The notes under the pieces were generated by a model. It was given only the letters and a program-made list of their open reading frames with translations, was not told where the DNA came from and did not search any database. A DNA stretch of 64,000 nt, taken from Candidatus Bathyarchaeota archaeon. GTDB taxonomy: Archaea; Thermoproteota; Bathyarchaeia; Bathyarchaeales; Bathycorpusculaceae. This document shows, one piece after another, positions 1 through 64,000 of the stretch (the first letter of the stretch is position 1; each line of letters starts with the position of its first letter). Position numbers and translations under genes: made by a program. The stretch spans positions 1 to 64,000 of the forward strand of contig CAWHDT010000009.1 of assembly GCA_963828195.1 (NCBI GenBank). Direction: 5' to 3'.

Positions 1-21
1 CTTTGAGAATCAGACATTTTC

Positions 22-1386
22 TCAGCTTGTTGCGGGCAGCGTTTGTATTTCACTTTTTATCCTTTCGGGATTAAACAGCAGAATGTCATTGGCTTCGTTT
101 AAGTCGAACCCTGATTTTGAAAAGAGCACTTTCTTAACAGTTTTTTTGGTTTTTACAGCTTTAGATGATTCTTCAAGATTGTTTAGGTCCATTAGACCTA
201 GTTTTTTGTTTGTCCATTTGCACTCTGCAAAATACATGCAGCTATCTGTTTCTGTAATGAAATCTATCTCTTTTTCTTCGAACTTATTGGGCGTAACCTC
301 CACTTGCCCCCACCAGCGTCCCGTTCTGATTACTTTTTCACCTTTGACCTTTAAGTATGCTGCAAAAAAGTCTTTGCAAAACGTTTCGAACCTCTTACTG
401 ACAAACTCGTTAATCACCTCTTTATTGGGCTGTTCGGGCTTGCCATAAACGTGGGCGAACCAGAAGGCAATGGTGTTATCTTTGATTGAGTATAGTCCTT
501 TCTTGCTTCGTTGGATGTTTTGCCCAAAGGGCACGTTCCGCTCTACAAGTTGGAAGTCTTGTTGTAGTGAAATTATGTATTTAGAGAGTGTTGTCTGTGA
601 CACGCCAAGTCTATTAGCTATTTCGCTGCCTGTGACGACGCCTGCGCCTATCGCTTCTATTATTGAGAAATATTTTTTATAGGAGACTCCGAATTCTTGT
701 CGGAGTACATTTTGTCCTTCTTCCTTGAGAGGTGCGGCGACGTCAAAAAAGAGGTCATTTATAGGATTCGTAATGCCCATTTTCTCAAGCAATTCGTAAT
801 AGAAAGGCACTCCTCCCAGTATGCAGTAGTTTCTAATCTTTTCCAAGGCATCCACACCCAGATCTTCTTGAATTTCCCAAACAACTCTCAATGTTAATGG
901 TTGAAGTATTAGCTGGTAACTTGCTCTGTTGAAAAGGGGTGCCTTCTGTTGGGTGAATATCTTGTTCATCATGCTAACGTAGGAGCCTGAAAGGATGAGT
1001 TTTTTTGAACTTGTTTCTTTGTATTTCTCCCAAATCCTTTGAAAGACGTATGGTATTGAAGCGTTCACTTCGATAAGATTTGGAAACTCGTCTATGTAGA
1101 GAATCTGTTTCTTTGAGTTGTTGAAATAGTATTCAAGAGCTTGTTCAACGTTATTTAGTGAAGGCGCGTAACCGTCAGCGAGGGCAACTGCAAAATCGGC
1201 TGCTACTTGTTTTTCTTCTTTTGGTACTATGAGAATCTTGACTGCTTCTTTTTCTTTTAGAAATTCATTAATGAGTCTGCTCTTGCCTATTCGCCTGCGC
1301 CCACTCACTACTATCATCTCTGCGCCTTTTCGGGAACAGGCTGCGTCTAATGCCTTAAGTTCAATTTGTCTACTATAGAACTTCAT
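22..1386 (-). CDS. Archaeal ATPase (ATPase_2) + wHTH + DUF234-type PD-(D/E)XK domain
   Basis: Walker A GRRRIGKS, Walker B YIDEFP, LILSGS, C-terminal GRWW...EIDF...AECKW. Confidence 0.85.
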   Translation of the reverse strand: MKFYSRQIELKALDAACSRKGAEMIVVSGRRRIGKSRLINEFLKEKEAVKILIVPKEEKQVAADFAVALADGYAPSLNNVEQALEYYFNNSKKQILYIDEFPNLIEVNASIPYVFQRIWEKYKETSSKKLILSGSYVSMMNKIFTQQKAPLFNRASYQLILQPLTLRVVWEIQEDLGVDALEKIRNYCILGGVPFYYELLEKMGITNPINDLFFDVAAPLKEEGQNVLRQEFGVSYKKYFSIIEAIGAGVVTGSEIANRLGVSQTTLSKYIISLQQDFQLVERNVPFGQNIQRSKKGLYSIKDNTIAFWFAHVYGKPEQPNKEVINEFVSKRFETFCKDFFAAYLKVKGEKVIRTGRWWGQVEVTPNKFEEKEIDFITETDSCMYFAECKWTNKKLGLMDLNNLEESSKAVKTKKTVKKVLFSKSGFDLNEANDILLFNPERIKSEIQTLPATS

Positions 1387-1437
1387 ATTATTCCACTCAG
1401 GATAATCCTACGGCTGGATAATCAACGAATTCGAACC

Positions 1438-1514
1438 GCTGTGCGTGAACCAGCGCAGACTTTAGAGTGCTTGACTATTGGAGAAGCCACCCAACTTGTC
1501 GGTTGGTAGTTCAC
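1438..1514 (+). mobile_element. IS200/IS605-family right-end / TnpB omegaRNA-like relic, no transposase
   Basis: GAAG-hairpin(CCAAC/GTTGG)-TAGTTCAC terminus; upstream hairpin carries GTGAAC (1445-1450) complementary to terminal GTTCAC (1509-1514). Confidence 0.5.
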
Positions 1515-1918
1515 AGTTCCTCAAATATTATTTCTAAGTTCTTTTCACAGAAAGTTATTTTGAAATGAGGAAAAACATCTGTTCTGCCTAGCAGCCGTGG
1601 AACCTCATTAGAAACTGCAAAGGCAGCTTCAACATCCAACTCGGTATCTCCAATCCTAATTTTAATTTTATGAGTGTACGCTGGAATTAATATTCTTCCA
1701 ACACCAACTATCGGGCGGTAATCACCTTGAACTAGATTTAAACCTAAGAGGTCAGCATCGACTCTCCTGAACAAAGACAAATCTGCCCCGCTGTCGATAT
1801 AAACACGAGAGGGCTGCCACGCGCCATTTTTTGAGCACAGAAAAACAGTGGCTTTAGGTCGGTTAATGGTTCCTGATCCAAGAGGTTCAGGCGAGTACTT
1901 GAAAACATACCTTCTCAA
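1511..1918 (-). CDS. Retropepsin-like aspartic protease
   Basis: YIDSGAD catalytic motif and LLGRTD motif, 135 aa. Confidence 0.85.
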   Translation of the reverse strand: MRRYVFKYSPEPLGSGTINRPKATVFLCSKNGAWQPSRVYIDSGADLSLFRRVDADLLGLNLVQGDYRPIVGVGRILIPAYTHKIKIRIGDTELDVEAAFAVSNEVPRLLGRTDVFPHFKITFCEKNLEIIFEEL

Positions 1919-2139
1919 ACTATCAGCACATCAGCAGATTGAATATAGTCAAGTATTATTTCTTCAGTTTTCGCTTCGGGGCATTTCTTTAAAGCTTTCT
2001 TCAATGCCTCACTCGGCGTATTCCCAGATGCCACTATCTTATTCTTGTATATAGCGACGTCCTTCCCTCTGTACTTCTTATACTCTTCCGCTGTTATCTG
2101 TGGTGCGTCAAACACTTTTTCAATTACCTTTTCTGGCAC
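1915..2139 (-). CDS. DUF5678-like small protein, partner of retropepsin
   Basis: KYRGKDVAIYKNKIVASG motif; 4-nt overlap with the protease gene. Confidence 0.75.
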   Translation of the reverse strand: MPEKVIEKVFDAPQITAEEYKKYRGKDVAIYKNKIVASGNTPSEALKKALKKCPEAKTEEIILDYIQSADVLIV

Positions 2140-2446
2140 TCAGAAACACCTATATGATAAGTTAATGCCTGCAGCATCTATTAAGTTTTCCAGAAGTTGC
2201 TTATTGCGGGGTTGTGTTGGCTCTTTTTGTTCTGTTGGTGCTATTTACGTTGTTCCTTCTTCTTTCAATAGATCATGTTTTGATGTGTGTTTTCAAGTGA
2301 ATTTCTGCTAAGGTGCTTTTTGTTGATTCCCTGATTTTAAGAAGCAGCTTTGGGGTGGACATTTGTAGTCAGGGGGCTGTGCTGTAAGAACTGCGGTGTT
2401 GTTACCAGTGCGAAAATAGAGGAATATATCAACAAAAATTAGATGT

Positions 2447-2479
2447 GGATGCTCGCCTCGGAAGAGGCGAGTAGTTCAC
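2447..2479 (+). mobile_element. IS200/IS605 right-end-like hairpin
   Basis: GGAT-GCTCGCCTC-GGAA-GAGGCGAGT-AGTTCAC: 9-bp stem, GNRA loop, same TAGTTCAC end as 1507-1514. Confidence 0.5.
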
Positions 2480-2499
2480 TTTCTGTTCTATTCTATCTT

Positions 2500-2559
2500 C
2501 TACGTTTTTTGCGCGAACCACTTTATTGTTCTCTTGAGTCCTTCTCCAAAACTCACTTT
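2500..2559 (-). pseudogene. Displaced 3' end of a UDP-glucuronate decarboxylase gene (copy 1)
   Basis: Translates KVSFGEGLKRTIKWFAQKT*; the intact gene at 12015 ends KVSFEEGLKRTVAWFKQKT*. Confidence 0.85.
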
Positions 2560-2591
2560 AATTAAAATCCACTAAAAAACGGCAGTTACTA

Positions 2592-3293
2592 TTACTCGCT
2601 AAGCTTTTTCAAAAGATTTTCCATGTTTCTTTGAGCGTTCTCAATTTGTTTTTTCACGTCAACAGTTAATCTAAATACGCCTTTCAACGAGTCAACTAGT
2701 TTAGGATCATTTAGCATTTCCATTATGTTGCAGACCTGCGTTTTTAACAGTTCATTTCTCCCTCTTTTTAGATGAGACAGAATCTCTTCCAAGTCTACGT
2801 TCCCCATTAACATAATTATATCGCGTACGTCAGTTCTTCTTGCCGAATGAATCTTAAATGCAATCATCAATTCCTTCTCCGGAACTCTGCAGTTAGCCAC
2901 TGTTTCTATTCCCGCGATGGCTATTTCCACTGAATATTTCTTTATATAATCAAAACTCCAAGCTGCCTCAGTGGTTCTGCAGACTAGACTTCCAACGAGA
3001 AGGTCAAAAGTTACTGGAAGCTCTCCCACTTTCTTCTCGTAACTAACAAACTCACCAGCATATGTTTCGTCAAACCCTTTTTTCTTAACGTTCCTTTCAA
3101 AACCATATCCTTGCAATAACTCTTCGACCAAAAGCATTTCTTTTTTTGATACAACAACATCGCAATCTACAGAAAATCTGTGAGCACCCAACCCACTGAC
3201 CGCGTAACCCCCAACCACAACAAAATCCACCTTTTCCTCCGCGAGCCTGTTAATGGTCAGTATTATTTCGTTCTCTCTACTCACAAACTCCAT
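2592..3293 (-). CDS. Nucleotidyltransferase (AbiEii-like / DUF6036-like), putative type IV TA toxin
   Basis: VVVGGYAV...RFSVDCDVV, FKIHSARRTDVRD motifs. Confidence 0.7.
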   Translation of the reverse strand: MEFVSRENEIILTINRLAEEKVDFVVVGGYAVSGLGAHRFSVDCDVVVSKKEMLLVEELLQGYGFERNVKKKGFDETYAGEFVSYEKKVGELPVTFDLLVGSLVCRTTEAAWSFDYIKKYSVEIAIAGIETVANCRVPEKELMIAFKIHSARRTDVRDIIMLMGNVDLEEILSHLKRGRNELLKTQVCNIMEMLNDPKLVDSLKGVFRLTVDVKKQIENAQRNMENLLKKLSE

Positions 3294-3302
3294 ACAAACC
3301 CA

Positions 3303-3929
3303 CTACATATTCGTCTTTGTTTCCATGTACTTTACATTTAAACCCAGTTTATACATTTCATCTAACATCTCCAGAGCTGGCTCAAAAGAGTAAACATTCC
3401 TTTGACAAAACTCCACAGCCTCCTTCAGCGGCGTGACGCAAAAGCCATTCACTTCTTCCAATTCAAAATGAACTGCAGGATACAGCACATAGAACACGCC
3501 AAACAACGTCTCTCTCAAAGGCTGATTTTCAATCCGGAACCTTTTTTTTCTAGAATTAAAAAATTTCTTCCACTTACTCAAATTCTGCCTTTCAACTTTA
3601 AAATGGATCGGGTAAAAACCAAAAAATCTGTCAGCTTGATAGCCGCCTTTGGTCCATAAGAACACTGCATCTGGTCCAGTTAAAGCGTAACGCATGTTTG
3701 CTTCTTTTAACAAGTCATATGAACCAGCTATGTTGGTTCTTTTAGCCAGATACTGCTCTGGAGAATTGACTTTGTATTTGCCCCATCCAACTCTCTCTAA
3801 TAATTCTTTTTTGGTCATATCATGTAAGACTTTGTTTGCGTCAGGACTGGCGAAAGTTGAAGAAAACTCTTTTACGGTAAACTCCTTCTTCCAACTTAAT
3901 AACACATTCCACAATTCATCATAAGCCAT
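3303..3929 (-). CDS. AbiEi-like antitoxin / transcriptional regulator
   Basis: N-terminal wHTH-like segment (LERVGWGKY), YALTG motif, upstream of the NTase gene; probable start ATG at 3929. Confidence 0.6.
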   Translation of the reverse strand: MAYDELWNVLLSWKKEFTVKEFSSTFASPDANKVLHDMTKKELLERVGWGKYKVNSPEQYLAKRTNIAGSYDLLKEANMRYALTGPDAVFLWTKGGYQADRFFGFYPIHFKVERQNLSKWKKFFNSRKKRFRIENQPLRETLFGVFYVLYPAVHFELEEVNGFCVTPLKEAVEFCQRNVYSFEPALEMLDEMYKLGLNVKYMETKTNM

Positions 3930-3932
3930 AAA

Positions 3933-3951
3933 TATTACTGTAACAGTAATA
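3933..3951. promoter_or_regulatory. Perfect palindromic operator
   Basis: TATTACTGT-A-ACAGTAATA, 3 nt upstream of the ATG of the AbiEi-like gene. Confidence 0.6.
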
Positions 3952-4023
3952 AAAAATAAATGTTTCGTTTCCAAAATACCTAAAATTTTGCAAAAAACAG
4001 AATAAACTCTAAATGTTAAGCGA

Positions 4024-4153
4024 CTACTCTTTGCGAAACCAAGTTACCGTTCTCTCGAGCCCTCCTCCAAAACTCACGTTAGTTAAAATCCACTAAAAAA
4101 CGGCGGTTACTATTACTCGCTAAGCTTTTTCAAAAGGTTTTCCATTTTTCTTT
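4024..4153 (-). repeat. Diverged duplicate of 2500-2633: NTase 3' end + spacer + decarboxylase 3' end (copy 2)
   Basis: Encodes ..MENLLKKLSE* followed by NVSFGGGLERTVTWFRKE*; shared TTAAAATCCACTAAAAAACGGC.GTTACTATTACTCGCTAAGCTTTTTCAAAAG. Confidence 0.85.
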
Positions 4154-4257
4154 GAAACACCGGTTCATTTGCCTAACGCATTTATGCAGGTTTAAGGGTA
4201 ACTTCCATGACGCTCCATTCAAGGGTTCGCTCATTTTTCTCGGCATAATCTTCATTT

Positions 4258-5628
4258 TTAGCTTTCATGTTTTAGGTCTCGAAGGTCTATAGCCATGAAA
4301 CCTTCGTTTCTTATTTTTTCTTTTTCTTCTATTTTTTTAGCCATTAACCCGAGGGTGATTTCTTTTGCTTCAGGTATTTGTTGCGTCTTCGCTGCCAGGT
4401 CTGACAGCAGCCTTTTCGCGTCAAGATAACTTAAATCAGCCCACTTTACTTCAACTGCTAATGCCCTACGGGTTTTCGTTTCCAATCCTAAAAGGTCTAT
4501 TTCAGTTCCCTTCCACCACCACTTCCCAATACGATCTACCCTTATAGGGAGACGATTAGTCTTGGCCATCTCTACTAATATTTCACTGCAAACTTCCTCA
4601 AAGACATAACCCAGATAGCGATTAAATTCATCCTTAACACTTTCCCACACACTTGCTTCCAACTCTAATTCAATTTGTCTTCGATTAGGTCTTATGAACT
4701 TAAACCAGAAATTAAAGAACTGATCCTTCATGTGGTAGAGCCCCTTTTTGGCTTCCTGTTCGGTTACAGGCCTAATTCTCTCAATCAAATTGAGAATCTC
4801 TAAAGTCTTGAGGTATGTAGTTGTGTTTTCTCGGCTAAGACCAGTAGTGTCTGCAATCTCACTTAACGTGTTTTTGCCAGAAGCTATAGCCGTAAGTATA
4901 TCCATGTAACGTTGCGGAGCCCTTATCTCCTCCATCAGCAACATTTCAGGCTCGTCATACAGGGCAGAACGTTTACTCAAAATTTTTTCAACAATGTTAT
5001 TTTCTACACTTAAATTTTCATCTACATGCTCCAAGTATGCCGGTGTTCCCCCGAAACTCCCATAAATCATCACAAGCTCTTCAGCAGAATACTTCTTAAA
5101 CCAACTAAACAAGTCTAGATACTTTAACGGTTCTACTTTCAGCGTTGCTGTTCTTCTCCCATACAGTGGAGCGTTTCCGCTTAAAGCGACTTTTCTTATT
5201 GCACCTATCGATGAACCTGAGAAAATCAGAAAAGACCTGCTTACTGAAAGTTTCTCGTCCCAATACTTTTGTATTAGCGAAATGGCGCCATCGATGTTAA
5301 TTAACCTCTGGAACTCATCAATTGCCACAACAGTGCCATTTCCCGACTTTTTTACAATATACTCCATGAACGAACTAAAATTTGAAAAATTGAAGCCTTC
5401 AAAAAACTCACTCTCCACAACATGAGAGAACTCGGCTAGAATAGTTTTCTCCTCTGCATTGGGAACATAAAAATAGAGGCTGGGTTTATTCTTAAGAAAT
5501 TCTTGAACGAGCCGAGTTTTACCAACTCTTCTGCGGCCGTAAAGGAGAACGAGCGCCGCTTTCTTTTCGTTACGTAGGCTGTTGAGCGCTTCGAGCTCAG
5601 CTTTTCTGTCAACAAAACTAAGAATCAT
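4258..5628 (-). CDS. Archaeal ATPase + wHTH + DUF234-type PD-(D/E)XK domain
   Basis: GRRRVGKT, AIDEFQ, FSGSS, GKWW...EIDLL...VEVKW. Confidence 0.88.
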   Translation of the reverse strand: MILSFVDRKAELEALNSLRNEKKAALVLLYGRRRVGKTRLVQEFLKNKPSLYFYVPNAEEKTILAEFSHVVESEFFEGFNFSNFSSFMEYIVKKSGNGTVVAIDEFQRLINIDGAISLIQKYWDEKLSVSRSFLIFSGSSIGAIRKVALSGNAPLYGRRTATLKVEPLKYLDLFSWFKKYSAEELVMIYGSFGGTPAYLEHVDENLSVENNIVEKILSKRSALYDEPEMLLMEEIRAPQRYMDILTAIASGKNTLSEIADTTGLSRENTTTYLKTLEILNLIERIRPVTEQEAKKGLYHMKDQFFNFWFKFIRPNRRQIELELEASVWESVKDEFNRYLGYVFEEVCSEILVEMAKTNRLPIRVDRIGKWWWKGTEIDLLGLETKTRRALAVEVKWADLSYLDAKRLLSDLAAKTQQIPEAKEITLGLMAKKIEEKEKIRNEGFMAIDLRDLKHES

Positions 5629-5653
5629 GATTGTAACAATCTAGATTGTAACA
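5629..5653. promoter_or_regulatory. Tandem GATTGTAACAA direct repeat at the gene start (putative operator)
   Basis: Two exact 11-mers with 14-bp periodicity, immediately upstream of the ATG. Confidence 0.5.
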
Positions 5654-5808
5654 AATTAACCTTTTCCCTTTCACTCTGCGGACCTGTTAATCATCAATAT
5701 TATTTCATTCTTTCTATTTGAGGCATAATCAAAACGAGTATTTTTTAATTTTTGTTAATTTTAACCATAGTAAAATTTAAAAGTTGTTAGCAATTCTATT
5801 GATAAATA

Positions 5809-7107
5809 GTGAAGGGCAAAGGCATGATAAGTGAAGCGTATCCAAGAGACATCCTATTAGACCTGAACAAGTGGATAAACCGCAGGGAAGCCTATGCAAT
5901 AAAAGGTCCAAGGCAGTCGGGAAAAACAACCATCCTAAAACAACTACAGAAAAGCTTGTCTGAAAAAAAAGTTATTTTCCTAAATTTTGAAGATCCAGAT
6001 ATATTGGAATCATTTGAAGCCAATCCAAAAGAATACATTAGCAGCTATATGACCAGCAAAGATCCGTACTTTTTTCTTATGGATGAGTATCAATACGTAA
6101 AAAACTGCGGAAAAACTCTCAAGTTCCTCTATGACACCTTCGAAAACGTAAAGTTCATAGTTACTGGAAGCTCATCACTCGAACTTTGTGGAGACATGGC
6201 TAAATTCCTTGTCGGACGGGTTTTCTTCTTCGAAGTGTTTCCTTTCAGTTTTCACGAGTTTTTAACGACCAAGGACTCCCGATTAGCCAATATTTACCAA
6301 GAAAAAAACCGTCAAATCAAACAATTCATGCTTATCGGCTCCTCGCAAAATATTGAAACCGCTGACATTTTCCACAAGGAATTTATTTCACCTCTAAACG
6401 AGTTCTTAACATTCGGGGGATACCCAGCTGTCGTAACAGCTCAGGATGCCGAAACTAAAAGAATTATCCTGAAAAACATCTACGACACTTACGTCTCAAA
6501 AGACGTAATAGAGTTCCTTAGAGTTAGCGACCCATCAAAATATCGTTGTATAGCCCGAACTTTAGCAGCCCTAACAGGGAAAATACTGAACTTCAATGAA
6601 GTCAGCAAAACATGTCAAAGTTACTATAAGGAAACAAAGAAAACCATCTCTACGCTCCAAGAAACCTACATAACCCAACTTATCCAGCCGTTCCATAAAA
6701 ACCCTCTAACCGAACTGAAAAAAAACCCGAAAGTATACTTTTACGATACAGGACTGAGAAACTATATACTTAACAATTTCAATCCGCTGGAGAAAAGAAC
6801 TGACGCAGGTAACCTCGCTGAAAACCATGTTTTCCTTGCCTTACGAAACAGCTTTCCAGACAAAACCATTAACTACTGGCGAACTACAAACAAAGCCGAA
6901 GTTGATTTCATTATCAACTTAGATGACGAAATTGTTCCTGTAGAAGCCAAATACCAGGTGTTCCAGAAACCCAAAATCTCCAGAAGCTTCCGAAGCTTCA
7001 TAGAAACCTACAAACCAAAAAAGGCGTTGATAGCTACAAAAGATTATTGGGCTATCGAAAAAATCGAAAACACAACTGTACTCTTCGCACCTATGTACTA
7101 CTTCTAG
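5809..7107 (+). CDS. AAA_14 ATPase with DUF4143 domain
   Basis: GPRQSGKT, LMDEYQ, VTGSS, GGYP, KVYFYDTG, EVDF..PVEAKY; start may be ATG 5824. Confidence 0.88.
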   Translation: MKGKGMISEAYPRDILLDLNKWINRREAYAIKGPRQSGKTTILKQLQKSLSEKKVIFLNFEDPDILESFEANPKEYISSYMTSKDPYFFLMDEYQYVKNCGKTLKFLYDTFENVKFIVTGSSSLELCGDMAKFLVGRVFFFEVFPFSFHEFLTTKDSRLANIYQEKNRQIKQFMLIGSSQNIETADIFHKEFISPLNEFLTFGGYPAVVTAQDAETKRIILKNIYDTYVSKDVIEFLRVSDPSKYRCIARTLAALTGKILNFNEVSKTCQSYYKETKKTISTLQETYITQLIQPFHKNPLTELKKNPKVYFYDTGLRNYILNNFNPLEKRTDAGNLAENHVFLALRNSFPDKTINYWRTTNKAEVDFIINLDDEIVPVEAKYQVFQKPKISRSFRSFIETYKPKKALIATKDYWAIEKIENTTVLFAPMYYF

Positions 7108-7220
7108 CCTTGCCTTATACACCTAAATCTGCATCCTTTCTTAAGCGTTGCCAACATTTACAACTTCAAAAATAAATTCAGTTTGCTCGGGTTGAGCTTC
7201 ATGAACAGGACCCTGGCATT

Positions 7221-7301
7221 CACTTTTGTTTTTTGCCACCGCATCTCCAGCCTAGTGGTGTCTGGGCAGCGCCTTTAGGGTCGTCCTTGGGCAACGGATG
7301 A
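7221..7301 (-). pseudogene. Displaced near-3' fragment of the UDP-glucuronate decarboxylase gene (copy 3)
   Basis: HPLPKDDPK/RRCPDTTRLE with a 1-nt deletion; DNA aligns to about 12095-12152. Confidence 0.85.
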
Positions 7302-7396
7302 TATTCTATGGTTGACTTGCATTTTGTTGTTTCTTTAACTTTCTTGCTAAGTCAAGTATTGGGCATTTGGTTATTTTGATTATTAACTTGGTTGGT

Positions 7397-7500
7397 TGCA
7401 ATTGCTTTGCTCTATTTTAAGGTGACCTGAAAATTTTGGGTCGGCTAGCACACTGGAGCCTAAATCACCTGTCACTGTGCTAGTGCTCCAGGCGGAAGCC
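7397..7500. repeat. Intergenic repeat family B, copy 1
   Basis: Aligns to 11600-11703 (TGCTCTATTTTAAGGT.ACCT.AAAATTTT...GGCTAGCACACT...CACCTGT.ACTGTGC). Confidence 0.8.
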
Positions 7501-7620
7501 TCAATTTAAGAGGTCCCAGCTGCAGGAGGATTTGGAACGGTTTCTTTCGCTTTCATCATGCTATTCGCTCCGAAAATTCTATATGCCTCTTTACCAGTAA
7601 ACCACTTTAGAGGTTTGGAG

Positions 7621-7947
7621 TTGACTAAAGTAAGCGTCTACGTGGACGATTCGGTATGGTTGAAATTCAAAGCGCAGGTGTTTGAGAAACACGGTAGCCT
7701 TCGGAAAATAAGCAGCGAAGTTGAAGCGCTTCTGCAAGCCACAATCATGGAGGACGAAATCACTTCAGCCTTAAAAAAACCGGCATCACAGTAGATCGGG
7801 GAATTTCTTCGAAGGAAATAAAACAAACAAGAACTACTCTCAAAGGACCTTCTTGAGAGGAAATCGTGAAAGAAATGCGGCGCAGAAGAGTTGCGGAAAC
7901 TTTACCTCGACGCTAGCGTTATGCTAAGGTCTCAACATATTTTTTAA
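7621..7947 (+). pseudogene. Broken vapBC-type pair (RHH antitoxin + PIN toxin stub)
   Basis: TKVSVYVDDSVW RHH start, frameshift near an A7 run, internal stop in GPS*EEIVKEMRRRR; toxin start MRKLYLDASV at 7891 stops after 18 codons. Confidence 0.7.
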
Positions 7948-8026
7948 TTTGTTAAAGCATACCTAAAGTCAGGTACTGACGAGGAAGCTCTCACGGAGTT
8001 TAAGCTGTGAGCAAAGCTGACTGAAC

Positions 8027-8572
8027 TCATCTGTTATCACAGCTCTTTAACACTTTTCCGCTCAAGCCGTCAGAATTGTACTTGAAAGTTTCGTTTTGAC
8101 GTAGCGCCAAACTCCATGTCAAAGCTGAAACCCCAACCATTACAAGCATGAACTCGAGCTGGAGAAGAGAGTTCCATGTTCCAAAGACGCCTGCCCACTG
8201 TGACCACCACCAAACGACACTGTTTACTGGTAAACCTCCCGCCCAAACCGTGAAGTACAATATATCTTGCAGTCCGCCCAGCGCAAGCAGATTGATTGTT
8301 ACCAAGAGCGCAACTGCAACTCTTTTGTCAAAGGATGTTTTGGGTGAAGCCAGCCAGTAGACGAAGGCTGCTGTGGCTGAGAAAACAACGAAGGTGAAGC
8401 TGTAGGTTAGCCAGTACGTGTTGGCCCAGTTGTAGGAGAACACTAAGCCGTAGTTGTATAGGACTGAGTTTACGGTGAAGTCTATTCTTGACATGAACAA
8501 AAAGAACAGAAACACAAAGAACACTAGCGCAAACGCTTTCCAGAATCTCGCATCGGCATTTCTGAAAACCAA
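8027..8572 (-). CDS. Uncharacterised membrane protein (about 4 TM)
   Basis: Hydrophobic segments; likely TTG start at 8572 after a GAAGGGAG RBS-like motif; the ORF-track N-terminal extension looks spurious. Confidence 0.65.
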   Translation of the reverse strand: MVFRNADARFWKAFALVFFVFLFFLFMSRIDFTVNSVLYNYGLVFSYNWANTYWLTYSFTFVVFSATAAFVYWLASPKTSFDKRVAVALLVTINLLALGGLQDILYFTVWAGGLPVNSVVWWWSQWAGVFGTWNSLLQLEFMLVMVGVSALTWSLALRQNETFKYNSDGLSGKVLKSCDNR

Positions 8573-8707
8573 AAATCTCCCTTCAACACCATGCATGAAA
8601 CCAGCGGAGCCCCCAAAAAAGAAGGCTAAAATGAACTCGCTGTGCCAAGTTAAATCAACCCGCTCTGGCTTTAAATAACCTTGTGGTAGAGCCAAATCAG
8701 CAACAAA
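8565..8707 (-). repeat. Repeat family A, copy 1: promoter/leader of the 8027 membrane protein gene
   Basis: Aligns to 10290-10427; contains TATTTAAAG TATA-like box and RBS-like motif on the minus strand. Confidence 0.8.
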
Positions 8708-8855
8708 AAGCGAATCCCTGAGAACAACTGTACCCTTCAGCATCGTTAAGCAATTTGGCTTAACTGAATATGATAAGCTGGATTGGACTCTGAAGGTTGA
8801 AAACGGAGAACTTATTATCCAAGTCGAACCAATAAAGACTGGAAGAACTGAGTGA
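8682..8855 (+). pseudogene. 5'-truncated AbrB/MazE/SpoVT-like gene
   Basis: ATKSESLRTTVPFSIVKQFGLTEYDKLDWTLKVENGELIIQVEP*, no start codon; begins inside repeat A. Confidence 0.7.
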
Positions 8856-8885
8856 CCTCTTTGCATGTCGAGTTAGTAGCAACAG

Positions 8886-9357
8886 ATGGAAAAGCTCAAA
8901 GAAGGATACTTTGGGTAGATTCACTTCAAACGGAGTATATACTGGTCATTGTTCAAAGGGGAGAGGTCAACACACTATATATCACATAGATGGAAACGTT
9001 TTCATTGATTGGATAGGTGAATATGGAAAACCAACAAAAGTTGGAACTTACCAACCGTTAGCCGAGTTTAAAGGTTTTATCAACTAGTTTGCGTTGGTTT
9101 TTCAATATTAACCAATGTACCTTATAAGCTCAAGAAACTTGATGCGATAGTAAACATTGATGCAAGAAACTATCCAAATGGCATAGGTTGTTCTATCTTC
9201 TTAATTGAACCAAATAATTATCAGCTTTTGGGAGAAGTAGCAAAAGGCATACCTTCAGACATGATAACTGAGATCCATTCATTTTTACAATGTAAGCCGT
9301 GGCTTTCCATGATAATTTATGGTAATGTTATGAAAAACTCCGAAGGTGAGGAATAGT
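8886..9357 (+). pseudogene. Degraded hypothetical gene
   Basis: Startless open stretch ending ...IYGNVMKNSEGEE*, preceded by stop-interrupted fragments. Confidence 0.35.
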
Positions 9358-9429
9358 TTTGTGCCTCGAAAGTTTACGTGGGAAGTCAAGCCTTGAGAAC
9401 TTTATCGAACCTAAAAACGAAATCTTAAA

Positions 9430-9798
9430 TTGAATGCTTTTTTAAAACTTGCTGTGGGTGTTAACCTGAAGACATTGCGTGTTAGGGCTTTTGACGGAAC
9501 ATCTGTAACTGTTACGTTAGATGTTGTTAGCCATGTAAGCGGGAAGCATTCGGAGGTTTTATCTTTTTTGGGTTTGGCTGAAGAAGCATTTTTTGATTTG
9601 CTTTGTGAAGTTTTGCAAAAGCCAAATGAGGCGTATGTTGATTCTTCCGGTTCTAAATATTTTTTGAAGCAGGTGAGTGTGCGTGGTATTTTTCTCAACG
9701 TTATTGTTGATGAAGAGGTTGTTCGGACGGCCTACTTAATTAATTCGAAAACCCATTCTAGAATGAGGCGCAGGAAATGGTTACAACGTCTTTGTTAG
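9430..9798 (+). CDS. Putative RelE/DUF4258-like toxin
   Basis: HVSGKHSE...VLQKPNEAY...VRTAY pattern; overlaps a DUF2283-like gene; true start uncertain. Confidence 0.55.
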   Translation: MNAFLKLAVGVNLKTLRVRAFDGTSVTVTLDVVSHVSGKHSEVLSFLGLAEEAFFDLLCEVLQKPNEAYVDSSGSKYFLKQVSVRGIFLNVIVDEEVVRTAYLINSKTHSRMRRRKWLQRLC

Positions 9799-10043
9799 AT
9801 ATTGACGTGGATGAAGTTCTTGGAAAAGTAGAAAGACTTGCGCACGTGAAGTTGCCTAGAGCTGTTATTGAGGTAAGTTTGGAGCCTAAGTTGGAGATGC
9901 TTTGTATTCGCTTCAAGAAGCCTACTAAAGCAGAGTTAGGCGAACCCCTTCATCCCGGCATCCACTTGTTCACCGACATGGACACCAAAGAGATTACAGC
10001 GTTGGAAATAACAGATTTGGCGAAGTTAAAACTTGCTTCATGA
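9777..10043 (+). CDS. DUF2283-like antitoxin
   Basis: LCIRF...GIHLFTDMDTKEITALEI. Confidence 0.6.
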   Translation: MVTTSLLDIDVDEVLGKVERLAHVKLPRAVIEVSLEPKLEMLCIRFKKPTKAELGEPLHPGIHLFTDMDTKEITALEITDLAKLKLAS

Positions 10044-10289
10044 AAAGCGCGCTGGAAAAACGTTTATTTCAGATTAGATGTTGCTAAATAATACCTACCT
10101 AAAGGGGCAAATTTTAAGCGTTAAAGCTTTTCTTTGTTGCCGAACACATTTTACGGTTTTTTTTGACAATTAAATTCACTTTGCAGGTTCTGCTTCAAGA
10201 ACCTTGATTTAATGCTTATTCTGCGATGCATTGTCTAAATTCCCGTGATTTATGAGCGGCGCGCAGGACATAAATGCGGACTTTTTGTA

Positions 10290-10427
10290 AAAACCAAAAA
10301 TCTGCCTTCAACACCATGGCACAAACCCGCAGAGCCCCAAAAAAAGCTAAAATAAACTCGCTGAGCCAAGATAATCACTCTGTTCTGGCTTTAAATACCG
10401 TTGTGGTAGAACCAACTCAGCAATAAA
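10290..10427 (-). repeat. Repeat family A, copy 2, followed by only the first codons (LVF) of the membrane protein gene
   Basis: Aligns to 8565-8707. Confidence 0.8.
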
Positions 10428-10639
10428 CACCAAAGGAACGAACTCTTTCAGAATTCTGAGTTAGGACTTACAGGACTGTTCAGTCCTTCCAATAATCCTG
10501 TTCTCCGAGGCTAGCGTCGATGTGAAGACAAGAGAAATGGTGGTTGATGAGAACATTTCAGGTTTTTGACCGAGCATTTTTCTGTGGTCATGTAAACGTT
10601 TATACGTTTCGTATACGCTTTATTTTAAGGGAGCAGACA

Positions 10640-10948
10640 ATGACAGAAATAGTCTCAACACGAGTTCCTGAAGATATGGCTAAGGATTTGGAGGAAATCG
10701 AAAAAGAAGAAAAGTCGGACCGGGCCACTGTTGTCAGAAAACTCTTAGCGAAAGCAATTGCAGACAGGAAACTCGAAAGGGCATTGACGCTCTTTGGCAG
10801 CGGCAAAGTAACTCTGTTGAAAGCTTCCAAGATAGCTGGTTTGTCTATCTGGGAAATGATGGATATTGTGAAGCAGAGAAAAATTTCTTTCCAGTACTCG
10901 TATGAGGACTTCCGCGGAGACTTCGAAAAAGCTTTGAAGGAACAATGA
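10640..10948 (+). CDS. UPF0175 family antitoxin (RHH + HTH)
   Basis: MTEIVSTRVP...GKVTLLKASKIAGLSIWE; TATACG-TTT-CGTATA palindrome upstream (about 10600-10614). Confidence 0.8.
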   Translation: MTEIVSTRVPEDMAKDLEEIEKEEKSDRATVVRKLLAKAIADRKLERALTLFGSGKVTLLKASKIAGLSIWEMMDIVKQRKISFQYSYEDFRGDFEKALKEQ

Positions 10949-11481
10949 TGCCAAAACCGCTGATTTTCGATTCAACCCCTTTAATTTACCTCACAAAATC
11001 TTCCATGGCAGAAATGCTAAGAGAAATTTCCCAACCAAAATTTACCACGGCAAGCGTGTTTGAAGAAGTGGTTTGCGAAGGCAAAAAGAGGAAAGCGCCT
11101 GAAGCATTGCTTTTAGAGACTTTATTTAACGGGGAAATAATCAAGGTTCGAAGCGTCAGCGACAGGAAATACCTCAATTATGTGGCTGAGATGGCTGCGG
11201 GAAGTGAATTGCAGCCGTTGCATGAGGCGGAAGCTGAGGTTCTTTGTTTAACTAGAGAATTGGATGGAGTAGCTATTGCTGATGATGAAGTTGCTAGGTC
11301 GGTTGCAAGGATTCTGGGTATTGAACTTCACGGAACCGGGTATGTTTTGGGCAAAATCTATGCAACTGGAAAAATCAACAAAGGGGCTCTGATTGAGAAA
11401 GTTAAAGAAATGCGCGGCAGCGGCTGGTATGTGTCGGCTGAAGATTATTTGAAAATAATCGACTACCTCAAAAATCTTTAA
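10945..11481 (+). CDS. PIN-domain toxin, DUF3368 family (VapC-like)
   Basis: IFDSTPLI, LHEAEAE, IADDEVAR, HGTGYVL; ATGA overlap with the antitoxin. Confidence 0.85.
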   Translation: MMPKPLIFDSTPLIYLTKSSMAEMLREISQPKFTTASVFEEVVCEGKKRKAPEALLLETLFNGEIIKVRSVSDRKYLNYVAEMAAGSELQPLHEAEAEVLCLTRELDGVAIADDEVARSVARILGIELHGTGYVLGKIYATGKINKGALIEKVKEMRGSGWYVSAEDYLKIIDYLKNL

Positions 11482-11599
11482 GATTAAGCTATACTGATTC
11501 TTTCGAGAACCCACTCCATTTCTTCTCACTCCGCTTTCAAAAAATCCAAATCGTTCACCGACACTAAAAAATAAATCTCTAACAGAATCGTAAACCGTC

Positions 11600-11703
11600 T
11601 GCAATGGCACTGCTCTATTTTAAGGTCACCTCAAAATTTTAGGTCTGGCTAGCACACTAACGGCTAAAACACCTGTACTGTGCACATGCGCCGCGAAAAC
11701 CCA
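11600..11703. repeat. Intergenic repeat family B, copy 2
   Basis: Aligns to 7397-7500. Confidence 0.8.
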
Positions 11704-11798
11704 GTTCTCGAAAATCAAGCCAGTCTCTGCCAAAAAGATACAAGTTAAAAAGTAACGAACCAAATTAATATCTTAAACGAACATGGAGACGTGTAGAA

Positions 11799-12002
11799 AT
11801 GACTTCTTCAGATATTCCCACGGTTGAAGTGCCGCTTGAAGCCTTAGTTAAAGAGCTTGGCGCTAAAAGGGCGATAGAATTCATTAACGAAATCCGAGAA
11901 TCCTACGGCGAGTCAGTTGCCGCTCTTAAAACGCCGACAGAAAAACTCACAATCGAACAAATAGAAGCCAAAATCAAAGCTTTAAAGAAGAAAAAGATCT
12001 AA
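11799..12002 (+). CDS. Small hypothetical protein, orphan antitoxin-like
   Basis: 67 aa, ALVKELGAKRAIEFI motif, GGAG RBS-like motif upstream. Confidence 0.55.
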   Translation: MTSSDIPTVEVPLEALVKELGAKRAIEFINEIRESYGESVAALKTPTEKLTIEQIEAKIKALKKKKI

Positions 12003-12014
12003 TCCTCAAGATTT

Positions 12015-13025
12015 TCAGGTTTTTTGTTTAAACCAAGCTACTGTTCTCTTCAGTCCCTCTTCAAAGCTGACCTTCGGCTTCCACTCTGCCAGTTTTTCCA
12101 GTTTGGCTGTGTCTGGGCAGCGCCTTTTCGGGTCGTCCTTCGGCAGCGGATGAAACTCGATTGGCGAGGTGCACTGTGTGACTTCTTTGATTTTGTTTGC
12201 CAAGTGCAGGATGGTTACTTCACGGGTGTTTCCTACGTTTACGGCTTCTCCCCGAGCATTTTCGCTGGCGCATAGCAGAAGTAAAGCCGCTGCGGTGTCG
12301 GTTATGTAGCAAAATGACCTGGTCTGTTTTCCTTCGCCGTAAACCGTGATGGGCTGGTTAGTTAATGCTTGCAAGATAAAGCGGGACATGGCCCTGCCGT
12401 ACAGGCCGTCTTCTCGTAGACGTGGACCATACGTGTTAAAGATCCTGGGAACCCGCACATCCAACCCGTACTGCCTGCTGTAAGCCATCAGCAAGGCTTC
12501 AGCGAAGCGTTTTCCCTCGTCATAGCATGATCTGATGCCTATGGGGTTGACTTTTCCCCAGTAACTTTCAGGTGTAGGAATGACTTCTGCGTCTCCGTAG
12601 ACCTCTGAGGTTGAAGCAAACAACAAGGTTGCGTCGTTTTTTCGAGCTATCTCTGCCATGTTTTCGGTTCCAACTGCGCTGGTCTGCAGGGTTTCAATCG
12701 GGTGCGCTTGATACTCGTCTGGAGAAGCGTGACCCGCCATGTGAAAGATAACGTCGAATTTTTCTCTACTTTTAAACGTGCAGACATCAGATCTAAGCAG
12801 TTTGAACTTGGGGTTTCGTGTCAGCTGGTCAATGTTCTTGATTCTGCCTGTTGAGAAATCGTCCAGAGCCGTGACTTGAGCGCCGAAGTCGAGGAGAACA
12901 TCGCAGAGCCAACTTCCGATAAAACCTGCTCCTCCGGTCACCAGCGCCTTCTTTTCCGTATAGGATTCTGCCTTAACGTTGCCTTTTATGGTTTCTATGT
13001 CTTCGCGTATTATTTTGTCTATCAT
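12015..13025 (-). CDS. uxs: UDP-glucuronate decarboxylase (UDP-xylose synthase), extended SDR
   Basis: TGGAGFIGS, ASTSEVYGD, YWGKVNPIGIRSCYDEGKR, RIFNTYGP, DDPKRRCPD. Confidence 0.9.
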   Translation of the reverse strand: MIDKIIREDIETIKGNVKAESYTEKKALVTGGAGFIGSWLCDVLLDFGAQVTALDDFSTGRIKNIDQLTRNPKFKLLRSDVCTFKSREKFDVIFHMAGHASPDEYQAHPIETLQTSAVGTENMAEIARKNDATLLFASTSEVYGDAEVIPTPESYWGKVNPIGIRSCYDEGKRFAEALLMAYSRQYGLDVRVPRIFNTYGPRLREDGLYGRAMSRFILQALTNQPITVYGEGKQTRSFCYITDTAAALLLLCASENARGEAVNVGNTREVTILHLANKIKEVTQCTSPIEFHPLPKDDPKRRCPDTAKLEKLAEWKPKVSFEEGLKRTVAWFKQKT

Positions 13026-13894
13026 GGGTGTGTTCTTCTGCAGAATTGGTTGTACGATAGTTCTAGGGCTTGCCAGTATCTTTCGGGGCTGCCGATGTCT
13101 AAGTGGCTATAGGTTTTGTCCAGTTTGACCGCGTAGACTTTTGCTCTCCAATCGATGAGTTTTTGGATTGCGTCGGTAAGCTGGATTTCATCGTCTTTTC
13201 CAGGCTTTGTTGCTTCGAGCGCCTTAAAGATGATGGGGCGAAAGGCGTACATGGCCATTATCGCCAGGTTCGTTTTAGGCTTCTCAGGTTTCTCAACAAC
13301 TGTTGTAACTTTGAATATTCCCTCTTCAACTTCTTTGCCCTCGACGATTCCGTACTGCTTGGGATTCTCAATCTCCAACGCGATAAATGCTGCGTCTGCT
13401 CTAAACTTTTCATATGCACTTAGCAGTTTTTTGAGGTAATCCATGTTTTTGCTGATTATGCAGCTGTCTCCAGCATGCACTATGCATTGTTCGTTCTGCA
13501 CGAAGGGTTGAGCCATCAAAACTGCGTTTCCAAACCCTTTCGGTTCAGGTTGATTAACATACATGATTGTGGCTGTGTCGAGTTTCTGGTAGAAATCTTC
13601 AAGGTCGGATGCTTGGCTGTTTTTGCCCATGACTTCTAGGTTTCTTATGCAGTTTGCGTCGGGGGTGAAGTGGTCTTCTATGCCTCGTTTTCCTCTGCCG
13701 ACGATGTAGCAAAATTCCCTTGGACCTGCGTCGTATAACTGTTCAAAAACCATCTGGACCACGGGTTTCACTGACATGTCGCCGTTGGCTGTTTTAGAAA
13801 AAATCGGAAGCATCTCTTTAGGCCGCTCTTTTGTCGCGGGGAACAGTCGCGTGCCTAAACCTGCTGCTGGAACTACAACCTTGCGAATCATCAA
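13022..13894 (-). CDS. galU: UTP-glucose-1-phosphate uridylyltransferase
   Basis: PAAGLGTRLFPATK..PKEMLP, VEKP, EIQLTDAI. Confidence 0.88.
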   Translation of the reverse strand: MMIRKVVVPAAGLGTRLFPATKERPKEMLPIFSKTANGDMSVKPVVQMVFEQLYDAGPREFCYIVGRGKRGIEDHFTPDANCIRNLEVMGKNSQASDLEDFYQKLDTATIMYVNQPEPKGFGNAVLMAQPFVQNEQCIVHAGDSCIISKNMDYLKKLLSAYEKFRADAAFIALEIENPKQYGIVEGKEVEEGIFKVTTVVEKPEKPKTNLAIMAMYAFRPIIFKALEATKPGKDDEIQLTDAIQKLIDWRAKVYAVKLDKTYSHLDIGSPERYWQALELSYNQFCRRTHP

Positions 13895-13982
13895 ACTTTC
13901 CCTCGCCTTCTTTGTTACATTAACCCATATATATTTAATATAATAACTTAATCCAAACTACGTTTGAATTGAGGTCTGTCTC

Positions 13983-15326
13983 TTGAAAAAACAACCGCAA
14001 ATATCTGTCATAGGCGCCGGGTACGTCGGTTTATGCACTGCAGTTGGCTTCGCAAGCCGCGGCTACAACGTTGTCGCTTCAGATGTTGACGCCGAAAAAG
14101 CCGGAAAAATCAATCAGGGTGTCCCTCCATTCCACGAACCCCAGCTCCAAGAAAAGCTCAGGGACTGCATCAAAAGGGGCACTTTGAAATGTTTAGTTAA
14201 TCAAACAGAAAAGGCAGTGTTGGAGTCTAACTTGACTTTTGTGGCTGTGGGCACTCCAAGCAAGCCTGACGGCGGCATCGACCTCAAATTCATAGAGGCC
14301 TCTTCACATGACATTGGCAAAGCGCTAAGCCTCAAAGACACCTATCATGTTGCTGTTGTCAAAAGCACTGTTATCCCCGGAACTACCCAAGACGTCGTTA
14401 AGCCTATTCTAGAAGAGGAATCAAAAAAGAAATGTGGTTTAAACTTCGGTTTATGCATGAATCCCGAATTTCTGCGGCAGGGCTCAGCTTTCCAGGACAC
14501 CGTTAACGCTGACCGCGTTGTCATAGGCTCATACGATAAACGTTCAGGAGATATGCTGCAGGACTTATACCGAGACTTCTATAGCGCGCATGTGCCTCCG
14601 ATAATCAGAACTACACCATCTACAGCTGAACTTATCAAGTACGCAAGCAACTCGATGCTTGCCGCAAAAATCAGCTTCATAAACACGATAGCTAACATAT
14701 GTGAAAAAATCCCCGGCGCAGACGTTAAGGTTGTGGCTGAAGCCATGGGTATGGATAAACGGATAGGTCCGCTTTTTCTGGATGCTGGATTAGGATATGG
14801 CGGCTCATGTTTTCCCAAAGATGTGAAAGCCCTCATTGCCTGCTCAAAAGCCCTGGGTTATCATCCTGAACTCTTAGCGTCTGTAGAAACCGTGAATAAA
14901 ACTCAACCGTTGAAAGCTATACAATTCTGCAAAGAGCAGGTAGGAAACCTTAAAGACAAAAAAGTAGCTATTTTGGGCTTAGCTTTCAAGCCGGACACAG
15001 ACGACATGAGGGAAGCACGGGTTGTGCCGATAATAAATCAGCTGTTAAAGGAAGGTGCCCTAGTGACCGCCTACGACCCAGTTGCCATACCTGTCGCACA
15101 AACCATCTTCCAAAACAAAATCCAATATGCACACTCAGCGCTTGATTGTCTCAAGGGCGCAGATTGCTGCATCATAGTAACCGAATGGGCAGAATTCAAA
15201 AGCCTAACGCCCGAAGACTTCATCAAAAACATGAAACAGCCCATACTAATCGACGGCAGACGAATCTATAACCCCGACACATATAGCCAAAAACTCAGAT
15301 TCACCGCTATAGGTTTTGGAAAATAA
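13983..15326 (+). CDS. ugd: UDP-glucose 6-dehydrogenase
   Basis: GAGYVG, NPEFLRQG, GYGGSCFPKD, GLAFKPDTDDMRE. Confidence 0.92.
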   Translation: MKKQPQISVIGAGYVGLCTAVGFASRGYNVVASDVDAEKAGKINQGVPPFHEPQLQEKLRDCIKRGTLKCLVNQTEKAVLESNLTFVAVGTPSKPDGGIDLKFIEASSHDIGKALSLKDTYHVAVVKSTVIPGTTQDVVKPILEEESKKKCGLNFGLCMNPEFLRQGSAFQDTVNADRVVIGSYDKRSGDMLQDLYRDFYSAHVPPIIRTTPSTAELIKYASNSMLAAKISFINTIANICEKIPGADVKVVAEAMGMDKRIGPLFLDAGLGYGGSCFPKDVKALIACSKALGYHPELLASVETVNKTQPLKAIQFCKEQVGNLKDKKVAILGLAFKPDTDDMREARVVPIINQLLKEGALVTAYDPVAIPVAQTIFQNKIQYAHSALDCLKGADCCIIVTEWAEFKSLTPEDFIKNMKQPILIDGRRIYNPDTYSQKLRFTAIGFGK

Positions 15327-15605
15327 TCTTTCCCAATTATTTTGGGCATCTGACTTGTTGTTTTGCTTAATCCCGGACGAGAGCTTGAGGGGTCAAGGCG
15401 AATAATGTTTCCTCACTAACCAAGAATACTTCTTAAAATTAACAAGGGCTGTTCAAAGAGAAAAATTCAAAGAGCAGAAAAAAACCATTTTTTTGAAAAG
15501 ATGAGCTAAATTTAAACAAGAAGGATTTACCCGTTAACCAAAAAGACTTAAATAACTTGCGATTTTATTCGGTAGGTAAAACAATCATGTAATGGTGCAT
15601 CAAAC

Positions 15606-16511
15606 GTGAAATTTGGCGTATTTCTTTATCAACCTGAGCCTGTTGAAGGCGTCGATTATAATTTCTACCGTTTAAAATCAGAATCTGGAATCGTTGGAAA
15701 ACCCAACCCTAAAATGTACACTAACATCGCATGCTTCGGCGACAATTTCATGGCGGCCAAACGTCCAGACTGGGTCTCAGTCAGCAAGGATGGGCCGTCT
15801 CTTCGCACCAACAAAAAATATAATCTCCGCTGGGACGTCGTATGCATGACTAACCCCGAAGCGAGAGAATACAACCTTAAAATCATAGCTGAATCCGCCA
15901 AAGCCACCCCTGGCATAAGCATAAGTAGTCAACACTTTGCGGAACGTGACTTCTGTACGTGTCCACGCTGCGTAGAGCAGTGGCGGCAGAGCGGCTTGAA
16001 CTGGGTGGATTGGCGAGCAAAAACCGTAACGGAATTCTTAAAAGAAGTGAAAGATGTAGTTAAAAACAAACCCTTGTTCGTTAATTGTTTGCCTGACCCG
16101 TTGCTTGGCAAGATGCGGTTTGGCTACGACTTCGAAGCGATGGCAGAATATGCTGACTACTTCGTTATTCCGATGTTCAGCAAGGCTTACCCTACTCCGT
16201 GGTACTGGGAAACTATTGCAAGAGGATTCAAAAGCTTCCTAAAGAAGCCGGTGTTCGTGAATTTCTATGTCCGCGGACCAAACGAAACGTGGGACACTGT
16301 TGCACCAACTAAACAGATAATGACTGTGGCTACTCGCGCGGCGAGAACAGGCATAGACGGCATCATCTTCTTAGCTGAAAAAGCGCAGTGGATACAAGAG
16401 TTCCAAAAGAACGCGGTCGCAGACAAAGAAACTCGAGAATTCCTCAAGGGACACGGCGGAGACGACGTCTTAGAACTCTTCAACCGATGGGAAAAGATGC
16501 TAAAAGCTTAG
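15606..16511 (+). CDS. Glycoside-hydrolase-like TIM barrel (GHL10/DUF4015-like) with CxCxxC
   Basis: C.TNPEAREY, FCTCPRC, WRAKTVTEF, GYDF..MAEYADY..PM pattern. Confidence 0.55.
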   Translation: MKFGVFLYQPEPVEGVDYNFYRLKSESGIVGKPNPKMYTNIACFGDNFMAAKRPDWVSVSKDGPSLRTNKKYNLRWDVVCMTNPEAREYNLKIIAESAKATPGISISSQHFAERDFCTCPRCVEQWRQSGLNWVDWRAKTVTEFLKEVKDVVKNKPLFVNCLPDPLLGKMRFGYDFEAMAEYADYFVIPMFSKAYPTPWYWETIARGFKSFLKKPVFVNFYVRGPNETWDTVAPTKQIMTVATRAARTGIDGIIFLAEKAQWIQEFQKNAVADKETREFLKGHGGDDVLELFNRWEKMLKA

Positions 16512-16521
16512 CATCCTACAC

Positions 16522-16542
16522 TTCTTTATTTTTTGACTTTTT
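16522..16542 (+). terminator. Oligo-T archaeal terminator
   Basis: T-rich tract directly after the stop codon. Confidence 0.45.
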
Positions 16543-16651
16543 GTGTTTCGTTTAATCATGAGGAATATTTCTTTTCTTCAACGATATTTCCTGCTATTGA
16601 GTTGTAAAAATATTAAATATAAACCGATTCAAAATGGGCAATGTTCTGCTC

Positions 16652-16915
16652 TTATGGGCTGTATGTTGCTGCGTTTATTATTGTTAGGTTAACTATTTTC
16701 CCTTTGTTATTTATCCCTAGTACAATTTCGCCGTACTTGTCTACGATTTTGCTGTCAACAGTTTTTGCGGGGTACTCAAAATGTACGTAAAGAACATCTG
16801 CTGAATCGTCATAGTGAAACATCACTATTTTTGAGGGCAAATTCAAGTTGTATCGCTCGGCAACCTGGGTAACGATTTTTGGAACATCGATGGCTAAATT
16901 CACAGTTTTCGCCAA
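16652..16915 (-). CDS. DUF2283-like antitoxin
   Basis: YDDSADVLYVHF...GKIVNLTI. Confidence 0.75.
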   Translation of the reverse strand: MAKTVNLAIDVPKIVTQVAERYNLNLPSKIVMFHYDDSADVLYVHFEYPAKTVDSKIVDKYGEIVLGINNKGKIVNLTIINAATYSP

Positions 16916-17250
16916 AAGCGATACATCCTTCTTTTTCTTCTGTCACTAATAGGAAAAGCGGTTATAATAAACCCTTCTTGTAAACTTGTTTCTCGGTAAA
17001 CAACAATTAGGTTTTGGCTTAAATCAAAATCGGCTAATCGTTCGAATCTCTTGACCGCATGAAGTTGGGGTTTAATCCTTTTTGGTGGTTCGAGAACTTC
17101 GTCTGGTTGCTCAACTGTGCTTAGGATTTCTTTCATGAAATTGCCAAGCTCAGGTCTAGCGGTTGTGATATGCTCCCACTGTTTTTCAGTTAACCTTACG
17201 AGAGCGCCATTCTTAGATTTTATGACAGCTATATTCAAGGTGTATTCCAA
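16900..17250 (-). CDS. Putative RelE/DUF4258-like toxin
   Basis: LTEKQWEHI..RPEL, VEQPDEV, GFIITAF; overlaps the DUF2283-like gene. Confidence 0.65.
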   Translation of the reverse strand: MEYTLNIAVIKSKNGALVRLTEKQWEHITTARPELGNFMKEILSTVEQPDEVLEPPKRIKPQLHAVKRFERLADFDLSQNLIVVYRETSLQEGFIITAFPISDRRKRRMYRFWRKL

Positions 17251-17611
17251 TAGATTCTCAGGGTATATGTGTTCTTGCTTTTACCTTGTACTTAACTTTT
17301 TAGAGGCTGCGACAGTTGGAAGCCGCCGCAGGCGTCACATGTATTCGGGAAAGCCGAAAAATGAGAAAAAGAAAAAGAAGACATTTCAGTGACACATAAC
17401 AGCAAACATTTCAAGCCCTGAATCAAAAAACAACCCCGAACAGAAACTGTTGACCTATAGACCTACAATAGTATTTGTGGCAAATTTCAACCACAAAAAG
17501 CACAGACAAACCTGAAACTCCTTAACCTTACTTTTTTGGTTTTGTACAGTTTATTTAGAAAACTATATAATCCATCTTACATACAACCACTCCTACAGGG
17601 CGAACATAAAC

Positions 17612-18997
17612 TTGAAAGTTACTCTTGTTAATCCTCCATACCCTTCAAACGCGCATTCGCATCCGCCATTTATTCCTCTAGGCTTAGCTTACCTCGGTGC
17701 GGTGGCTGAAAGGGATGGTCACGAAGTCAACATTATCGACTGTCAAGCCGAAAGACTCACTTACGACAGTTTCCGCCAAAGAATCAGCAATGTAAACTCC
17801 GATATTGTCGGGGTAACCGCCACGACCCTGTTGTATAATTCGGCGAAAAAATTGATTAATATCGCCAAAGAAGTTCACCCGAACGCCATAACCATGATTG
17901 GAGGAAGCCACGTTAGCTTCTGGGATGTAAACGCCTTAAATGAATGCCCCAGCATAGACGTAATTGTGCGGCGTGAAGGCGAATTAACATTCACTGAGTT
18001 GCTGCAGCGTATAGACGCAAAAAAGGGCTTCGCAGGAGTCCTAGGCACAACCTTCCGTGGAGCCGACGGAAAAATCCAGATTAATGAAGACAGGCCGTTT
18101 CAGCATGATTTAGATTCCCTGCCTTCTCCCGCATACCATCTGCTTCCCTTAGAATCATATCACCGCATGGGCAAAACCATCTTCCCATTGGTGACAAGCC
18201 GCGGCTGCGTTCAATGGTGTGACTTCTGCAGCACCGTGCGCATGTTTGGCCGAGGCTACCGCGTGCGTAACCCAAAGAAAGTTGCAGATGAAATGGAGAT
18301 GCTATACAAAAAGTACGGCGAAGGACAATTCACATTCTACGATGACGCATTCACAGTTAATCGTCAGCACACCTTGCAACTCTGCGACGAAATAAAAGCC
18401 CGCAAACTCAATGTCACGTGGGACTGCGAAACCCGCGTTGACGCAGTGGACAAAGAGTTGCTTGAGAGAATGTATGATGCTGGATGCATAACGGTTTGGT
18501 TCGGCGTGGAATCAGGGTCAGAGAAAATTCTATGTCAAATGCACAAAAAAATCAACCTTGACCAGGTGCGGTCGGCCTTCAAGATGACGCAGAAGGCTGG
18601 TTTGATGACTATTGCCAGCACAATTATCGGATTCCCCGGTGAAACTGAGGAGACAGCTTGGGAAACAATCAACTTCCTTAATTCACTTAACGCCGACGAT
18701 ATCGGTTGCTACGTGGCGACGCCTTACCCTGGAACACCCATGTACGAGGAAGTTGTTAAAAACGGTTGGCTGCGAGTAACTGACTTCAATAAGTATGACA
18801 CTGCAACTCCCACTTTTGAGACACCATACCTTAGTATGGAAAAAATCCGGGAAATCAAATACAAAGCGCATCAGAAATTTTATCTGCGACCCGGCTATGT
18901 ATTCAAGATGATGCGTAGAGGCGGAACATACGGTAGGTCTGGGCTCAAAACATCTGCTGCCTACGCGCTTAGGGCTCTGCACATAAAACTCTCTTGA
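17612..18997 (+). CDS. B12-binding radical SAM protein
   Basis: PLGLAYL, GGSH, SRGCVQWCDFC, FYDD, GVESGS, IIGFPGET. Confidence 0.92.
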   Translation: MKVTLVNPPYPSNAHSHPPFIPLGLAYLGAVAERDGHEVNIIDCQAERLTYDSFRQRISNVNSDIVGVTATTLLYNSAKKLINIAKEVHPNAITMIGGSHVSFWDVNALNECPSIDVIVRREGELTFTELLQRIDAKKGFAGVLGTTFRGADGKIQINEDRPFQHDLDSLPSPAYHLLPLESYHRMGKTIFPLVTSRGCVQWCDFCSTVRMFGRGYRVRNPKKVADEMEMLYKKYGEGQFTFYDDAFTVNRQHTLQLCDEIKARKLNVTWDCETRVDAVDKELLERMYDAGCITVWFGVESGSEKILCQMHKKINLDQVRSAFKMTQKAGLMTIASTIIGFPGETEETAWETINFLNSLNADDIGCYVATPYPGTPMYEEVVKNGWLRVTDFNKYDTATPTFETPYLSMEKIREIKYKAHQKFYLRPGYVFKMMRRGGTYGRSGLKTSAAYALRALHIKLS

Positions 18998-19193
18998 GCT
19001 TTTTTCCTTCTCCTTCTCAGATGAGCCAGTTAAAAGAAACTAAAAAGCAAAAAAAACACCTGCCGCCTTCTCTACAACTTCTTGGTACCCATTGAGGCCA
19101 GAATATCAAGCACATCGACAGTTCACCTGCGACCAAGCTATTGATAAGGAATATGCTGAGGGGGAAACTTATAGAATTTCAGCCGTAAAAACT

Positions 19194-19544
19194 TCAGGTG
19201 CTTACCTGCTCAGATCCCTGTACATTAAGTCCTGGCTGCTTCATAGTTTTCCTAACAAACGCAACTGCAGCAAAAACAAGAACTAGGGCGCTTAACGAAA
19301 TTGTTATGGACGTAAAGTTAATTCCGATCGGTGACAGACCCAAGAATAAGCCTGTGAGCCCAGCTAAACCGAAGCTTAAGGCAACAGACAACGTTAATTC
19401 TTCTACGAAATCAAGCTTGTTTCTATTGATAAACAAGATATTAACTAAACAGTACCCGGGCAAAAATGCGACAAATACGAAACCGAAAACGTAGCGAAAA
19501 ACAGCGAGCAATGAGTTGCTTGGTATGAAATACGTTGTTAGCAA
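19194..19544 (-). CDS. DUF1616-like membrane protein
   Basis: FLPGY...E.LTLSVALS; frame stays open about 20 codons further upstream. Confidence 0.7.
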   Translation of the reverse strand: MLTTYFIPSNSLLAVFRYVFGFVFVAFLPGYCLVNILFINRNKLDFVEELTLSVALSFGLAGLTGLFLGLSPIGINFTSITISLSALVLVFAAVAFVRKTMKQPGLNVQGSEQVST

Positions 19545-19642
19545 GGTTAAAACTGTGAAACCAACAATTATTTCAAGCCATTTGATCGGGTTCAGTTTTT
19601 TAACACTTCAAAATTTTAAAATAAAAAATAAAGGAAGGAGTT

Positions 19643-20554
19643 TTACATGAATGCTTTGTAGATTGGATGGGTTTCTTCTAATGGTCTTGTTCCAAGGTCG
19701 CCTGCCGCTGATGCGATGTATGTGTCTGTGACTGCAACTGCTGGGAATACCCATTCTGCTTGTTCTGCGGGTCCGATCATTAGCCAGTTTGCGCCTGCTA
19801 CTTGCATTATCGCGTTGGTTGCTGTTCTGCATCCAGGTCGGAATTCTTTGGCAAAGTTAGCTTTGACCCAACCCATGGTTGTGACGACGTTTCCGCTGCC
19901 TAAGCCTACTGGGTGTCCATACTTTTCTTTCATGATTGGTATGGTTCTGACTGCAGTGCCCATGTCTGGAGCGAACGCGGGAATTGCTGTGTCAATCAAA
20001 GGCTTTGTGATTCCGCCTTTTTCCGCCAATGCTAAAGCTTCTTGGATTACCTTCATTTTCCCTTCCATCGTGGTATCTTTGGGGTCATCAGCAAGTACTA
20101 TGGACATTTTGACGCCGCTGTCTTTCAGGTTTGCCAATTCAGGGTCAGTGACACCTTTGTATACTGAGTTGTAGAGGCATCGGTCTGCTAGGCCCATTTT
20201 CTTTGCTAATTGTGCAGCTGTCATGCGTGTTTTTGGGCTCATTGCGTCCAGCATGAGTGGTGCGTCGCTGTGTTTTGCAACGAAGTCGATGTACTTCTCA
20301 AAAGCTATGTCGGTTGTGCCAACAATGTCAAAAGCAAACTGCACGCCGGTGATGTCGCTTTGAGTTTGCATTGTGTTGATTATCTGCTCTGCCACTTTAG
20401 CATCAAAAATTCCTTTGTTTGCATCTTGAACCATTTTCTGACCTAGCCAAAAGATAGACCCAATCAGAAAAGTCGGAAGTTCCCCTGGCTGACCGCCTAC
20501 TTTTGCTTTTCCTACAGTGTAGACATTTTGTTTCGTGTTGAATTTAAAGGACAT
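19643..20554 (-). CDS. mtrH: MtrH/MtgA-like methyl-tetrahydropterin:corrinoid methyltransferase
   Basis: VGGQPGELPTFLIGSIF, DS/DA-type LDAM, YNSV, PLIDT, PVG.G.GN, GANWLMIGP. Confidence 0.82.
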   Translation of the reverse strand: MSFKFNTKQNVYTVGKAKVGGQPGELPTFLIGSIFWLGQKMVQDANKGIFDAKVAEQIINTMQTQSDITGVQFAFDIVGTTDIAFEKYIDFVAKHSDAPLMLDAMSPKTRMTAAQLAKKMGLADRCLYNSVYKGVTDPELANLKDSGVKMSIVLADDPKDTTMEGKMKVIQEALALAEKGGITKPLIDTAIPAFAPDMGTAVRTIPIMKEKYGHPVGLGSGNVVTTMGWVKANFAKEFRPGCRTATNAIMQVAGANWLMIGPAEQAEWVFPAVAVTDTYIASAAGDLGTRPLEETHPIYKAFM

Positions 20555-20573
20555 TTTTCCACATCTGATGGAT

Positions 20574-21008
20574 TTATTTCTTGACCATACCCATAGCTTT
20601 CTTTGCTAACTCGGGTGCCTCTTCCTTGTTCTTGCCAAATAGCGCGCCTAATGCGTCAGCGTCTTCTTTTTTGACTGCAGCGCCGCCCATGATTATGGCG
20701 ACTTTTCCTTTTAACCCGGCTGCCTTCAATGCTTCGTCTAGTTTTGCTAGGTTGTTTTTTGCGGGCACTGTGTTCACTGAAATTGCAATGATGTTTGCAT
20801 TGTTTTCTTTTGCTTTGTCAACGAAAACTTGCGGTGCGACGCTTTTGCCGACGTCTATTGTTTTGAATCCTGCGCGTTTTAGGGACCTTCTGACTGCTTC
20901 TTTAGCTGTGTCATGCATATCTGGTTCAATGTTGCCTATTACGATTATTCCCAATGGATTCTCTGGTTCTGGAGGCTCTTTTTCCATCATAGATTTAAGC
21001 CATGACAT
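20574..21008 (-). CDS. Corrinoid (B12-binding domain) protein
   Basis: DMHDTAK (DxHxxG variant), GF..IDVG, ISV, GGAA; 144 aa. Confidence 0.85.
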   Translation of the reverse strand: MSWLKSMMEKEPPEPENPLGIIVIGNIEPDMHDTAKEAVRRSLKRAGFKTIDVGKSVAPQVFVDKAKENNANIIAISVNTVPAKNNLAKLDEALKAAGLKGKVAIIMGGAAVKKEDADALGALFGKNKEEAPELAKKAMGMVKK

Positions 21009-21125
21009 TTAAACACCTTTTTTCCTTTTTGTTACTCTGGGCTTTTTATACTCGAATTTCATATTTAAGCTTGACTAATAATTTCATCGAATGCTAAAGG
21101 ATAAAATTCGGAAAGGCGAGGGGAA

Positions 21126-23432
21126 ATGTTCAAAGCAACCAAAAACCGTTTCTTGCTGCTGCTGATTTTCGCTTTCGCCTTCATTTACCGTATAACTTTG
21201 ATGCTTTGGCAAACGTTTCCGCCGGGCGCTGACATCGGGTTACACGCTAGCGTCATCAACTCAATTATTGGGTCCGGTAACACAAATTTCTTGACAGATT
21301 TCTACCAGATGGGCGGGGGCTTATCCTTGACTTTTCCCGGATACCACATTTTCGCTGCAGGCATAATACTTATGACTGGGCTGCCTGATTATTTGGCGCA
21401 AGCCATCATTGTGGCTTTATTCTCTTCGCTTATTGTTCTATGCGCTTACTTGATAACTCGAACTGTCTGGAGTGAATCAGCCGCTCTAATAGTTGCGTTT
21501 CTAGTGGCTATTTCACGCTTTGACATAGAAATGCTTTTGTGGGCAGGTTATCCAAACGTGATAACCCTTTTTTTGATCCCATTGACTTTCTACTTGTACC
21601 TTCAAAGAGACAGGTTTTCGCTTGCGCCTTTTCTTGTGTCAACCTCCATTTTAGTGGGCTCAATATTTTTAACTCACTCATTAAGCGCCGCTATTTTCTT
21701 AGCCATAACGTTTAGCACGGTGCTCTGCGTCTTGGTTTCGCCTAAAACATTCGGTACGTCAAGAAAAAATGTTCTCTATTGGTTGCTGCCGATAATTGGC
21801 GGGGCAGTTCTTGTTTCGCCTTTCCTCGCAAACGCGGTGCCTGCATATTTAAATGCCAATTCTTCTTTTTCCGCCGTCACCGAAATTAACCAAGCGTTGC
21901 TTGCGACGCGGATGCTTTCTCTCGAAATAGTTTTGGCGCTTTTTGCATGTCTTTTGCCTTATTTTCTTTTATCGAAAAAGTACAAAGGACGATTTTTTTC
22001 GCTCCCAGTTTTTCTTCTTATCGTATGGCTTTTAGTTCCAGTGTTGTTAACGCAGGGCTACGTTGTTGGGCTTTATGTTGATTATAACCGATTTCTATAC
22101 TTCCTGGTTTTACCAGTCATTATACTTTTTGCTGTGATGATTGATCACGCGTCAGGGTACTTTGCCCAGGCAATAGACACCTTACGAGTTTTGAATAGCC
22201 AAGTGCGGAAATCAAAGAAGACTGTTAACAAGCTGAGTTCGAGAATTTTAAGGCGGGTGACCCGTAAAACACTTTATTCTGCCTTTTTATTGGGCTTTGT
22301 GCTTATCTTCCTCTTGACTCTTCCGATCTTTCTGACTCCTTGGCAAGGTGTCACAATTCAAAGTTTCTACCAAACCATGACTAATCCAGGTTACCAAGCG
22401 GTACAGTGGGCTAAACAAAACACGCCGGCTGGCTCAGTGTTTGTTTCTGATGCCCTTTACGGTTGGTGGCTCGGCGGTTTTGCTGAGCGGCCGACTTTAA
22501 GCGCGGTTCAACCGCAATATTTAACGGTTGACCAAGAGTTGGCGCCGGCCACTGTTGCTGCAAATTTACTTGACACCGATTACATTATTGATAACGGTTA
22601 CATTCAGGTCAGGGAAGACGGCGGATACATAGGTAGACATAACCCTGAGTTTTTAGCAGATGTTAACTGGACTCCTTTTCCCTATTCATTCTTCCAGTTT
22701 AATGATAGCGAGATCACTCTGTTATCTCAAAATGGCGAATCTGTTCAATCAGCTGACATTACACAGATACCTGTAACTAACATGCAACTCGTCGGGGCGC
22801 AAACTGATGCTCCATCAATTATTGTTAACAAGGGAAACAGCGATTTTAATTACTCAGAAATTTTAACCGTCACAAAAGGGGTTGCCTTCGCAAATATGAC
22901 TATAGCAATCCAGAGTAACAATCAGACATCCATGGATTGGATTAATTTTGTTTTGAACTCCCAAGGGCAACTTCTGCAACCAAGCGGAAATACAGTTGCA
23001 ATGTTGGATGTTGGCTCAAAAGAATGCGGGCAATTAATTTTTGTCGGAAATCATCCAGACATTACCTCATTCAATTCAGAAAATCCATGCGTTACAGAAT
23101 TATCCTACAATTTACAGGGGCAAACTACTGCGGAAATTCAAATTTTAGTTGGAATGTTCCCAGTTTCCAACGCTGAAATACAAAACCAAGTAAGCCTCGA
23201 CAAAATATTAACTGGTAATATTCAAACAGCTCAAAAGCCGACCGTCGCTTTGCCTATAACCACGTTTGATTATCAAGAAGCTATGCAAGCAAACTCAATT
23301 TCTTACATTGCAAATCGCGATTTTGAAGTGAACCCCAAATTTGCTGCAGACCCCGCATTTAACCTTGTATTTATTAACAATGAGGTTGCCATCTTTCAGG
23401 TTAAAGCTAATGCCACTCTAGTCGGGGGATAG
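21126..23432 (+). CDS. GT-C-like polytopic membrane glycosyltransferase, paralog 1
   Basis: GADIGLH loop, FPGYH, about 12 TM, then an extracellular domain with WAKQNTP..SVFVSD. Confidence 0.6.
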   Translation: MFKATKNRFLLLLIFAFAFIYRITLMLWQTFPPGADIGLHASVINSIIGSGNTNFLTDFYQMGGGLSLTFPGYHIFAAGIILMTGLPDYLAQAIIVALFSSLIVLCAYLITRTVWSESAALIVAFLVAISRFDIEMLLWAGYPNVITLFLIPLTFYLYLQRDRFSLAPFLVSTSILVGSIFLTHSLSAAIFLAITFSTVLCVLVSPKTFGTSRKNVLYWLLPIIGGAVLVSPFLANAVPAYLNANSSFSAVTEINQALLATRMLSLEIVLALFACLLPYFLLSKKYKGRFFSLPVFLLIVWLLVPVLLTQGYVVGLYVDYNRFLYFLVLPVIILFAVMIDHASGYFAQAIDTLRVLNSQVRKSKKTVNKLSSRILRRVTRKTLYSAFLLGFVLIFLLTLPIFLTPWQGVTIQSFYQTMTNPGYQAVQWAKQNTPAGSVFVSDALYGWWLGGFAERPTLSAVQPQYLTVDQELAPATVAANLLDTDYIIDNGYIQVREDGGYIGRHNPEFLADVNWTPFPYSFFQFNDSEITLLSQNGESVQSADITQIPVTNMQLVGAQTDAPSIIVNKGNSDFNYSEILTVTKGVAFANMTIAIQSNNQTSMDWINFVLNSQGQLLQPSGNTVAMLDVGSKECGQLIFVGNHPDITSFNSENPCVTELSYNLQGQTTAEIQILVGMFPVSNAEIQNQVSLDKILTGNIQTAQKPTVALPITTFDYQEAMQANSISYIANRDFEVNPKFAADPAFNLVFINNEVAIFQVKANATLVGG

Positions 23433-23441
23433 CTGGACGCT

Positions 23442-25748
23442 TTGATGGGTAAATTGACAGAGAGACAACTTGAAATCGTATTCATCAGCATTTTCTCTGT
23501 ACTTATCTTCATAATCTTCTACACTCTCATGTCAATGAACGGTGTAGTGCTGGGAAATGACCCTGCAGTTCATTTGGAGAAAGCCCAAATCTTCCTGCAA
23601 ACAGGAAAAATACCCCTAGTTAACTTGGGCTGGACCCCTCCGCTCTACGAGCTTTTGCTTGCAATGCTTATTTCTTTTAGCGGCGCAACCGGAATTGGGC
23701 AACAGATTTTTTTGGTGAAAGCTTTAGCGACAATAATTGATTGGCTTCTGTTCATGTCTGTTTACTTGATTGGGCGAAAATTTTTTAACCGAAAAATCGG
23801 GGCAGTTGCCGCTGTCTTGATGCTGATGTGTTTCCCCATCTTCGAGGCTAACGCGTGGGGAGGCTACACGACAGTGCTCGGTATAACGTTCATCCTCTTG
23901 GTGTTTCTTTACTTAACTTTGGCAGTGGAGCAATTCGGGTACCTGGTAGTTGCTTTTTTCGCGGCTTTCGCGCTTGTTTTGTCCCATCAGCTTGCTGCGT
24001 TTCTCGCCGTCTTTATGTTGCCCCCAATCTTGCTGTATATGCTGATAAAATCCAAAGGCGCCTACCTAAAAGTTGTAGTAGCTTTAACCCTGGGCGGAGG
24101 AATTTCGTTCTTCCTCTATTATTTCCAAGCAATGGCTCCCTACCTTGGCGTCGTCATCAAATACGTTTTTTTTGCTCAAACAAGCTACGCTTACCAAATT
24201 CCGCTGGTAAACTTTAGTGCTTTCATGGTTAATTTCGGTTTCATATTTTTCTTTGCCTTAAGCGGCATTTTTGTTTCATATTATCTTCTTAGAAAACAGA
24301 AGAAACTGGTTTTTTATGCGATATTGATGATTATTTTCTTTGTCCCTCTTTTCTTCGCCGAATCATACATTTTTGGTTTGTACATGCCTTTCCAATGGTT
24401 CATTTATTATTTAACGCCTGCAATGGTGATTTTCGCGGCTGTCTCCATGGTTTTCATTGAAGAAAAGTTCGTTGGTTACTACGCCAACCACAAAAAGAGT
24501 TTCCGTAAAAACTGGTTAACCATAGTTGCGGTCTCTATAGTTGTAGTGATGTGTTTTGCACTTGTCGGTCGCTCAAATACAGTGTATGGAAAAATCACGC
24601 AAGCAAGTGTTTACTATTCGACAACCGACATAAAAGCGTACGATGCTGGAGTCTGGCTTAAACAAAACTATCCAAACGACGCAACAGTTGTCGACACCGA
24701 AGTTCCGGGATTTTGGTTTTCAGCCTTTTCTGACAAAAACGTGATTTCTCAAACTGACCAAGCCGAAGGAAGCAACGACATTGCCCAATCCGTTTTAAGC
24801 TTATCTTACGAAATTCAAGGCCCCCAAACTGCGCTGCAGGCTTACCAAGCGAACGGCGACATCAGCGACGAAACCTTCATCCCGATAAACCAGGTCTGGT
24901 ACGAAGTTTCCTACTCTTCTACCGCTGGAGACTTCATATCGTTCACTCAAAACGGCACAGATTACAATTTTCCTCTCACGAATTTAAGCAGCCAGATATC
25001 TTTCAACGAAAACAGTAACCCACCTCAAGTCGAGTTCCTTTACTTCAATAATTACGTGGAATTAACGGAGACAATGCTTGTTCAAAATGATACCTACCCA
25101 ATCAACATTTCCTGGGCGGTCACCCCCTTAAACGGCGACATTTCAAATGCGACATTGTACATAAGCACCTATTTTGACCTGCAATTCACCTTCGATAAAG
25201 CCCAAATATCTCAACTGATGAATTGGGTTAACCCTTGGGATGTGGCTTCCAAAACAACTGATGGAACAGAATGGGCGGTTGCCACTTTTACAAATTCAGA
25301 CTTAAAAAATAACTACATAGGACTCTACGATGACAAAGACCAGATTGCCTACGCCTTTAACTTCACAGATTTACCTGATTGGGGAAACATCGGTGCCTTA
25401 GCAAACAGGCAAATAGACGCTGTAAGATTCCAATACCAATTCGACGAACTTAACGTCAACCAAACTTTGACACGTCAATATCAAGTTCTCACGCTTTCAA
25501 AAAACAGTTTTCCAGCATTGCAGCCAAACTCTCTGCAAAGCCTCTTCAACTTCACCCCAGGCCAATTTACAGTATCCACCTCAGACTTTAAAGATTACAT
25601 CGCAGAAAACAACATAGAATTCATCATTTACGACAAAAACCAGCTAAACAGCAACATAGCAACCTGCCCATTTCTAGAACTGATCTATTCAAACAATAGA
25701 TACGACATCTTCAAAATCCTAAACAATTACAATCAAACCCAAACCTGA
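23442..25748 (+). CDS. GT-C-like polytopic membrane glycosyltransferase, paralog 2
   Basis: GNDPAVH loop, TPPLY, multiple TM, WLKQNYP; same architecture as paralog 1. Confidence 0.6.
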   Translation: MMGKLTERQLEIVFISIFSVLIFIIFYTLMSMNGVVLGNDPAVHLEKAQIFLQTGKIPLVNLGWTPPLYELLLAMLISFSGATGIGQQIFLVKALATIIDWLLFMSVYLIGRKFFNRKIGAVAAVLMLMCFPIFEANAWGGYTTVLGITFILLVFLYLTLAVEQFGYLVVAFFAAFALVLSHQLAAFLAVFMLPPILLYMLIKSKGAYLKVVVALTLGGGISFFLYYFQAMAPYLGVVIKYVFFAQTSYAYQIPLVNFSAFMVNFGFIFFFALSGIFVSYYLLRKQKKLVFYAILMIIFFVPLFFAESYIFGLYMPFQWFIYYLTPAMVIFAAVSMVFIEEKFVGYYANHKKSFRKNWLTIVAVSIVVVMCFALVGRSNTVYGKITQASVYYSTTDIKAYDAGVWLKQNYPNDATVVDTEVPGFWFSAFSDKNVISQTDQAEGSNDIAQSVLSLSYEIQGPQTALQAYQANGDISDETFIPINQVWYEVSYSSTAGDFISFTQNGTDYNFPLTNLSSQISFNENSNPPQVEFLYFNNYVELTETMLVQNDTYPINISWAVTPLNGDISNATLYISTYFDLQFTFDKAQISQLMNWVNPWDVASKTTDGTEWAVATFTNSDLKNNYIGLYDDKDQIAYAFNFTDLPDWGNIGALANRQIDAVRFQYQFDELNVNQTLTRQYQVLTLSKNSFPALQPNSLQSLFNFTPGQFTVSTSDFKDYIAENNIEFIIYDKNQLNSNIATCPFLELIYSNNRYDIFKILNNYNQTQT

Positions 25749-25900
25749 AAACCCAAAAAATGTTTTTCCTAAGCCCAAAATGAATTTTTTCGAATCGATC
25801 TTGAGAGCTTATTTCAAAGCAGCGTTGTCGATTTTTTTCTCTTCATCGGGGTATTTGGCTAGAATTGTAAACAGAAAATAAGAAGAAAATGAATCGGTGC

Positions 25901-26983
25901 TTATTGCTTTTGGAGAGCTTTGGGGTCTTCTCGAAGCAGTTTTGGTATGTAGTTGCAGGCTGGATCTGACTCGAACAGGTCGCCTGTGTAGTATTCAGCG
26001 CGTGTTCTGCATCCACCGCAGATTTCTCGGTACTCACAAACTCCGCATCTGCCCTTAATGTTGCTCTTGTCGCGTAACTTTAGGTGCAGTTCGCTGTGTT
26101 GCAGTTCATCCCACGCCTGCGATAGTTTCTTATCTTTGACGTTGCCTATGCGGTAGCCTTCATGGAAACCGCAACTTCGGTAATCGCCGTTTTCAGTTAT
26201 GCCGATATAGTTGCCGCCGATGGTGCATCTGCCAAGGTAGCCCTCGTGATACCAGTCCCAGAAGTCAACGGGGTTTTTCTGCCGTACTATTCTGGCGTAG
26301 AAAGGCGCGTAAACGTTGACTTTAACCTTGCCATACAGCTTTCGCTGGATGTCATAGATCTCGTTGAAAGCTTCCTCGTACTGTTCAGGCGTAGGTGCCA
26401 AGTCAGGCATGTTGCTTCCTGCTCTGCCAACGGGCACGAGATTATGATAGACAACCATGCGGGCTTTGTATTCCTCCGCTAGTGCCGCTGGATGCGCCAT
26501 GTGCTTAATGTTATACTTGGTCATAGTTGTGACTAAGCAATCTAGTAATCCGACGCTACCGAGTTTCTTCATAGCGTTTAATGCTTTGTCATAGCTACCT
26601 TTGCGTCGAATAATCTCATTTGATTCCCTATTTCCATCAATGCTTATGGCCGTATGAACTTCGTATTTATGAAGTTTCTCAAATCGCTTTTCATCCCATG
26701 CAAAACCGCTCGTGATAAGGCTAACCTTCAGCCCGTACTCTTTTTCGGCATAAGCAATAACGTCGAAAACATCATCCCTAACAAGTGGTTCTCCACCGCT
26801 GATTCCAAACCACTCTGCACCAAAGTCATGGATTTCATCAACCATCTTTTTGGCTTGAGCCGTGCTTAATTCTTGATCTTTGGCGTATTCTTTGGTGTAA
26901 CTGCAGTACATGCAATTTCCAACGCAGTTTCTTGTACACCGCCAAACCACCATGTACAACGGTGCCTTATTTGGAGCCATCAA
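25901..26983 (-). CDS. Radical SAM/SPASM protein (NirJ/AhbC/AhbD-like)
   Basis: CVGNCMYC, SGGEPL, SPASM C...C...CGVC..REICGGCR...DPAC. Confidence 0.88.
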   Translation of the reverse strand: MMAPNKAPLYMVVWRCTRNCVGNCMYCSYTKEYAKDQELSTAQAKKMVDEIHDFGAEWFGISGGEPLVRDDVFDVIAYAEKEYGLKVSLITSGFAWDEKRFEKLHKYEVHTAISIDGNRESNEIIRRKGSYDKALNAMKKLGSVGLLDCLVTTMTKYNIKHMAHPAALAEEYKARMVVYHNLVPVGRAGSNMPDLAPTPEQYEEAFNEIYDIQRKLYGKVKVNVYAPFYARIVRQKNPVDFWDWYHEGYLGRCTIGGNYIGITENGDYRSCGFHEGYRIGNVKDKKLSQAWDELQHSELHLKLRDKSNIKGRCGVCEYREICGGCRTRAEYYTGDLFESDPACNYIPKLLREDPKALQKQ

Positions 26984-27232
26984 ATATCACGGTTGAAAAT
27001 AAGATTAGTTGATGTGATATAAAACTTGCTCTTATAGACCTCTTTTGTGTTTCTTTGCAAAACTCGCAGAAATCAATCAGGCGCAAGCCAATTTTTGCCC
27101 ATCCAAGAATCTCGAGGGTTTTCATTTTCCTATTTTTCCTTCTGCGATATCCAACATCCATATGCTTTTGAGAAAGTCTTATAAAACCAACCAGCGCTAA
27201 ATTGACAGTAGAAATTAAGGAGATTACGAAAA

Positions 27233-28597
27233 ATGTCTAAACCAAAAGAATATTCATTTATGACTAAAGATAAACTGATGACTTACACCTTTTTTGCTTT
27301 GCTTATACTTACTGTCGTCACGGCTGCTATTTGGTCAACCGACACTACCCACTCGGGCTGGAACTTGGGCCTTACCGTTGGCTTATGCGCTTTAATCTCC
27401 GTCGGTATCGCCGTAGGGTTAGACGCCCTTCTGCATAAAGTTGCAAGCGATAGCCCACTTAACATAATGTCTGCTGCTGTTTTCGGCTTCATCGTCACTG
27501 ACTGCTACACACTTGGTCTCCCTGTAATGCGTACAGTTGAGCTATTTCCTCTGGAGGCACCTCAATGCTTCGTCTTTGTCGCCCTAATGTCAATGATAGG
27601 CTTAGTTCTTTTCAAGAAGATCGTCGGCATATCAGGTAGAAAATACGTGAATCCTGCTGCAGCTGCAAAATTCGTGGTCATGATTCCTTTTATCGGCACT
27701 TTGCTAATAGCAGTTGACCACCTGAAAAGCTCTGCTCTTGGCGTACCCTCACTGGCAGGTCCAATTGGCTTAGCAAGCCCGGTAAATCACAACGGTTTGA
27801 ACGGCTTTGGAGCATATATGATCAGCTGCTTCTCAAACGCCAACCATGCGGCTCCCGCAGCAACAAACAACAATTTGCTTATGACAATGTTTCTAGAGCA
27901 GTTCCATGACTGGGCTGGCGGAGCATGCGCTCTTGCAGTTATCATTGTCGGCATCGGCTTCTTTATTGTCGCCCGCAGATACATAAAATGGAGAATAACC
28001 TTAAGCTACATCGTAACCACTGCCGTGATGTCGCTGATTCTGTCTGCTGCTTATGGTGACACAGACTACATTGTGCGATTAACGTTCCTTCTGCTCATCG
28101 GAGCCTCGATATTCTTAGCGTTCTTTATGATAACTGATCCTGCAACCACACCAATAACATACACTGGACAGTTGATCTTCGGAGTCGGCGTAGCAGTATT
28201 AACTGTGCTCATGATAACCTACATGCAGTTCTTCGGCGCATCCTTCGTAGCCCTGTTGATCATGAACTTAACCGTACCGTTTCTTGACAAAGTTGGCACA
28301 CTCAAACCCACAACTGAAAGCAAAGAACCTAAACTGCCTAAAGCTAAAGCATTTGCCGCTGACAAAGTAAAAGAGTACCAATGCATGAGATGCGGGGCTT
28401 GCATGCGCGTATGCTGCCACAAACTTAGCCCGATACTAATTAAGCAAGCATTTGACAAAATGAACATCGATGCCATGATTAAGCTGCACGCGGACTACTG
28501 CACTGGCTGCGGACACTGCACTTATGTTTGCCCCTCAAGAATCGACCTAAGAAAAGCGGTTCTACAATCAAAAGGCATGCTGAGACAACAAGAATAA
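27233..28597 (+). CDS. RnfD/NqrB-family membrane protein fused to a 2x[4Fe-4S] domain
   Basis: NPAAAA, AFFMITDPATTP; C-terminal CMRCGACMRVC and CTGCGHCTYVCPS. Confidence 0.8.
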   Translation: MSKPKEYSFMTKDKLMTYTFFALLILTVVTAAIWSTDTTHSGWNLGLTVGLCALISVGIAVGLDALLHKVASDSPLNIMSAAVFGFIVTDCYTLGLPVMRTVELFPLEAPQCFVFVALMSMIGLVLFKKIVGISGRKYVNPAAAAKFVVMIPFIGTLLIAVDHLKSSALGVPSLAGPIGLASPVNHNGLNGFGAYMISCFSNANHAAPAATNNNLLMTMFLEQFHDWAGGACALAVIIVGIGFFIVARRYIKWRITLSYIVTTAVMSLILSAAYGDTDYIVRLTFLLLIGASIFLAFFMITDPATTPITYTGQLIFGVGVAVLTVLMITYMQFFGASFVALLIMNLTVPFLDKVGTLKPTTESKEPKLPKAKAFAADKVKEYQCMRCGACMRVCCHKLSPILIKQAFDKMNIDAMIKLHADYCTGCGHCTYVCPSRIDLRKAVLQSKGMLRQQE

Positions 28598-28599
28598 AC

Positions 28600-28632
28600 T
28601 TCATTTCCTCTCTCTTTTCTTTATTTTCTTTT
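28600..28632 (+). terminator. Pyrimidine/T-rich terminator
   Basis: T/C tract immediately after the stop codon. Confidence 0.45.
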
Positions 28633-28775
28633 AACCCAATAGAGTTTTGGAAGAGCCTTCTTTTCTGACGCTTTGCGTTTCTATATATTTTTAGTCTCTT
28701 AGGCGTTGTATGTCAAGCTTGCAAGCATTAAGCTTATTAACATGCCACCACGTAAAATAAGTCAAGGGATAAAAA

Positions 28776-29450
28776 TTGGAAACAGAAAAATTTAAACTAA
28801 TCGACATATTCTACGGCATAGTCATACCCATAATTCTGGTGCTGCTGATCTTCTTCCTCGGCATATACATTAACCCCGGCGGAACCCACCACATACTCGG
28901 AACTGCCGGCACACTCGGTACCATCGGTGTCATTCTGACTGACGGCTTTGCTTCAATGATTGTTCTCGGAGTTCCACTAGTGTTAGGCTTGCTGTGGAAC
29001 AAATGGGCAGGCGGCGCAGCGGGCTTCATCATGGGCGGCATATACTACGTAGCTAGCGCAGGGCTCTACACAGGGTATTATGAAACTTCTTCTGGGCATT
29101 ACAACTTTTTCGGCGACATGAGCGTGTTAGGATACCTCGTTTGCGCTATTGTCATCGGTTACATGGCTGGAGCTTTGAACAATAAATCAACGAATTTCAT
29201 GCGAATGCTAGGAGCAGGCATGACGGCTGCTGTGATAACTGCAGTGATCCAAGCTTATCTCAACTACACTGTTTCACTTTCGCCAGCAATGTCGATGAAC
29301 CATGCAAATTGGGCATCCACACAACTATTCGGAATAGCTGGAGCGTATGCCTTCGTGTTAGCCTTTATTCCGAACATTGCTTTAGGAGTAATAGTTCCTG
29401 TTATTGCTAAAGTGATGACGTGGTATGGGCTACAGCCGATGAGGCATTAA
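28776..29450 (+). CDS. Membrane protein, ECF S-component-like
   Basis: About 6 TM, GLLWNKWAGGAAG resembles the S-component G..G...G motif. Confidence 0.45.
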   Translation: METEKFKLIDIFYGIVIPIILVLLIFFLGIYINPGGTHHILGTAGTLGTIGVILTDGFASMIVLGVPLVLGLLWNKWAGGAAGFIMGGIYYVASAGLYTGYYETSSGHYNFFGDMSVLGYLVCAIVIGYMAGALNNKSTNFMRMLGAGMTAAVITAVIQAYLNYTVSLSPAMSMNHANWASTQLFGIAGAYAFVLAFIPNIALGVIVPVIAKVMTWYGLQPMRH

Positions 29451-29643
29451 TCCCACTCTCTTTTCTTTTTTAATCCATCTATTATTTTATAATTTCCACT
29501 TTAAATTACATTTTCCGCTTCATATTAAATCGCGAATCTGCCTGTTAATTTGGTGCAGACGTAATTATGCTTATTTGCACTTTAGAATTTAGCTTCATTA
29601 ACAGGCAAAGGAATTGAGAAATTGAAAAAGAGGAATTGAAAAA

Positions 29644-30945
29644 CTACGTTTTGTTAGGTGCGAATTCCCAAGCAATGTTTCCCTTCCAAATCTCGCCTAA
29701 CTTTGTTATCCTGACCTCTTTGTCATCAATTTCTATTAGCCCTTCGTCTTTTAGTTTTTGAAGTTGCTTTGGAAAAACTTTTTCTGGTGTGGTTCCGAAT
29801 TTTTGCATAAATTCTTTTTTGCTAACTGGCAACCTCAGGTACAATCGGGTCATTGTCCGCCTCATCATATCTTCATTTGTTGACTCTGAAAGTCTACTGA
29901 TAGGCAGTTTTCCAGCTTTTACAGTCGCCATGTAATCATTTATGTTTTCAATGTTCGAGTAGGAGAACCGCTGAAGATACCCCATGAAGCAGCCCGCACC
30001 CGTTGTCAATATGCCTCCCCATGGCCATCCGTTGAGGCAGTTTTCTCGCATGTGCCATTCTACTCGGCTAAAGCGGTCGTGACCTACTGCTTTGTAGCCT
30101 GCTTCCGTCAACATTTTGTAGGCCGTAATGTACATCTGTTTTTCGTATTCTGCGTCGCCTGTCGGCGGAGAAACTCCTGTTTTAATCATTTTTTCAAGCG
30201 TAGTTCCGGGATCAACATGCAACGAGTAAGTGTCGATCTCCACGTCAAGTTCAATTGTTTTCTTAAGCGTGTTGATCCAGCTTTCCATAGTTTGCCCTGG
30301 AAGGTTATACATAAGATCCACGCATACACACAAATTCAGTTTTCTCGCATGCCGAACTGCTTTTTCAACATCCGCAGCGGTGTCAGGCAAGCAAAGCATC
30401 TTCCTCAGTTTATCGTCGAATGTTTGCGCACCCATATCCACTTGGTACACGCCGTACTCGGCGAGTTGGTCAATTTTTTTGAGTGCCAGAGTCTTTGATG
30501 ATCCTGTTACTTTGATGAAGTACTCTTTGTTAATGTTGAAGTTTGCCTTGCAGAAGTCTATTAGGTCAATCATCTGCTCAGCAGTCAAGACGCTTGGTGT
30601 TCCGCCGCCCAAAACTATTTCATCAAAAACACTTGTCTTAACATACTTAGTTTTAGCGTACATCTCGAGCTCTTTTTTGAGCAGCTCAAGGTAAGGCTCA
30701 ATCTTCACCTTGCTTGTAGCCGTGGTTGGAAAGTAGCAAAAAGCACATTTTGAGTCGCAAACCGAAATCCATGGCTGCAACTCCATTAATCTGCCTGAGG
30801 TATTCTCGGTGGTCAGGAATTCCTTGAATGCTTCGTACGTTTCGGGTTTTATGTCTGGGTAATCCCTGTAAGTGTACGGCGGCCAATTTTCACGTGAACT
30901 ATAAACTTCTTGCGTGCTTTTATCAAGCTCAGCGGTCTTTGTCAT
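29644..30945 (-). CDS. HemN-like (class C) radical SAM protein
   Basis: PWISVCDSKCAFC, GGGTPS, GAQTF, DLMYNLPGQT, C-terminal HemN_C-like region. Confidence 0.85.
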   Translation of the reverse strand: MTKTAELDKSTQEVYSSRENWPPYTYRDYPDIKPETYEAFKEFLTTENTSGRLMELQPWISVCDSKCAFCYFPTTATSKVKIEPYLELLKKELEMYAKTKYVKTSVFDEIVLGGGTPSVLTAEQMIDLIDFCKANFNINKEYFIKVTGSSKTLALKKIDQLAEYGVYQVDMGAQTFDDKLRKMLCLPDTAADVEKAVRHARKLNLCVCVDLMYNLPGQTMESWINTLKKTIELDVEIDTYSLHVDPGTTLEKMIKTGVSPPTGDAEYEKQMYITAYKMLTEAGYKAVGHDRFSRVEWHMRENCLNGWPWGGILTTGAGCFMGYLQRFSYSNIENINDYMATVKAGKLPISRLSESTNEDMMRRTMTRLYLRLPVSKKEFMQKFGTTPEKVFPKQLQKLKDEGLIEIDDKEVRITKLGEIWKGNIAWEFAPNKT

Positions 30946-31057
30946 GGTATCTCCTCAGTTTATCGTTAGAAACGGTTCGATAAAGTAATAAAGTTTCCGT
31001 AAAAACGCCTCTTCTCGCAAAAAAGTTGGCGAAAGCTTGCTGCATTTTGCATAGCGG

Positions 31058-32461
31058 TTAAACGAGAGTTTTTGCTCGCCAAAGATTATAGTTCACGGCT
31101 GTTCGCGTCATTATTTTGCTGTACAAGTTGCCTTTAACGTATCCTTTGACGGCTTGACGCAGAATGTATCGGGGGCTATAGAATTTATCGTAAAAGTTTT
31201 TCCTCATAAGCGCAATCTGCTTCGCGGGCAAAAGCGGATCCTCAAAAATGGGGTTCATTGTGTTGTATAGTTTCCAGTCATCCGACATTTTCCAGCCATA
31301 GCTCTCCACTAAAGCCCGCAGCTCAGTTCCCAAATAAGGCGTTGCGTGGCATAACCATACGTCGTCGGGTTCCACCCTGCGAACAAAATCGAGGCTTTCC
31401 TGCAGGTCCTCTTTTGTTTCGCCAGGGTACCCCAAAATAACGGATACAGTGACGAACATTCCTGCTTCTTTAGCCCATTTAATCGCGTTTTCACACTGCG
31501 GCGTCGTAACTCTTTTTTTCAGCACATCCCGCATCCTTTGGCAGCCTGACTCCACGCCAAACATCGTTTCATTGCAGTGCGCCTTGCTCATTTTAGCTAA
31601 AACTTCTTTTGTAACCACGTCAACTCTGGTTCCGCAGCCCCACGGCAAATTTATTTTCCGCTCAATAATTCCGTCGCAAATATCCATTGTTCTTTTCTTG
31701 TCAAAAGTCAACGTGTCATCTTGAAACGCTATCCCTTCTGCCCCATACTTGTCCCTGAGCCACTCCATTTCATCGAGCACGTTTTTTGTGCTTCTTGCCC
31801 TGAATCTTGCGCCGAACATTTGAGATGCAACGCAAAAAGAGCATTGGAACGGGCAGCCTCTGCTGGACATTATCGGAAGAAGTTTCCTTCCCGCTATCCA
31901 GTATTTTTCGATTGGCAAATATTTGTAGGCTGGAAGCGGAAGCGCATCTAAATCTTGAATGTATGGCCTGTTCTGGGTCTGAATGATTTCGGCGTCTTTT
32001 CGGAAAGTTATGCCCTTTACGACATCAATTTTTGAGAAGTCAGATGGTTGCTTGGCCAACTCTACAATTGTTTCTTCTCCCTCGCCTCTTACGATGACAT
32101 CGACTGATTTTTCGTCGTTGAGGATTTGTTTGTCGGCGAAGGTGGCGTGGGGACCTCCCATTACAACTTTGGCTTGGGGGCAAGCTTCTTTGGCGACACG
32201 GGCGGATTTGAGGGCTGACTCTATCGTCGGCGTCATAGATCCGATTCCGACTATTGTAGGCTGGAAAGCCTCCAGTTCAGTTTTGAGTTTTTCATGGTTT
32301 ATTTGGCATGCTGGGCAATCAAAAATTTTGACTTCAAAACCGTTTTGTTCAAGCACAGCCGCCATGTACGCTAAACCAAGCGGCGGAAAAAGCGGGTGAT
32401 GAGCGACTCCTTCAATGAGTGGTGTAGTAACCAGCGCAATCTTGGTTTTGTTTGTCGTCAT
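31058..32461 (-). CDS. B12-binding radical SAM protein (paralog of 17612)
   Basis: PPLGLAY, GGPHAT, SRGCPFQCSFC, FQDD, GVESG, ILGYPGET. Confidence 0.92.
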   Translation of the reverse strand: MTTNKTKIALVTTPLIEGVAHHPLFPPLGLAYMAAVLEQNGFEVKIFDCPACQINHEKLKTELEAFQPTIVGIGSMTPTIESALKSARVAKEACPQAKVVMGGPHATFADKQILNDEKSVDVIVRGEGEETIVELAKQPSDFSKIDVVKGITFRKDAEIIQTQNRPYIQDLDALPLPAYKYLPIEKYWIAGRKLLPIMSSRGCPFQCSFCVASQMFGARFRARSTKNVLDEMEWLRDKYGAEGIAFQDDTLTFDKKRTMDICDGIIERKINLPWGCGTRVDVVTKEVLAKMSKAHCNETMFGVESGCQRMRDVLKKRVTTPQCENAIKWAKEAGMFVTVSVILGYPGETKEDLQESLDFVRRVEPDDVWLCHATPYLGTELRALVESYGWKMSDDWKLYNTMNPIFEDPLLPAKQIALMRKNFYDKFYSPRYILRQAVKGYVKGNLYSKIMTRTAVNYNLWRAKTLV

Positions 32462-32791
32462 CAGTATACACGTTGACTAAGATTTCTTGAATGACTATTC
32501 ATTCTGGTGCAATAGGCTTAGGCAATGTTGTTTTAAGATTTTAAGTTTATGCTAAACAAAAAATTCCAGCCAGAATCGGCTGAACAGGAGCTTAAGCCTG
32601 TCGTTCAGAATGTTTTGAACAGGCCCGGTACCGCGGTGAGCGGATAAGTAGACCAGCTAACGTCGAAGAATTCCCCCTAAACTAAGAAACCACTTCAAAG
32701 CAAACCCTGAATCCAAGCAGCCTACCCTAGACCTACCCTATGAGGAGGTCTAGTATTTGTGCCAAAAAAACGCCACAAATATGGCATGCAG

Positions 32792-32891
32792 GAAGAAGAA
32801 GAAGAAAAATTGTTTTCATCAGCTTCTTCTTCTTTTAAAAAAATGTTGCCGAGAAGAACAACAGTCGTTTTCCGGGTGTTGTTGTTCTTTT
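32792..32891. repeat. Two tandem GAAGAA/TTCTT palindromic hairpins (REP-like family)
   Basis: 32792-32836 and 32851-32891; a related copy lies at 48401-48448. Confidence 0.6.
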
Positions 32892-32895
32892 AAAA

Positions 32896-35157
32896 TTAAC
32901 AATTAGAAATTGTTGGCTTCTGCCTCTTTTTATAAAGAACTATTGCTAACAGCGCTGTAGCCAATATTATTGCCACAGCCAAAATTGCTGAAATAAGAAC
33001 TGGGAATGGCATTGGATGAGATTGTGTGCTGACAAGAGAACCGAAAGCGTAGAGAAAATGGTTGTATGAACCAATGTAAACTACATTGTCAGCGATCGCT
33101 GGCGAAGAAACAACCATTGCGCCAGTTAAGTAGCTCCAGATGTAGGCGCCGTTCTCGGCGTTTAGGGCATAGACGTTTCCATCGTACGAGCCGACATAAA
33201 CAACTCCATCTGCAACAGCGGGCGACGAAGCCACTTCTCCTCCAGTCGCGAAGCTCCAAACTAGCTTGCCGTCGTCTGCGTTTAGGGCGTAAACTTTGTC
33301 GTCTGCTGAACCTACGTAAACTAACCCGTTTGCGATGGCGGGTGATGAAGCAACAGAGCCTCCTGTGGTGAAATTCCAGACAAGGCGCCCCGACGCGGCG
33401 TTTAAAGCATAAGTTTTGTTGTCGTATGAACCCACGTAGACTAAGCCGTTGGCGATTGCTGGAGAAGAAATAACGTAGCCTCCTGTAGCGTATTTCCAGA
33501 CAAGAGCGCCGGTGGCGGCATTCAAACAATAAATGTTGTCATCGTTTGACCCCACATATATTCTGCCGTTTGAGACGGCTGGAGAGGACACCGCGATAAC
33601 CCCGCCTGTAGTGTACTTCCAAATAAGGTCGCCGCTGGACGCTTTTAGGGCGTAAACGCTGTCGTCTTCTGAACCCACGTAAACTACGCCGTTATCCACT
33701 GCAGGGGAAGAAACAACGGGGCCGCCTGTTCTGTAGCTCCAAATGTACGCTCCTGTCGTAGCGTTTAGTGCGTAAACATTGTCGTCGTATGAACCGACAT
33801 AGACTACTCCGTCGGCAACGGCTGGCGAAGAAAACAGTATCATGCCGCCAGTCGCGTAGCTCCACACAACGCTGTTATGCATTTCCAGATTGAAACCCAC
33901 CATGCCCGTCGAAGCATTCAAAGCATACACCACGCCGTTATGAGAACCGACGTAGACTAAACCAGCTGCAACAGCAGGGGATGAATCTATTTCGCCACCA
34001 GTTGCGTAGCTCCAAACCAAGCCGCCGTCCAAAGCGTCTAAGGCGTAAATCTTGCCATCCCACGAACCAACATAAACTACACCTCCGGAAACAGCAGGAC
34101 GAGAAATCACTATGTCACCTGTCAGGTAGCTCCACAAGAGCTCCCCGTTTGCCTCATTTAACGCGTAAACTTTGTCATCTTCAGATCCAACAAAAACTGC
34201 TCCGTCGGCAACTGTCGGAGAAGACGCCACGCTGCCTCCTGTTGTGAATTTCCAAATAGAGCTGCCGTTTGACGCGTTTAAAGCGTAGACGTTTTGGTCA
34301 TCTGAGCCTACATAGACAACGCCGTTATCGACAGCTGGCGACGACTCTACTGGACCGCCCGTTTTATAGCTCCAAAAATAAGCCCCCGTCGTTGCGTTTA
34401 AAGCATAAACGTTGTCGTCGTCTGAGCCAACGTACACTATTCCATTTGCAAAGGCTGGGGAAGAAGCTACTTCAGCATTTGTGGTAAAGTTCCAGAGTAG
34501 TTCGCCGTCTGTAGCGTTTAAAGCGTAAATCTTTTGGTCTAATGAGCCGATGTACACTGTGTCTTGGTTTACTGTGACTGCGGCGGAGGACAACATGATT
34601 TGGGCGTTTGTTTGGTAGCTCCAAATGTATTGGCCTGTGGTGGCGTTCAAAGCGTAAACTTTGGTGTCTTCCGAGCCGAAGTAAACTACTCCGTTGGCGA
34701 CAACGGGATCTGAATCCACGTAGTATCCTGTGGTGTAATTCCACAGTTGGACACCGTCAGCAGCTTCAAAAGCGTAGAGATTGTGGTCTTCAGAACCTAC
34801 ATAAACTACGCCGTTAGCCACAGCAGGACGAGAAATAACAACGCCACCAGTGGTTGAATTCCAAATTAGCGCTCCGTTAGAGGCGTTAAAAGCGTAAATG
34901 TTGTGGTCATAGGAACCCACGTACACAACGCCCCCAAACACGTTGGCTGAACCAACTTGGCCGCCAGTGTTAAATTCCCATAGAGTTTCGTTTGTATCTG
35001 GAGCCGCCGTATTTGAATAGCCCGTGTGCGCAACAATATTGTGAAACATAGGCCAACCTGTGTTCAGCTGGACAGCTGCGGAAACAAAGCTCCCTGCGAC
35101 GCCTGCGGCTAAAAAAAGCACTATTAAGGTGAGACAAATAACGGTTTTTTCCTTCAT
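32896..35157 (-). CDS. Secreted, TM-anchored PQQ-type (BamB-like) beta-propeller repeat protein
   Basis: Signal peptide, WPMF start, 16 SSPAV..GVVYVGS.D..VYALNA..G..W repeats, C-terminal TM + basic tail. Confidence 0.9.
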   Translation of the reverse strand: MKEKTVICLTLIVLFLAAGVAGSFVSAAVQLNTGWPMFHNIVAHTGYSNTAAPDTNETLWEFNTGGQVGSANVFGGVVYVGSYDHNIYAFNASNGALIWNSTTGGVVISRPAVANGVVYVGSEDHNLYAFEAADGVQLWNYTTGYYVDSDPVVANGVVYFGSEDTKVYALNATTGQYIWSYQTNAQIMLSSAAVTVNQDTVYIGSLDQKIYALNATDGELLWNFTTNAEVASSPAFANGIVYVGSDDDNVYALNATTGAYFWSYKTGGPVESSPAVDNGVVYVGSDDQNVYALNASNGSSIWKFTTGGSVASSPTVADGAVFVGSEDDKVYALNEANGELLWSYLTGDIVISRPAVSGGVVYVGSWDGKIYALDALDGGLVWSYATGGEIDSSPAVAAGLVYVGSHNGVVYALNASTGMVGFNLEMHNSVVWSYATGGMILFSSPAVADGVVYVGSYDDNVYALNATTGAYIWSYRTGGPVVSSPAVDNGVVYVGSEDDSVYALKASSGDLIWKYTTGGVIAVSSPAVSNGRIYVGSNDDNIYCLNAATGALVWKYATGGYVISSPAIANGLVYVGSYDNKTYALNAASGRLVWNFTTGGSVASSPAIANGLVYVGSADDKVYALNADDGKLVWSFATGGEVASSPAVADGVVYVGSYDGNVYALNAENGAYIWSYLTGAMVVSSPAIADNVVYIGSYNHFLYAFGSLVSTQSHPMPFPVLISAILAVAIILATALLAIVLYKKRQKPTISNC

Positions 35158-35340
35158 CTTTTTCTCCTTGCAGCCTAGCTTGGCGTTTTTTGGGTTCTAG
35201 TGAATCGAGACAGAGGTTTAAACATACAGTTAAGCTGCAAGATGATAAATATTTAATTAAATTCTTCCCTCTTGTTGCCGCAATCCTGTAGGATTGATTC
35301 TTCAAAGGCATTTAAAGTCAAAAAGTGGTAGTCACAGCTC

Positions 35341-36702
35341 TTATGAATTGCGGAATTTTTCAAATTCCCGCTTGTACCCGCTCTGTTTCCAGATTAAATC
35401 GTAGGAGTTGTGTTCGGGGTCAAGCTTGTTGATTATCTCGGTGAAGTCGTCGGGGACAATTAGGATGAGGCAGAAATAGTCGCTGTAGAGTTTTCGGAAT
35501 CTTGATAGTTTGAACAGGAATTCTCTGAGGTAGTTTTTGACGCCGTGAGGTTCAAGCAAAACTTTTCGGCCATTGTTCGTTAATTGTGGCAGGAAAAAGT
35601 CTGGTTTGTAGGTTAATGACCGATCTGTTTTCGGGTTTTCTTTTGATAAACGGAACTCCATAAATTCATAGCTGAACGTCACTTGGTTGTTTTTTAGGAA
35701 GTCGTAGACGTCTTTTTCTAACCCAGTGAACGCTCCGGGCTTAAACGCTTCGCCGGCTTTGTTGTAGTGAGAAACAACCGTTAAGTACTGCATAAGCGGC
35801 TGAAGCAGCTCCTCGTATTTTTGGATGAAAAACCGCAGAGACCGCTCCAAAGAAACCTGGGTTAAATCAGAGTTTTCAAGCCATGTCCCCAAAATAAAGA
35901 ATGGAAAATCGACTTTGGCGGGGTCAGCTGGAAAAAGAGAGCGCGCAAAACCCGTTAACCTCTCTGCGTCTCCATCAAACTCTGCCGTGTCATTCCACCA
36001 GCTCTCCGGCGCGTTTTTAACGTTTAACTCAAAGGGCAAGTTCTCGTTATCGCTGAGCCCCAAAGCTGCATAGACTCTGAATTTAGGCGTGCTAAGCGGC
36101 ACCATCAAATCTTTTGGGTTAAAAGGGAAAAGCCCCAAGTCAGGGAAGCTTCGAGTCATCCAGCGCAGATAAAGCCATGACTTCGCCTTGTTTTGTTTAT
36201 TCATCCGTTTTACGGTGTACGAAAGCAGTTCAACGAAGTCTTTTGGCTTGTTTCCTTTTTGACTCAGCTCAGACGTGTACTTCATGAGGTCTCTTTGAGC
36301 TTTCTTTTCTACGAATGCGTTAACCGACGATAATATCTCTGGAATATCCTCTTTCGCTTCCCCCAGCTGATCCAATTTTTTGATTTCTTGCTCAAATTTG
36401 CGAATTTCAACTGAGAATTCAGCGGGATCCTTCGCAGTGTACATTTTAGAGCCGAGTTTAGAGTAAAGGTGGGAAAGCAGCATTCGAATGTTTCTTGGGT
36501 TCCCAGTTAACCTGTTGTCGCTGAGGGATGCAGCAAGCAAAAAATATTGGGCAGCCTCTCTTTTCGCCAAATCATTGTTCAGAGGCATGAACCATGGTTT
36601 AGGATTCAAGTAATGGTCCAGCTCTAAATCAGGGACGCTGCTGTAAATTTGAACGAACCGTGCGATTAGATCTCGTAAACCTTTTGGAACCTCTTGAGTC
36701 AT
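35341..36702 (-). CDS. DUF2400/HhH-glycosylase-like domain fused to a PD-(D/E)XK-like nuclease
   Basis: KSWLYLRWMTR..PDLG......L.VPL....RV..ALGL...DPAKVDFPFF; C-terminal YKPDFFL...LLEPHG; likely start MTQEV. Confidence 0.6.
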   Translation of the reverse strand: MTQEVPKGLRDLIARFVQIYSSVPDLELDHYLNPKPWFMPLNNDLAKREAAQYFLLAASLSDNRLTGNPRNIRMLLSHLYSKLGSKMYTAKDPAEFSVEIRKFEQEIKKLDQLGEAKEDIPEILSSVNAFVEKKAQRDLMKYTSELSQKGNKPKDFVELLSYTVKRMNKQNKAKSWLYLRWMTRSFPDLGLFPFNPKDLMVPLSTPKFRVYAALGLSDNENLPFELNVKNAPESWWNDTAEFDGDAERLTGFARSLFPADPAKVDFPFFILGTWLENSDLTQVSLERSLRFFIQKYEELLQPLMQYLTVVSHYNKAGEAFKPGAFTGLEKDVYDFLKNNQVTFSYEFMEFRLSKENPKTDRSLTYKPDFFLPQLTNNGRKVLLEPHGVKNYLREFLFKLSRFRKLYSDYFCLILIVPDDFTEIINKLDPEHNSYDLIWKQSGYKREFEKFRNS

Positions 36703-36997
36703 GCTTCTAAATTTGGTTGCGCTTGTCTTAATACTTTGGGTTTGAAAAGCTGTTAACGAAAGAGAAAGTGTTAAAATTGCGCCCAATCAAATGGGTATCA
36801 CCATTTTTTCAGGACAGGGGACCTGTATTTTTGAGCCTAAAAAGATTTTTTTTAACAAAGATTAAGTACTATGGGCTTACCTATCTCGAAGCAGGAAGAG
36901 AGAGCGGGGCGAAAGACTTCAACCGACCACTTTACGAGAGGCTTGGTTGGTTCATCAGCCTTACGGCCTGCAAACAAAAAACGGGGGTACTACGGGG

Positions 36998-37225
36998 ATG
37001 TTTGCAAATTTGAAAGATGCATTTCACATTGTAGGGATTTCTTCGCTGTTTAGCGCTGTCTTTATGATGTGCTGGACTTTTTATGACATATCAACACAGG
37101 GCTACTTCATTCTTGGAGAAACTCACTTGCTGGTTCGTTGCTTTGAGTTTGGTTTAGTTGGTTTCAGCGTTATTTACGTTCTTTACTTACTTGTAGCGTT
37201 TGTCAAGAAAAGAGCGTTTGTCTAA
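36998..37225 (+). CDS. Small 2-TM hypothetical protein
   Basis: MFANLKDAFHIVG..., two hydrophobic helices, basic tail. Confidence 0.55.
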   Translation: MFANLKDAFHIVGISSLFSAVFMMCWTFYDISTQGYFILGETHLLVRCFEFGLVGFSVIYVLYLLVAFVKKRAFV

Positions 37226-37458
37226 AATTTGAGAACTAGAAGCTCACAGTAAATGGAACAATGTTTCATTTGCTTGCTTCAGGCTGTAGTCACAATTCTA
37301 TATATGTTTCCATACAAAAAATGTAGTGAAAGGAATGACCTTTTTTTCGGTGTTATGAATGATAAAAACAGCTTTTTTTCTGCCAGAAATCGCAGTTAGT
37401 TTGCATAGTTCAAAGTCGGATTCTAAAGCGCTTGCGCTAAACTGGAGGTTAGAATAAC

Positions 37459-39363
37459 TTGCTTAAGAACAAAGTAGCCGCAAAACTTATGATCACCCTT
37501 CTTCTTGTCGGGGTGATTGCGGGAATCGGAGTCGTTGCATACCAATCTTCTTTTAGCCAGCAGACCTCCAAAGTCGTCTACGGTCAAACTCTTGTTCCGG
37601 TTCCAGGCGCTTCAGTATATGCTTCGGGCGATAACGGCGCGGGATCTGCGACAGCTGACTCTAATGGCAACTATGAAATAAGCAGTTATCTTGACACAGG
37701 CAGTTATTCAGTAACAGCTTCCGCGCCGGGTTTCCTTGACCAAACAATCAACGAAATTAACGTAACTTCAGGCGCTGAAACCACAAACGTCAACATAGAT
37801 CTCAGCGTCTCAGGCGGCATTTCAGGAACAGTAACTGATGCCACAACAGGCTTGCCATTAGCAGGAGTCTTTGTCACAGCTTTCAACGCAACAGATGGTT
37901 CAGGTGCCGAATATGCAATTACGGATTCGAATGGCAACTACCAAATTACTCAAAATCTTCCAAGCGGAACCTATAATGTAACTGTTGATTTTGCGACAGG
38001 ATATCTTTACACAACTGTGAGCGATGTCTCAGTTACTGCTGGTTCAATGACAAGCAACGTGAATTTTGCCCTTGCTCTCTCTGGAATAATCACTGGAACA
38101 GTAACAGATGCAACTACAGGCGCTCCCCTGCAAGGCATTAGTGTTGAGGCAATAAGCGATGATGAAGCGTATGCTGGATTTGCAATAACGAATTCTGCTG
38201 GACAATACACGATGAACACTAATTTGGCTTCAGACACTTACAACGTAACAGCAGATTTTCCGACAGGTTACATCACAAACATGGTTTCGGACATAGTAGT
38301 AACTGCTGGACAAACAGCTACAGCTAACATTGCACTTAGTCAATCGGGCGTCATCTCTGGAACAGTAACAAACATAGCCACTGGACAGCCCCTTGCAGTC
38401 GCATCCATTTACGTTTCTTCGTCATCGGGCGGTTTCGGCTTTGCAACAACCGACGCGTCAGGGAACTATATAGTTAACACTGATTTGACAACAGGAAGCT
38501 ACATTGTCGAAGCGTTCTATGGGACTTCTTTTGCAACTTACCCTACAGCTGTTAATGTTGTCGCAGGCCAAACGACGTCTAACATTAACTTCCAGCTTAC
38601 CGTCGCGCCTTCGGGAACGATAAATGGGCAAGTCACGAGTTCAACAGGTGGTCCAGTAATCGATGCATCTGTTAGCGTGCAAGGTCTCGGCGGCTCCAAC
38701 AGCAATGACACAGACATCAACGGCAACTACATCGTATCAAGCGATCTGGGAACCGGAACCTACTCAGTCACCGTTACGGCAACAGGATATGTCTCGCAAA
38801 CCCAAACTGGAATTTCAATCACAGTGAATCAAGTAACAGGCAACGTTAATTTTGTGTTGACTCCTGAACCTTCAGGAAGCATTTCGGGCCAAGTATTGTC
38901 CACACAAACCAACCCGTTCCCAACTCCTACACCAGCACCTACCCCGTCACCTACAATTGCGCCAACCCCAACCCCGTCCACGACTCCTGCGCCCACTGCA
39001 ACTCCCGCACCAACCCCGACACCTGCACCTACAACAACCCCGGCTCCCACTGCCACACCTGCCCCAACAGCAGCTCCAACAACCGCGCCATACCAAACAA
39101 CCACACCTGTAACATCGCCAACCGCCGCTCCAACCACGGCACCCACAACCGCGCCAACAACTCACCCATCAGCTACACCAACACCCACTGCTAAGCCAAC
39201 ATCAAAACCAACGGTTGCCCCCTCCACGACGCCAGTATCCTCTTCAGGCATACCACAAGGGTACGTCTATGGACTAGTTGTTGTCGTAATTATAATCGTA
39301 ATCATTGCAGCCGTGCTTACGCTAAGATGGCGTGGAACAAGAAAAAGCAAAGTACAACCATGA
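37459..39363 (+). CDS. Surface protein: CarboxypepD_reg-like beta-sandwich repeats + Pro/Thr linker + TM anchor
   Basis: About 5 repeats of ISGTVTDATTG.PL...TDSNGNY...GTYNVT; PTPAPT linker; C-terminal TM. Confidence 0.85.
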   Translation: MLKNKVAAKLMITLLLVGVIAGIGVVAYQSSFSQQTSKVVYGQTLVPVPGASVYASGDNGAGSATADSNGNYEISSYLDTGSYSVTASAPGFLDQTINEINVTSGAETTNVNIDLSVSGGISGTVTDATTGLPLAGVFVTAFNATDGSGAEYAITDSNGNYQITQNLPSGTYNVTVDFATGYLYTTVSDVSVTAGSMTSNVNFALALSGIITGTVTDATTGAPLQGISVEAISDDEAYAGFAITNSAGQYTMNTNLASDTYNVTADFPTGYITNMVSDIVVTAGQTATANIALSQSGVISGTVTNIATGQPLAVASIYVSSSSGGFGFATTDASGNYIVNTDLTTGSYIVEAFYGTSFATYPTAVNVVAGQTTSNINFQLTVAPSGTINGQVTSSTGGPVIDASVSVQGLGGSNSNDTDINGNYIVSSDLGTGTYSVTVTATGYVSQTQTGISITVNQVTGNVNFVLTPEPSGSISGQVLSTQTNPFPTPTPAPTPSPTIAPTPTPSTTPAPTATPAPTPTPAPTTTPAPTATPAPTAAPTTAPYQTTTPVTSPTAAPTTAPTTAPTTHPSATPTPTAKPTSKPTVAPSTTPVSSSGIPQGYVYGLVVVVIIIVIIAAVLTLRWRGTRKSKVQP

Positions 39364-39638
39364 ATTAGGCAAACAGCAAAAATTCCCCTTTCTTTTTTTG
39401 TTAAAAGCAACTAAATACAATCTGAGACTTTTGTGTTCCGTTTCTCTTCAGTTTCCCTAAACCAAATGTTTTATACGAGTCAGCCTTAAACCATCCTTTT
39501 TTAAAGGTTTTTTTTCGTGAATACGCAAACGAGGATCTTTCACGATTCAAAGCATTGATAAATAAGGCGTACAGTAGTTTATCGCCGAATTTTAAAATAG
39601 AAAAACTCGCCTCGGAGAAAAACTCTGTTTAAGCGGTG

Positions 39639-39743
39639 TTAGGCACATAGGGGCAAATCGTAATGTTTGTGGGCATGCAAATCTAGTTCTTTGCTTTCCC
39701 TAAAATTTGAGCCGCACCACGGGCACTCAAAATGTTCTTTCAT
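39639..39743 (-). CDS. 34-aa C2H2 zinc-finger microprotein (absent from the ORF track)
   Basis: MKEHFECPWCGSNFRESKELDLHAHKHYDLPLCA: F-x-C-x2-C-x3-F-x5-L-x2-H-x3-H. Confidence 0.7.
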   Translation of the reverse strand: MKEHFECPWCGSNFRESKELDLHAHKHYDLPLCA

Positions 39744-39962
39744 AACACTTGCATCTATCAAACAAGTTAGCTTTATTTTGTTTTTAAGTTTATGTGGGTG
39801 GCAATCCGATACAACACCTTTAAAGCAAAATGCGACGTTTTCACATTTTTTTTGTTATAATGCAGATTATTCCAGCTACCAGCAACAAAGCCGTCAATAT
39901 CACTGTCGAAGCGGCAAAAACACCAGTAGCCCGCAAGCTACCGTGGTTCTATGCATCCGCAA

Positions 39963-41096
39963 TCAGGTTGCTTGTTGATTTTCACTTTTATTATTGTGCA
40001 GTTCTGAAAGTCTTAGGAGCGTTTCCTTGTAAACCGCAATCGCTTCTAAATATTCGTTTACTTCAATGTGCTCGTCTAAGGTATGGTCTAGATGTGAGTC
40101 GCCTGGTCCATAGGTGACTATTGGCAGGTTCATGGCTTTGCCTAGAATATTCATGTCGCCTGTTCCAGTTTTATGCAAAAGCGTTGCTGGTTTATTTAGG
40201 ACTTTACGAACCGAAGATGACAATACATGGACGAGCGGCGATGTCTTGTTAACTTCAAACGGCTCAACGGTGTCGAGAACAGTTGCTTTGACGAATACAT
40301 TCGGGTTGGCAACATGATACTTCGTAATTATCTTCTCTATCTGCTCAAAAACCTGAGCGGTCGAAAACTGAATTGGCACTCTGACATCAAGATTCATTTC
40401 CACTTCAAAAGGAACAACAGAAGTCGCTCTTCCCCCCACAACTTTAACCAAACACGCCGTCACAGCATTATACGGGCTGGCTGAGGGATCCAGCGACGGA
40501 TACGAGGAAGCATTTTTGATTTGCTCCCAGAGCTCATAAGCCTTCTCCAGGGCGTTGTCAAACATCCATGGCGTGGACGAATGTCCCGTCTCAGTTTTGC
40601 ACACGATTTTAAGTTGGATTTGCCCTTTATAGCCGACAGTTACGTTTTCAACGCCGCTGGGTTCACCGAAAATCGCGTAGTTAGCCTTAATCCCCTGAGT
40701 AATCAGATGTTTAACGCCTCTGCTGGTTGCTTCTTCTTCCACAACGGCAGCGACCAGAATTTCACCCTTAAACCCTGGCTCTTTAGCTGCGGCAACTGCA
40801 GCCATAATCATTGCGGCAAGCGGACCCTTAGCGTCCACAGCGCCCCGAGCATAGATTTTGCCTTCCTCAATCCGAAGCGGTAGATGCCCAGCTACAGTAT
40901 CCATGTGCCCACACAATAAGATGACAGGTTCGCCTTCACCGACAACGCCTATGACGTTTCCCATTGCGTCTTTGCCAACCTCAAAACCCATCCTTTTCAT
41001 TTCAACCTCTAAAAAGTTGGCTGCATCCTCTTCTTTTCCTGAAGGGCTGTAAATGCCCAAAAGGTTAGTTAGAAATCGTACCGCTTGCTCGCTCAT
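39963..41096 (-). CDS. lysK: [LysW]-lysine/ornithine hydrolase (M20)
   Basis: GHMDTV, GRG-like ARGAVDAKG, VEEE, YGPGDS.LDH; operon context. Confidence 0.9.
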   Translation of the reverse strand: MSEQAVRFLTNLLGIYSPSGKEEDAANFLEVEMKRMGFEVGKDAMGNVIGVVGEGEPVILLCGHMDTVAGHLPLRIEEGKIYARGAVDAKGPLAAMIMAAVAAAKEPGFKGEILVAAVVEEEATSRGVKHLITQGIKANYAIFGEPSGVENVTVGYKGQIQLKIVCKTETGHSSTPWMFDNALEKAYELWEQIKNASSYPSLDPSASPYNAVTACLVKVVGGRATSVVPFEVEMNLDVRVPIQFSTAQVFEQIEKIITKYHVANPNVFVKATVLDTVEPFEVNKTSPLVHVLSSSVRKVLNKPATLLHKTGTGDMNILGKAMNLPIVTYGPGDSHLDHTLDEHIEVNEYLEAIAVYKETLLRLSELHNNKSENQQAT

Positions 41097-42276
41097 TTTC
41101 CTCTTCCCCCAAAACTTCATCGAGAACTGCTATTGCCTGGTCGATCTGCTCTTTCTTAATCACCAAAGGCGGCAACAACCGAACCACCGTTCTTCCGGCA
41201 TCCAGCACCAAAACGCCTTTTGATAGTGCTTTCAGAATTATGTTGTGCACGTCGAAGCGCAGTTCCATGCCCAGCATTAATCCTAAACCGCGCACTTCCT
41301 TGACGATTTTATGCTTAGCCTGCAAATCTACCAGTTGAGCCTTGAAATACTTCCCTATTGTAGCTGCTTGATCCATGAGTTTCTCTTCCAAAAGTGCATC
41401 TATGGCGGCGCATCCAGCTGCACAAACCAGCGGGCTTCCACTGAAAGTGGTTGAGTGCTCACCAATTTTAAGCGATGACATAATGTTTTCTTTAGCCACC
41501 GTTATGCCGATGGGCAAACCGCCCGCAAATGGCTTCGCCAAACACATCACATCGGGGGTAACGTCCCAGTTTTGGCATCCGAAAAGTTTTCCCGTTCGCC
41601 CGAAACTGGTCTGCACTTCATCAAGCATTAACAGAACATTTTTTTCATCGCAGATTTGACGCACTTCCTGCAAGTAACCGTCAGGTGGAACACGAATGCC
41701 GCCTTCGCCGCGTATGGGCTCCATCAAGACAGCCGCTGTCTTTTCAGTTATCGCTTCTCGGATTTTCTCTGCGTTGTCGGGGACTACATGCTTGAACTCG
41801 GGAACCAGCGGCATGAAAGGCTCGCGGTATTTCTTGTCCCATGTTGCTGATAGTGCCCCCATGGTTTTGCCGTGGAAAGCGCCCATTAAAGCGATTATTT
41901 CTGGTTTACCCGTGTATTTGCGGGCCAGTTTTATGGCGCACTCGACGGATTCGGCGCCGCTGTTTGAAAGAAAAGCTTTGTCTAAGCCTTTCGGCGTAAT
42001 CGACACCAATTTCTGTATGAATTCCGCCCGTTTGTCGTTATAGTAGCCGCTGTGGCAGGTGATAAGTTGTTCCGCTTGAGCTTGGATTGCGGCTACAACT
42101 TTTGGGTGACAGTGCCCCAGCAAAGCTACGCCGTAGCTGCTTGAGCAATCAATGTATTCTCTGCCGTTAATATCCCAAACAACTGCGCCTTTGCCTTTTG
42201 TCAGCACGACTGGTTTTTTGGAGAAAACGTTCGCCATGAACCGATTTTCAATATCCATTACTTCTTTTTCATTCAC
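41065..42276 (-). CDS. lysJ: [LysW]-aminoadipate/glutamate semialdehyde aminotransferase
   Basis: NSGAES, FHGKT, EPIRGEGG, DEVQTSFGRTG, LAK. Confidence 0.9.
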   Translation of the reverse strand: MNEKEVMDIENRFMANVFSKKPVVLTKGKGAVVWDINGREYIDCSSSYGVALLGHCHPKVVAAIQAQAEQLITCHSGYYNDKRAEFIQKLVSITPKGLDKAFLSNSGAESVECAIKLARKYTGKPEIIALMGAFHGKTMGALSATWDKKYREPFMPLVPEFKHVVPDNAEKIREAITEKTAAVLMEPIRGEGGIRVPPDGYLQEVRQICDEKNVLLMLDEVQTSFGRTGKLFGCQNWDVTPDVMCLAKPFAGGLPIGITVAKENIMSSLKIGEHSTTFSGSPLVCAAGCAAIDALLEEKLMDQAATIGKYFKAQLVDLQAKHKIVKEVRGLGLMLGMELRFDVHNIILKALSKGVLVLDAGRTVVRLLPPLVIKKEQIDQAIAVLDEVLGEEENERASGTISN

Positions 42277-43087
42277 CAGTTATCACTGTACCAACTTTAT
42301 GATTCAAAGCGTGGCTAATGGGCTGATTTCCCGTGCCCGAGGTAACTAAAACCTCTTTGACGCCTTGGTTAAGAGCTTCGAGCGCTGCGTGGACTTTAGT
42401 GCTCATCCCCTGCCCAATGCTTGACATGACCTCTTTGACCTCTGTCGCGGTAATTTTTTGAACACACTCGCCCTTAAGCATTAGACCCGCCACGTCGGTC
42501 AGCAAGATTAACCGGTCTGCTTTGAGAGCACCTGCGATTATCGCGGCTGTTCTATCACCATCAACATTGAGGGGTTCAAAATCTTGGCTAAGCGCTATAG
42601 GCGTCACAATCGGCAAGTAGCCCTTTTCAAGCAAAAGGTTTAGCAGTTCAGAGTTAACCTGAGTTATTTTTCCCGTGTAGCCGCCGTCGATTACTTTTTT
42701 TCTACCCCGTTCATCAATGTGGATAAGTTTGAGTTTTCGTTCAGCCTTTAAGGTTCCAGCATCTAAACCAGTTATGCCGACGGCTTGGATACCTTGACTC
42801 TGCAAAGCAAGAACTATTTGCTTGTTGATTTTGCCCGCCATAACCATCGTGTAAATTTCAATTGTTTCTTTATCGGTGTAGCGGCTTCTGAACCCTTCAG
42901 GAGAAACTATGAATTTCTGCTCTTTACCCAGTTTAGACGCAACTTCAGTGACCTCTACGCCGCCGCCGTGGACCAAAATGACCTTGTTGTTTTTTGCAAC
43001 TTCCTTTAGGTCGGCGACTAAATCTTGGGATGCCCCCTCTTTGAGTATGCTTCCGCCCATCTTGATTACAACTAGCATAGCTCTCAC
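42269..43087 (-). CDS. lysZ: [LysW]-aminoadipate/glutamate kinase
   Basis: KMGGS, VHGGG, SRYTD, NVDGDR. Confidence 0.9.
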   Translation of the reverse strand: MRAMLVVIKMGGSILKEGASQDLVADLKEVAKNNKVILVHGGGVEVTEVASKLGKEQKFIVSPEGFRSRYTDKETIEIYTMVMAGKINKQIVLALQSQGIQAVGITGLDAGTLKAERKLKLIHIDERGRKKVIDGGYTGKITQVNSELLNLLLEKGYLPIVTPIALSQDFEPLNVDGDRTAAIIAGALKADRLILLTDVAGLMLKGECVQKITATEVKEVMSSIGQGMSTKVHAALEALNQGVKEVLVTSGTGNQPISHALNHKVGTVITGE

Positions 43088-44139
43088 ATCGGGTGGAAAC
43101 CCGTACTTTTTAGCCCTGTCGATTCATCGATGCCCATTAAAATGTTGAGGCATTGCACACCTTGCCCAGAAGCCCCCTTGCACATGTTATCCAAAGCAGA
43201 AAAAATCAACAGCCGATTCGCATGCTCATCAATCTCAAACCCTACGTCGCAGAAGTTTGTGCCCAAAGTTACTTTCGGGTCAGGCAGCTGGTACGGTCCC
43301 TTCTGGTACTTCACTAAGCGTATAAACGGTTCATTGCCGTACATTCCGCGAAAAGCTCGCCAAAGATCTTTGTTTTCTAATTTTTGTTTTGGAAAAGTGT
43401 GAATCGTCGCAAGTATGCCGCGAACCATGTTTACAGCGTGCGGAGTAAAAGATATTTTCACTTGCTCGCTAGACAAAGCATCCAGTTCCTGTTCAACCTC
43501 AGCGATGTGACGGTGCCCAACAACCTTGTAGGGGCGCACTCCACTTGACCGCTCAGGGTGATGAGAAGCAAGCGAAGGTGTACTGCCTCCGCCGGAAGAA
43601 CCGACCTTAAGGTCTACAACGATTTTGTCTTTGTCAACAAACCCAGATTTCACTATGGGCGCTAACCCTAAAATGGCGGCTGTTGCCTCGCAGCCTGGAC
43701 AAGCGACAAGTTTTGCGTTTTTGATTTCTTCCCGGTGAAGCTCGGGCAAACCGTAGACTGCGTCTTTAAGCATTTCGGGATGAGCATGTGTCCAGCCGTA
43801 ATAGGTTTCGTAGTCTGTTGGGTTTTTGAGGCGAAAATCAGCGCTCATATCAATAACTTTTAAGCCAGCCTCCAAGAGTTTAGGAACTAGGTTAACTGAG
43901 CCTCCATGCGGGGTTGCAGTGAAGATCAAGTCGCAGTTTTTCTGCAGTTCAGCCATATCTTGGGGCACAAATTTCAGCTGGGTTAATCCACGCAAGTTAG
44001 GATGCACGTTGAATATGTATTCGCCGACGCTTTGGCGTGAAGTAACCATAGTTACTTCTACTTGGGGATGAAGAAGCAGCAGACGCAAAAGTTCGCCGCC
44101 GACATATCCTGAACCGCCGATTATTCCAATTCTCAACAT
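43084..44139 (-). CDS. lysY: [LysW]-aminoadipyl/glutamyl-phosphate reductase
   Basis: GGSGYVGGE, PGC, HPERS, HRH.AE, DN.CKGASG. Confidence 0.92.
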   Translation of the reverse strand: MLRIGIIGGSGYVGGELLRLLLLHPQVEVTMVTSRQSVGEYIFNVHPNLRGLTQLKFVPQDMAELQKNCDLIFTATPHGGSVNLVPKLLEAGLKVIDMSADFRLKNPTDYETYYGWTHAHPEMLKDAVYGLPELHREEIKNAKLVACPGCEATAAILGLAPIVKSGFVDKDKIVVDLKVGSSGGGSTPSLASHHPERSSGVRPYKVVGHRHIAEVEQELDALSSEQVKISFTPHAVNMVRGILATIHTFPKQKLENKDLWRAFRGMYGNEPFIRLVKYQKGPYQLPDPKVTLGTNFCDVGFEIDEHANRLLIFSALDNMCKGASGQGVQCLNILMGIDESTGLKSTGFHPM

Positions 44140-44158
44140 TTCTATTCACCTTTTATTA

Positions 44159-45343
44159 TTAATGGTCAATTAGGCTTTGAGCACTTTTCAAGAGGGGAAC
44201 AGCCACATTGAGGCCTGTAGCCAGCCGAGTGTTCTCCCAGAATTCTGGGCAAGAATTCGACTCGTGAAACACCAAAGCGCCCTTATTTTTTTCTAAACTT
44301 TCTTCAATTATCTTTTTAACATTTTCGTAATGCTCACTGCTCGCGTAAGCTTGAAACGCCTTTTCCAGTTTACTATTCCAAGCTTGGAAGGAAGTTAAGC
44401 GCGTCTCATCCTGCTTGACTCTTTGAACAGGCAAAAACTCTTTTCCAGCCTTATCAAGTTCACCTTTAACGTAAGCATCATCAACCGATTTGTTCTCTTT
44501 AACATTTACCATGGCGTCTAAAGCGAAAATCCATGCTTCACTGCCTTTGCCTAGGGTCTTGCCACTTTTCACCGCCAACTCCTGAATGCTTCTGGGTAAT
44601 TTGGCGCCGAAAACTAGGTTGCCCAAAAAAGTGTTTGTTCTGAAATCTTTAAAGCCTGCTCTTGCCATCGCGGTCTTGTAGCAGACTGGCTGTTTGCCTT
44701 TTTCCTTGAAAACTATTATTCGTAAATCATAAAACCACTTCTGAACCATTTCCTGCGCAACGACCCCAACAGGGTTAATTATTGAGGGCTTGTCTTCTTG
44801 GATGCTTGCTATGAGTTCTTCCTGGTTTTGTGACAGCATGATCATTTTGCCGTGGGTTCCAGCGTCGGCTTTAATCACTATGCCTTCTGAGAGGGGGATT
44901 TCCTGTTGAAACAGCTCGGCAATGTCTTTCTCATTGTGGATTACCTGACCGTTCTTCAAAGTGTCGGTGGGGTCACATGGAACATAAACGGTTTTGGGAA
45001 TCGGGATGCCTTCTTTCCAAAGATTCAGCAGGGTTCGAAGCTTGCTGTAACAGACAAACTCGATTTGAGAGCTGTTCAACGTTTTTTTGCCCAGTTGCTC
45101 CATCATGTACGAAGCTTGAAGGCGACGGTTTTTGCTTTGCGCCCGATTAAGCACAACTGCTGTGTCTTTGATTATGTTTGTGTAGTCTTTGCCTTTGGTT
45201 TTAGCGCTAAAGCCGTCTTTAGATATGGCTAGGGAGATTTTTCGGAACGGCAGAAACGTCAAATCAATGCCTAATTGCTGAGCCGTTAGTTTTATGCCGT
45301 TTTCGTCGTTTTCAGACCGCTCATACAACAGTGCAATGCTCAT
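44159..45343 (-). CDS. lysX: ATP-grasp LysW ligase (LysX/ArgX-like), atypically long
   Basis: K..GTHG, QEMV, DLRI, FRTN, ESNSCPEF; lies between lysW and lysY. Confidence 0.75.
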   Translation of the reverse strand: MSIALLYERSENDENGIKLTAQQLGIDLTFLPFRKISLAISKDGFSAKTKGKDYTNIIKDTAVVLNRAQSKNRRLQASYMMEQLGKKTLNSSQIEFVCYSKLRTLLNLWKEGIPIPKTVYVPCDPTDTLKNGQVIHNEKDIAELFQQEIPLSEGIVIKADAGTHGKMIMLSQNQEELIASIQEDKPSIINPVGVVAQEMVQKWFYDLRIIVFKEKGKQPVCYKTAMARAGFKDFRTNTFLGNLVFGAKLPRSIQELAVKSGKTLGKGSEAWIFALDAMVNVKENKSVDDAYVKGELDKAGKEFLPVQRVKQDETRLTSFQAWNSKLEKAFQAYASSEHYENVKKIIEESLEKNKGALVFHESNSCPEFWENTRLATGLNVAVPLLKSAQSLIDH

Positions 45344-45412
45344 CGCTTTCTGCTTCCACCAAAAAAATTAATCAAAAAACTCTTTTAAATAAATCAAGGC
45401 TGACGGGAGTGC

Positions 45413-45589
45413 TTATTCGCCCCAGTCTTCGCCTTCAATGGTTAATTCTTGAAGGTCCACGCAGCCGCCTTTTACTTGTTTAACTTCGAGTTCAAGTCCG
45501 CAGCCTGGGCAGCTTAGGATTTCTCCTTTTTCTGTGTCTGCTGGAACGTCAAGCACTGCGTCACAGTCGGGGCATTTTGCCTTGTTCAT
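45413..45589 (-). CDS. lysW: Amino-group carrier protein LysW
   Basis: CPDC...CPGC zinc ribbon, C-terminal EDWGE; start MNKAK. Confidence 0.95.
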   Translation of the reverse strand: MNKAKCPDCDAVLDVPADTEKGEILSCPGCGLELEVKQVKGGCVDLQELTIEGEDWGE

Positions 45590-45886
45590 TGCCTTTGTTT
45601 CTTGAGGGTTTATATTTGCTGGTTTAATCATTTTATTCGTCACTTTATTTGTATTCGGAAATGTCTTTTTCATTAAGTCGAGTTTCTTTTAAACATTTTG
45701 ACTAATTTGTTACAAGTCGGACTGTTAATGTTCCATTTGGTGCAATGTTTAGATTCCGAAAGACCCTTAGAAACTGAAAACGCATAGTAAACGCTTGTTC
45801 GCAACGAAATTCGCATTCGAACCCATGATGGTGCAAGGGAAAACGTTAAATTTTTCCAGTATGTAATAGCCAATCGGCGACAAGAA

Positions 45887-46297
45887 ATGGATGAGAAAGA
45901 TAAACACATTATCAAGCTCCTACAAAGTAACGCAAGAGCAGGCTACGGCGAAATCGGCGCGACCATAGGCTTATCTGAAGGAGCTGTACGGAAAAGAATC
46001 AAAACACTTAGCGACGACGGAGTAATACGCAAATTCACAGTAAAAATTGCCGTTGCAGAAGGAGCCCAAGCCATAACTTTACTCGCAACCAACCCCGCCC
46101 AACCAACCCAAGAAGTGTCAAAAAAAATTCAAGTAATCCCAAACGTTGAAACAACATATGAAGTCAGCGGCGAATACGACATCGTCGCAGTCATCAGCGG
46201 ACTGAACATGACCGAAGTCAATGAATGCATAGAGAAAATACGGATGGTTGACGGCATCGTAAAAACCAACACAATGATCGTCCTACGAAGCTCCTGA
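45887..46297 (+). CDS. Lrp/AsnC regulator (LysM-like), divergent from the lys operon
   Basis: D..II..LQ.NAR....IG..IGLSEGAVRKRI; SGEYD. Confidence 0.88.
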   Translation: MDEKDKHIIKLLQSNARAGYGEIGATIGLSEGAVRKRIKTLSDDGVIRKFTVKIAVAEGAQAITLLATNPAQPTQEVSKKIQVIPNVETTYEVSGEYDIVAVISGLNMTEVNECIEKIRMVDGIVKTNTMIVLRSS

Positions 46298-46336
46298 CAA
46301 CCTGTAATCTTGTGCCGTTTCATTATTGCCAGCATT

Positions 46337-48352
46337 CTATTTTTGAGCTAAAACGAAAGCGGTGCGCGCTGGCAGATAGAGGCTGAGCGCATCTTGATTT
46401 TTAGCTCCTGATTTTTGCAGTGAGGTGAAATGGGTTTGATCGGGAACCAGCCTGCCATACCCGCCATATTTCGGTGCATCGCAGTCTAAGACCATAACGT
46501 ATTTGCCGGAAGGGGCAGCAAACTGATAGTCAGTAAAGGACTGCTGAGGATTAAAGTTGAAGGCAAAAATCAGCTCAGCCCTTTTGAAAACGACGATTTT
46601 CTGATTAGAATCTAAATGCAGCAGCTGAGGCGTTGACCCCTCGAGAAGACCCTGCGTCTCGGCTAGCGAAATCATGTCGCGGTCAAACTGAGCTAGCAGA
46701 AAATATTTCAATGAAGGGTCGTCTGCAAGGTGCCACATTCGACGGGCATGCTTAAATGACCAGTTGTTTCCTTCGCGGGGAAAATCTATCCAGTCCGGGT
46801 GCCCGAATTCGTTGCCCATAAAGTTTAGGTAGCCTCGGTCAGCCGTCGCGAGGGTTATCAAACGGATCATCTTGTGCAACGCTATTCCGCGTGCAACTCT
46901 AAAGTTGTCGTCGTCAATGCGCATGTGGTAATACATGTCTTCGCCGATGAGCCGGAAAATAATTGTCTGATCTCCCACTAACGCCTGGTCGTGAGATTCA
47001 ACGTAACTGATTGTTTTCTCGCCAGACCTGCGGTTAATAAGTTCAAACCACAGGTGACCAATGGGCCAATCCTCGTCTTTGAAGTCCTTTGTCAGGCGGA
47101 TCCAGTAATCCGGCACCCCCATTGCAAAACGGTAGTCAAACCCGAATCCCCCTTCTTGCTGTGGAACGGCTAAACCAGGCATCCCGCTGACATCTTCAGC
47201 TACAGTGGCTGCTTCTGGCTTGACATCATGAATGACTTGATTTGCAAGGGCTAAATAGGTTAAGGCGTCTTCATCCACGCCTGCACCGAAGTAATCATTG
47301 TACGAGGTGAATACTCTGTTAAGACCGTGGTCCAAAAACAGCATGCTGGTGACGCCGTCGAAGCGGAAACCGTCAAAATGAAATTCGTCCAGCCAATACC
47401 GACAGTTCGAAAGCAAAAAATGCAGAACCTCAGGTTTGCCGTAATCAAAGACGCGTGACCCCCAAGCTTCATGTTTTCCCCGTGGACCCTTATGAAAATA
47501 TTGATAAGGCGTCCCGTCGAAGCAGCTTAACCCTTCGACCTCGTTCGAGACAGAGTGGGAATGAATAAGATCCATGAAAACGCTGAGACCCTGAGCATGA
47601 GCCGCGTCAATTAGGGCTTTTAAGTCCTCTGGCGTCCCATAGCGTGACGAGGGCGCAAAAAAACTCGACACCTGATACCCAAATGACCCGTAGTAGGGGT
47701 GCTCTTGAATAGCCATCAACTGCACCACATTATAACCCGCTTTGACTATCCGAGGAAGCACGTTGAGGGTAAATTCTTGGAAAGAACCGATTTTTTCTTC
47801 CTCTTGAGCCATTCCCACATGCGCTTCATAAATAAACGGAGCGTCTTTAGGCCGTTTGAAATCGATTTTCCAGCTGTACGGCTTCTGTGGAGACCATACT
47901 TGAGCGTTGAAAATCAGGGTTTTGGGGTCTTGAACAACCCGCCTGGCATAAGCGGGAATGCGGTCGCCTTCTCCCCCTTCCCAATGAATTCGGAGACGAA
48001 ATAAGTCACCATGAGCAAGTGCGTTGGCATTCAAGTGAATTTCCCAGACCCCGTGATTGTTGAGCTTTTTTAGCCCGAATTCTCTTTTCTCCTGCCACTT
48101 GCTCATGTCGCCGATAAGGAAAACCGCTATTGCATTTGGTGCCCACTCGCGGAAAACCCATTCGCCCCTCTGAAAATGTAGTCCGAAATATTCGTGGCCG
48201 GAAGCAAAATCGGCAAGGCTCATTTTTCCCTGAGTGAGACGCTTCTCAGTTTCCTCCGTACGCTTGAGGCGATCTTGAATCTGGCTGGAAAACGGCTCAA
48301 GAAGGGAATCGCTTCTCAGCAGGCGAACCAAACGGTTTTCAACATCACTCAT
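46337..48352 (-). CDS. glgB: 1,4-alpha-glucan branching enzyme (GH13)
   Basis: FREWAPNA, YEAHVG, GFRFDGVTSM, AEDVSG, YVESHDQ, LNFMGNEFGHP. Confidence 0.92.
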   Translation of the reverse strand: MSDVENRLVRLLRSDSLLEPFSSQIQDRLKRTEETEKRLTQGKMSLADFASGHEYFGLHFQRGEWVFREWAPNAIAVFLIGDMSKWQEKREFGLKKLNNHGVWEIHLNANALAHGDLFRLRIHWEGGEGDRIPAYARRVVQDPKTLIFNAQVWSPQKPYSWKIDFKRPKDAPFIYEAHVGMAQEEEKIGSFQEFTLNVLPRIVKAGYNVVQLMAIQEHPYYGSFGYQVSSFFAPSSRYGTPEDLKALIDAAHAQGLSVFMDLIHSHSVSNEVEGLSCFDGTPYQYFHKGPRGKHEAWGSRVFDYGKPEVLHFLLSNCRYWLDEFHFDGFRFDGVTSMLFLDHGLNRVFTSYNDYFGAGVDEDALTYLALANQVIHDVKPEAATVAEDVSGMPGLAVPQQEGGFGFDYRFAMGVPDYWIRLTKDFKDEDWPIGHLWFELINRRSGEKTISYVESHDQALVGDQTIIFRLIGEDMYYHMRIDDDNFRVARGIALHKMIRLITLATADRGYLNFMGNEFGHPDWIDFPREGNNWSFKHARRMWHLADDPSLKYFLLAQFDRDMISLAETQGLLEGSTPQLLHLDSNQKIVVFKRAELIFAFNFNPQQSFTDYQFAAPSGKYVMVLDCDAPKYGGYGRLVPDQTHFTSLQKSGAKNQDALSLYLPARTAFVLAQK

Positions 48353-48400
48353 AAAAATAACTTATTCCGATTAAACATATAAATAATTTAATTCTATTTG

Positions 48401-48448
48401 GGAGAAGAAGAACAACGGTTGTTTCCCACGTGTTGTTGTTCTTCTTTC
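48401..48448. repeat. REP-like palindromic hairpin, third copy
   Basis: GAAGAAGAACAACGG-loop-TTGTTGTTCTTCTTTC, similar to 32851-32891 including the loop. Confidence 0.6.
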
Positions 48449-48628
48449 AATTGAAGATTATTGCCTCTGGATCGAAAAATCGATGCATGCAGCTTTGGGC
48501 GATCATTTGCCGCCTTTCCCCGGAAGGTAGAACTTAAATTTTCATGGTTGGCGCGCAACAGTCACATAGTCTTAAGAGTTATCTTGTTTTTTCTTTTTTG
48601 TTTCTCCTTGAGTGTGGAGGTGAATGTT

Positions 48629-48832
48629 TTGTCAAAGAATACGCGTTCTTCGGAAAATATGGAGCCCAAAACGACTTCCGACGGCAAATACCTCTGTGAA
48701 GCGGACAACAAAAAATTCAGCACAAAAGAAGACTACACTAAGCATTGCTCAGAAGCGCACACGAAAAGCAGAGAAAATAAAGCATTTCATGCAAAAAGAC
48801 GCATCACCCGGAAGCAATTAGTTTTAAATTAA
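48629..48832 (+). CDS. Small C2H2-like zinc-finger protein (C-x2-D variant)
   Basis: GGAGGTGA RBS then TTG; YLCEADNKKFSTKEDYTKHCSEAH. Confidence 0.6.
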   Translation: MSKNTRSSENMEPKTTSDGKYLCEADNKKFSTKEDYTKHCSEAHTKSRENKAFHAKRRITRKQLVLN

Positions 48833-49697
48833 ATTATTTTATCGAGAATTAGCCCAAACATCAAACACGCTAAATAGGGCATTGAGGCAAGAAACACTTT
48901 GAACCCGGAAATTTCGGAAGCTTTAGCGAGTAATCCGCGATTTTGAAAAAGAAAAACAATTCCCGCCGTCAAAGCAACAACTAGGTAAATCGGGCCTGTA
49001 AGGTGCATCAGCGGAAACAAAAATGAGGACGCAACCGTCAAAACATTAAGTCCGAAAACGATCTGTGAAGCCCTAGTTATGCCTACGGTAACTGGCAGCA
49101 TGGGGATCCCGGCGGCTTTGTATTCATTCATTTTTTTTATGGCGAGCCCCCAAAGATGTCCTGGCGTCCACAGAAAACCCACCATAGCCACAAGCAGCGG
49201 CAGTAAACTAACCGTGTTCACGGCAGCTGTCCATCCTGAAAGAGCCGCAAAACAGCCAGCAAAACCGCCTATGACAACGTTCCAAGGGCTAATGCGCTTG
49301 AGCCAAACCGTGTAAACAATCAGGTAAAAGGCTGCGCCTAAGCCAATCATGTAGGCGGTTAACGGGTTAAAGAATAAGAGTGATAAGCCAAAACTTACAG
49401 CAAGCATAGCTACTCCAAAAGCTATTGCCCTATTGGCAGCCACGTATCCAGCAGGAATTGCTCTTTTTGAAGTTCGAGTCATCATCCTGTCAATGTCTTG
49501 GTCATAGGCACTGTTTAAAACGCCGCAACCGCCCGCCGCTAAGTAACCCACAACAGAAAATAGAGCTATTTTAAACCAGCTGATCGCGGGGAACGCTGCC
49601 AAAACAAAACAGGCAACACCTACAAGCAAGTTCAGCAACGTAACTTTAGGTTTGGTTAACTCTAAATAATAGCCAATTTTTGCTATAATTTCGCCAT
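48829..49697 (-). pseudogene. cyoE: Heme O synthase (protoheme IX farnesyltransferase), apparent 1-nt deletion near the start
   Basis: DQDIDRMMTRTSKRAIP, WTPGH, EYKAAGIPM; conserved ELTKPK lies upstream of the first in-frame start; ATG 49697 is one base out of frame. Confidence 0.75.
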
Positions 49698-49712
49698 TGA
49701 TTCGCTTGATTT

Positions 49713-50210
49713 TTATCCACCCGTTATTACTACTGAACCATACATGCCACTTTCAGCGTGACCTGGAACAGGACAAATATAATACATCGAACCCGCAGTG
49801 TTGGGCGCAAAAATCACCGATCCCTGTTGCCCGGGCGGAAGCGGATTTGACGCTGAACCAATTTCCGCGCCGAAGAGCACTTTAGCGCCTGTTTTAGCTG
49901 CATTGGTTACTGCAAAAGCGTGAGGCATCTTCCCCACATTAATCACTGTTACGTTCACGATATCTGTAGTTTTGAATGTGAGAGTGGGTCCAGGCGAAGT
50001 TAAAGTGATTGATGAGTTGCCAAATCCATATGTGCTGCCTGTTATTTCCCCCTCATAAAGAACTATGTTTACTGTCGGTGTCTTGCCCGAAACGTTTGAA
50101 ACAGGCGTTAAGGGGGGTTGAATGTTGAATACAAGCACAACCATGGTTGCACAATAGAAGCTTGCCGCAAGCAAGATCACTGCGATAAGGGGTAAGTATG
50201 ATTTGCGCAT
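49713..50210 (-). CDS. Membrane-anchored blue copper protein (rusticyanin/sulfocyanin-like)
   Basis: PGPTL, PHAF, YYICPVPGHAESGM type-1 Cu ligands. Confidence 0.85.
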   Translation of the reverse strand: MRKSYLPLIAVILLAASFYCATMVVLVFNIQPPLTPVSNVSGKTPTVNIVLYEGEITGSTYGFGNSSITLTSPGPTLTFKTTDIVNVTVINVGKMPHAFAVTNAAKTGAKVLFGAEIGSASNPLPPGQQGSVIFAPNTAGSMYYICPVPGHAESGMYGSVVITGG

Positions 50211-50214
50211 TCTG

Positions 50215-50484
50215 TTACATCCCCATAACGATTGTCAGGGCAGCCGAAACCGCTAGAAAAACAATGCCTACAACAGCTGCTAAGGGCAAAGCAGCAAGCC
50301 TGATTCCTTCATAACGCAGATGCTGATAGTACAATGCTATAGCAACGGCTTTTCCTGCAGCAATCAAGCCAATGATTGAAACAATCAAAGATGCTTCTCC
50401 GGGCAGCGATCGGACTACAACTTCCATTACTGTCGCTATGACCAGTCCCAGCCAGATTCCGATGTAAAGTTTAATTCCGGGCAT
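50215..50484 (-). CDS. coxD: Heme-copper oxidase subunit IV
   Basis: LVIATVMEV...KAVAIALYYQHLRYE; start MPGIK. Confidence 0.8.
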   Translation of the reverse strand: MPGIKLYIGIWLGLVIATVMEVVVRSLPGEASLIVSIIGLIAAGKAVAIALYYQHLRYEGIRLAALPLAAVVGIVFLAVSAALTIVMGM

Positions 50485-50492
50485 TTTTTCAC

Positions 50493-51266
50493 CTAAATTA
50501 AATAGAAAAGCGGGAAGAGAATCATCCAAACGATATCTACGAAGTGCCAGTACAAGCCGACGTTCTCGACGGCAACGTGGTTTGAGCTGGTGAATCCACC
50601 TCTGTTCGCTCTGAACATAAGGTATCCGACCGCCACCAATCCAACCGCAACATGAGCCGCATGGAGACCTGTTAACACAAAGTAGCTGGATGCTGGTAAC
50701 CCGCTGTTTATGGTGAAGCCGTTGCGGTAAAGGGTGGGCCATTCAATTCCAAGCTTGATTGCAAGGAAGGCTGCGCCTAATGCAAATGTGCCGCCTAAAC
50801 AGATTTTCAACGCTTTCACGTTGCCTAGCCGTATGTAGTAAAGACCTAGAATCATAGCCAGGCTGCTTGTTAGAAGGATAATCGTGTTTGTCATTCCTAT
50901 GTAGACGTTATGTGTTTGCGTTGCTACAGGCCATGACCCGCTGCTTACTCGAACGTACAGATAAGCGACGATAAGTGATCCGAAAATCAAGATCTCTGAT
51001 GCGAGAAAAATCCATAACCCCAGTTTCTCCTTACTTACTGATTCAAGCGGGTACTTCTCTTCTTCGGCTTGCTTGTGCTGGGCAAATTTTTCTGAAGCGC
51101 CATCTTTGAACACTTTGAATAGCGCCGCTCCAATGATAATTAAGCCAGCTATGATGAGCGGAACATAAATTACAATTCCCAAAAATAAAACTGCGATTCC
51201 AGCCGAAAGCATCAGCGGTACATAGGTAGTTTTGTTTTCTTCAGTACGTGTTTCTTCATCTTTCAT
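50493..51266 (-). CDS. coxC: Heme-copper oxidase subunit III
   Basis: [32 protein letters not shown]. Confidence 0.92.
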
Positions 51267-52880
51267 TTTAAATCACCATTCTCGTGTACATCTGAATGCT
51301 CAGATTTAGTCGCCGAATAAGTAGCCGTGCTATCATTGTCAACTGCCTCCGTCGATTCGGTGTCTGATGATGATCCACTGTAGTTGCCTGTCCATTCCAT
51401 TTCTCTTGCTTCCCAAGGGTTCGGCTCACATGCTACATTTTTTCTGTAGCTTATAATGAGGTTAAGAAGGGTCAGTAATATGGCGGGTCCGAAAACGAAA
51501 GCGCCGACTGTTGCATCAAAATTTAAGGATGCCCACCCAGTGCTTGCTGCGTAGGTGGAAATTCTTCTCGGCATATCCAGAAGGAAGAAGTAAGGAAAAT
51601 AGAGGACGTTAAATCCGATGAAAGAAATTGCAAAGGTGATTTTGGCGAAGGTTTCATTATATTTTCTGTTAGTTATTTTTGGCCACCAATAGTAGAGCCC
51701 TGCTATAAGCGCAAACAATGTCGTTCCAGCCATAACGTAATGAAAGTGACCTACAATCCAATACGTCCCGTTAAAAGCGTAATCTAAAACTGGGAATGCT
51801 TGCAAGACGCCAGTGACTCCGCCAAGAGTGACCGTAAATATTGCAGCTAAACAATACAGCATTGGCGCTGTAAGCTTTATCCTGCCTTTGTAGAGAGTTA
51901 GCACTAAACCAAGAACTAGCCCCTCAAAAGGCACAGAAATAGCTAGTGTCATCACAGAGAAAACTTGTAACTCATTGTAGTTTACACCCGTAGTGAACAT
52001 GTGGTGCATCCAGACGCCCATGCTCAGAAAAGTGACGGCGGCAAACTCTATTATGAAAATTTTTTTCTGGAAAAGTGGTTTTTTAGCGAATGTCATGAAA
52101 ACTTCGGCAATAATGCCTAAAGCGGGAAATACTACTATGTAAACTTCTGGGTGTCCAAAAAACCAGAAAAGCTCTTCCCACATGATGCTTCCTCCCTGAA
52201 CGGAGCTGAAGAAGACGGTTCCCAGGACTCTGTCAGTTGTAAGCAGCAGAAGTCCCGCGGCTAATGGTGGGAAGGCGAAGAGCGCCAGCACCATCGTCAT
52301 AAGAATGGACCAAGTGAAAACTGGGAGCCGCGTCCAAGTTACGCCTTTAGCTCGGTTCTTTGCTATTGTTGTAATGAAGTTAATTGAGGACATTGTAATT
52401 GAGACGGCGAGTAACGCGAGTCCCAACGCGACAAGGGTTGCTCCAGCTTGGGGAGAGAACTGTATAGTGTTTAGAGGCGCATAAAGAGTCCAGCCTGTGT
52501 TTGCGCTGCCTCCTGGAAGAAAAACTGAGCCAACAAGGAGTAAGCCGCTGAAGAGATATGTCCAGTAGCTAGTAGCGTTTAAACGGGGAAACGCCAGGTC
52601 CTTTGCGCCAATTTGAAGTGGCACAATGTAGTTGGCTAGTCGCAGCCCCGAGAGGCGTTAAAACCCACAGTATCATTAAAAGACCATGCAACGTTACAAT
52701 TTGCCCGTAAGTGAAGGGGTTAAGTAAAGTTTCGTCTGGGGTGGCAAGCTGTGTTCGCATAAGCATGCCAAGCGAGCCCGCAATGATTAGAAAAAACACA
52801 GCTGTTACGATGTACAATATGCCTACGCGTTTGTGGTTGGTTGTAGTTAACCATTCTTTGATCGAGAACTCGCTGTACAA
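51263..52880 (-). pseudogene. coxA: A1-type heme-copper oxidase subunit I, frameshifted near 52640
   Basis: TTNHKRVG, TLHGLLM in the upstream frame; ANYIVP, FWFFGHPEVY, WMHHMF, GHFHY in the downstream frame; span is 3n+1. Confidence 0.88.
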
Positions 52881-52884
52881 CCTT

Positions 52885-53568
52885 TTAGCCTCCCGGCATT
52901 GTTGCGTTTGTAACTGTCTGGTTGGTGAGCCACTGGTTAAAAGCGGTTGGATTCATGACGACAAGGTTCGCCATCATGTCTGTGTGCCCTACGCCGCAGT
53001 ATTCAAAGCAGCGAATAGTGTAGTTTAGTTCACTGTTTCCGTTTAGCGGCGGAGTGGTTATTCCAATAACATTGTATCTTCCCGGTATGGCTTCAATTTT
53101 AACTCTAAAATCCATCAATCCAAAACCATGCATGACATCGGTGCTAGTGACGTTGAAAATTATGCTTTTACTTGCGGGAACATAGCAGGTTCCAGTAATG
53201 TTTACTCCGTTCGGATAGGTAAACCTGAAATCCCACTGGTAAGCCGTGACTTTTATAACTAAACTCTCTGAAACTGGCGGTGGAAAACGCGTATTTGGAG
53301 TTAAAGTAAAGGAGGCTATTGTTAAGCTAAACAAAAGTATAATTGAGATTGAAGCGAATATCAAAGCTTCCTTGGCGCGGCTTTTAGGTAAGCTGATTTG
53401 TGCGAGGAGTTTTGGCTGCCCCTTTCTTTGGCGATATTTTATCACAAAGTAAACCATTGCCACCATGACAATGATTACAGCAGTTACAGCTATGTAGGCA
53501 GCTAAATTGAAAAGATTATTCCACTCTGCAGTTGAGGGAGGCATTGGTTGTGACATAGCATAACCCAT
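52885..53568 (-). CDS. coxB: Heme-copper oxidase subunit II with CuA site
   Basis: YQWDF, DVMHGF, CFEYCGVGHTDM. Confidence 0.92.
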   Translation of the reverse strand: MGYAMSQPMPPSTAEWNNLFNLAAYIAVTAVIIVMVAMVYFVIKYRQRKGQPKLLAQISLPKSRAKEALIFASISIILLFSLTIASFTLTPNTRFPPPVSESLVIKVTAYQWDFRFTYPNGVNITGTCYVPASKSIIFNVTSTDVMHGFGLMDFRVKIEAIPGRYNVIGITTPPLNGNSELNYTIRCFEYCGVGHTDMMANLVVMNPTAFNQWLTNQTVTNATMPGG

Positions 53569-53769
53569 TTTGTTTTTTAGAATTATCTAAAGTGAGGATA
53601 AACCACAAGAGGAAGATTCCCAGAAGCAAGCGGTCTTTCTTCAAATATTAGTCTGAAAAATTGAAGTTTTAAACTTGTGTGGGTTGCTCTGTACAGTCAC
53701 AAGTAAACGAGGTTGAGAAACAGGATTGGAATAAATCTGTCACTTTAATGTAGCTCTATATTGTCAAGG

Positions 53770-55783
53770 TTAGATGGCTTTCTTGGGTTCACCGCGTACT
53801 AGATCCCGACTCCGAAACCTCTCCCTCAACCAATGCCTTACATCGTAGAAGGATATATTTCTGTGTGGGCAGGCCGAAACGCAGTTCCCGTCGCCAATGC
53901 ATTTGTAGTTTCTGAACTCGCCCTTAGCAGCGAATGCCGCCGGCTGACCTGTGAGCCCCAGGGGGCAGACCTTCGAGCAGTCCTTTGTCGTACAGCTGCT
54001 GCAAAGCGCTTTGTCCTTCACCTTTAGCCTAAACAACCCAGCTCGGGATATAAGTTGGTTGAAAGCTCCCCAGCCGCACATGCCAGTTGAGACGCAGCCG
54101 TACGTCCCGACAAAGGGAATCATCATCCAGATAACGTACCAGAGAAAGCCGAAGTAGAACATGAACAGGAAGTAGGCGGGATCCATGCCGAAGACGGAGA
54201 CACCTAAAATTCCTGACAGATGTCAAGTAGGATAGTAAAGCTGCAGCCAGCAGCGAGATCCACACCGCCGATATGGCTACCTTATAGGCGGATGATATCT
54301 TGTTCGTGTGCAGCCTGCATGCAAGCTTGGAAGTTCCACTAAATGAGTTCATGGCATCTAAAGTCGTCCCCTGATACATGAGGGGAGCCATACACGTTAC
54401 AGAGCAGAGTTGCCTGCTGCCGAAAAGAAAGGAAAGGATGCCGCTGATCAGAAATGTGCCGAGCAACGCCATTACTACGGTTGAAGCTATGGCACCTGAG
54501 CTTCCTATCCCAGATGCCCAGCCTAGCCACGGGGTCTGCCTAAGGAGGTTGAACGGGATTACGAATATGGGCAGGAGTATACTGTATACGCCGTAAGGCG
54601 AGAATCAAAAGCAGGAGCCTTACCTTAGTTTCGAGCTCCCGTGTATACTTGATTCTGAAGGCTACAAGCGCGCCCATCTCTATGCCCATCATTATCAGGT
54701 ACCACGGAGACATGGTTATTCTGGTGAAGAACATGATGAAATTGAAAAAGCCCGCACTTAGGGCATTCACAAAGGACCCTGCCGTAGAGGCAAACATCAT
54801 CATATTGAAAAAGCCTGCGCCATACACTTGGATGTCCAAGACTCCGCCCATGAAGAACTCTGCCACGAAAAGGAGCCCCAGGAAACCGAAGACCCAATAC
54901 GGCTTTGCTTGCCAACTTGCGGATTTGGATGAAACAAGTCTTCCTTCGTCCAGCACGATTCCGAAGTACACCACCATCTCGACTATTATGGATAGTACGA
55001 AGACTGTGGCATCGCCGTTAAGAAGCCAGATGAACTGGCCCGCCATCATCAACGCATAAGCCAGCATAAGGAAGAGCAGATAGTTCAGGATGCCTGAACT
55101 GGTGGTCCGATTCTTATAAAGGAACTCAAAGACGTAAATGAAAAGAAAAACCATGACGGCGCTGCCCGCAACCAGGGAGATGCTGGTCCAGAGAGAGTTG
55201 TCAATCGCTGTGGGAGACAGAATCATTATGATGGTTTGAGATGCCATGATCCAGATGAGTGGCTTCGGCAGCCTGCTTCTTATGAAGAAAAGCGTTATTC
55301 CCATCTCGGCGGACATCATGAAGATAAACCAGAAGGAGCTCGTAGCGTGAATAAGGGCTGAATAGACCCATTGTAGACCGCTAGAAATCGATACCGTACC
55401 GTCAAGGAGCGCAAAGGTCCAGCCCATAAACATCTCAGAAAGGACGACCAAGGCGATGATCGACGCGATCAAAAGAAATCTGATGTTGCCCTCCTTATTC
55501 TTCAGCAGGCTATCGTTTCCCCTGCGTGTTGCAAAAAGAGCGGCAACAGTTGCTACGCCTGCCACCGCCAGGTTAATGGCCCCCAGATCAATGAGTGTAA
55601 CTGATGTTTGAATGTAAAGGTAGACGACTGTGCTGATGAATGTCGTAGCAATCATTGAGAGGAGGAAGAGCACCATCCAAGCTTCCCTTGGAGCCTTGAT
55701 TTCCGAGCCTTTTTTGATAAGCCCGTGAAGACAGCCATCAATCCTTCGATTATCCAGAAGGGAATTAGAGTAGCAAAACCCAA
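53770..55783 (-). pseudogene. Polytopic 4Fe-4S membrane protein (NapH/FoxG-like), three frameshifts
   Basis: Joins MGFATLIPFWIIEGLM (55783) to track ORFs 54540, 54029 and 53770 via shifts near 55725, 54596, 54215; GSRQLCSVTC, C.STGMCGWG, CSSC..KDC..VCP, CIGDGNCVSACP. Confidence 0.7.
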
Positions 55784-55969
55784 GTCCTTCACCAATTTTT
55801 CTAGTTTTATTTATTGGGCGTAGTGTATGGCATAGCCAAAAGCCTATTGACGTGCAAGCTATATAACGCTGTGCTGTCAGTGTTAGCCAACAACAGCCCA
55901 TAGTCGTTTAGAGAAATAGCCCCTTACAAAAGCTCAGTTTTTCTTCAATGATGTGACGCTTCAGGACAC

Positions 55970-56268
55970 ATGAGCAAGGAATCGAAATGGTTAGAAGAAA
56001 AGTTGCATTTAAACTTGGTTGTGATTTTTGTGATGATGTTTCCTTCGCTATTCATATTTTACATTGACCCAAATGTAACCTTCTTTTCATCCTTCTCGAT
56101 ACTTCAGATCGTTCATAGTATTATCGGGTTTCCAGCAGTCACACTGGCCTTGATGTTGCCTTCAATGATTTGCCGAAAAACACCAAGAAATGGATGCTTG
56201 CCACATCGATTTTATGGTTAACGAACATTGCCTTAGGCGCAACTGTGTATTTCACCATGCCAAGTTAA
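55970..56268 (+). pseudogene. DUF420 (CtaM-like) membrane protein, frameshifted and 5'-damaged
   Basis: LNLVVIFVMMFPSL...VHSIIG, then a shift near 56157 to FNDLPKNTKKWMLATSILWLTNIALGATVYF*. Confidence 0.55.
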
Positions 56269-56334
56269 AAACTCGGTAATTAGTTATTGTAATTGTGGAA
56301 AAATGACCGCCTTTTTAGCTACAATTCGGTTTTG

Positions 56335-57903
56335 CTATTTTTTATGGAACTTAGGAATCTCCTTAGAAATCAATAGCTCATCTATCCTCAGCATAAGCGC
56401 CGAAACCTCATTAGCCCTCCTGATTACCGAGCGCTTTATCCTTGCAGGTTCCACGCAAACCATCTCGCCGCAACCTTGCTCCCTCACACCATGGCTTGTT
56501 AATCTGTTTGCATGATTATTTCTTAATTGAAGAAGCACATCTATTGAGTTTAGCCCGTAATTTTCCGCCAAACACCTTGGAACCTCCATCAACGCCGCCC
56601 CAAAGGATTCGATTGCAACCTGTTCCCTGCTTGGAAATCCCATGGCAAAGCTTTTCAATTCCTCGGCAATTTGAGCTTCTGCTGCTCCACCTCCAGGCAA
56701 AACTCTGTCATCGCTAGCCATTACATTTAGGACCACCAAGCTGTTGCGGATCGCAGTTTCAAGTTCGTCAATTGCTTGCGGTACGCTTCCCCTAAGCAAG
56801 AAAGTAGCTCCCTTGCATCCTTGGATAGTCACGGTTTTTTCAAGCTCTATTTTCCCAGTGTACAGCTCCTCTGCAACGCCTAAATCTTCCTCTGTAAGCT
56901 CACGGAGTTGCCCAACAATCTTAGCTCCAGTGGCCTTAGCGACTGCTTGCGAATCTTTTATATCAACACTCTCAAGAGCAAAAATGCCCTGCAAAAACAA
57001 TTTATCTTTCACACTTTGATCAAGCGGCTGTTCGCAGAGAAGCACGTTTGCTTTAAGCGCAATCATTTTCTCTAAAGCTTCAGTCCTCAACTTGGTCTCG
57101 GTTTCTTTGAATTTTCTCATTTGATCTGCACTTTGAATGCTCAACTTGATTTGGGGTGGTCCCTCCCGCCTCATTTTAGTATCTAAACGATTTATCCCCG
57201 GGCTTTCACTGGTAATTGCTATACGCAGATTTTTAATTCTATCAGGCATGTTAGGGTGCGCTTTTTCCTTTTTTACAACGACGCCTTTGACTAGGCTTGA
57301 TTCTTGGATGTTGCCGCCTGGTTTCTTTAAAAATCTCACGTTCTCCTTTTCGAATTTACCCTCCCATGAAGCCAGTGGATACGCTTCCCTTATCATCGAG
57401 CGCACATGTGACGTCAAGAGGTTTCTTCTGCAGTCAACAATATCTAAAATATCGCTGTTTACGCCATCAGGCGTTGTCGCTTGCTTGTCAATTATTTCCA
57501 GCGCCTTATTTGTCGCCAAATGATAACCGTGAATGATGATGTTTGGGTGAATCTTTGCTGATATAAGCTCGTCCGCTTTTTTTAGCAGCGCCGACAAGAA
57601 CACCACAAAAGTTGCCACGCCATCGCCAGCCTCTTCGCGCTGCATTTTGGCGGATTCAGAAATGATAACCGCTGGCGGGTACATGATTGCCAGTTCATCC
57701 AAAATTGCAATCGCGTCCTTCGTGACTTTTGTCACCTGCTCTGGACCACGATTGTAGCTGACTATCTTGTACGCGCCCTGTGGACCGAGGGTGCTTCGGA
57801 TTTTGTCTGCGGCGAAAATGGCTAAGCGTAGATTTTCTCGCCAGGCCTCTTTTCCAGTTGTGCGTTTGATTTTTGGAGAAATTACTGTTTCCATAGGTAT
57901 CAT
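56335..57903 (-). CDS. Divergent group II chaperonin (thermosome-like subunit)
   Basis: STLGPQG, GDGVAT, PGGGAAE, PRCLAENYG, LRIDE. Confidence 0.88.
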   Translation of the reverse strand: MIPMETVISPKIKRTTGKEAWRENLRLAIFAADKIRSTLGPQGAYKIVSYNRGPEQVTKVTKDAIAILDELAIMYPPAVIISESAKMQREEAGDGVATFVVFLSALLKKADELISAKIHPNIIIHGYHLATNKALEIIDKQATTPDGVNSDILDIVDCRRNLLTSHVRSMIREAYPLASWEGKFEKENVRFLKKPGGNIQESSLVKGVVVKKEKAHPNMPDRIKNLRIAITSESPGINRLDTKMRREGPPQIKLSIQSADQMRKFKETETKLRTEALEKMIALKANVLLCEQPLDQSVKDKLFLQGIFALESVDIKDSQAVAKATGAKIVGQLRELTEEDLGVAEELYTGKIELEKTVTIQGCKGATFLLRGSVPQAIDELETAIRNSLVVLNVMASDDRVLPGGGAAEAQIAEELKSFAMGFPSREQVAIESFGAALMEVPRCLAENYGLNSIDVLLQLRNNHANRLTSHGVREQGCGEMVCVEPARIKRSVIRRANEVSALMLRIDELLISKEIPKFHKK

Positions 57904-58057
57904 TCTTGAATAGGTTAATCAGGTAAGTACATGGAACCCGCAAGTCTACGCATACTTGCTTAGTTTTTTGTGCTCTTAAAACTAAGTGGTTGTAGAGACA
58001 CAGCAACAAATAGGAAAAATGTGCGAAACTTTGGATCCTAATATCCAAAGTAATGGT

Positions 58058-58410
58058 TTAACTGACTGGATTGAGCATTGGAGGCGATTGTTGCTTGCGT
58101 TTTCTTAGCATAACCACGGTTGTGATAGCTATTACCACAATGATTCCCGCTACTATCGCGTAAATTACTTCTGAAGGCATGGATTTTGTTGGCTGAGGGC
58201 TTGGCGTCGAGGTCAGATTCGGCACTGGGCTTGGGTTTGCCAAAGGCAATTCCACGATGCCTTGGGAGATGTTAATTGGAGACAGAAGCGGGTATCGGTC
58301 TAAGACGTTTGGGTTAGTGGAAATCAAATAAGCGGTGTTGCCTATTCCTGAATTGTCAATTTCTTTGACATTGGGGTATTTGTTAGTATAGTCGCTCCAG
58401 TAGTTTGCGG
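58058..58410 (-). pseudogene. C-terminal remnant of a NosD/beta-helix-type surface protein
   Basis: NYWSDY..KYPN..EIDNSGIGNTAY...DRYPL, P/S/T linker, TM + basic tail; no signal peptide or main domain. Confidence 0.6.
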
Positions 58411-59375
58411 ATGCAAAGTCTATGAAGGCGGCTATAGAGAAACAATCAAAGGTCGAGAATTGACGTTTTGCTGTTGCCACTGCGCTGCGTCATATAAAGA
58501 AAGCCTCAAATTATAACAAAAAAGAGCTAAGGTCAGTTCTAAAAGTGTTAACATGTGAGAGGAAAAGCTTAGGCTTTTTGGAGTGTTGCCATTTTGATTT
58601 ATTAAGGTAAATTGCCATTATACTCCGCAAAATTAATACGAATGTTTGATGCCAAAGCCATAACTATACTCTTTCGGAAAATTATTAATTTAGCTACTGA
58701 CTCGAGGCTGTTTTTTTGTGTTACCAAAATTAGCGCATCCTTCTTTGATGTGATCATTATATAGCTTAACATCCTCCAAGATTTGTACTATACAATCACA
58801 AGTTTTGTTCGATACATAATATTTGCAATAAAAAGTAAACAGCTAACAAGGTTGGAACTGCTAAGGCGCTCTAACATCTGGAAAGGGGTTTATTGCATTT
58901 TCCTCTTCCTGGTCTTCCTTCAAATGCCTTAGCAGTTCAGCTTTTTTATTACTCCGCAACTATCAAAATAAGCCTTGCAAGAACGGGAAACCAGAATTAT
59001 TTTGTGAACAAATAATAATGAAGCTCTATAGCCCGACTAGAACAAAGTTGTATGCTAATGGCCTCTATGGCGTCTTAGCTTTAAAAATATTTTGTGCAAG
59101 CCGCCTTTCACCACCATCGGTTTTGAACATAAACTAACGCGGATAAACGCAGAAAGACGCAGGAAAACGCGCTTCAACGCGAAACAACACGAAAACACTC
59201 AACCTGCAAACGCAGCAACTCCTGACGCAAAAAAGCAAACTGAAACACAAAGAACAAAATTTGCGAAAAAATGAAAATTAGAATGTGTCACCTAACTAAG
59301 CTGATGATTTAATTCCTTCGATCGGTATGCACGTGATTTATTAAGGTATAATGCTGTTATAATTGCGGAATTAAA

Positions 59376-59723
59376 ATGAGTGCTCGATGCGAAACCATAG
59401 GAAAATATGTGCTCCCAATCTTCAGGTCACTTGTCGCCAAAGAATTAATCGGCACATTTCACTTAACACAGGTTGAATCGGCAAAGAAACTTAAAACCAC
59501 CCAAGCCGCAGTGAGCCAATACATAAACTCTAAACGCGCCATCAAAGGCACCGAACAGTTCATCGACATCCTGCCCAAAATTCAGGAAGAAGCCAAAAAA
59601 ACCGCAAAGCGCCTCGCAAACCAAGAAACAACATGGGACGAGGTTACGCTTGACTTCTGCAAGCTATGCTCAACATTCTACGCCAAAGAAGAAGACAAAA
59701 CAGGCGACAGCTACATAATATAA
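59376..59723 (+). CDS. HTH transcriptional regulator (COG2522-like)
   Basis: CE....VLP.FRSLVAKEL, LTQVESAKKLKTTQAAVSQY..KRA, C-terminal C..C. Confidence 0.8.
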   Translation: MSARCETIGKYVLPIFRSLVAKELIGTFHLTQVESAKKLKTTQAAVSQYINSKRAIKGTEQFIDILPKIQEEAKKTAKRLANQETTWDEVTLDFCKLCSTFYAKEEDKTGDSYII

Positions 59724-59788
59724 CCCTTGCGGGAAAGGGTGTCAATTTTGCCATTTATTTTCTCTACCTAAATTGGGCGTGGCAAAGG

Positions 59789-62623
59789 CTATTGGAATGG
59801 TTTTATCATGCCTTTCTTTTCTTTGATTGCTGCTTGTGCCGCTGCCAACCGTGCCACTGGAACTCTATAAGGCGAGCAACTGACGTAATCGAGGTTTATT
59901 CTGTGGCAGAACTCAATTGATGATGGTTCACCGCCATGTTCGCCGCATATTCCAATTTTGAGGTCAGGCCTTGTTTTGCGTCCCCAATCAACGGCGATAG
60001 CCATCAACCTGCCAACACCTTTCACATCTAAAATTTCGAATGGGTTATCCTGCAAAATCTTATGCTCATTGTAGAAGGGCAAAAACTTGTTTTCGGCGTC
60101 CTCTCTTGAAAAACTAAATGTTGCCTGAGTCAAATCGTTTGTTCCGAAACTGAAAAACTCTGCCAACTCAGCTAGCCTTCCCGCCCTCATGCACGCGCGG
60201 ACCACTTCAATCATGGTGCCAACTGAGTATGGGATGGTTATGCCCAACCTATCTTTCACCCTTCGCTCGACCCTGCGGATTAAGCTGTAAACTCGTTTAA
60301 GTTCCTGGCTTGTGCAAACCTGCGGAATCATAATCTCCACCTTCACCGGAACCGTCTCTTTGATTAATTCGCCAGCGGCAAGCAAAATCGCTTCAACCTG
60401 CACCTCATAAATCTCAGGGTAAGTAATTCCAAGGCGTACACCGCGGTGACCAAGCATCGGGTTCACTTCTCTTAATGTACGGATTTTCTGCAGCGTATCC
60501 ATTTTTTTCTTTAATTCGGCGGATTGGACCTCTGCAAGATTCGAAAGCATGTGGTCGTCCTCAGCTAAAACCGATTGAAGTGAAGGGTCAATATCGCGGA
60601 GTACCTGAGGCAACCTGCACACGTTCCCCAATGCTTCCTGGCATTTCTGCAATGTTTCAATTTGTTTTTCAATCATTTCCTCCGAAGGCAAAAACTCATG
60701 CAAAGGAGGATCAAGCAAACGAATCGTAACGGGGAAACCCTGCATAACACGCAACATCTCTTTGAAATCATCCTTCTGCAGTGGCAAAAGAAGTCTCAGT
60801 GCAGCAAACCGTTCCTCAGGGTTATCTGCCAAAATCATATCCTGGAACAGTCCAATTCGGTCAGACGCGTTAAACATGCGTTCAGTACGGCAAAGACCAA
60901 TGCCTTGTGCCCCAAACCTTAGGGCTTTTTCAGCATCAAAAACTGTATCAGAATTGGTTCGAACCTCCAACCTGCGAAACTCATCTGCCCACTTCAAAAT
61001 AGTATTCATATGCTCGGAGATTTCTGGTTCAACCATGGGAACTTCACCAAGCCAAACATTCCCCGAAGTGCCATCGATAGTGACGACGGTTCCCTGCACA
61101 ATTCTGTTGCCTCCCACGTAAGCGACGTTTTCGACGTGGCTGATTTTGATTTCGCCTGCTCCAGAAACGCATGGTTTACCCATGCCTCTTGCTACAACTG
61201 CTGCGTGGCTGGTTTTGCCTCCGACTGAAGTTAGAATGCCTTGTGCCACAAAGAAGCCATGGATGTCTTCGGGTTTGGTTTGTTCTCTTAGCAAGATGAC
61301 TCTTTTTCCTGCTTTGGCTTGTTTCTCTGCTTCGTCTGCATCAAAAACTACTTCTCCCGACGCTGCACCAGGAGACGCTCCCAACCCAGTCGCAACTGGA
61401 ACAACGGTGTTGTTTGGGTCAATTTGACAATACATTAACTGTGTTAGCTGTGATGCATCCAGCCTAAGCAGCGCCTGTTCTTTGGTGATTAATTCTTCAT
61501 TCACCATATCCACTGAAGTTTTCATGTTTGCCGCAGCGTTCATTTTTGCGTTGCGGGTTTGAAGCATGTAGAGTTTGTCTTCTTCAATAGTGAACTCCAT
61601 GTCTTGCACTTCTTTGAAATGATGCTCCAGCGTCTCCCGTACTCTCATAAGTGCCACATACATTTTTGGCATGGTTTGCTTCATTTCTAAAATTGGCTTA
61701 GGCGTCCTGATTCCTGCAACTATGTCTTCGCCTTGGGCGTTGTCAAGGTAGTCTCCAAAAAGAACATTTTCGCCTGTGCCCGGATCGCGCGTAAAAGCAA
61801 CTCCAGTCGCAGAGTTAGCTCCCAGATTTCCGAAAACCATAGCTTGCACGTTGCATGCAGTGCCATTGGCTGTTTTAGAGCTTATTTTGAATTCTCGACG
61901 GTAATCCTGTGCTCTTTTGCCGTTCCAAGAAGCAAATACAGCTTCTATCGCCATAAAAAGCTGCTCATATGGGTCTTGCGGAATCGGTTTGCCAGTGTTC
62001 TCCAAGATTATGTGCTTGTAAATGTTAACTAGTTTCTGCATATCTTTTGCTGTAAGATCTGTGTCTTGGGTTACTTTTCGTTCTTCTTTTAGCGTCTCCA
62101 TTGCCAAGTGGAACTTTTCGTCACTGATGTTGAGAACGATGCTTCCGAAAAGCGACATAAAACGCCTATACGAATCCCAGCCGAAACGTTCATTCCCACT
62201 TCGTTTTATAAGCCCCTGAACTGTGGTGTCATTTATCCCCAGGTTCAATATAGTATCCATCATTCCAGGCATCGATATTGCAGCGCCGCTGCGAACTGAA
62301 AACAACAGCGGTTTCTCAGGGTTTCCAAAACTCAAACTCATGACGCGCTCAACCTCCGTCACTGCCTGCTTAACTTGGCTTTGGAGTTCTTTTGGAAGTT
62401 TGAAGCCGCCGTCAAAGTATTCGAGGCATGTTTGCGTCGTTATCACAAAGCCTGGGGGAACAGGCAAGCCTATCTGGGTCATTTCGCAGAGGCCCGCTCC
62501 TTTGCCGCCTAAAAATTTCTTGTCTTTTCCGTTTCCTTCTTGGAAAAGAAACACGTATTTGGTTGCGGTTTTAGCGTCAAAAGGGTGTGGTTGCGCATAG
62601 CTTTGGCTGATCTGTTCGTTCAA
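59789..62623 (-). CDS. ppdK: Pyruvate, phosphate dikinase
   Basis: LGGKGA, SVRSGA..SMPGMMDT, TSHAAVVARG, EFFSFGTNDLTQ, GICGEHGG. Confidence 0.95.
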   Translation of the reverse strand: MNEQISQSYAQPHPFDAKTATKYVFLFQEGNGKDKKFLGGKGAGLCEMTQIGLPVPPGFVITTQTCLEYFDGGFKLPKELQSQVKQAVTEVERVMSLSFGNPEKPLLFSVRSGAAISMPGMMDTILNLGINDTTVQGLIKRSGNERFGWDSYRRFMSLFGSIVLNISDEKFHLAMETLKEERKVTQDTDLTAKDMQKLVNIYKHIILENTGKPIPQDPYEQLFMAIEAVFASWNGKRAQDYRREFKISSKTANGTACNVQAMVFGNLGANSATGVAFTRDPGTGENVLFGDYLDNAQGEDIVAGIRTPKPILEMKQTMPKMYVALMRVRETLEHHFKEVQDMEFTIEEDKLYMLQTRNAKMNAAANMKTSVDMVNEELITKEQALLRLDASQLTQLMYCQIDPNNTVVPVATGLGASPGAASGEVVFDADEAEKQAKAGKRVILLREQTKPEDIHGFFVAQGILTSVGGKTSHAAVVARGMGKPCVSGAGEIKISHVENVAYVGGNRIVQGTVVTIDGTSGNVWLGEVPMVEPEISEHMNTILKWADEFRRLEVRTNSDTVFDAEKALRFGAQGIGLCRTERMFNASDRIGLFQDMILADNPEERFAALRLLLPLQKDDFKEMLRVMQGFPVTIRLLDPPLHEFLPSEEMIEKQIETLQKCQEALGNVCRLPQVLRDIDPSLQSVLAEDDHMLSNLAEVQSAELKKKMDTLQKIRTLREVNPMLGHRGVRLGITYPEIYEVQVEAILLAAGELIKETVPVKVEIMIPQVCTSQELKRVYSLIRRVERRVKDRLGITIPYSVGTMIEVVRACMRAGRLAELAEFFSFGTNDLTQATFSFSREDAENKFLPFYNEHKILQDNPFEILDVKGVGRLMAIAVDWGRKTRPDLKIGICGEHGGEPSSIEFCHRINLDYVSCSPYRVPVARLAAAQAAIKEKKGMIKPFQ

Positions 62624-62853
62624 TAGAAGTTCCTCACGATAGGATAGGCTACTTCGTATGGTGAAATAAAGATATGTGACTGCAAAGCAAAGCCAACAAC
62701 GGTTTCTAAAAATTAAGGGGGCGTAACTTGGTTTCTTTTCTAAAATTTTTTCTTGTGCACGCTAAGTGTTTTTTAGGCTTATTGTGTAGGTCAGAGCTAA
62801 AATTTTAATGTTGAAAGCTTTCATGCATGCGGGTGAGCGGATTTTCTGTTATT

Positions 62854-62917
62854 TGTACTTATCAACCTAACTTCTTATGCACTTAAACGCATATACTTAT
62901 AAGCATGTATGCACTTA
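62854..62917. promoter_or_regulatory. Four TRYACTTA direct repeats (putative RHH operator)
   Basis: TGTACTTA 62854, TGCACTTA 62878, TATACTTA 62892, TGCACTTA 62910. Confidence 0.5.
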
Positions 62918-63038
62918 GTATGCTTTGTGAACAAGCGAATCAAAGCAAAAGGACGCAAAGAAACACGAAAACCGAAATAAAGATCCATTCTCTCCAAGAA
63001 TACATTGAACTCAAAACAAACAAAAAAAGTGACTAAAA

Positions 63039-63182
63039 ATGGGCCGAATCAACGTTGACATCTCAAACGATCTAGAAAAACAGCTAAGAATAAAAACAGT
63101 GGAACGATTCGGCGGCAAAAAAGGCGACTTATCCCGCGCAGTGCAAGAAGCAGTAAAAACATGGATCAGCGAAAAGCAATAA
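63039..63182 (+). CDS. 47-aa ribbon-helix-helix protein (absent from the ORF track)
   Basis: MGRINVDISNDLEKQLRIKTVERFGGKKGDLSRAVQEAVKTWISEKQ. Confidence 0.8.
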   Translation: MGRINVDISNDLEKQLRIKTVERFGGKKGDLSRAVQEAVKTWISEKQ

Positions 63183-63429
63183 CGCATCAAGTCGCCTCCT
63201 CTTCAAGCCCAATAACTATATTATAAAAGAATGCCTAGCCAAAAGGCGCAGGGAAGCCAGTTAGCCTCGAACACACCCAAACGCGCAGGTGTTATTATGG
63301 GCAATCTAGCTGGAAGCCCCTTTTTAGAATTGTTATCCAAACAAGTAACGCTTAACAGGCATAAGACAATGGCGAGAAAAGTTTAATCGCTCAGTAAACA
63401 AACAAGTATTAGATTAACAGGTGAAAAAT

Positions 63430-63582
63430 ATGGTTAATAAAAAGTTGGAACTTGTTTTCATCGACAAAGAAGGCAAATGGTACCCGCTAGACGAAGTTGA
63501 TCGAGAAGATTTGGCGGCTGGTTTAGAAAAAATTTCTAAAGAAGTTGCCAAAAGATTGCAGTTGCTGAAAGATCAAAGGTAG
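63430..63582 (+). CDS. 50-aa hypothetical protein (absent from the ORF track)
   Basis: AGGTGA RBS; MVNKKLELVFIDKEGKWYPLDEVDREDL... Confidence 0.55.
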   Translation: MVNKKLELVFIDKEGKWYPLDEVDREDLAAGLEKISKEVAKRLQLLKDQR

Positions 63583-63669
63583 AGGTTTATTCGAAAAACC
63601 CAGTTTCTCAAAAGCTTTTGAAGCTTAAAATATAACTGGACACTAAAAGATAGTGGAGATTGTGTTTAC

Positions 63670-63978
63670 ATGGGCAGTTTTTCAGTGTCTTTACCCGCAA
63701 ATTGGGAAGAATATTTGAAGGCTCTAGCTGACGACCACGACGTTGACGTCAGTAAGGTCATTACCGGATTATGTGACTGGGCCTTTTCTGTTTCTGATAG
63801 CAAGCGGCAGTTCGAAGTTTGGCTCGATAAAGCTTATCCGCCGAAAGGCGAAGCTGAAGACAAAGCAATTGAAGAAGGAGAAGAAGCAAGCGAAGCTGAA
63901 GAAGAAAACGAAGACAAAGCTGAAGAGGAACTTCACGAGGACAGAAATTACAGTGAAGACAAAGAGCCAAAGTCTTGA
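63670..63978 (+). CDS. RHH-like protein with acidic C-terminal tail
   Basis: SFSVSLP...LKALA......VSKVI; E/D-rich tail; GGAG upstream. Confidence 0.55.
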   Translation: MGSFSVSLPANWEEYLKALADDHDVDVSKVITGLCDWAFSVSDSKRQFEVWLDKAYPPKGEAEDKAIEEGEEASEAEEENEDKAEEELHEDRNYSEDKEPKS

Positions 63979-64000
63979 CTGCCTCTTTTTAAAAATAGGC

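Follow-up and report, generated by a model that had tools for sequence, protein, structure and literature searches.

The intact uxs gene of this uncultured soil archaeon (assembly G000, 2.83 Mb in total) is neighboured by GalU-like and UDP-glucose 6-dehydrogenase genes and marks the transition from conserved nucleotide-sugar genes to a variable glycan and accessory region. Its product matches Epimerase/GDP_Man_Dehyd in Pfam (E 1e-51) and, among solved relatives, is closest to human UDP-glucuronate decarboxylase 1 (E 1e-86; next class 1e-39); no NCBIfam equivalog matched it above its cut-off. Downstream of uxs lies an island with a GC content mostly of 0.35-0.43, below that of uxs and the core genes (0.45-0.51). 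Here, three displaced copies of the uxs 3' end, all on the same strand as uxs, bound cargo blocks of toxin-antitoxin (TA) pairs, candidate defence ATPases and an AbiE-like pair (Table 1). Because the window (the whole stretch of 64,000 nt analysed) begins at base 1 of the contig, with an ATPase gene as the last gene before that start, the distal end of the island is out of view.

Table 1. Features from uxs to the contig start
Feature	Position	Strand	Evidence
Intact uxs (UDP-glucuronate decarboxylase-like extended SDR)	12015..13025	minus	ORF, Pfam, solved relatives
orf67, small ORF convergent with uxs, first item past the uxs stop	11799..12002	plus	ORF
Dispersed ~85-nt repeat D5/6, copy 1	11600..11683	plus	local comparison
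UPF0175 antitoxin-like and DUF3368 PIN-like pair (PADLOC PDC-S70)	10591..11485	plus	Pfam, PADLOC
D3/4, fragment copy of the 5' region of membrane ORF 8027-8866	10284..10427	minus	sequence comparison, tblastn
Two overlapping small ORFs, TA-like layout; first weakly PBECR2 nuclease-like	9430..10043	plus	ORFs, Pfam
Membrane-protein-like ORF, no known family	8027..8866	minus	ORF
Small antitoxin-like gene and first ~130 nt of PIN gene (truncated)	7558..7925	plus	relatives
Dispersed repeat D5/6, local copy 2	7397..7480	plus	local comparison
Displaced uxs tail 1 (aa 271-311)	7241..7361	minus	nhmmer E 1.9e-24, tblastn E 4e-7
AAA_14 and DUF4143 ATPase (PADLOC candidate system PDC-S01)	5809..7107	plus	Pfam E 1e-34, PADLOC E 7e-87
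ATPase_2 and DUF234 archaeal ATPase with wHTH domain (PADLOC candidate PDC-S27)	4258..5628	minus	Pfam, PADLOC
Remnant, 3' end of AbiEii-like gene (...MENLLKKLSE*) and spacer; in repeat D1	4083..4155	minus	translation
Displaced uxs tail 2 (aa ~318-335 and stop)	4024..4082	minus	nhmmer E 1.3e-6, translation
AbiEi-like and AbiEii-like (nucleotidyltransferase) pair	2592..3974	minus	weak matches
Displaced uxs tail 3 (aa 318-336 and stop)	2500..2559	minus	nhmmer E 3.6e-7, translation
DUF5678 and aspartyl-protease-like pair	1511..2139	minus	Pfam
Second ATPase_2 and DUF234 ATPase (PDC-S27)	22..1386	minus	Pfam, PADLOC

Pfam and PADLOC upheld most of the cargo labels of an earlier preliminary description, but the AbiE labels only below threshold, at E 0.003-0.007 (AbiEii 0.0035 in Pfam and 0.0027 in PADLOC, AbiEi 0.0067), and a DUF2283 label is not confirmed, with no match at E<=5. 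The first ORF of the TA-like layout likewise stays under the cut-off for PBECR2 (E 0.0021). Pfam and NCBIfam returned no match for orf67, which belongs to no known family, and none for the membrane-protein-like ORF, whose true start probably lies downstream of 8866. To this ORF the D3/4 fragment is 82% identical over 149 nt, and tblastn also reports the fragment match; the two local D5/6 copies are 85% identical over 85 nt, and 11 genome copies of this repeat were aligned.

Several blocks have counterparts in other species. The UPF0175/DUF3368 pair is a discrete cassette (78-84% identity over ~895 nt), with related blocks in the genomes G004 (two copies), G019, G131, G047, G115 and G048, which sit either next to uxs on its downstream side or between its tails. 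The truncated antitoxin/PIN segment is a putative remnant of a TA cassette: it is 86% identical over 358 nt to an antitoxin/PIN pair of G076 (L031:4353-4710) that adjoins the last uxs tail there, and 69% identical to an antitoxin of G023. The AbiE-like pair resembles (77% over 1392 nt) a G053 pair that lies ~7 kb past uxs and has no flanking uxs tails, and the DUF5678 and aspartyl-protease-like domains are fused as one ORF in the G095 array (L029:12105-12824). In the 4.65 kb adjoining uxs, the profile search detected no tail between several modules, so that tail-mediated insertion is not the whole explanation there.

The displaced uxs tails

Three same-orientation fragments of the uxs 3' end had been described downstream of the gene, and all three are found by translation, by tblastn and by nhmmer with a DNA profile built from the terminal 300 nt of 13 resident uxs genes. 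Tail 1 (7361-7241) corresponds to profile positions 104-226, tail 2 (4082-4028) to 242-296 and tail 3 (2557-2503) to 246-300. Their direct translations read ...IEYHPLPKDDPK(frameshift)RRCPDTTRLE, NVSFGGGLERTVTWFRKE and KVSFGEGLKRTIKWFAQKT, and the last two indeed keep the stop codon, as had been stated. Tail 1 is real but longer than the 7221-7301 originally assigned to it; it carries a 1-nt deletion near 7280, its 3' end is absent or decayed, and it shares 85% identity with the resident uxs genes of G004 and G003, as compared with 77% with its own resident gene. When the 336-aa Uxs protein was searched by tblastn against the whole 2.83-Mb assembly, the three tails were the top short uxs-like matches (E 0.010 for tail 3 and 4.7 for tail 2), alongside a few weaker chance-level matches on the contig and full-length uxs paralogues elsewhere. 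Two further stretches suspected to be decayed tails (11505-11600 and 10540-10590) gained no support, with no profile match at E<10.

The fragments had been taken for alleles from different donors. Tail 3 differs from the resident uxs end at 17 of 60 nt, and its codon differences are in synonymous excess (8 synonymous, counting the stop change TGA to TAG, against 4 non-synonymous). Separate donors for tails 2 and 3 do not fit: these two are each other's closest relatives, 89% identical over 127 nt in a repeat (D1) that also includes the last ~11 codons of the AbiEii-like gene, the second copy consisting of tail 3 and 2560-2634. Their sequences suggest a local duplication, or else two related cassettes, rather than the contribution of two unrelated donors.

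Recurrence, chimeric tails and cassette movement

Are displaced uxs tails a recurrent feature of the genus? We compared 72 uxs loci from 65 genomes and found same-strand tails downstream of uxs at 11 loci in 11 genomes, scattered on a quick uxs tree. These arrays hold 31 partial fragments in total, at most 9 in one array, and their cargo varies, with TA pairs dominating; the cassettes measure 0.25-3 kb and carry one or two genes each. In G004, nine tails bound nine such blocks. Among the 35 non-resident HSPs at the 72 loci, 28 lie wholly in aa >=237; the five wholly in aa <=236 are pieces of frameshifted resident genes, parts of larger fragments (aa 194+) in L029, or GxGxxG-type similarity.

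Comparison of junctions shows that each tail is a chimera, its 5' part going with the upstream cassette and its 3' part with whatever follows downstream, as insertion by recombination inside a tail predicts. On the distal side of a VapBC cassette, G003, G019 and G004 share one unusual uxs pseudogene, in which aa ~81-104 are fused to the stretch from aa 260 on; its 3' part and flank match each genome's own downstream sequence. The tail on the proximal side has an identical end in three contexts and starts at profile position 230, 1 or 137. In G131, G047, G019 and G004, the tail that comes after the UPF0175/DUF3368 cassette begins at position 129-137, and in G004 one cassette has differing distal junctions (aa 258 and aa 280). 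Four crossovers were mapped roughly, and eight 'minimal' tails begin at profile positions 223-251; all of these points cluster at ~223-262, within a stretch of ~40 nt that encodes WKPNVSFEEGL.

The same cassettes occupy different array positions in different species. Between G003 and G046, shared cassette blocks are 96.6% and 95.5% identical, as against 83.8% for the uxs bodies, and the high-identity block starts ~40 nt before the uxs stop; a 1017-nt VapBC cassette is present in one of the two genomes and missing from the other, with both breakpoints inside tails. The VapBC genes are 94-97.5% identical in three species whose uxs bodies share 74.5-89%, although slow evolution rather than transfer could explain part of such high identity. 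A 114-nt flank that adjoins the intact uxs on its downstream side in G079, G095 and G088 (in the last partially, 74 nt) comes after the final displaced tail of the G076 and G019 arrays, as the outward pushing of a native end predicts. Together, the 11 loci with tails, their varied cargo, the chimeric tails, the presence or absence of one cassette between two species and the lack of any recombinase in the arrays examined and their surroundings support the earlier idea of the uxs 3' end as a recurrent landing pad for tandem accretion; invariant cargo and an absence of tails in relatives are not what we see.

Mechanism and relation to known systems

We interpret window positions 1-12014 as what can be seen of a tandem array in which small cassettes of accessory genes have accumulated behind the uxs 3' end by homologous recombination, and give this reading a probability of roughly 0.5. 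The resident uxs is the regenerated target gene heading the array. That the array architecture, recombination inside tails and movement of cassettes between species are correctly read from the sequence comparisons seems very likely to us. Host homologous recombination through the tail repeats, which we favour over a recombinase acting in trans, is an evenly balanced call. An incoming piece of DNA would bring its own copy of the uxs tail, and recombination in the last ~50-270 nt of uxs would join this tail to the resident gene, keeping uxs intact and pushing the previous tail and all behind it one step downstream; repeated insertion would yield the order uxs - cargo - tail - cargo - tail. A donor cassette between two tails could enter a recipient with a single uxs tail, either as linear DNA via two crossovers or as a looped-out circle via one, and an element-encoded integrase would not be needed.

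Homologous recombination would find little substrate in the minimal tails (only 50-75 nt at ~80% identity), and the clustering of crossovers and minimal tail starts within ~40 nt is what a site-specific core would give. A recombinase from another part of the genome, or from a helper element, could act on a core in the last ~50 nt of uxs to insert, excise and shuffle integrase-less cassettes, which are indeed tiny, discrete and have fixed distal junctions; PF00589 matches that might supply a tyrosine recombinase in trans occur elsewhere in G000 (five) and in each of ten relatives (2-19). The clustered stretch is, however, also the best conserved one, where homologous recombination would start. 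Moreover, duplicated homology sometimes extends beyond the uxs stop through the 114-nt flank, of which G004 has three diverged copies; this suits long-homology recombination better than a short core site, and the two distal junctions of one G004 cassette likewise speak against such a site. The earlier remark that no integrase is in view holds more widely, as the arrays examined and their surroundings yielded neither a tyrosine nor a serine recombinase: integrase and transposase families are absent from the 131 array ORFs scanned with Pfam, PF00589 matches in G000 and the ten relatives never lie on an array or closer to one than 40 kb, PF00239 has no match in G000, and a genus-specific tyrosine-recombinase profile returned from 1.08 Mb of uxs loci one 101-aa fragment with no tail nearby. 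Folding tests found no attC-like fold, conserved hairpin or inverted repeat, and viral contigs yielded no uxs tail. We regard a recombinase in trans as the less likely explanation; both mechanisms initially proposed, a recombinase elsewhere and homology-anchored uptake, remain live options.

An unlikely explanation is that full-size integrase-bearing elements (proviruses, plasmids) entered serially at the uxs 3' end and were deleted down to addictive TA or defence modules and attR tails. The dominance of TA pairs, the many truncated or decayed tails and a terminase large subunit in a G003 block between two tails would fit it, and tandem decaying elements with partial target copies are described at tRNA genes (bioRxiv 10.1101/2020.12.28.424599; PMC4383910). 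Yet none of the 72 loci holds an intact integrase-bearing element at uxs, in windows covering elements to ~16 kb, and identical minimal cassettes and tail junctions recur at different array positions across species at 94-97% identity, so that, whatever decay took place, minimal units are still on the move or being shuffled. Very improbable is that nothing here is mobile and that chance similarity, assembly chimeras or a second, locally duplicated and decayed uxs copy produced the pattern, even though tails 2 and 3 share an AbiEii remnant, resemble a local duplication and score weakly one by one in the whole-genome tblastn. This reading is already largely refuted by the profile, public-contig and recurrence data: profile E-values run from 1e-6 to 1e-24, the fragments are strictly same-strand and strongly 3'-biased, and the pattern returns in 10 other independently assembled genomes, one of them a single contig. 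The synonymous excess in tail 3 also opposes it. Public data hold the window's DNA as contigs too short to reveal a circular or excised form, and no such form was seen. Short contigs from four studies match the window at 100% across several junctions, one (11812-12066) bridging orf67 to the uxs stop and another (6986-7306) bridging tail 1 to the adjacent ATPase gene.

How does such an array compare with known systems? Surface-glycan loci and 'minimal mobile elements' are swapped by homologous recombination between conserved flanking genes, one cassette replacing another between two different flanking genes. The uxs arrays share the use of conserved flanks as recombination anchors and the position at a conserved/variable border, but accumulate duplicated tails of a single gene in a lengthening row, which those systems are not known to leave. 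In Rhs/CdiA-type arrays, variability and function reside in the displaced 3' ends themselves, which encode toxin tips and come with immunity genes, whereas uxs tails are conserved and non-functional and their cargo is unrelated to uxs. Shared with these orphan C-terminal cassette arrays of polymorphic toxin genes is a full-length gene followed by displaced 3' fragments with common homology, and homologous recombination is the exchange route proposed for them (PMC3482391).

Tandem genomic islands at the 3' ends of tRNA, tmRNA and protein genes, for which an intact target plus a displaced fragment is the Islander signature, are described as having a target regenerated by incoming sequence, direct-orientation 3' fragments at block boundaries and successive same-site insertions that push older ones outward (PMC4383910), all as here. 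In contrast, the target here is an archaeal nucleotide-sugar gene, none of the 11 arrays encodes an integrase, and the units, one or two genes and not whole islands, recur in a different order from species to species. Prochlorococcus tycheposons, as portrayed in bioRxiv 10.1101/2020.12.28.424599, similarly stack at one target with partial target copies between them, leave remnants deeper in the island and carry adaptive or defence-related cargo, but what defines them is a tyrosine recombinase and a replication module of their own, and their targets are tRNA genes; neither a recombinase nor a replication gene was found in any uxs array. Integrons, including chromosomal arrays and CALINs, have been reported from Archaea too, and according to PMC9668308 CALIN-type arrays may lack an adjacent integrase, their cassettes being thought movable in trans. 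Rows of small cassettes with frequent TA cargo are common to both systems (PMC9668308), but the uxs-array repeat is the 3' end of a coding gene and not a folded attC, IntI and attI are missing, and cargo lies in both orientations with its own promoters. A recombinase acting in trans on the uxs arrays would have its parallel in the integron cassettes of CALINs, or in satellites that use the integrase of a helper.

Under homologous recombination at uxs, toxin-antitoxin cargo would be hard to lose once inserted, and its dominance in the arrays would follow from that.

Displaced uxs ends in the window and across the genus

Translating the three stretches described as displaced fragments of the uxs 3' end (tails) reproduced the peptides quoted for them. 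In a tblastn search of Uxs against the whole assembly (9 contigs, 2.83 Mb), these tails were the top short uxs-like matches, all on the same contig and strand; the other short matches were few, weaker and at chance level. A DNA profile built from the last 300 nt of 13 resident uxs genes placed each tail (table), and tail 1, which carries a 1-nt deletion, was indeed present, though it extends further than first given. It has 85% identity to the uxs genes resident in two other species and 77% to its own resident gene. Are the fragments alleles from different donors, as the preliminary description proposed? Tails 2 and 3 are each other's nearest relatives (89% over 127 nt). Their common repeat takes in the final ~11 codons of an AbiEii-like gene, and the two are either a local duplication or two related cassettes, that is, small accessory-gene blocks bounded by tails. 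Codon by codon, tail 3 departs from the resident end in 8 synonymous and 4 non-synonymous changes (that of the stop is counted among the former), which suggests that it diverged while part of a working gene. Extra decayed tails, hinted at by alignment at 11505-11600 and 10540-10590, gave no profile match at E<10 and were discarded.

The product of uxs has human UDP-glucuronate decarboxylase 1 as its best solved relatives (E 1e-86, residues 24-334), and among PDB chains the next enzyme class after UXS1 follows at E 1e-39. The NCBIfam equivalog search gave nothing above its cut-off. Genes for a GalU-like protein and a UDP-glucose 6-dehydrogenase adjoin it. Among extended SDRs the protein is closest to the characterised UXS enzymes and is a putative decarboxylase; public sequences from Candidatus Bathyarchaeota, Bathyarchaeia or Bathycorpusculum encode a Uxs of 71-83% identity to it.

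The window covers the initial 64 kb of its 182-kb contig, beginning at the contig start, so that no sequence lies to its left and the distal end of the island is cut off; a join of the contig start to another contig was sought, and no overlap or common repeat was found at contig ends. Parts of the island occur in four public runs, which belong to four studies, as contigs of 200-750 nt at low depth; across several junctions these junction-scale contigs agree with the window at 100%. Run X1 has two contig joints of low confidence (2550 to 7296 and 7309) that tie tail-3-like to tail-1-like sequence. We rejected them as evidence of excision, their sides being just 35 and 25 letters placed at 90% likeness; they could represent the uninterrupted uxs-like tail of another strain. 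Just downstream of tail 3, a ~135-nt stretch (2347-2481) with a perfect 8-bp-stem hairpin at 2452-2471 recurs in contigs of runs X1 and X3, where it differs by 3 substitutions and 1 inserted base, has other flanking sequence and is covered at greater depth. No further copy was found in the assembly, and the stretch is suggestive of a short sequence that is repeated or mobile in the community.

Is this arrangement common among relatives? Uxs (E<=1e-60) was found in 12 of 41 first-draw genomes, all 12 in the genus of the window (by genus, 11/24 congeners versus 0/16 genomes from other genera). We then scanned up to 16-18 kb downstream of uxs with the tail profile at 72 loci of 65 genomes, this one included, several loci being shortened by contig ends. 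Displaced same-strand tails occurred at 11/72 loci, in 11/65 genomes (G000, the genome of the window, and the relatives G003, G019, G023, G004, G131, G095, G076, G046, G098 and G092), with differing cassettes between them. These arrays total 31 partial fragments and one extra full-length 3' end (G095); two additional loci hold only an inverted fragment. The fragments stem almost only from the 3' part of uxs, 28 of 35 non-resident HSPs lying wholly at aa >=237. In G004, nine tails bound nine blocks of one or two genes, with a tail after each block, the small and mostly one-gene cassettes expected of an integron array. A genus-wide search with the 89-aa tail also found clusters of short-frame fragments in additional genomes, on other contigs. 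In a quick uxs tree of 60 rows, a gene tree of a recombining gene from which 12 loci with stops or HSPs <300 aa were left out (three of them arrays), the array loci were scattered, with 7 changes for 8 array rows, and no more clustered than shuffled labels.

Features of the island, its relatives and the repeats of the assembly (C, contigs of the assembly; L, uxs loci; other positions are those of the window)
Feature	Position	Strand	Basis or details
uxs	12015-13025	minus	ORF, PDB/SDR similarity
Tail 1	7361-7241	minus	profile positions 104-226, E 1.9e-24; aa 271-311
Tail 2	4082-4028	minus	profile positions 242-296, E 1.3e-6
Tail 3	2557-2503	minus	profile positions 246-300, E 3.6e-7
ATPase_2+DUF234 ATPases, two	4258-5628, 22-1386		PADLOC candidate PDC-S27, E 1e-47 and 2e-42; Pfam
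AAA_14+DUF4143 ATPase	5809-7107		PADLOC candidate PDC-S01, E 7e-87; Pfam
UPF0175 + DUF3368 PIN pair	10544-11481		PADLOC candidate PDC-S70, E 2e-15 and 6e-8; Pfam
DUF5678 + aspartyl-protease pair			Pfam/PADLOC
D5/6 repeat in window	7397-7480, 11600-11683		both 80-120 nt upstream of small plus-strand genes
Other D5/6 copies	C9:98460, C3:56395, C3:395042, C3:171310, C1:357132, C5:367669, C5:155259, C8:48805, C8:155868
342-aa gene / displaced 3'-end pair	C9:64677-64820 and C9:68636-69664 (L026:4677-4820 and 8636-9664)	same strand
VapBC-linked uxs pseudogene	L014:4532-4782, L014:15226-15024, L016:3069-2804, L022:7685-7394		aa ~105-259 missing

Construction of the arrays

The UPF0175/DUF3368 block of the window (10591-11485) aligns at 78-84% over ~895 nt with blocks in six relatives (G004, with two copies, G019, G131, G047, G115 and G048), and across species the homology ends within a few bases of the same two boundaries. 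A tail beginning at profile position 129-137 comes after the block in four genomes; one G004 copy has a different junction. As judged from these alignments, the cassettes are discrete units. The distal side of a VapBC cassette carries, in G003, G019 and G004, the same odd uxs pseudogene in which aa ~81-104 are fused to aa 260 onward, while its 3' part and flank match each genome's own downstream sequence. The proximal tail has the same end in all three and starts at profile position 230, 1 (the resident gene) or 137. The tails are chimeras. The pseudogene is found in three species, with a second, inverted occurrence in G003.

Cassettes of different species can be far more alike than their uxs genes. 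G003 and G046 have two cassette blocks in common, at 96.6% and 95.5% identity versus 83.8% for the uxs bodies; the high-identity block begins ~40 nt ahead of the uxs stop, and the 1017-nt VapBC cassette is present in one of the two genomes and absent from the other, with breakpoints within tails. The VapBC genes are 94-97.5% identical in three species whose uxs bodies are at 74.5-89%. A 114-nt flank stands right after the intact uxs in three species (partial in G088, 74 nt); two others have it behind their last displaced tail, and the G004 array contains three copies. The uxs gene of the window itself shows 79-80% identity to its nearest relatives over the first 600 nt and just 64-65% over the last 81 nt, a weak hint that its end may have been replaced. 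Taken together, the discrete cassettes, the chimeric tails, the difference between G003 and G046, the VapBC identity, the 114-nt flank and the uxs end support the view that DNA was inserted repeatedly through recombination within the uxs tail and that species have exchanged minimal cassettes. The proposal that the uxs 3' end is a recurrent landing pad building a tandem array is accordingly supported by the tails of relatives, the chimeras and the cassette polymorphism.

Two arrays hold other kinds of content. In G046, a ~195-nt gene-less insert (L033:1166-1362) between the intact uxs and the first displaced tail represents either a cassette without content or the remainder of one that was deleted. 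In G003, a terminase large-subunit gene (L014:6380-7597) lies between two tails, in a 5.7-kb block with a GNAT gene and a ParE-like pair, a virus-derived piece in an otherwise toxin-antitoxin (TA)-dominated array.

Cargo and further repeats

The island has a GC content of mostly 0.35-0.43, versus 0.45-0.51 for uxs and the core genes. Pfam and PADLOC uphold the earlier labels for the ATPases, the UPF0175/PIN pair and the protease pair, but not the DUF2283 label; the PADLOC protein models matched (PDC-S01, PDC-S27 and PDC-S70) all belong to candidate defence systems. For the AbiE-like pair, the AbiEii-like match (E 0.0035, 17.8 bits versus a cut-off of 22.5) and the PADLOC matches (AbiEii E 0.0027, AbiEi E 0.0067) are sub-threshold, and NCBIfam gave no match. 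A tRNA or known RNA at the junctions was also considered and dismissed: no tRNA was found in the window, and Rfam returned just two sub-threshold snoRNA-like matches away from the junctions.

The 4.65 kb adjoining uxs comprise orf67, the UPF0175/DUF3368 cassette, a TA-like pair, a membrane ORF and a truncated antitoxin/PIN remnant, with no tail between these modules detectable by profile search, and also two repeat pairs, D3/4 and D5/6. The latter belongs to a dispersed repeat of ~85-95 nt with 11 aligned copies in the genome (74-88% identity), which contains a TATA-like stretch, the perfect palindrome ACCTAAAATTTTAGGT and a conserved GCACA...TGTGC hairpin; it has no Rfam match, and a promoter/operator module, a small RNA and a MITE are all conceivable. 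An 82% direct repeat of 149 nt joins the 5' region of the membrane ORF (8559-8707) to an orphan fragment (10284-10427), so that uxs is not the sole gene to leave fragments in the island; part of the adjoining 8693-8760 also matches C6:20422 and C1:298668.

Similar pairs occur elsewhere in the genome. To the right of the window, the last ~48 codons of a 342-aa gene of no Pfam family are copied at 98% identity 3.8 kb downstream on the same strand, with bPH-domain, holin-like and GT2 genes in between, making a second displaced-3'-end pair on this contig. On contig C5, two adjacent intact genes are followed, after ~25 kb on the same strand, by fragments with 83% and 92% identity to them (536724-537837 versus 562489-563880); these may mark another inserted segment flanked by gene-end repeats.

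How the cassettes may move

That no integrase is in view, as first noted, was borne out well beyond the window. Pfam integrase and transposase families are absent from 131 array ORFs (18 + 70 + 43), including the 18 of the window island. All the genomes searched (G000 and 10 relatives) have PF00589 matches, none of them inside an array or less than 40 kb away from one; those of G000 are five recombinases, all on other contigs, and no homologue of the five was found in 1.08 Mb of uxs loci. A genus tyrosine-recombinase profile, built from 23 catalytic domains, returned from the same 72 loci just one 101-aa fragment. This integrase-like match, 17 kb downstream of uxs in G014, has no uxs tail within ~30 kb and was set aside. 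The serine recombinase family PF00239 was not found in G000, G019 and G023, and its matches in G003 and G004 lie far from the arrays. Do the tails act as attC sites? Seven tails with flanks folded no better than shuffles (z-scores -2.0 to +0.6, a test weaker than the IntegronFinder covariance model) and had no common hairpin, and an attC-like structure was therefore rejected. A virus or plasmid using the uxs tail as attP was likewise discounted, since the viral collection has only uxs homologues of 28-46% identity, no exact match to a degenerate tail motif and no contig with a tail.

We favour host homologous recombination as the mover of the cassettes, at a probability of about 0.5, because some of the duplicated homology extends well beyond the stop codon and nothing else would be needed. 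A cassette flanked by two tails in a donor would reach a recipient with one tail either through two crossovers or as a circle that has looped out. A recombinase acting in trans appears less probable, yet it deserves weight: one ~40-nt stretch, which encodes WKPNVSFEEGL, contains all of the few placeable crossovers and the points at which eight minimal tails begin, and the minimal tails offer just 50-75 nt at ~80% identity. That the arrays are a graveyard of decayed full-size elements seems improbable, as decay alone cannot explain minimal cassettes that recur at new positions. Hence the observation is confirmed and the landing-pad interpretation supported, with the mechanism left between host recombination and an enzyme in trans.

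Building on host recombination, we speculate, somewhat more tentatively, that the uxs tail works as a portable handle of homology. Whatever gene or gene pair lies between two tails would become a cassette, movable to uxs-bearing congeners by host recombination with no integrase, transposase or attC site, and TA cargo would lock each gain in place. In Bathyarchaeia, the system would then be a recombinase-free counterpart of the integron, founded on a housekeeping gene's 3' end.

Like the Islander/TIGER type of island, the uxs arrays combine an intact target gene with displaced cognate fragments in direct orientation; no integrase was found inside the island. The architecture matches that reported for tandem islands at gene 3' ends (PMC4383910; tycheposon preprint bioRxiv 10.1101/2020.12.28.424599), from which the uxs arrays differ in having no integrase. 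Compared with tycheposons, the arrays contain no tyrosine recombinase of their own and no replication module, and the window has no tRNA target. Integrons and CALINs, reported in Archaea too, resemble the arrays in cassette size and TA cargo (PMC9668308); the arrays differ in lacking attC and an IntI-type recombinase beside them. In a keyword search of the open-access literature, neither displaced uxs tails nor an integrase-less array at a bathyarchaeial protein-coding gene turned up.

To our knowledge, almost nothing is known of gene exchange in Bathyarchaeia, an abundant group of uncultured archaea. Here, the uxs 3' end emerges as a defined, recurrent hotspot at which small TA/defence-type modules enter, stack and cross species with no mobility gene of their own. 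A fixed crossover core as opposed to dispersed crossovers is testable on existing data, and extra uxs-tail copies provide a practical marker for such arrays in metagenomes. Annotation pipelines that seek an integrase, transposase or attC site would miss a route that uses none of them. If host homologous recombination is responsible, accessory genes would spread through the clade by means of a short copy of the end of a conserved gene.
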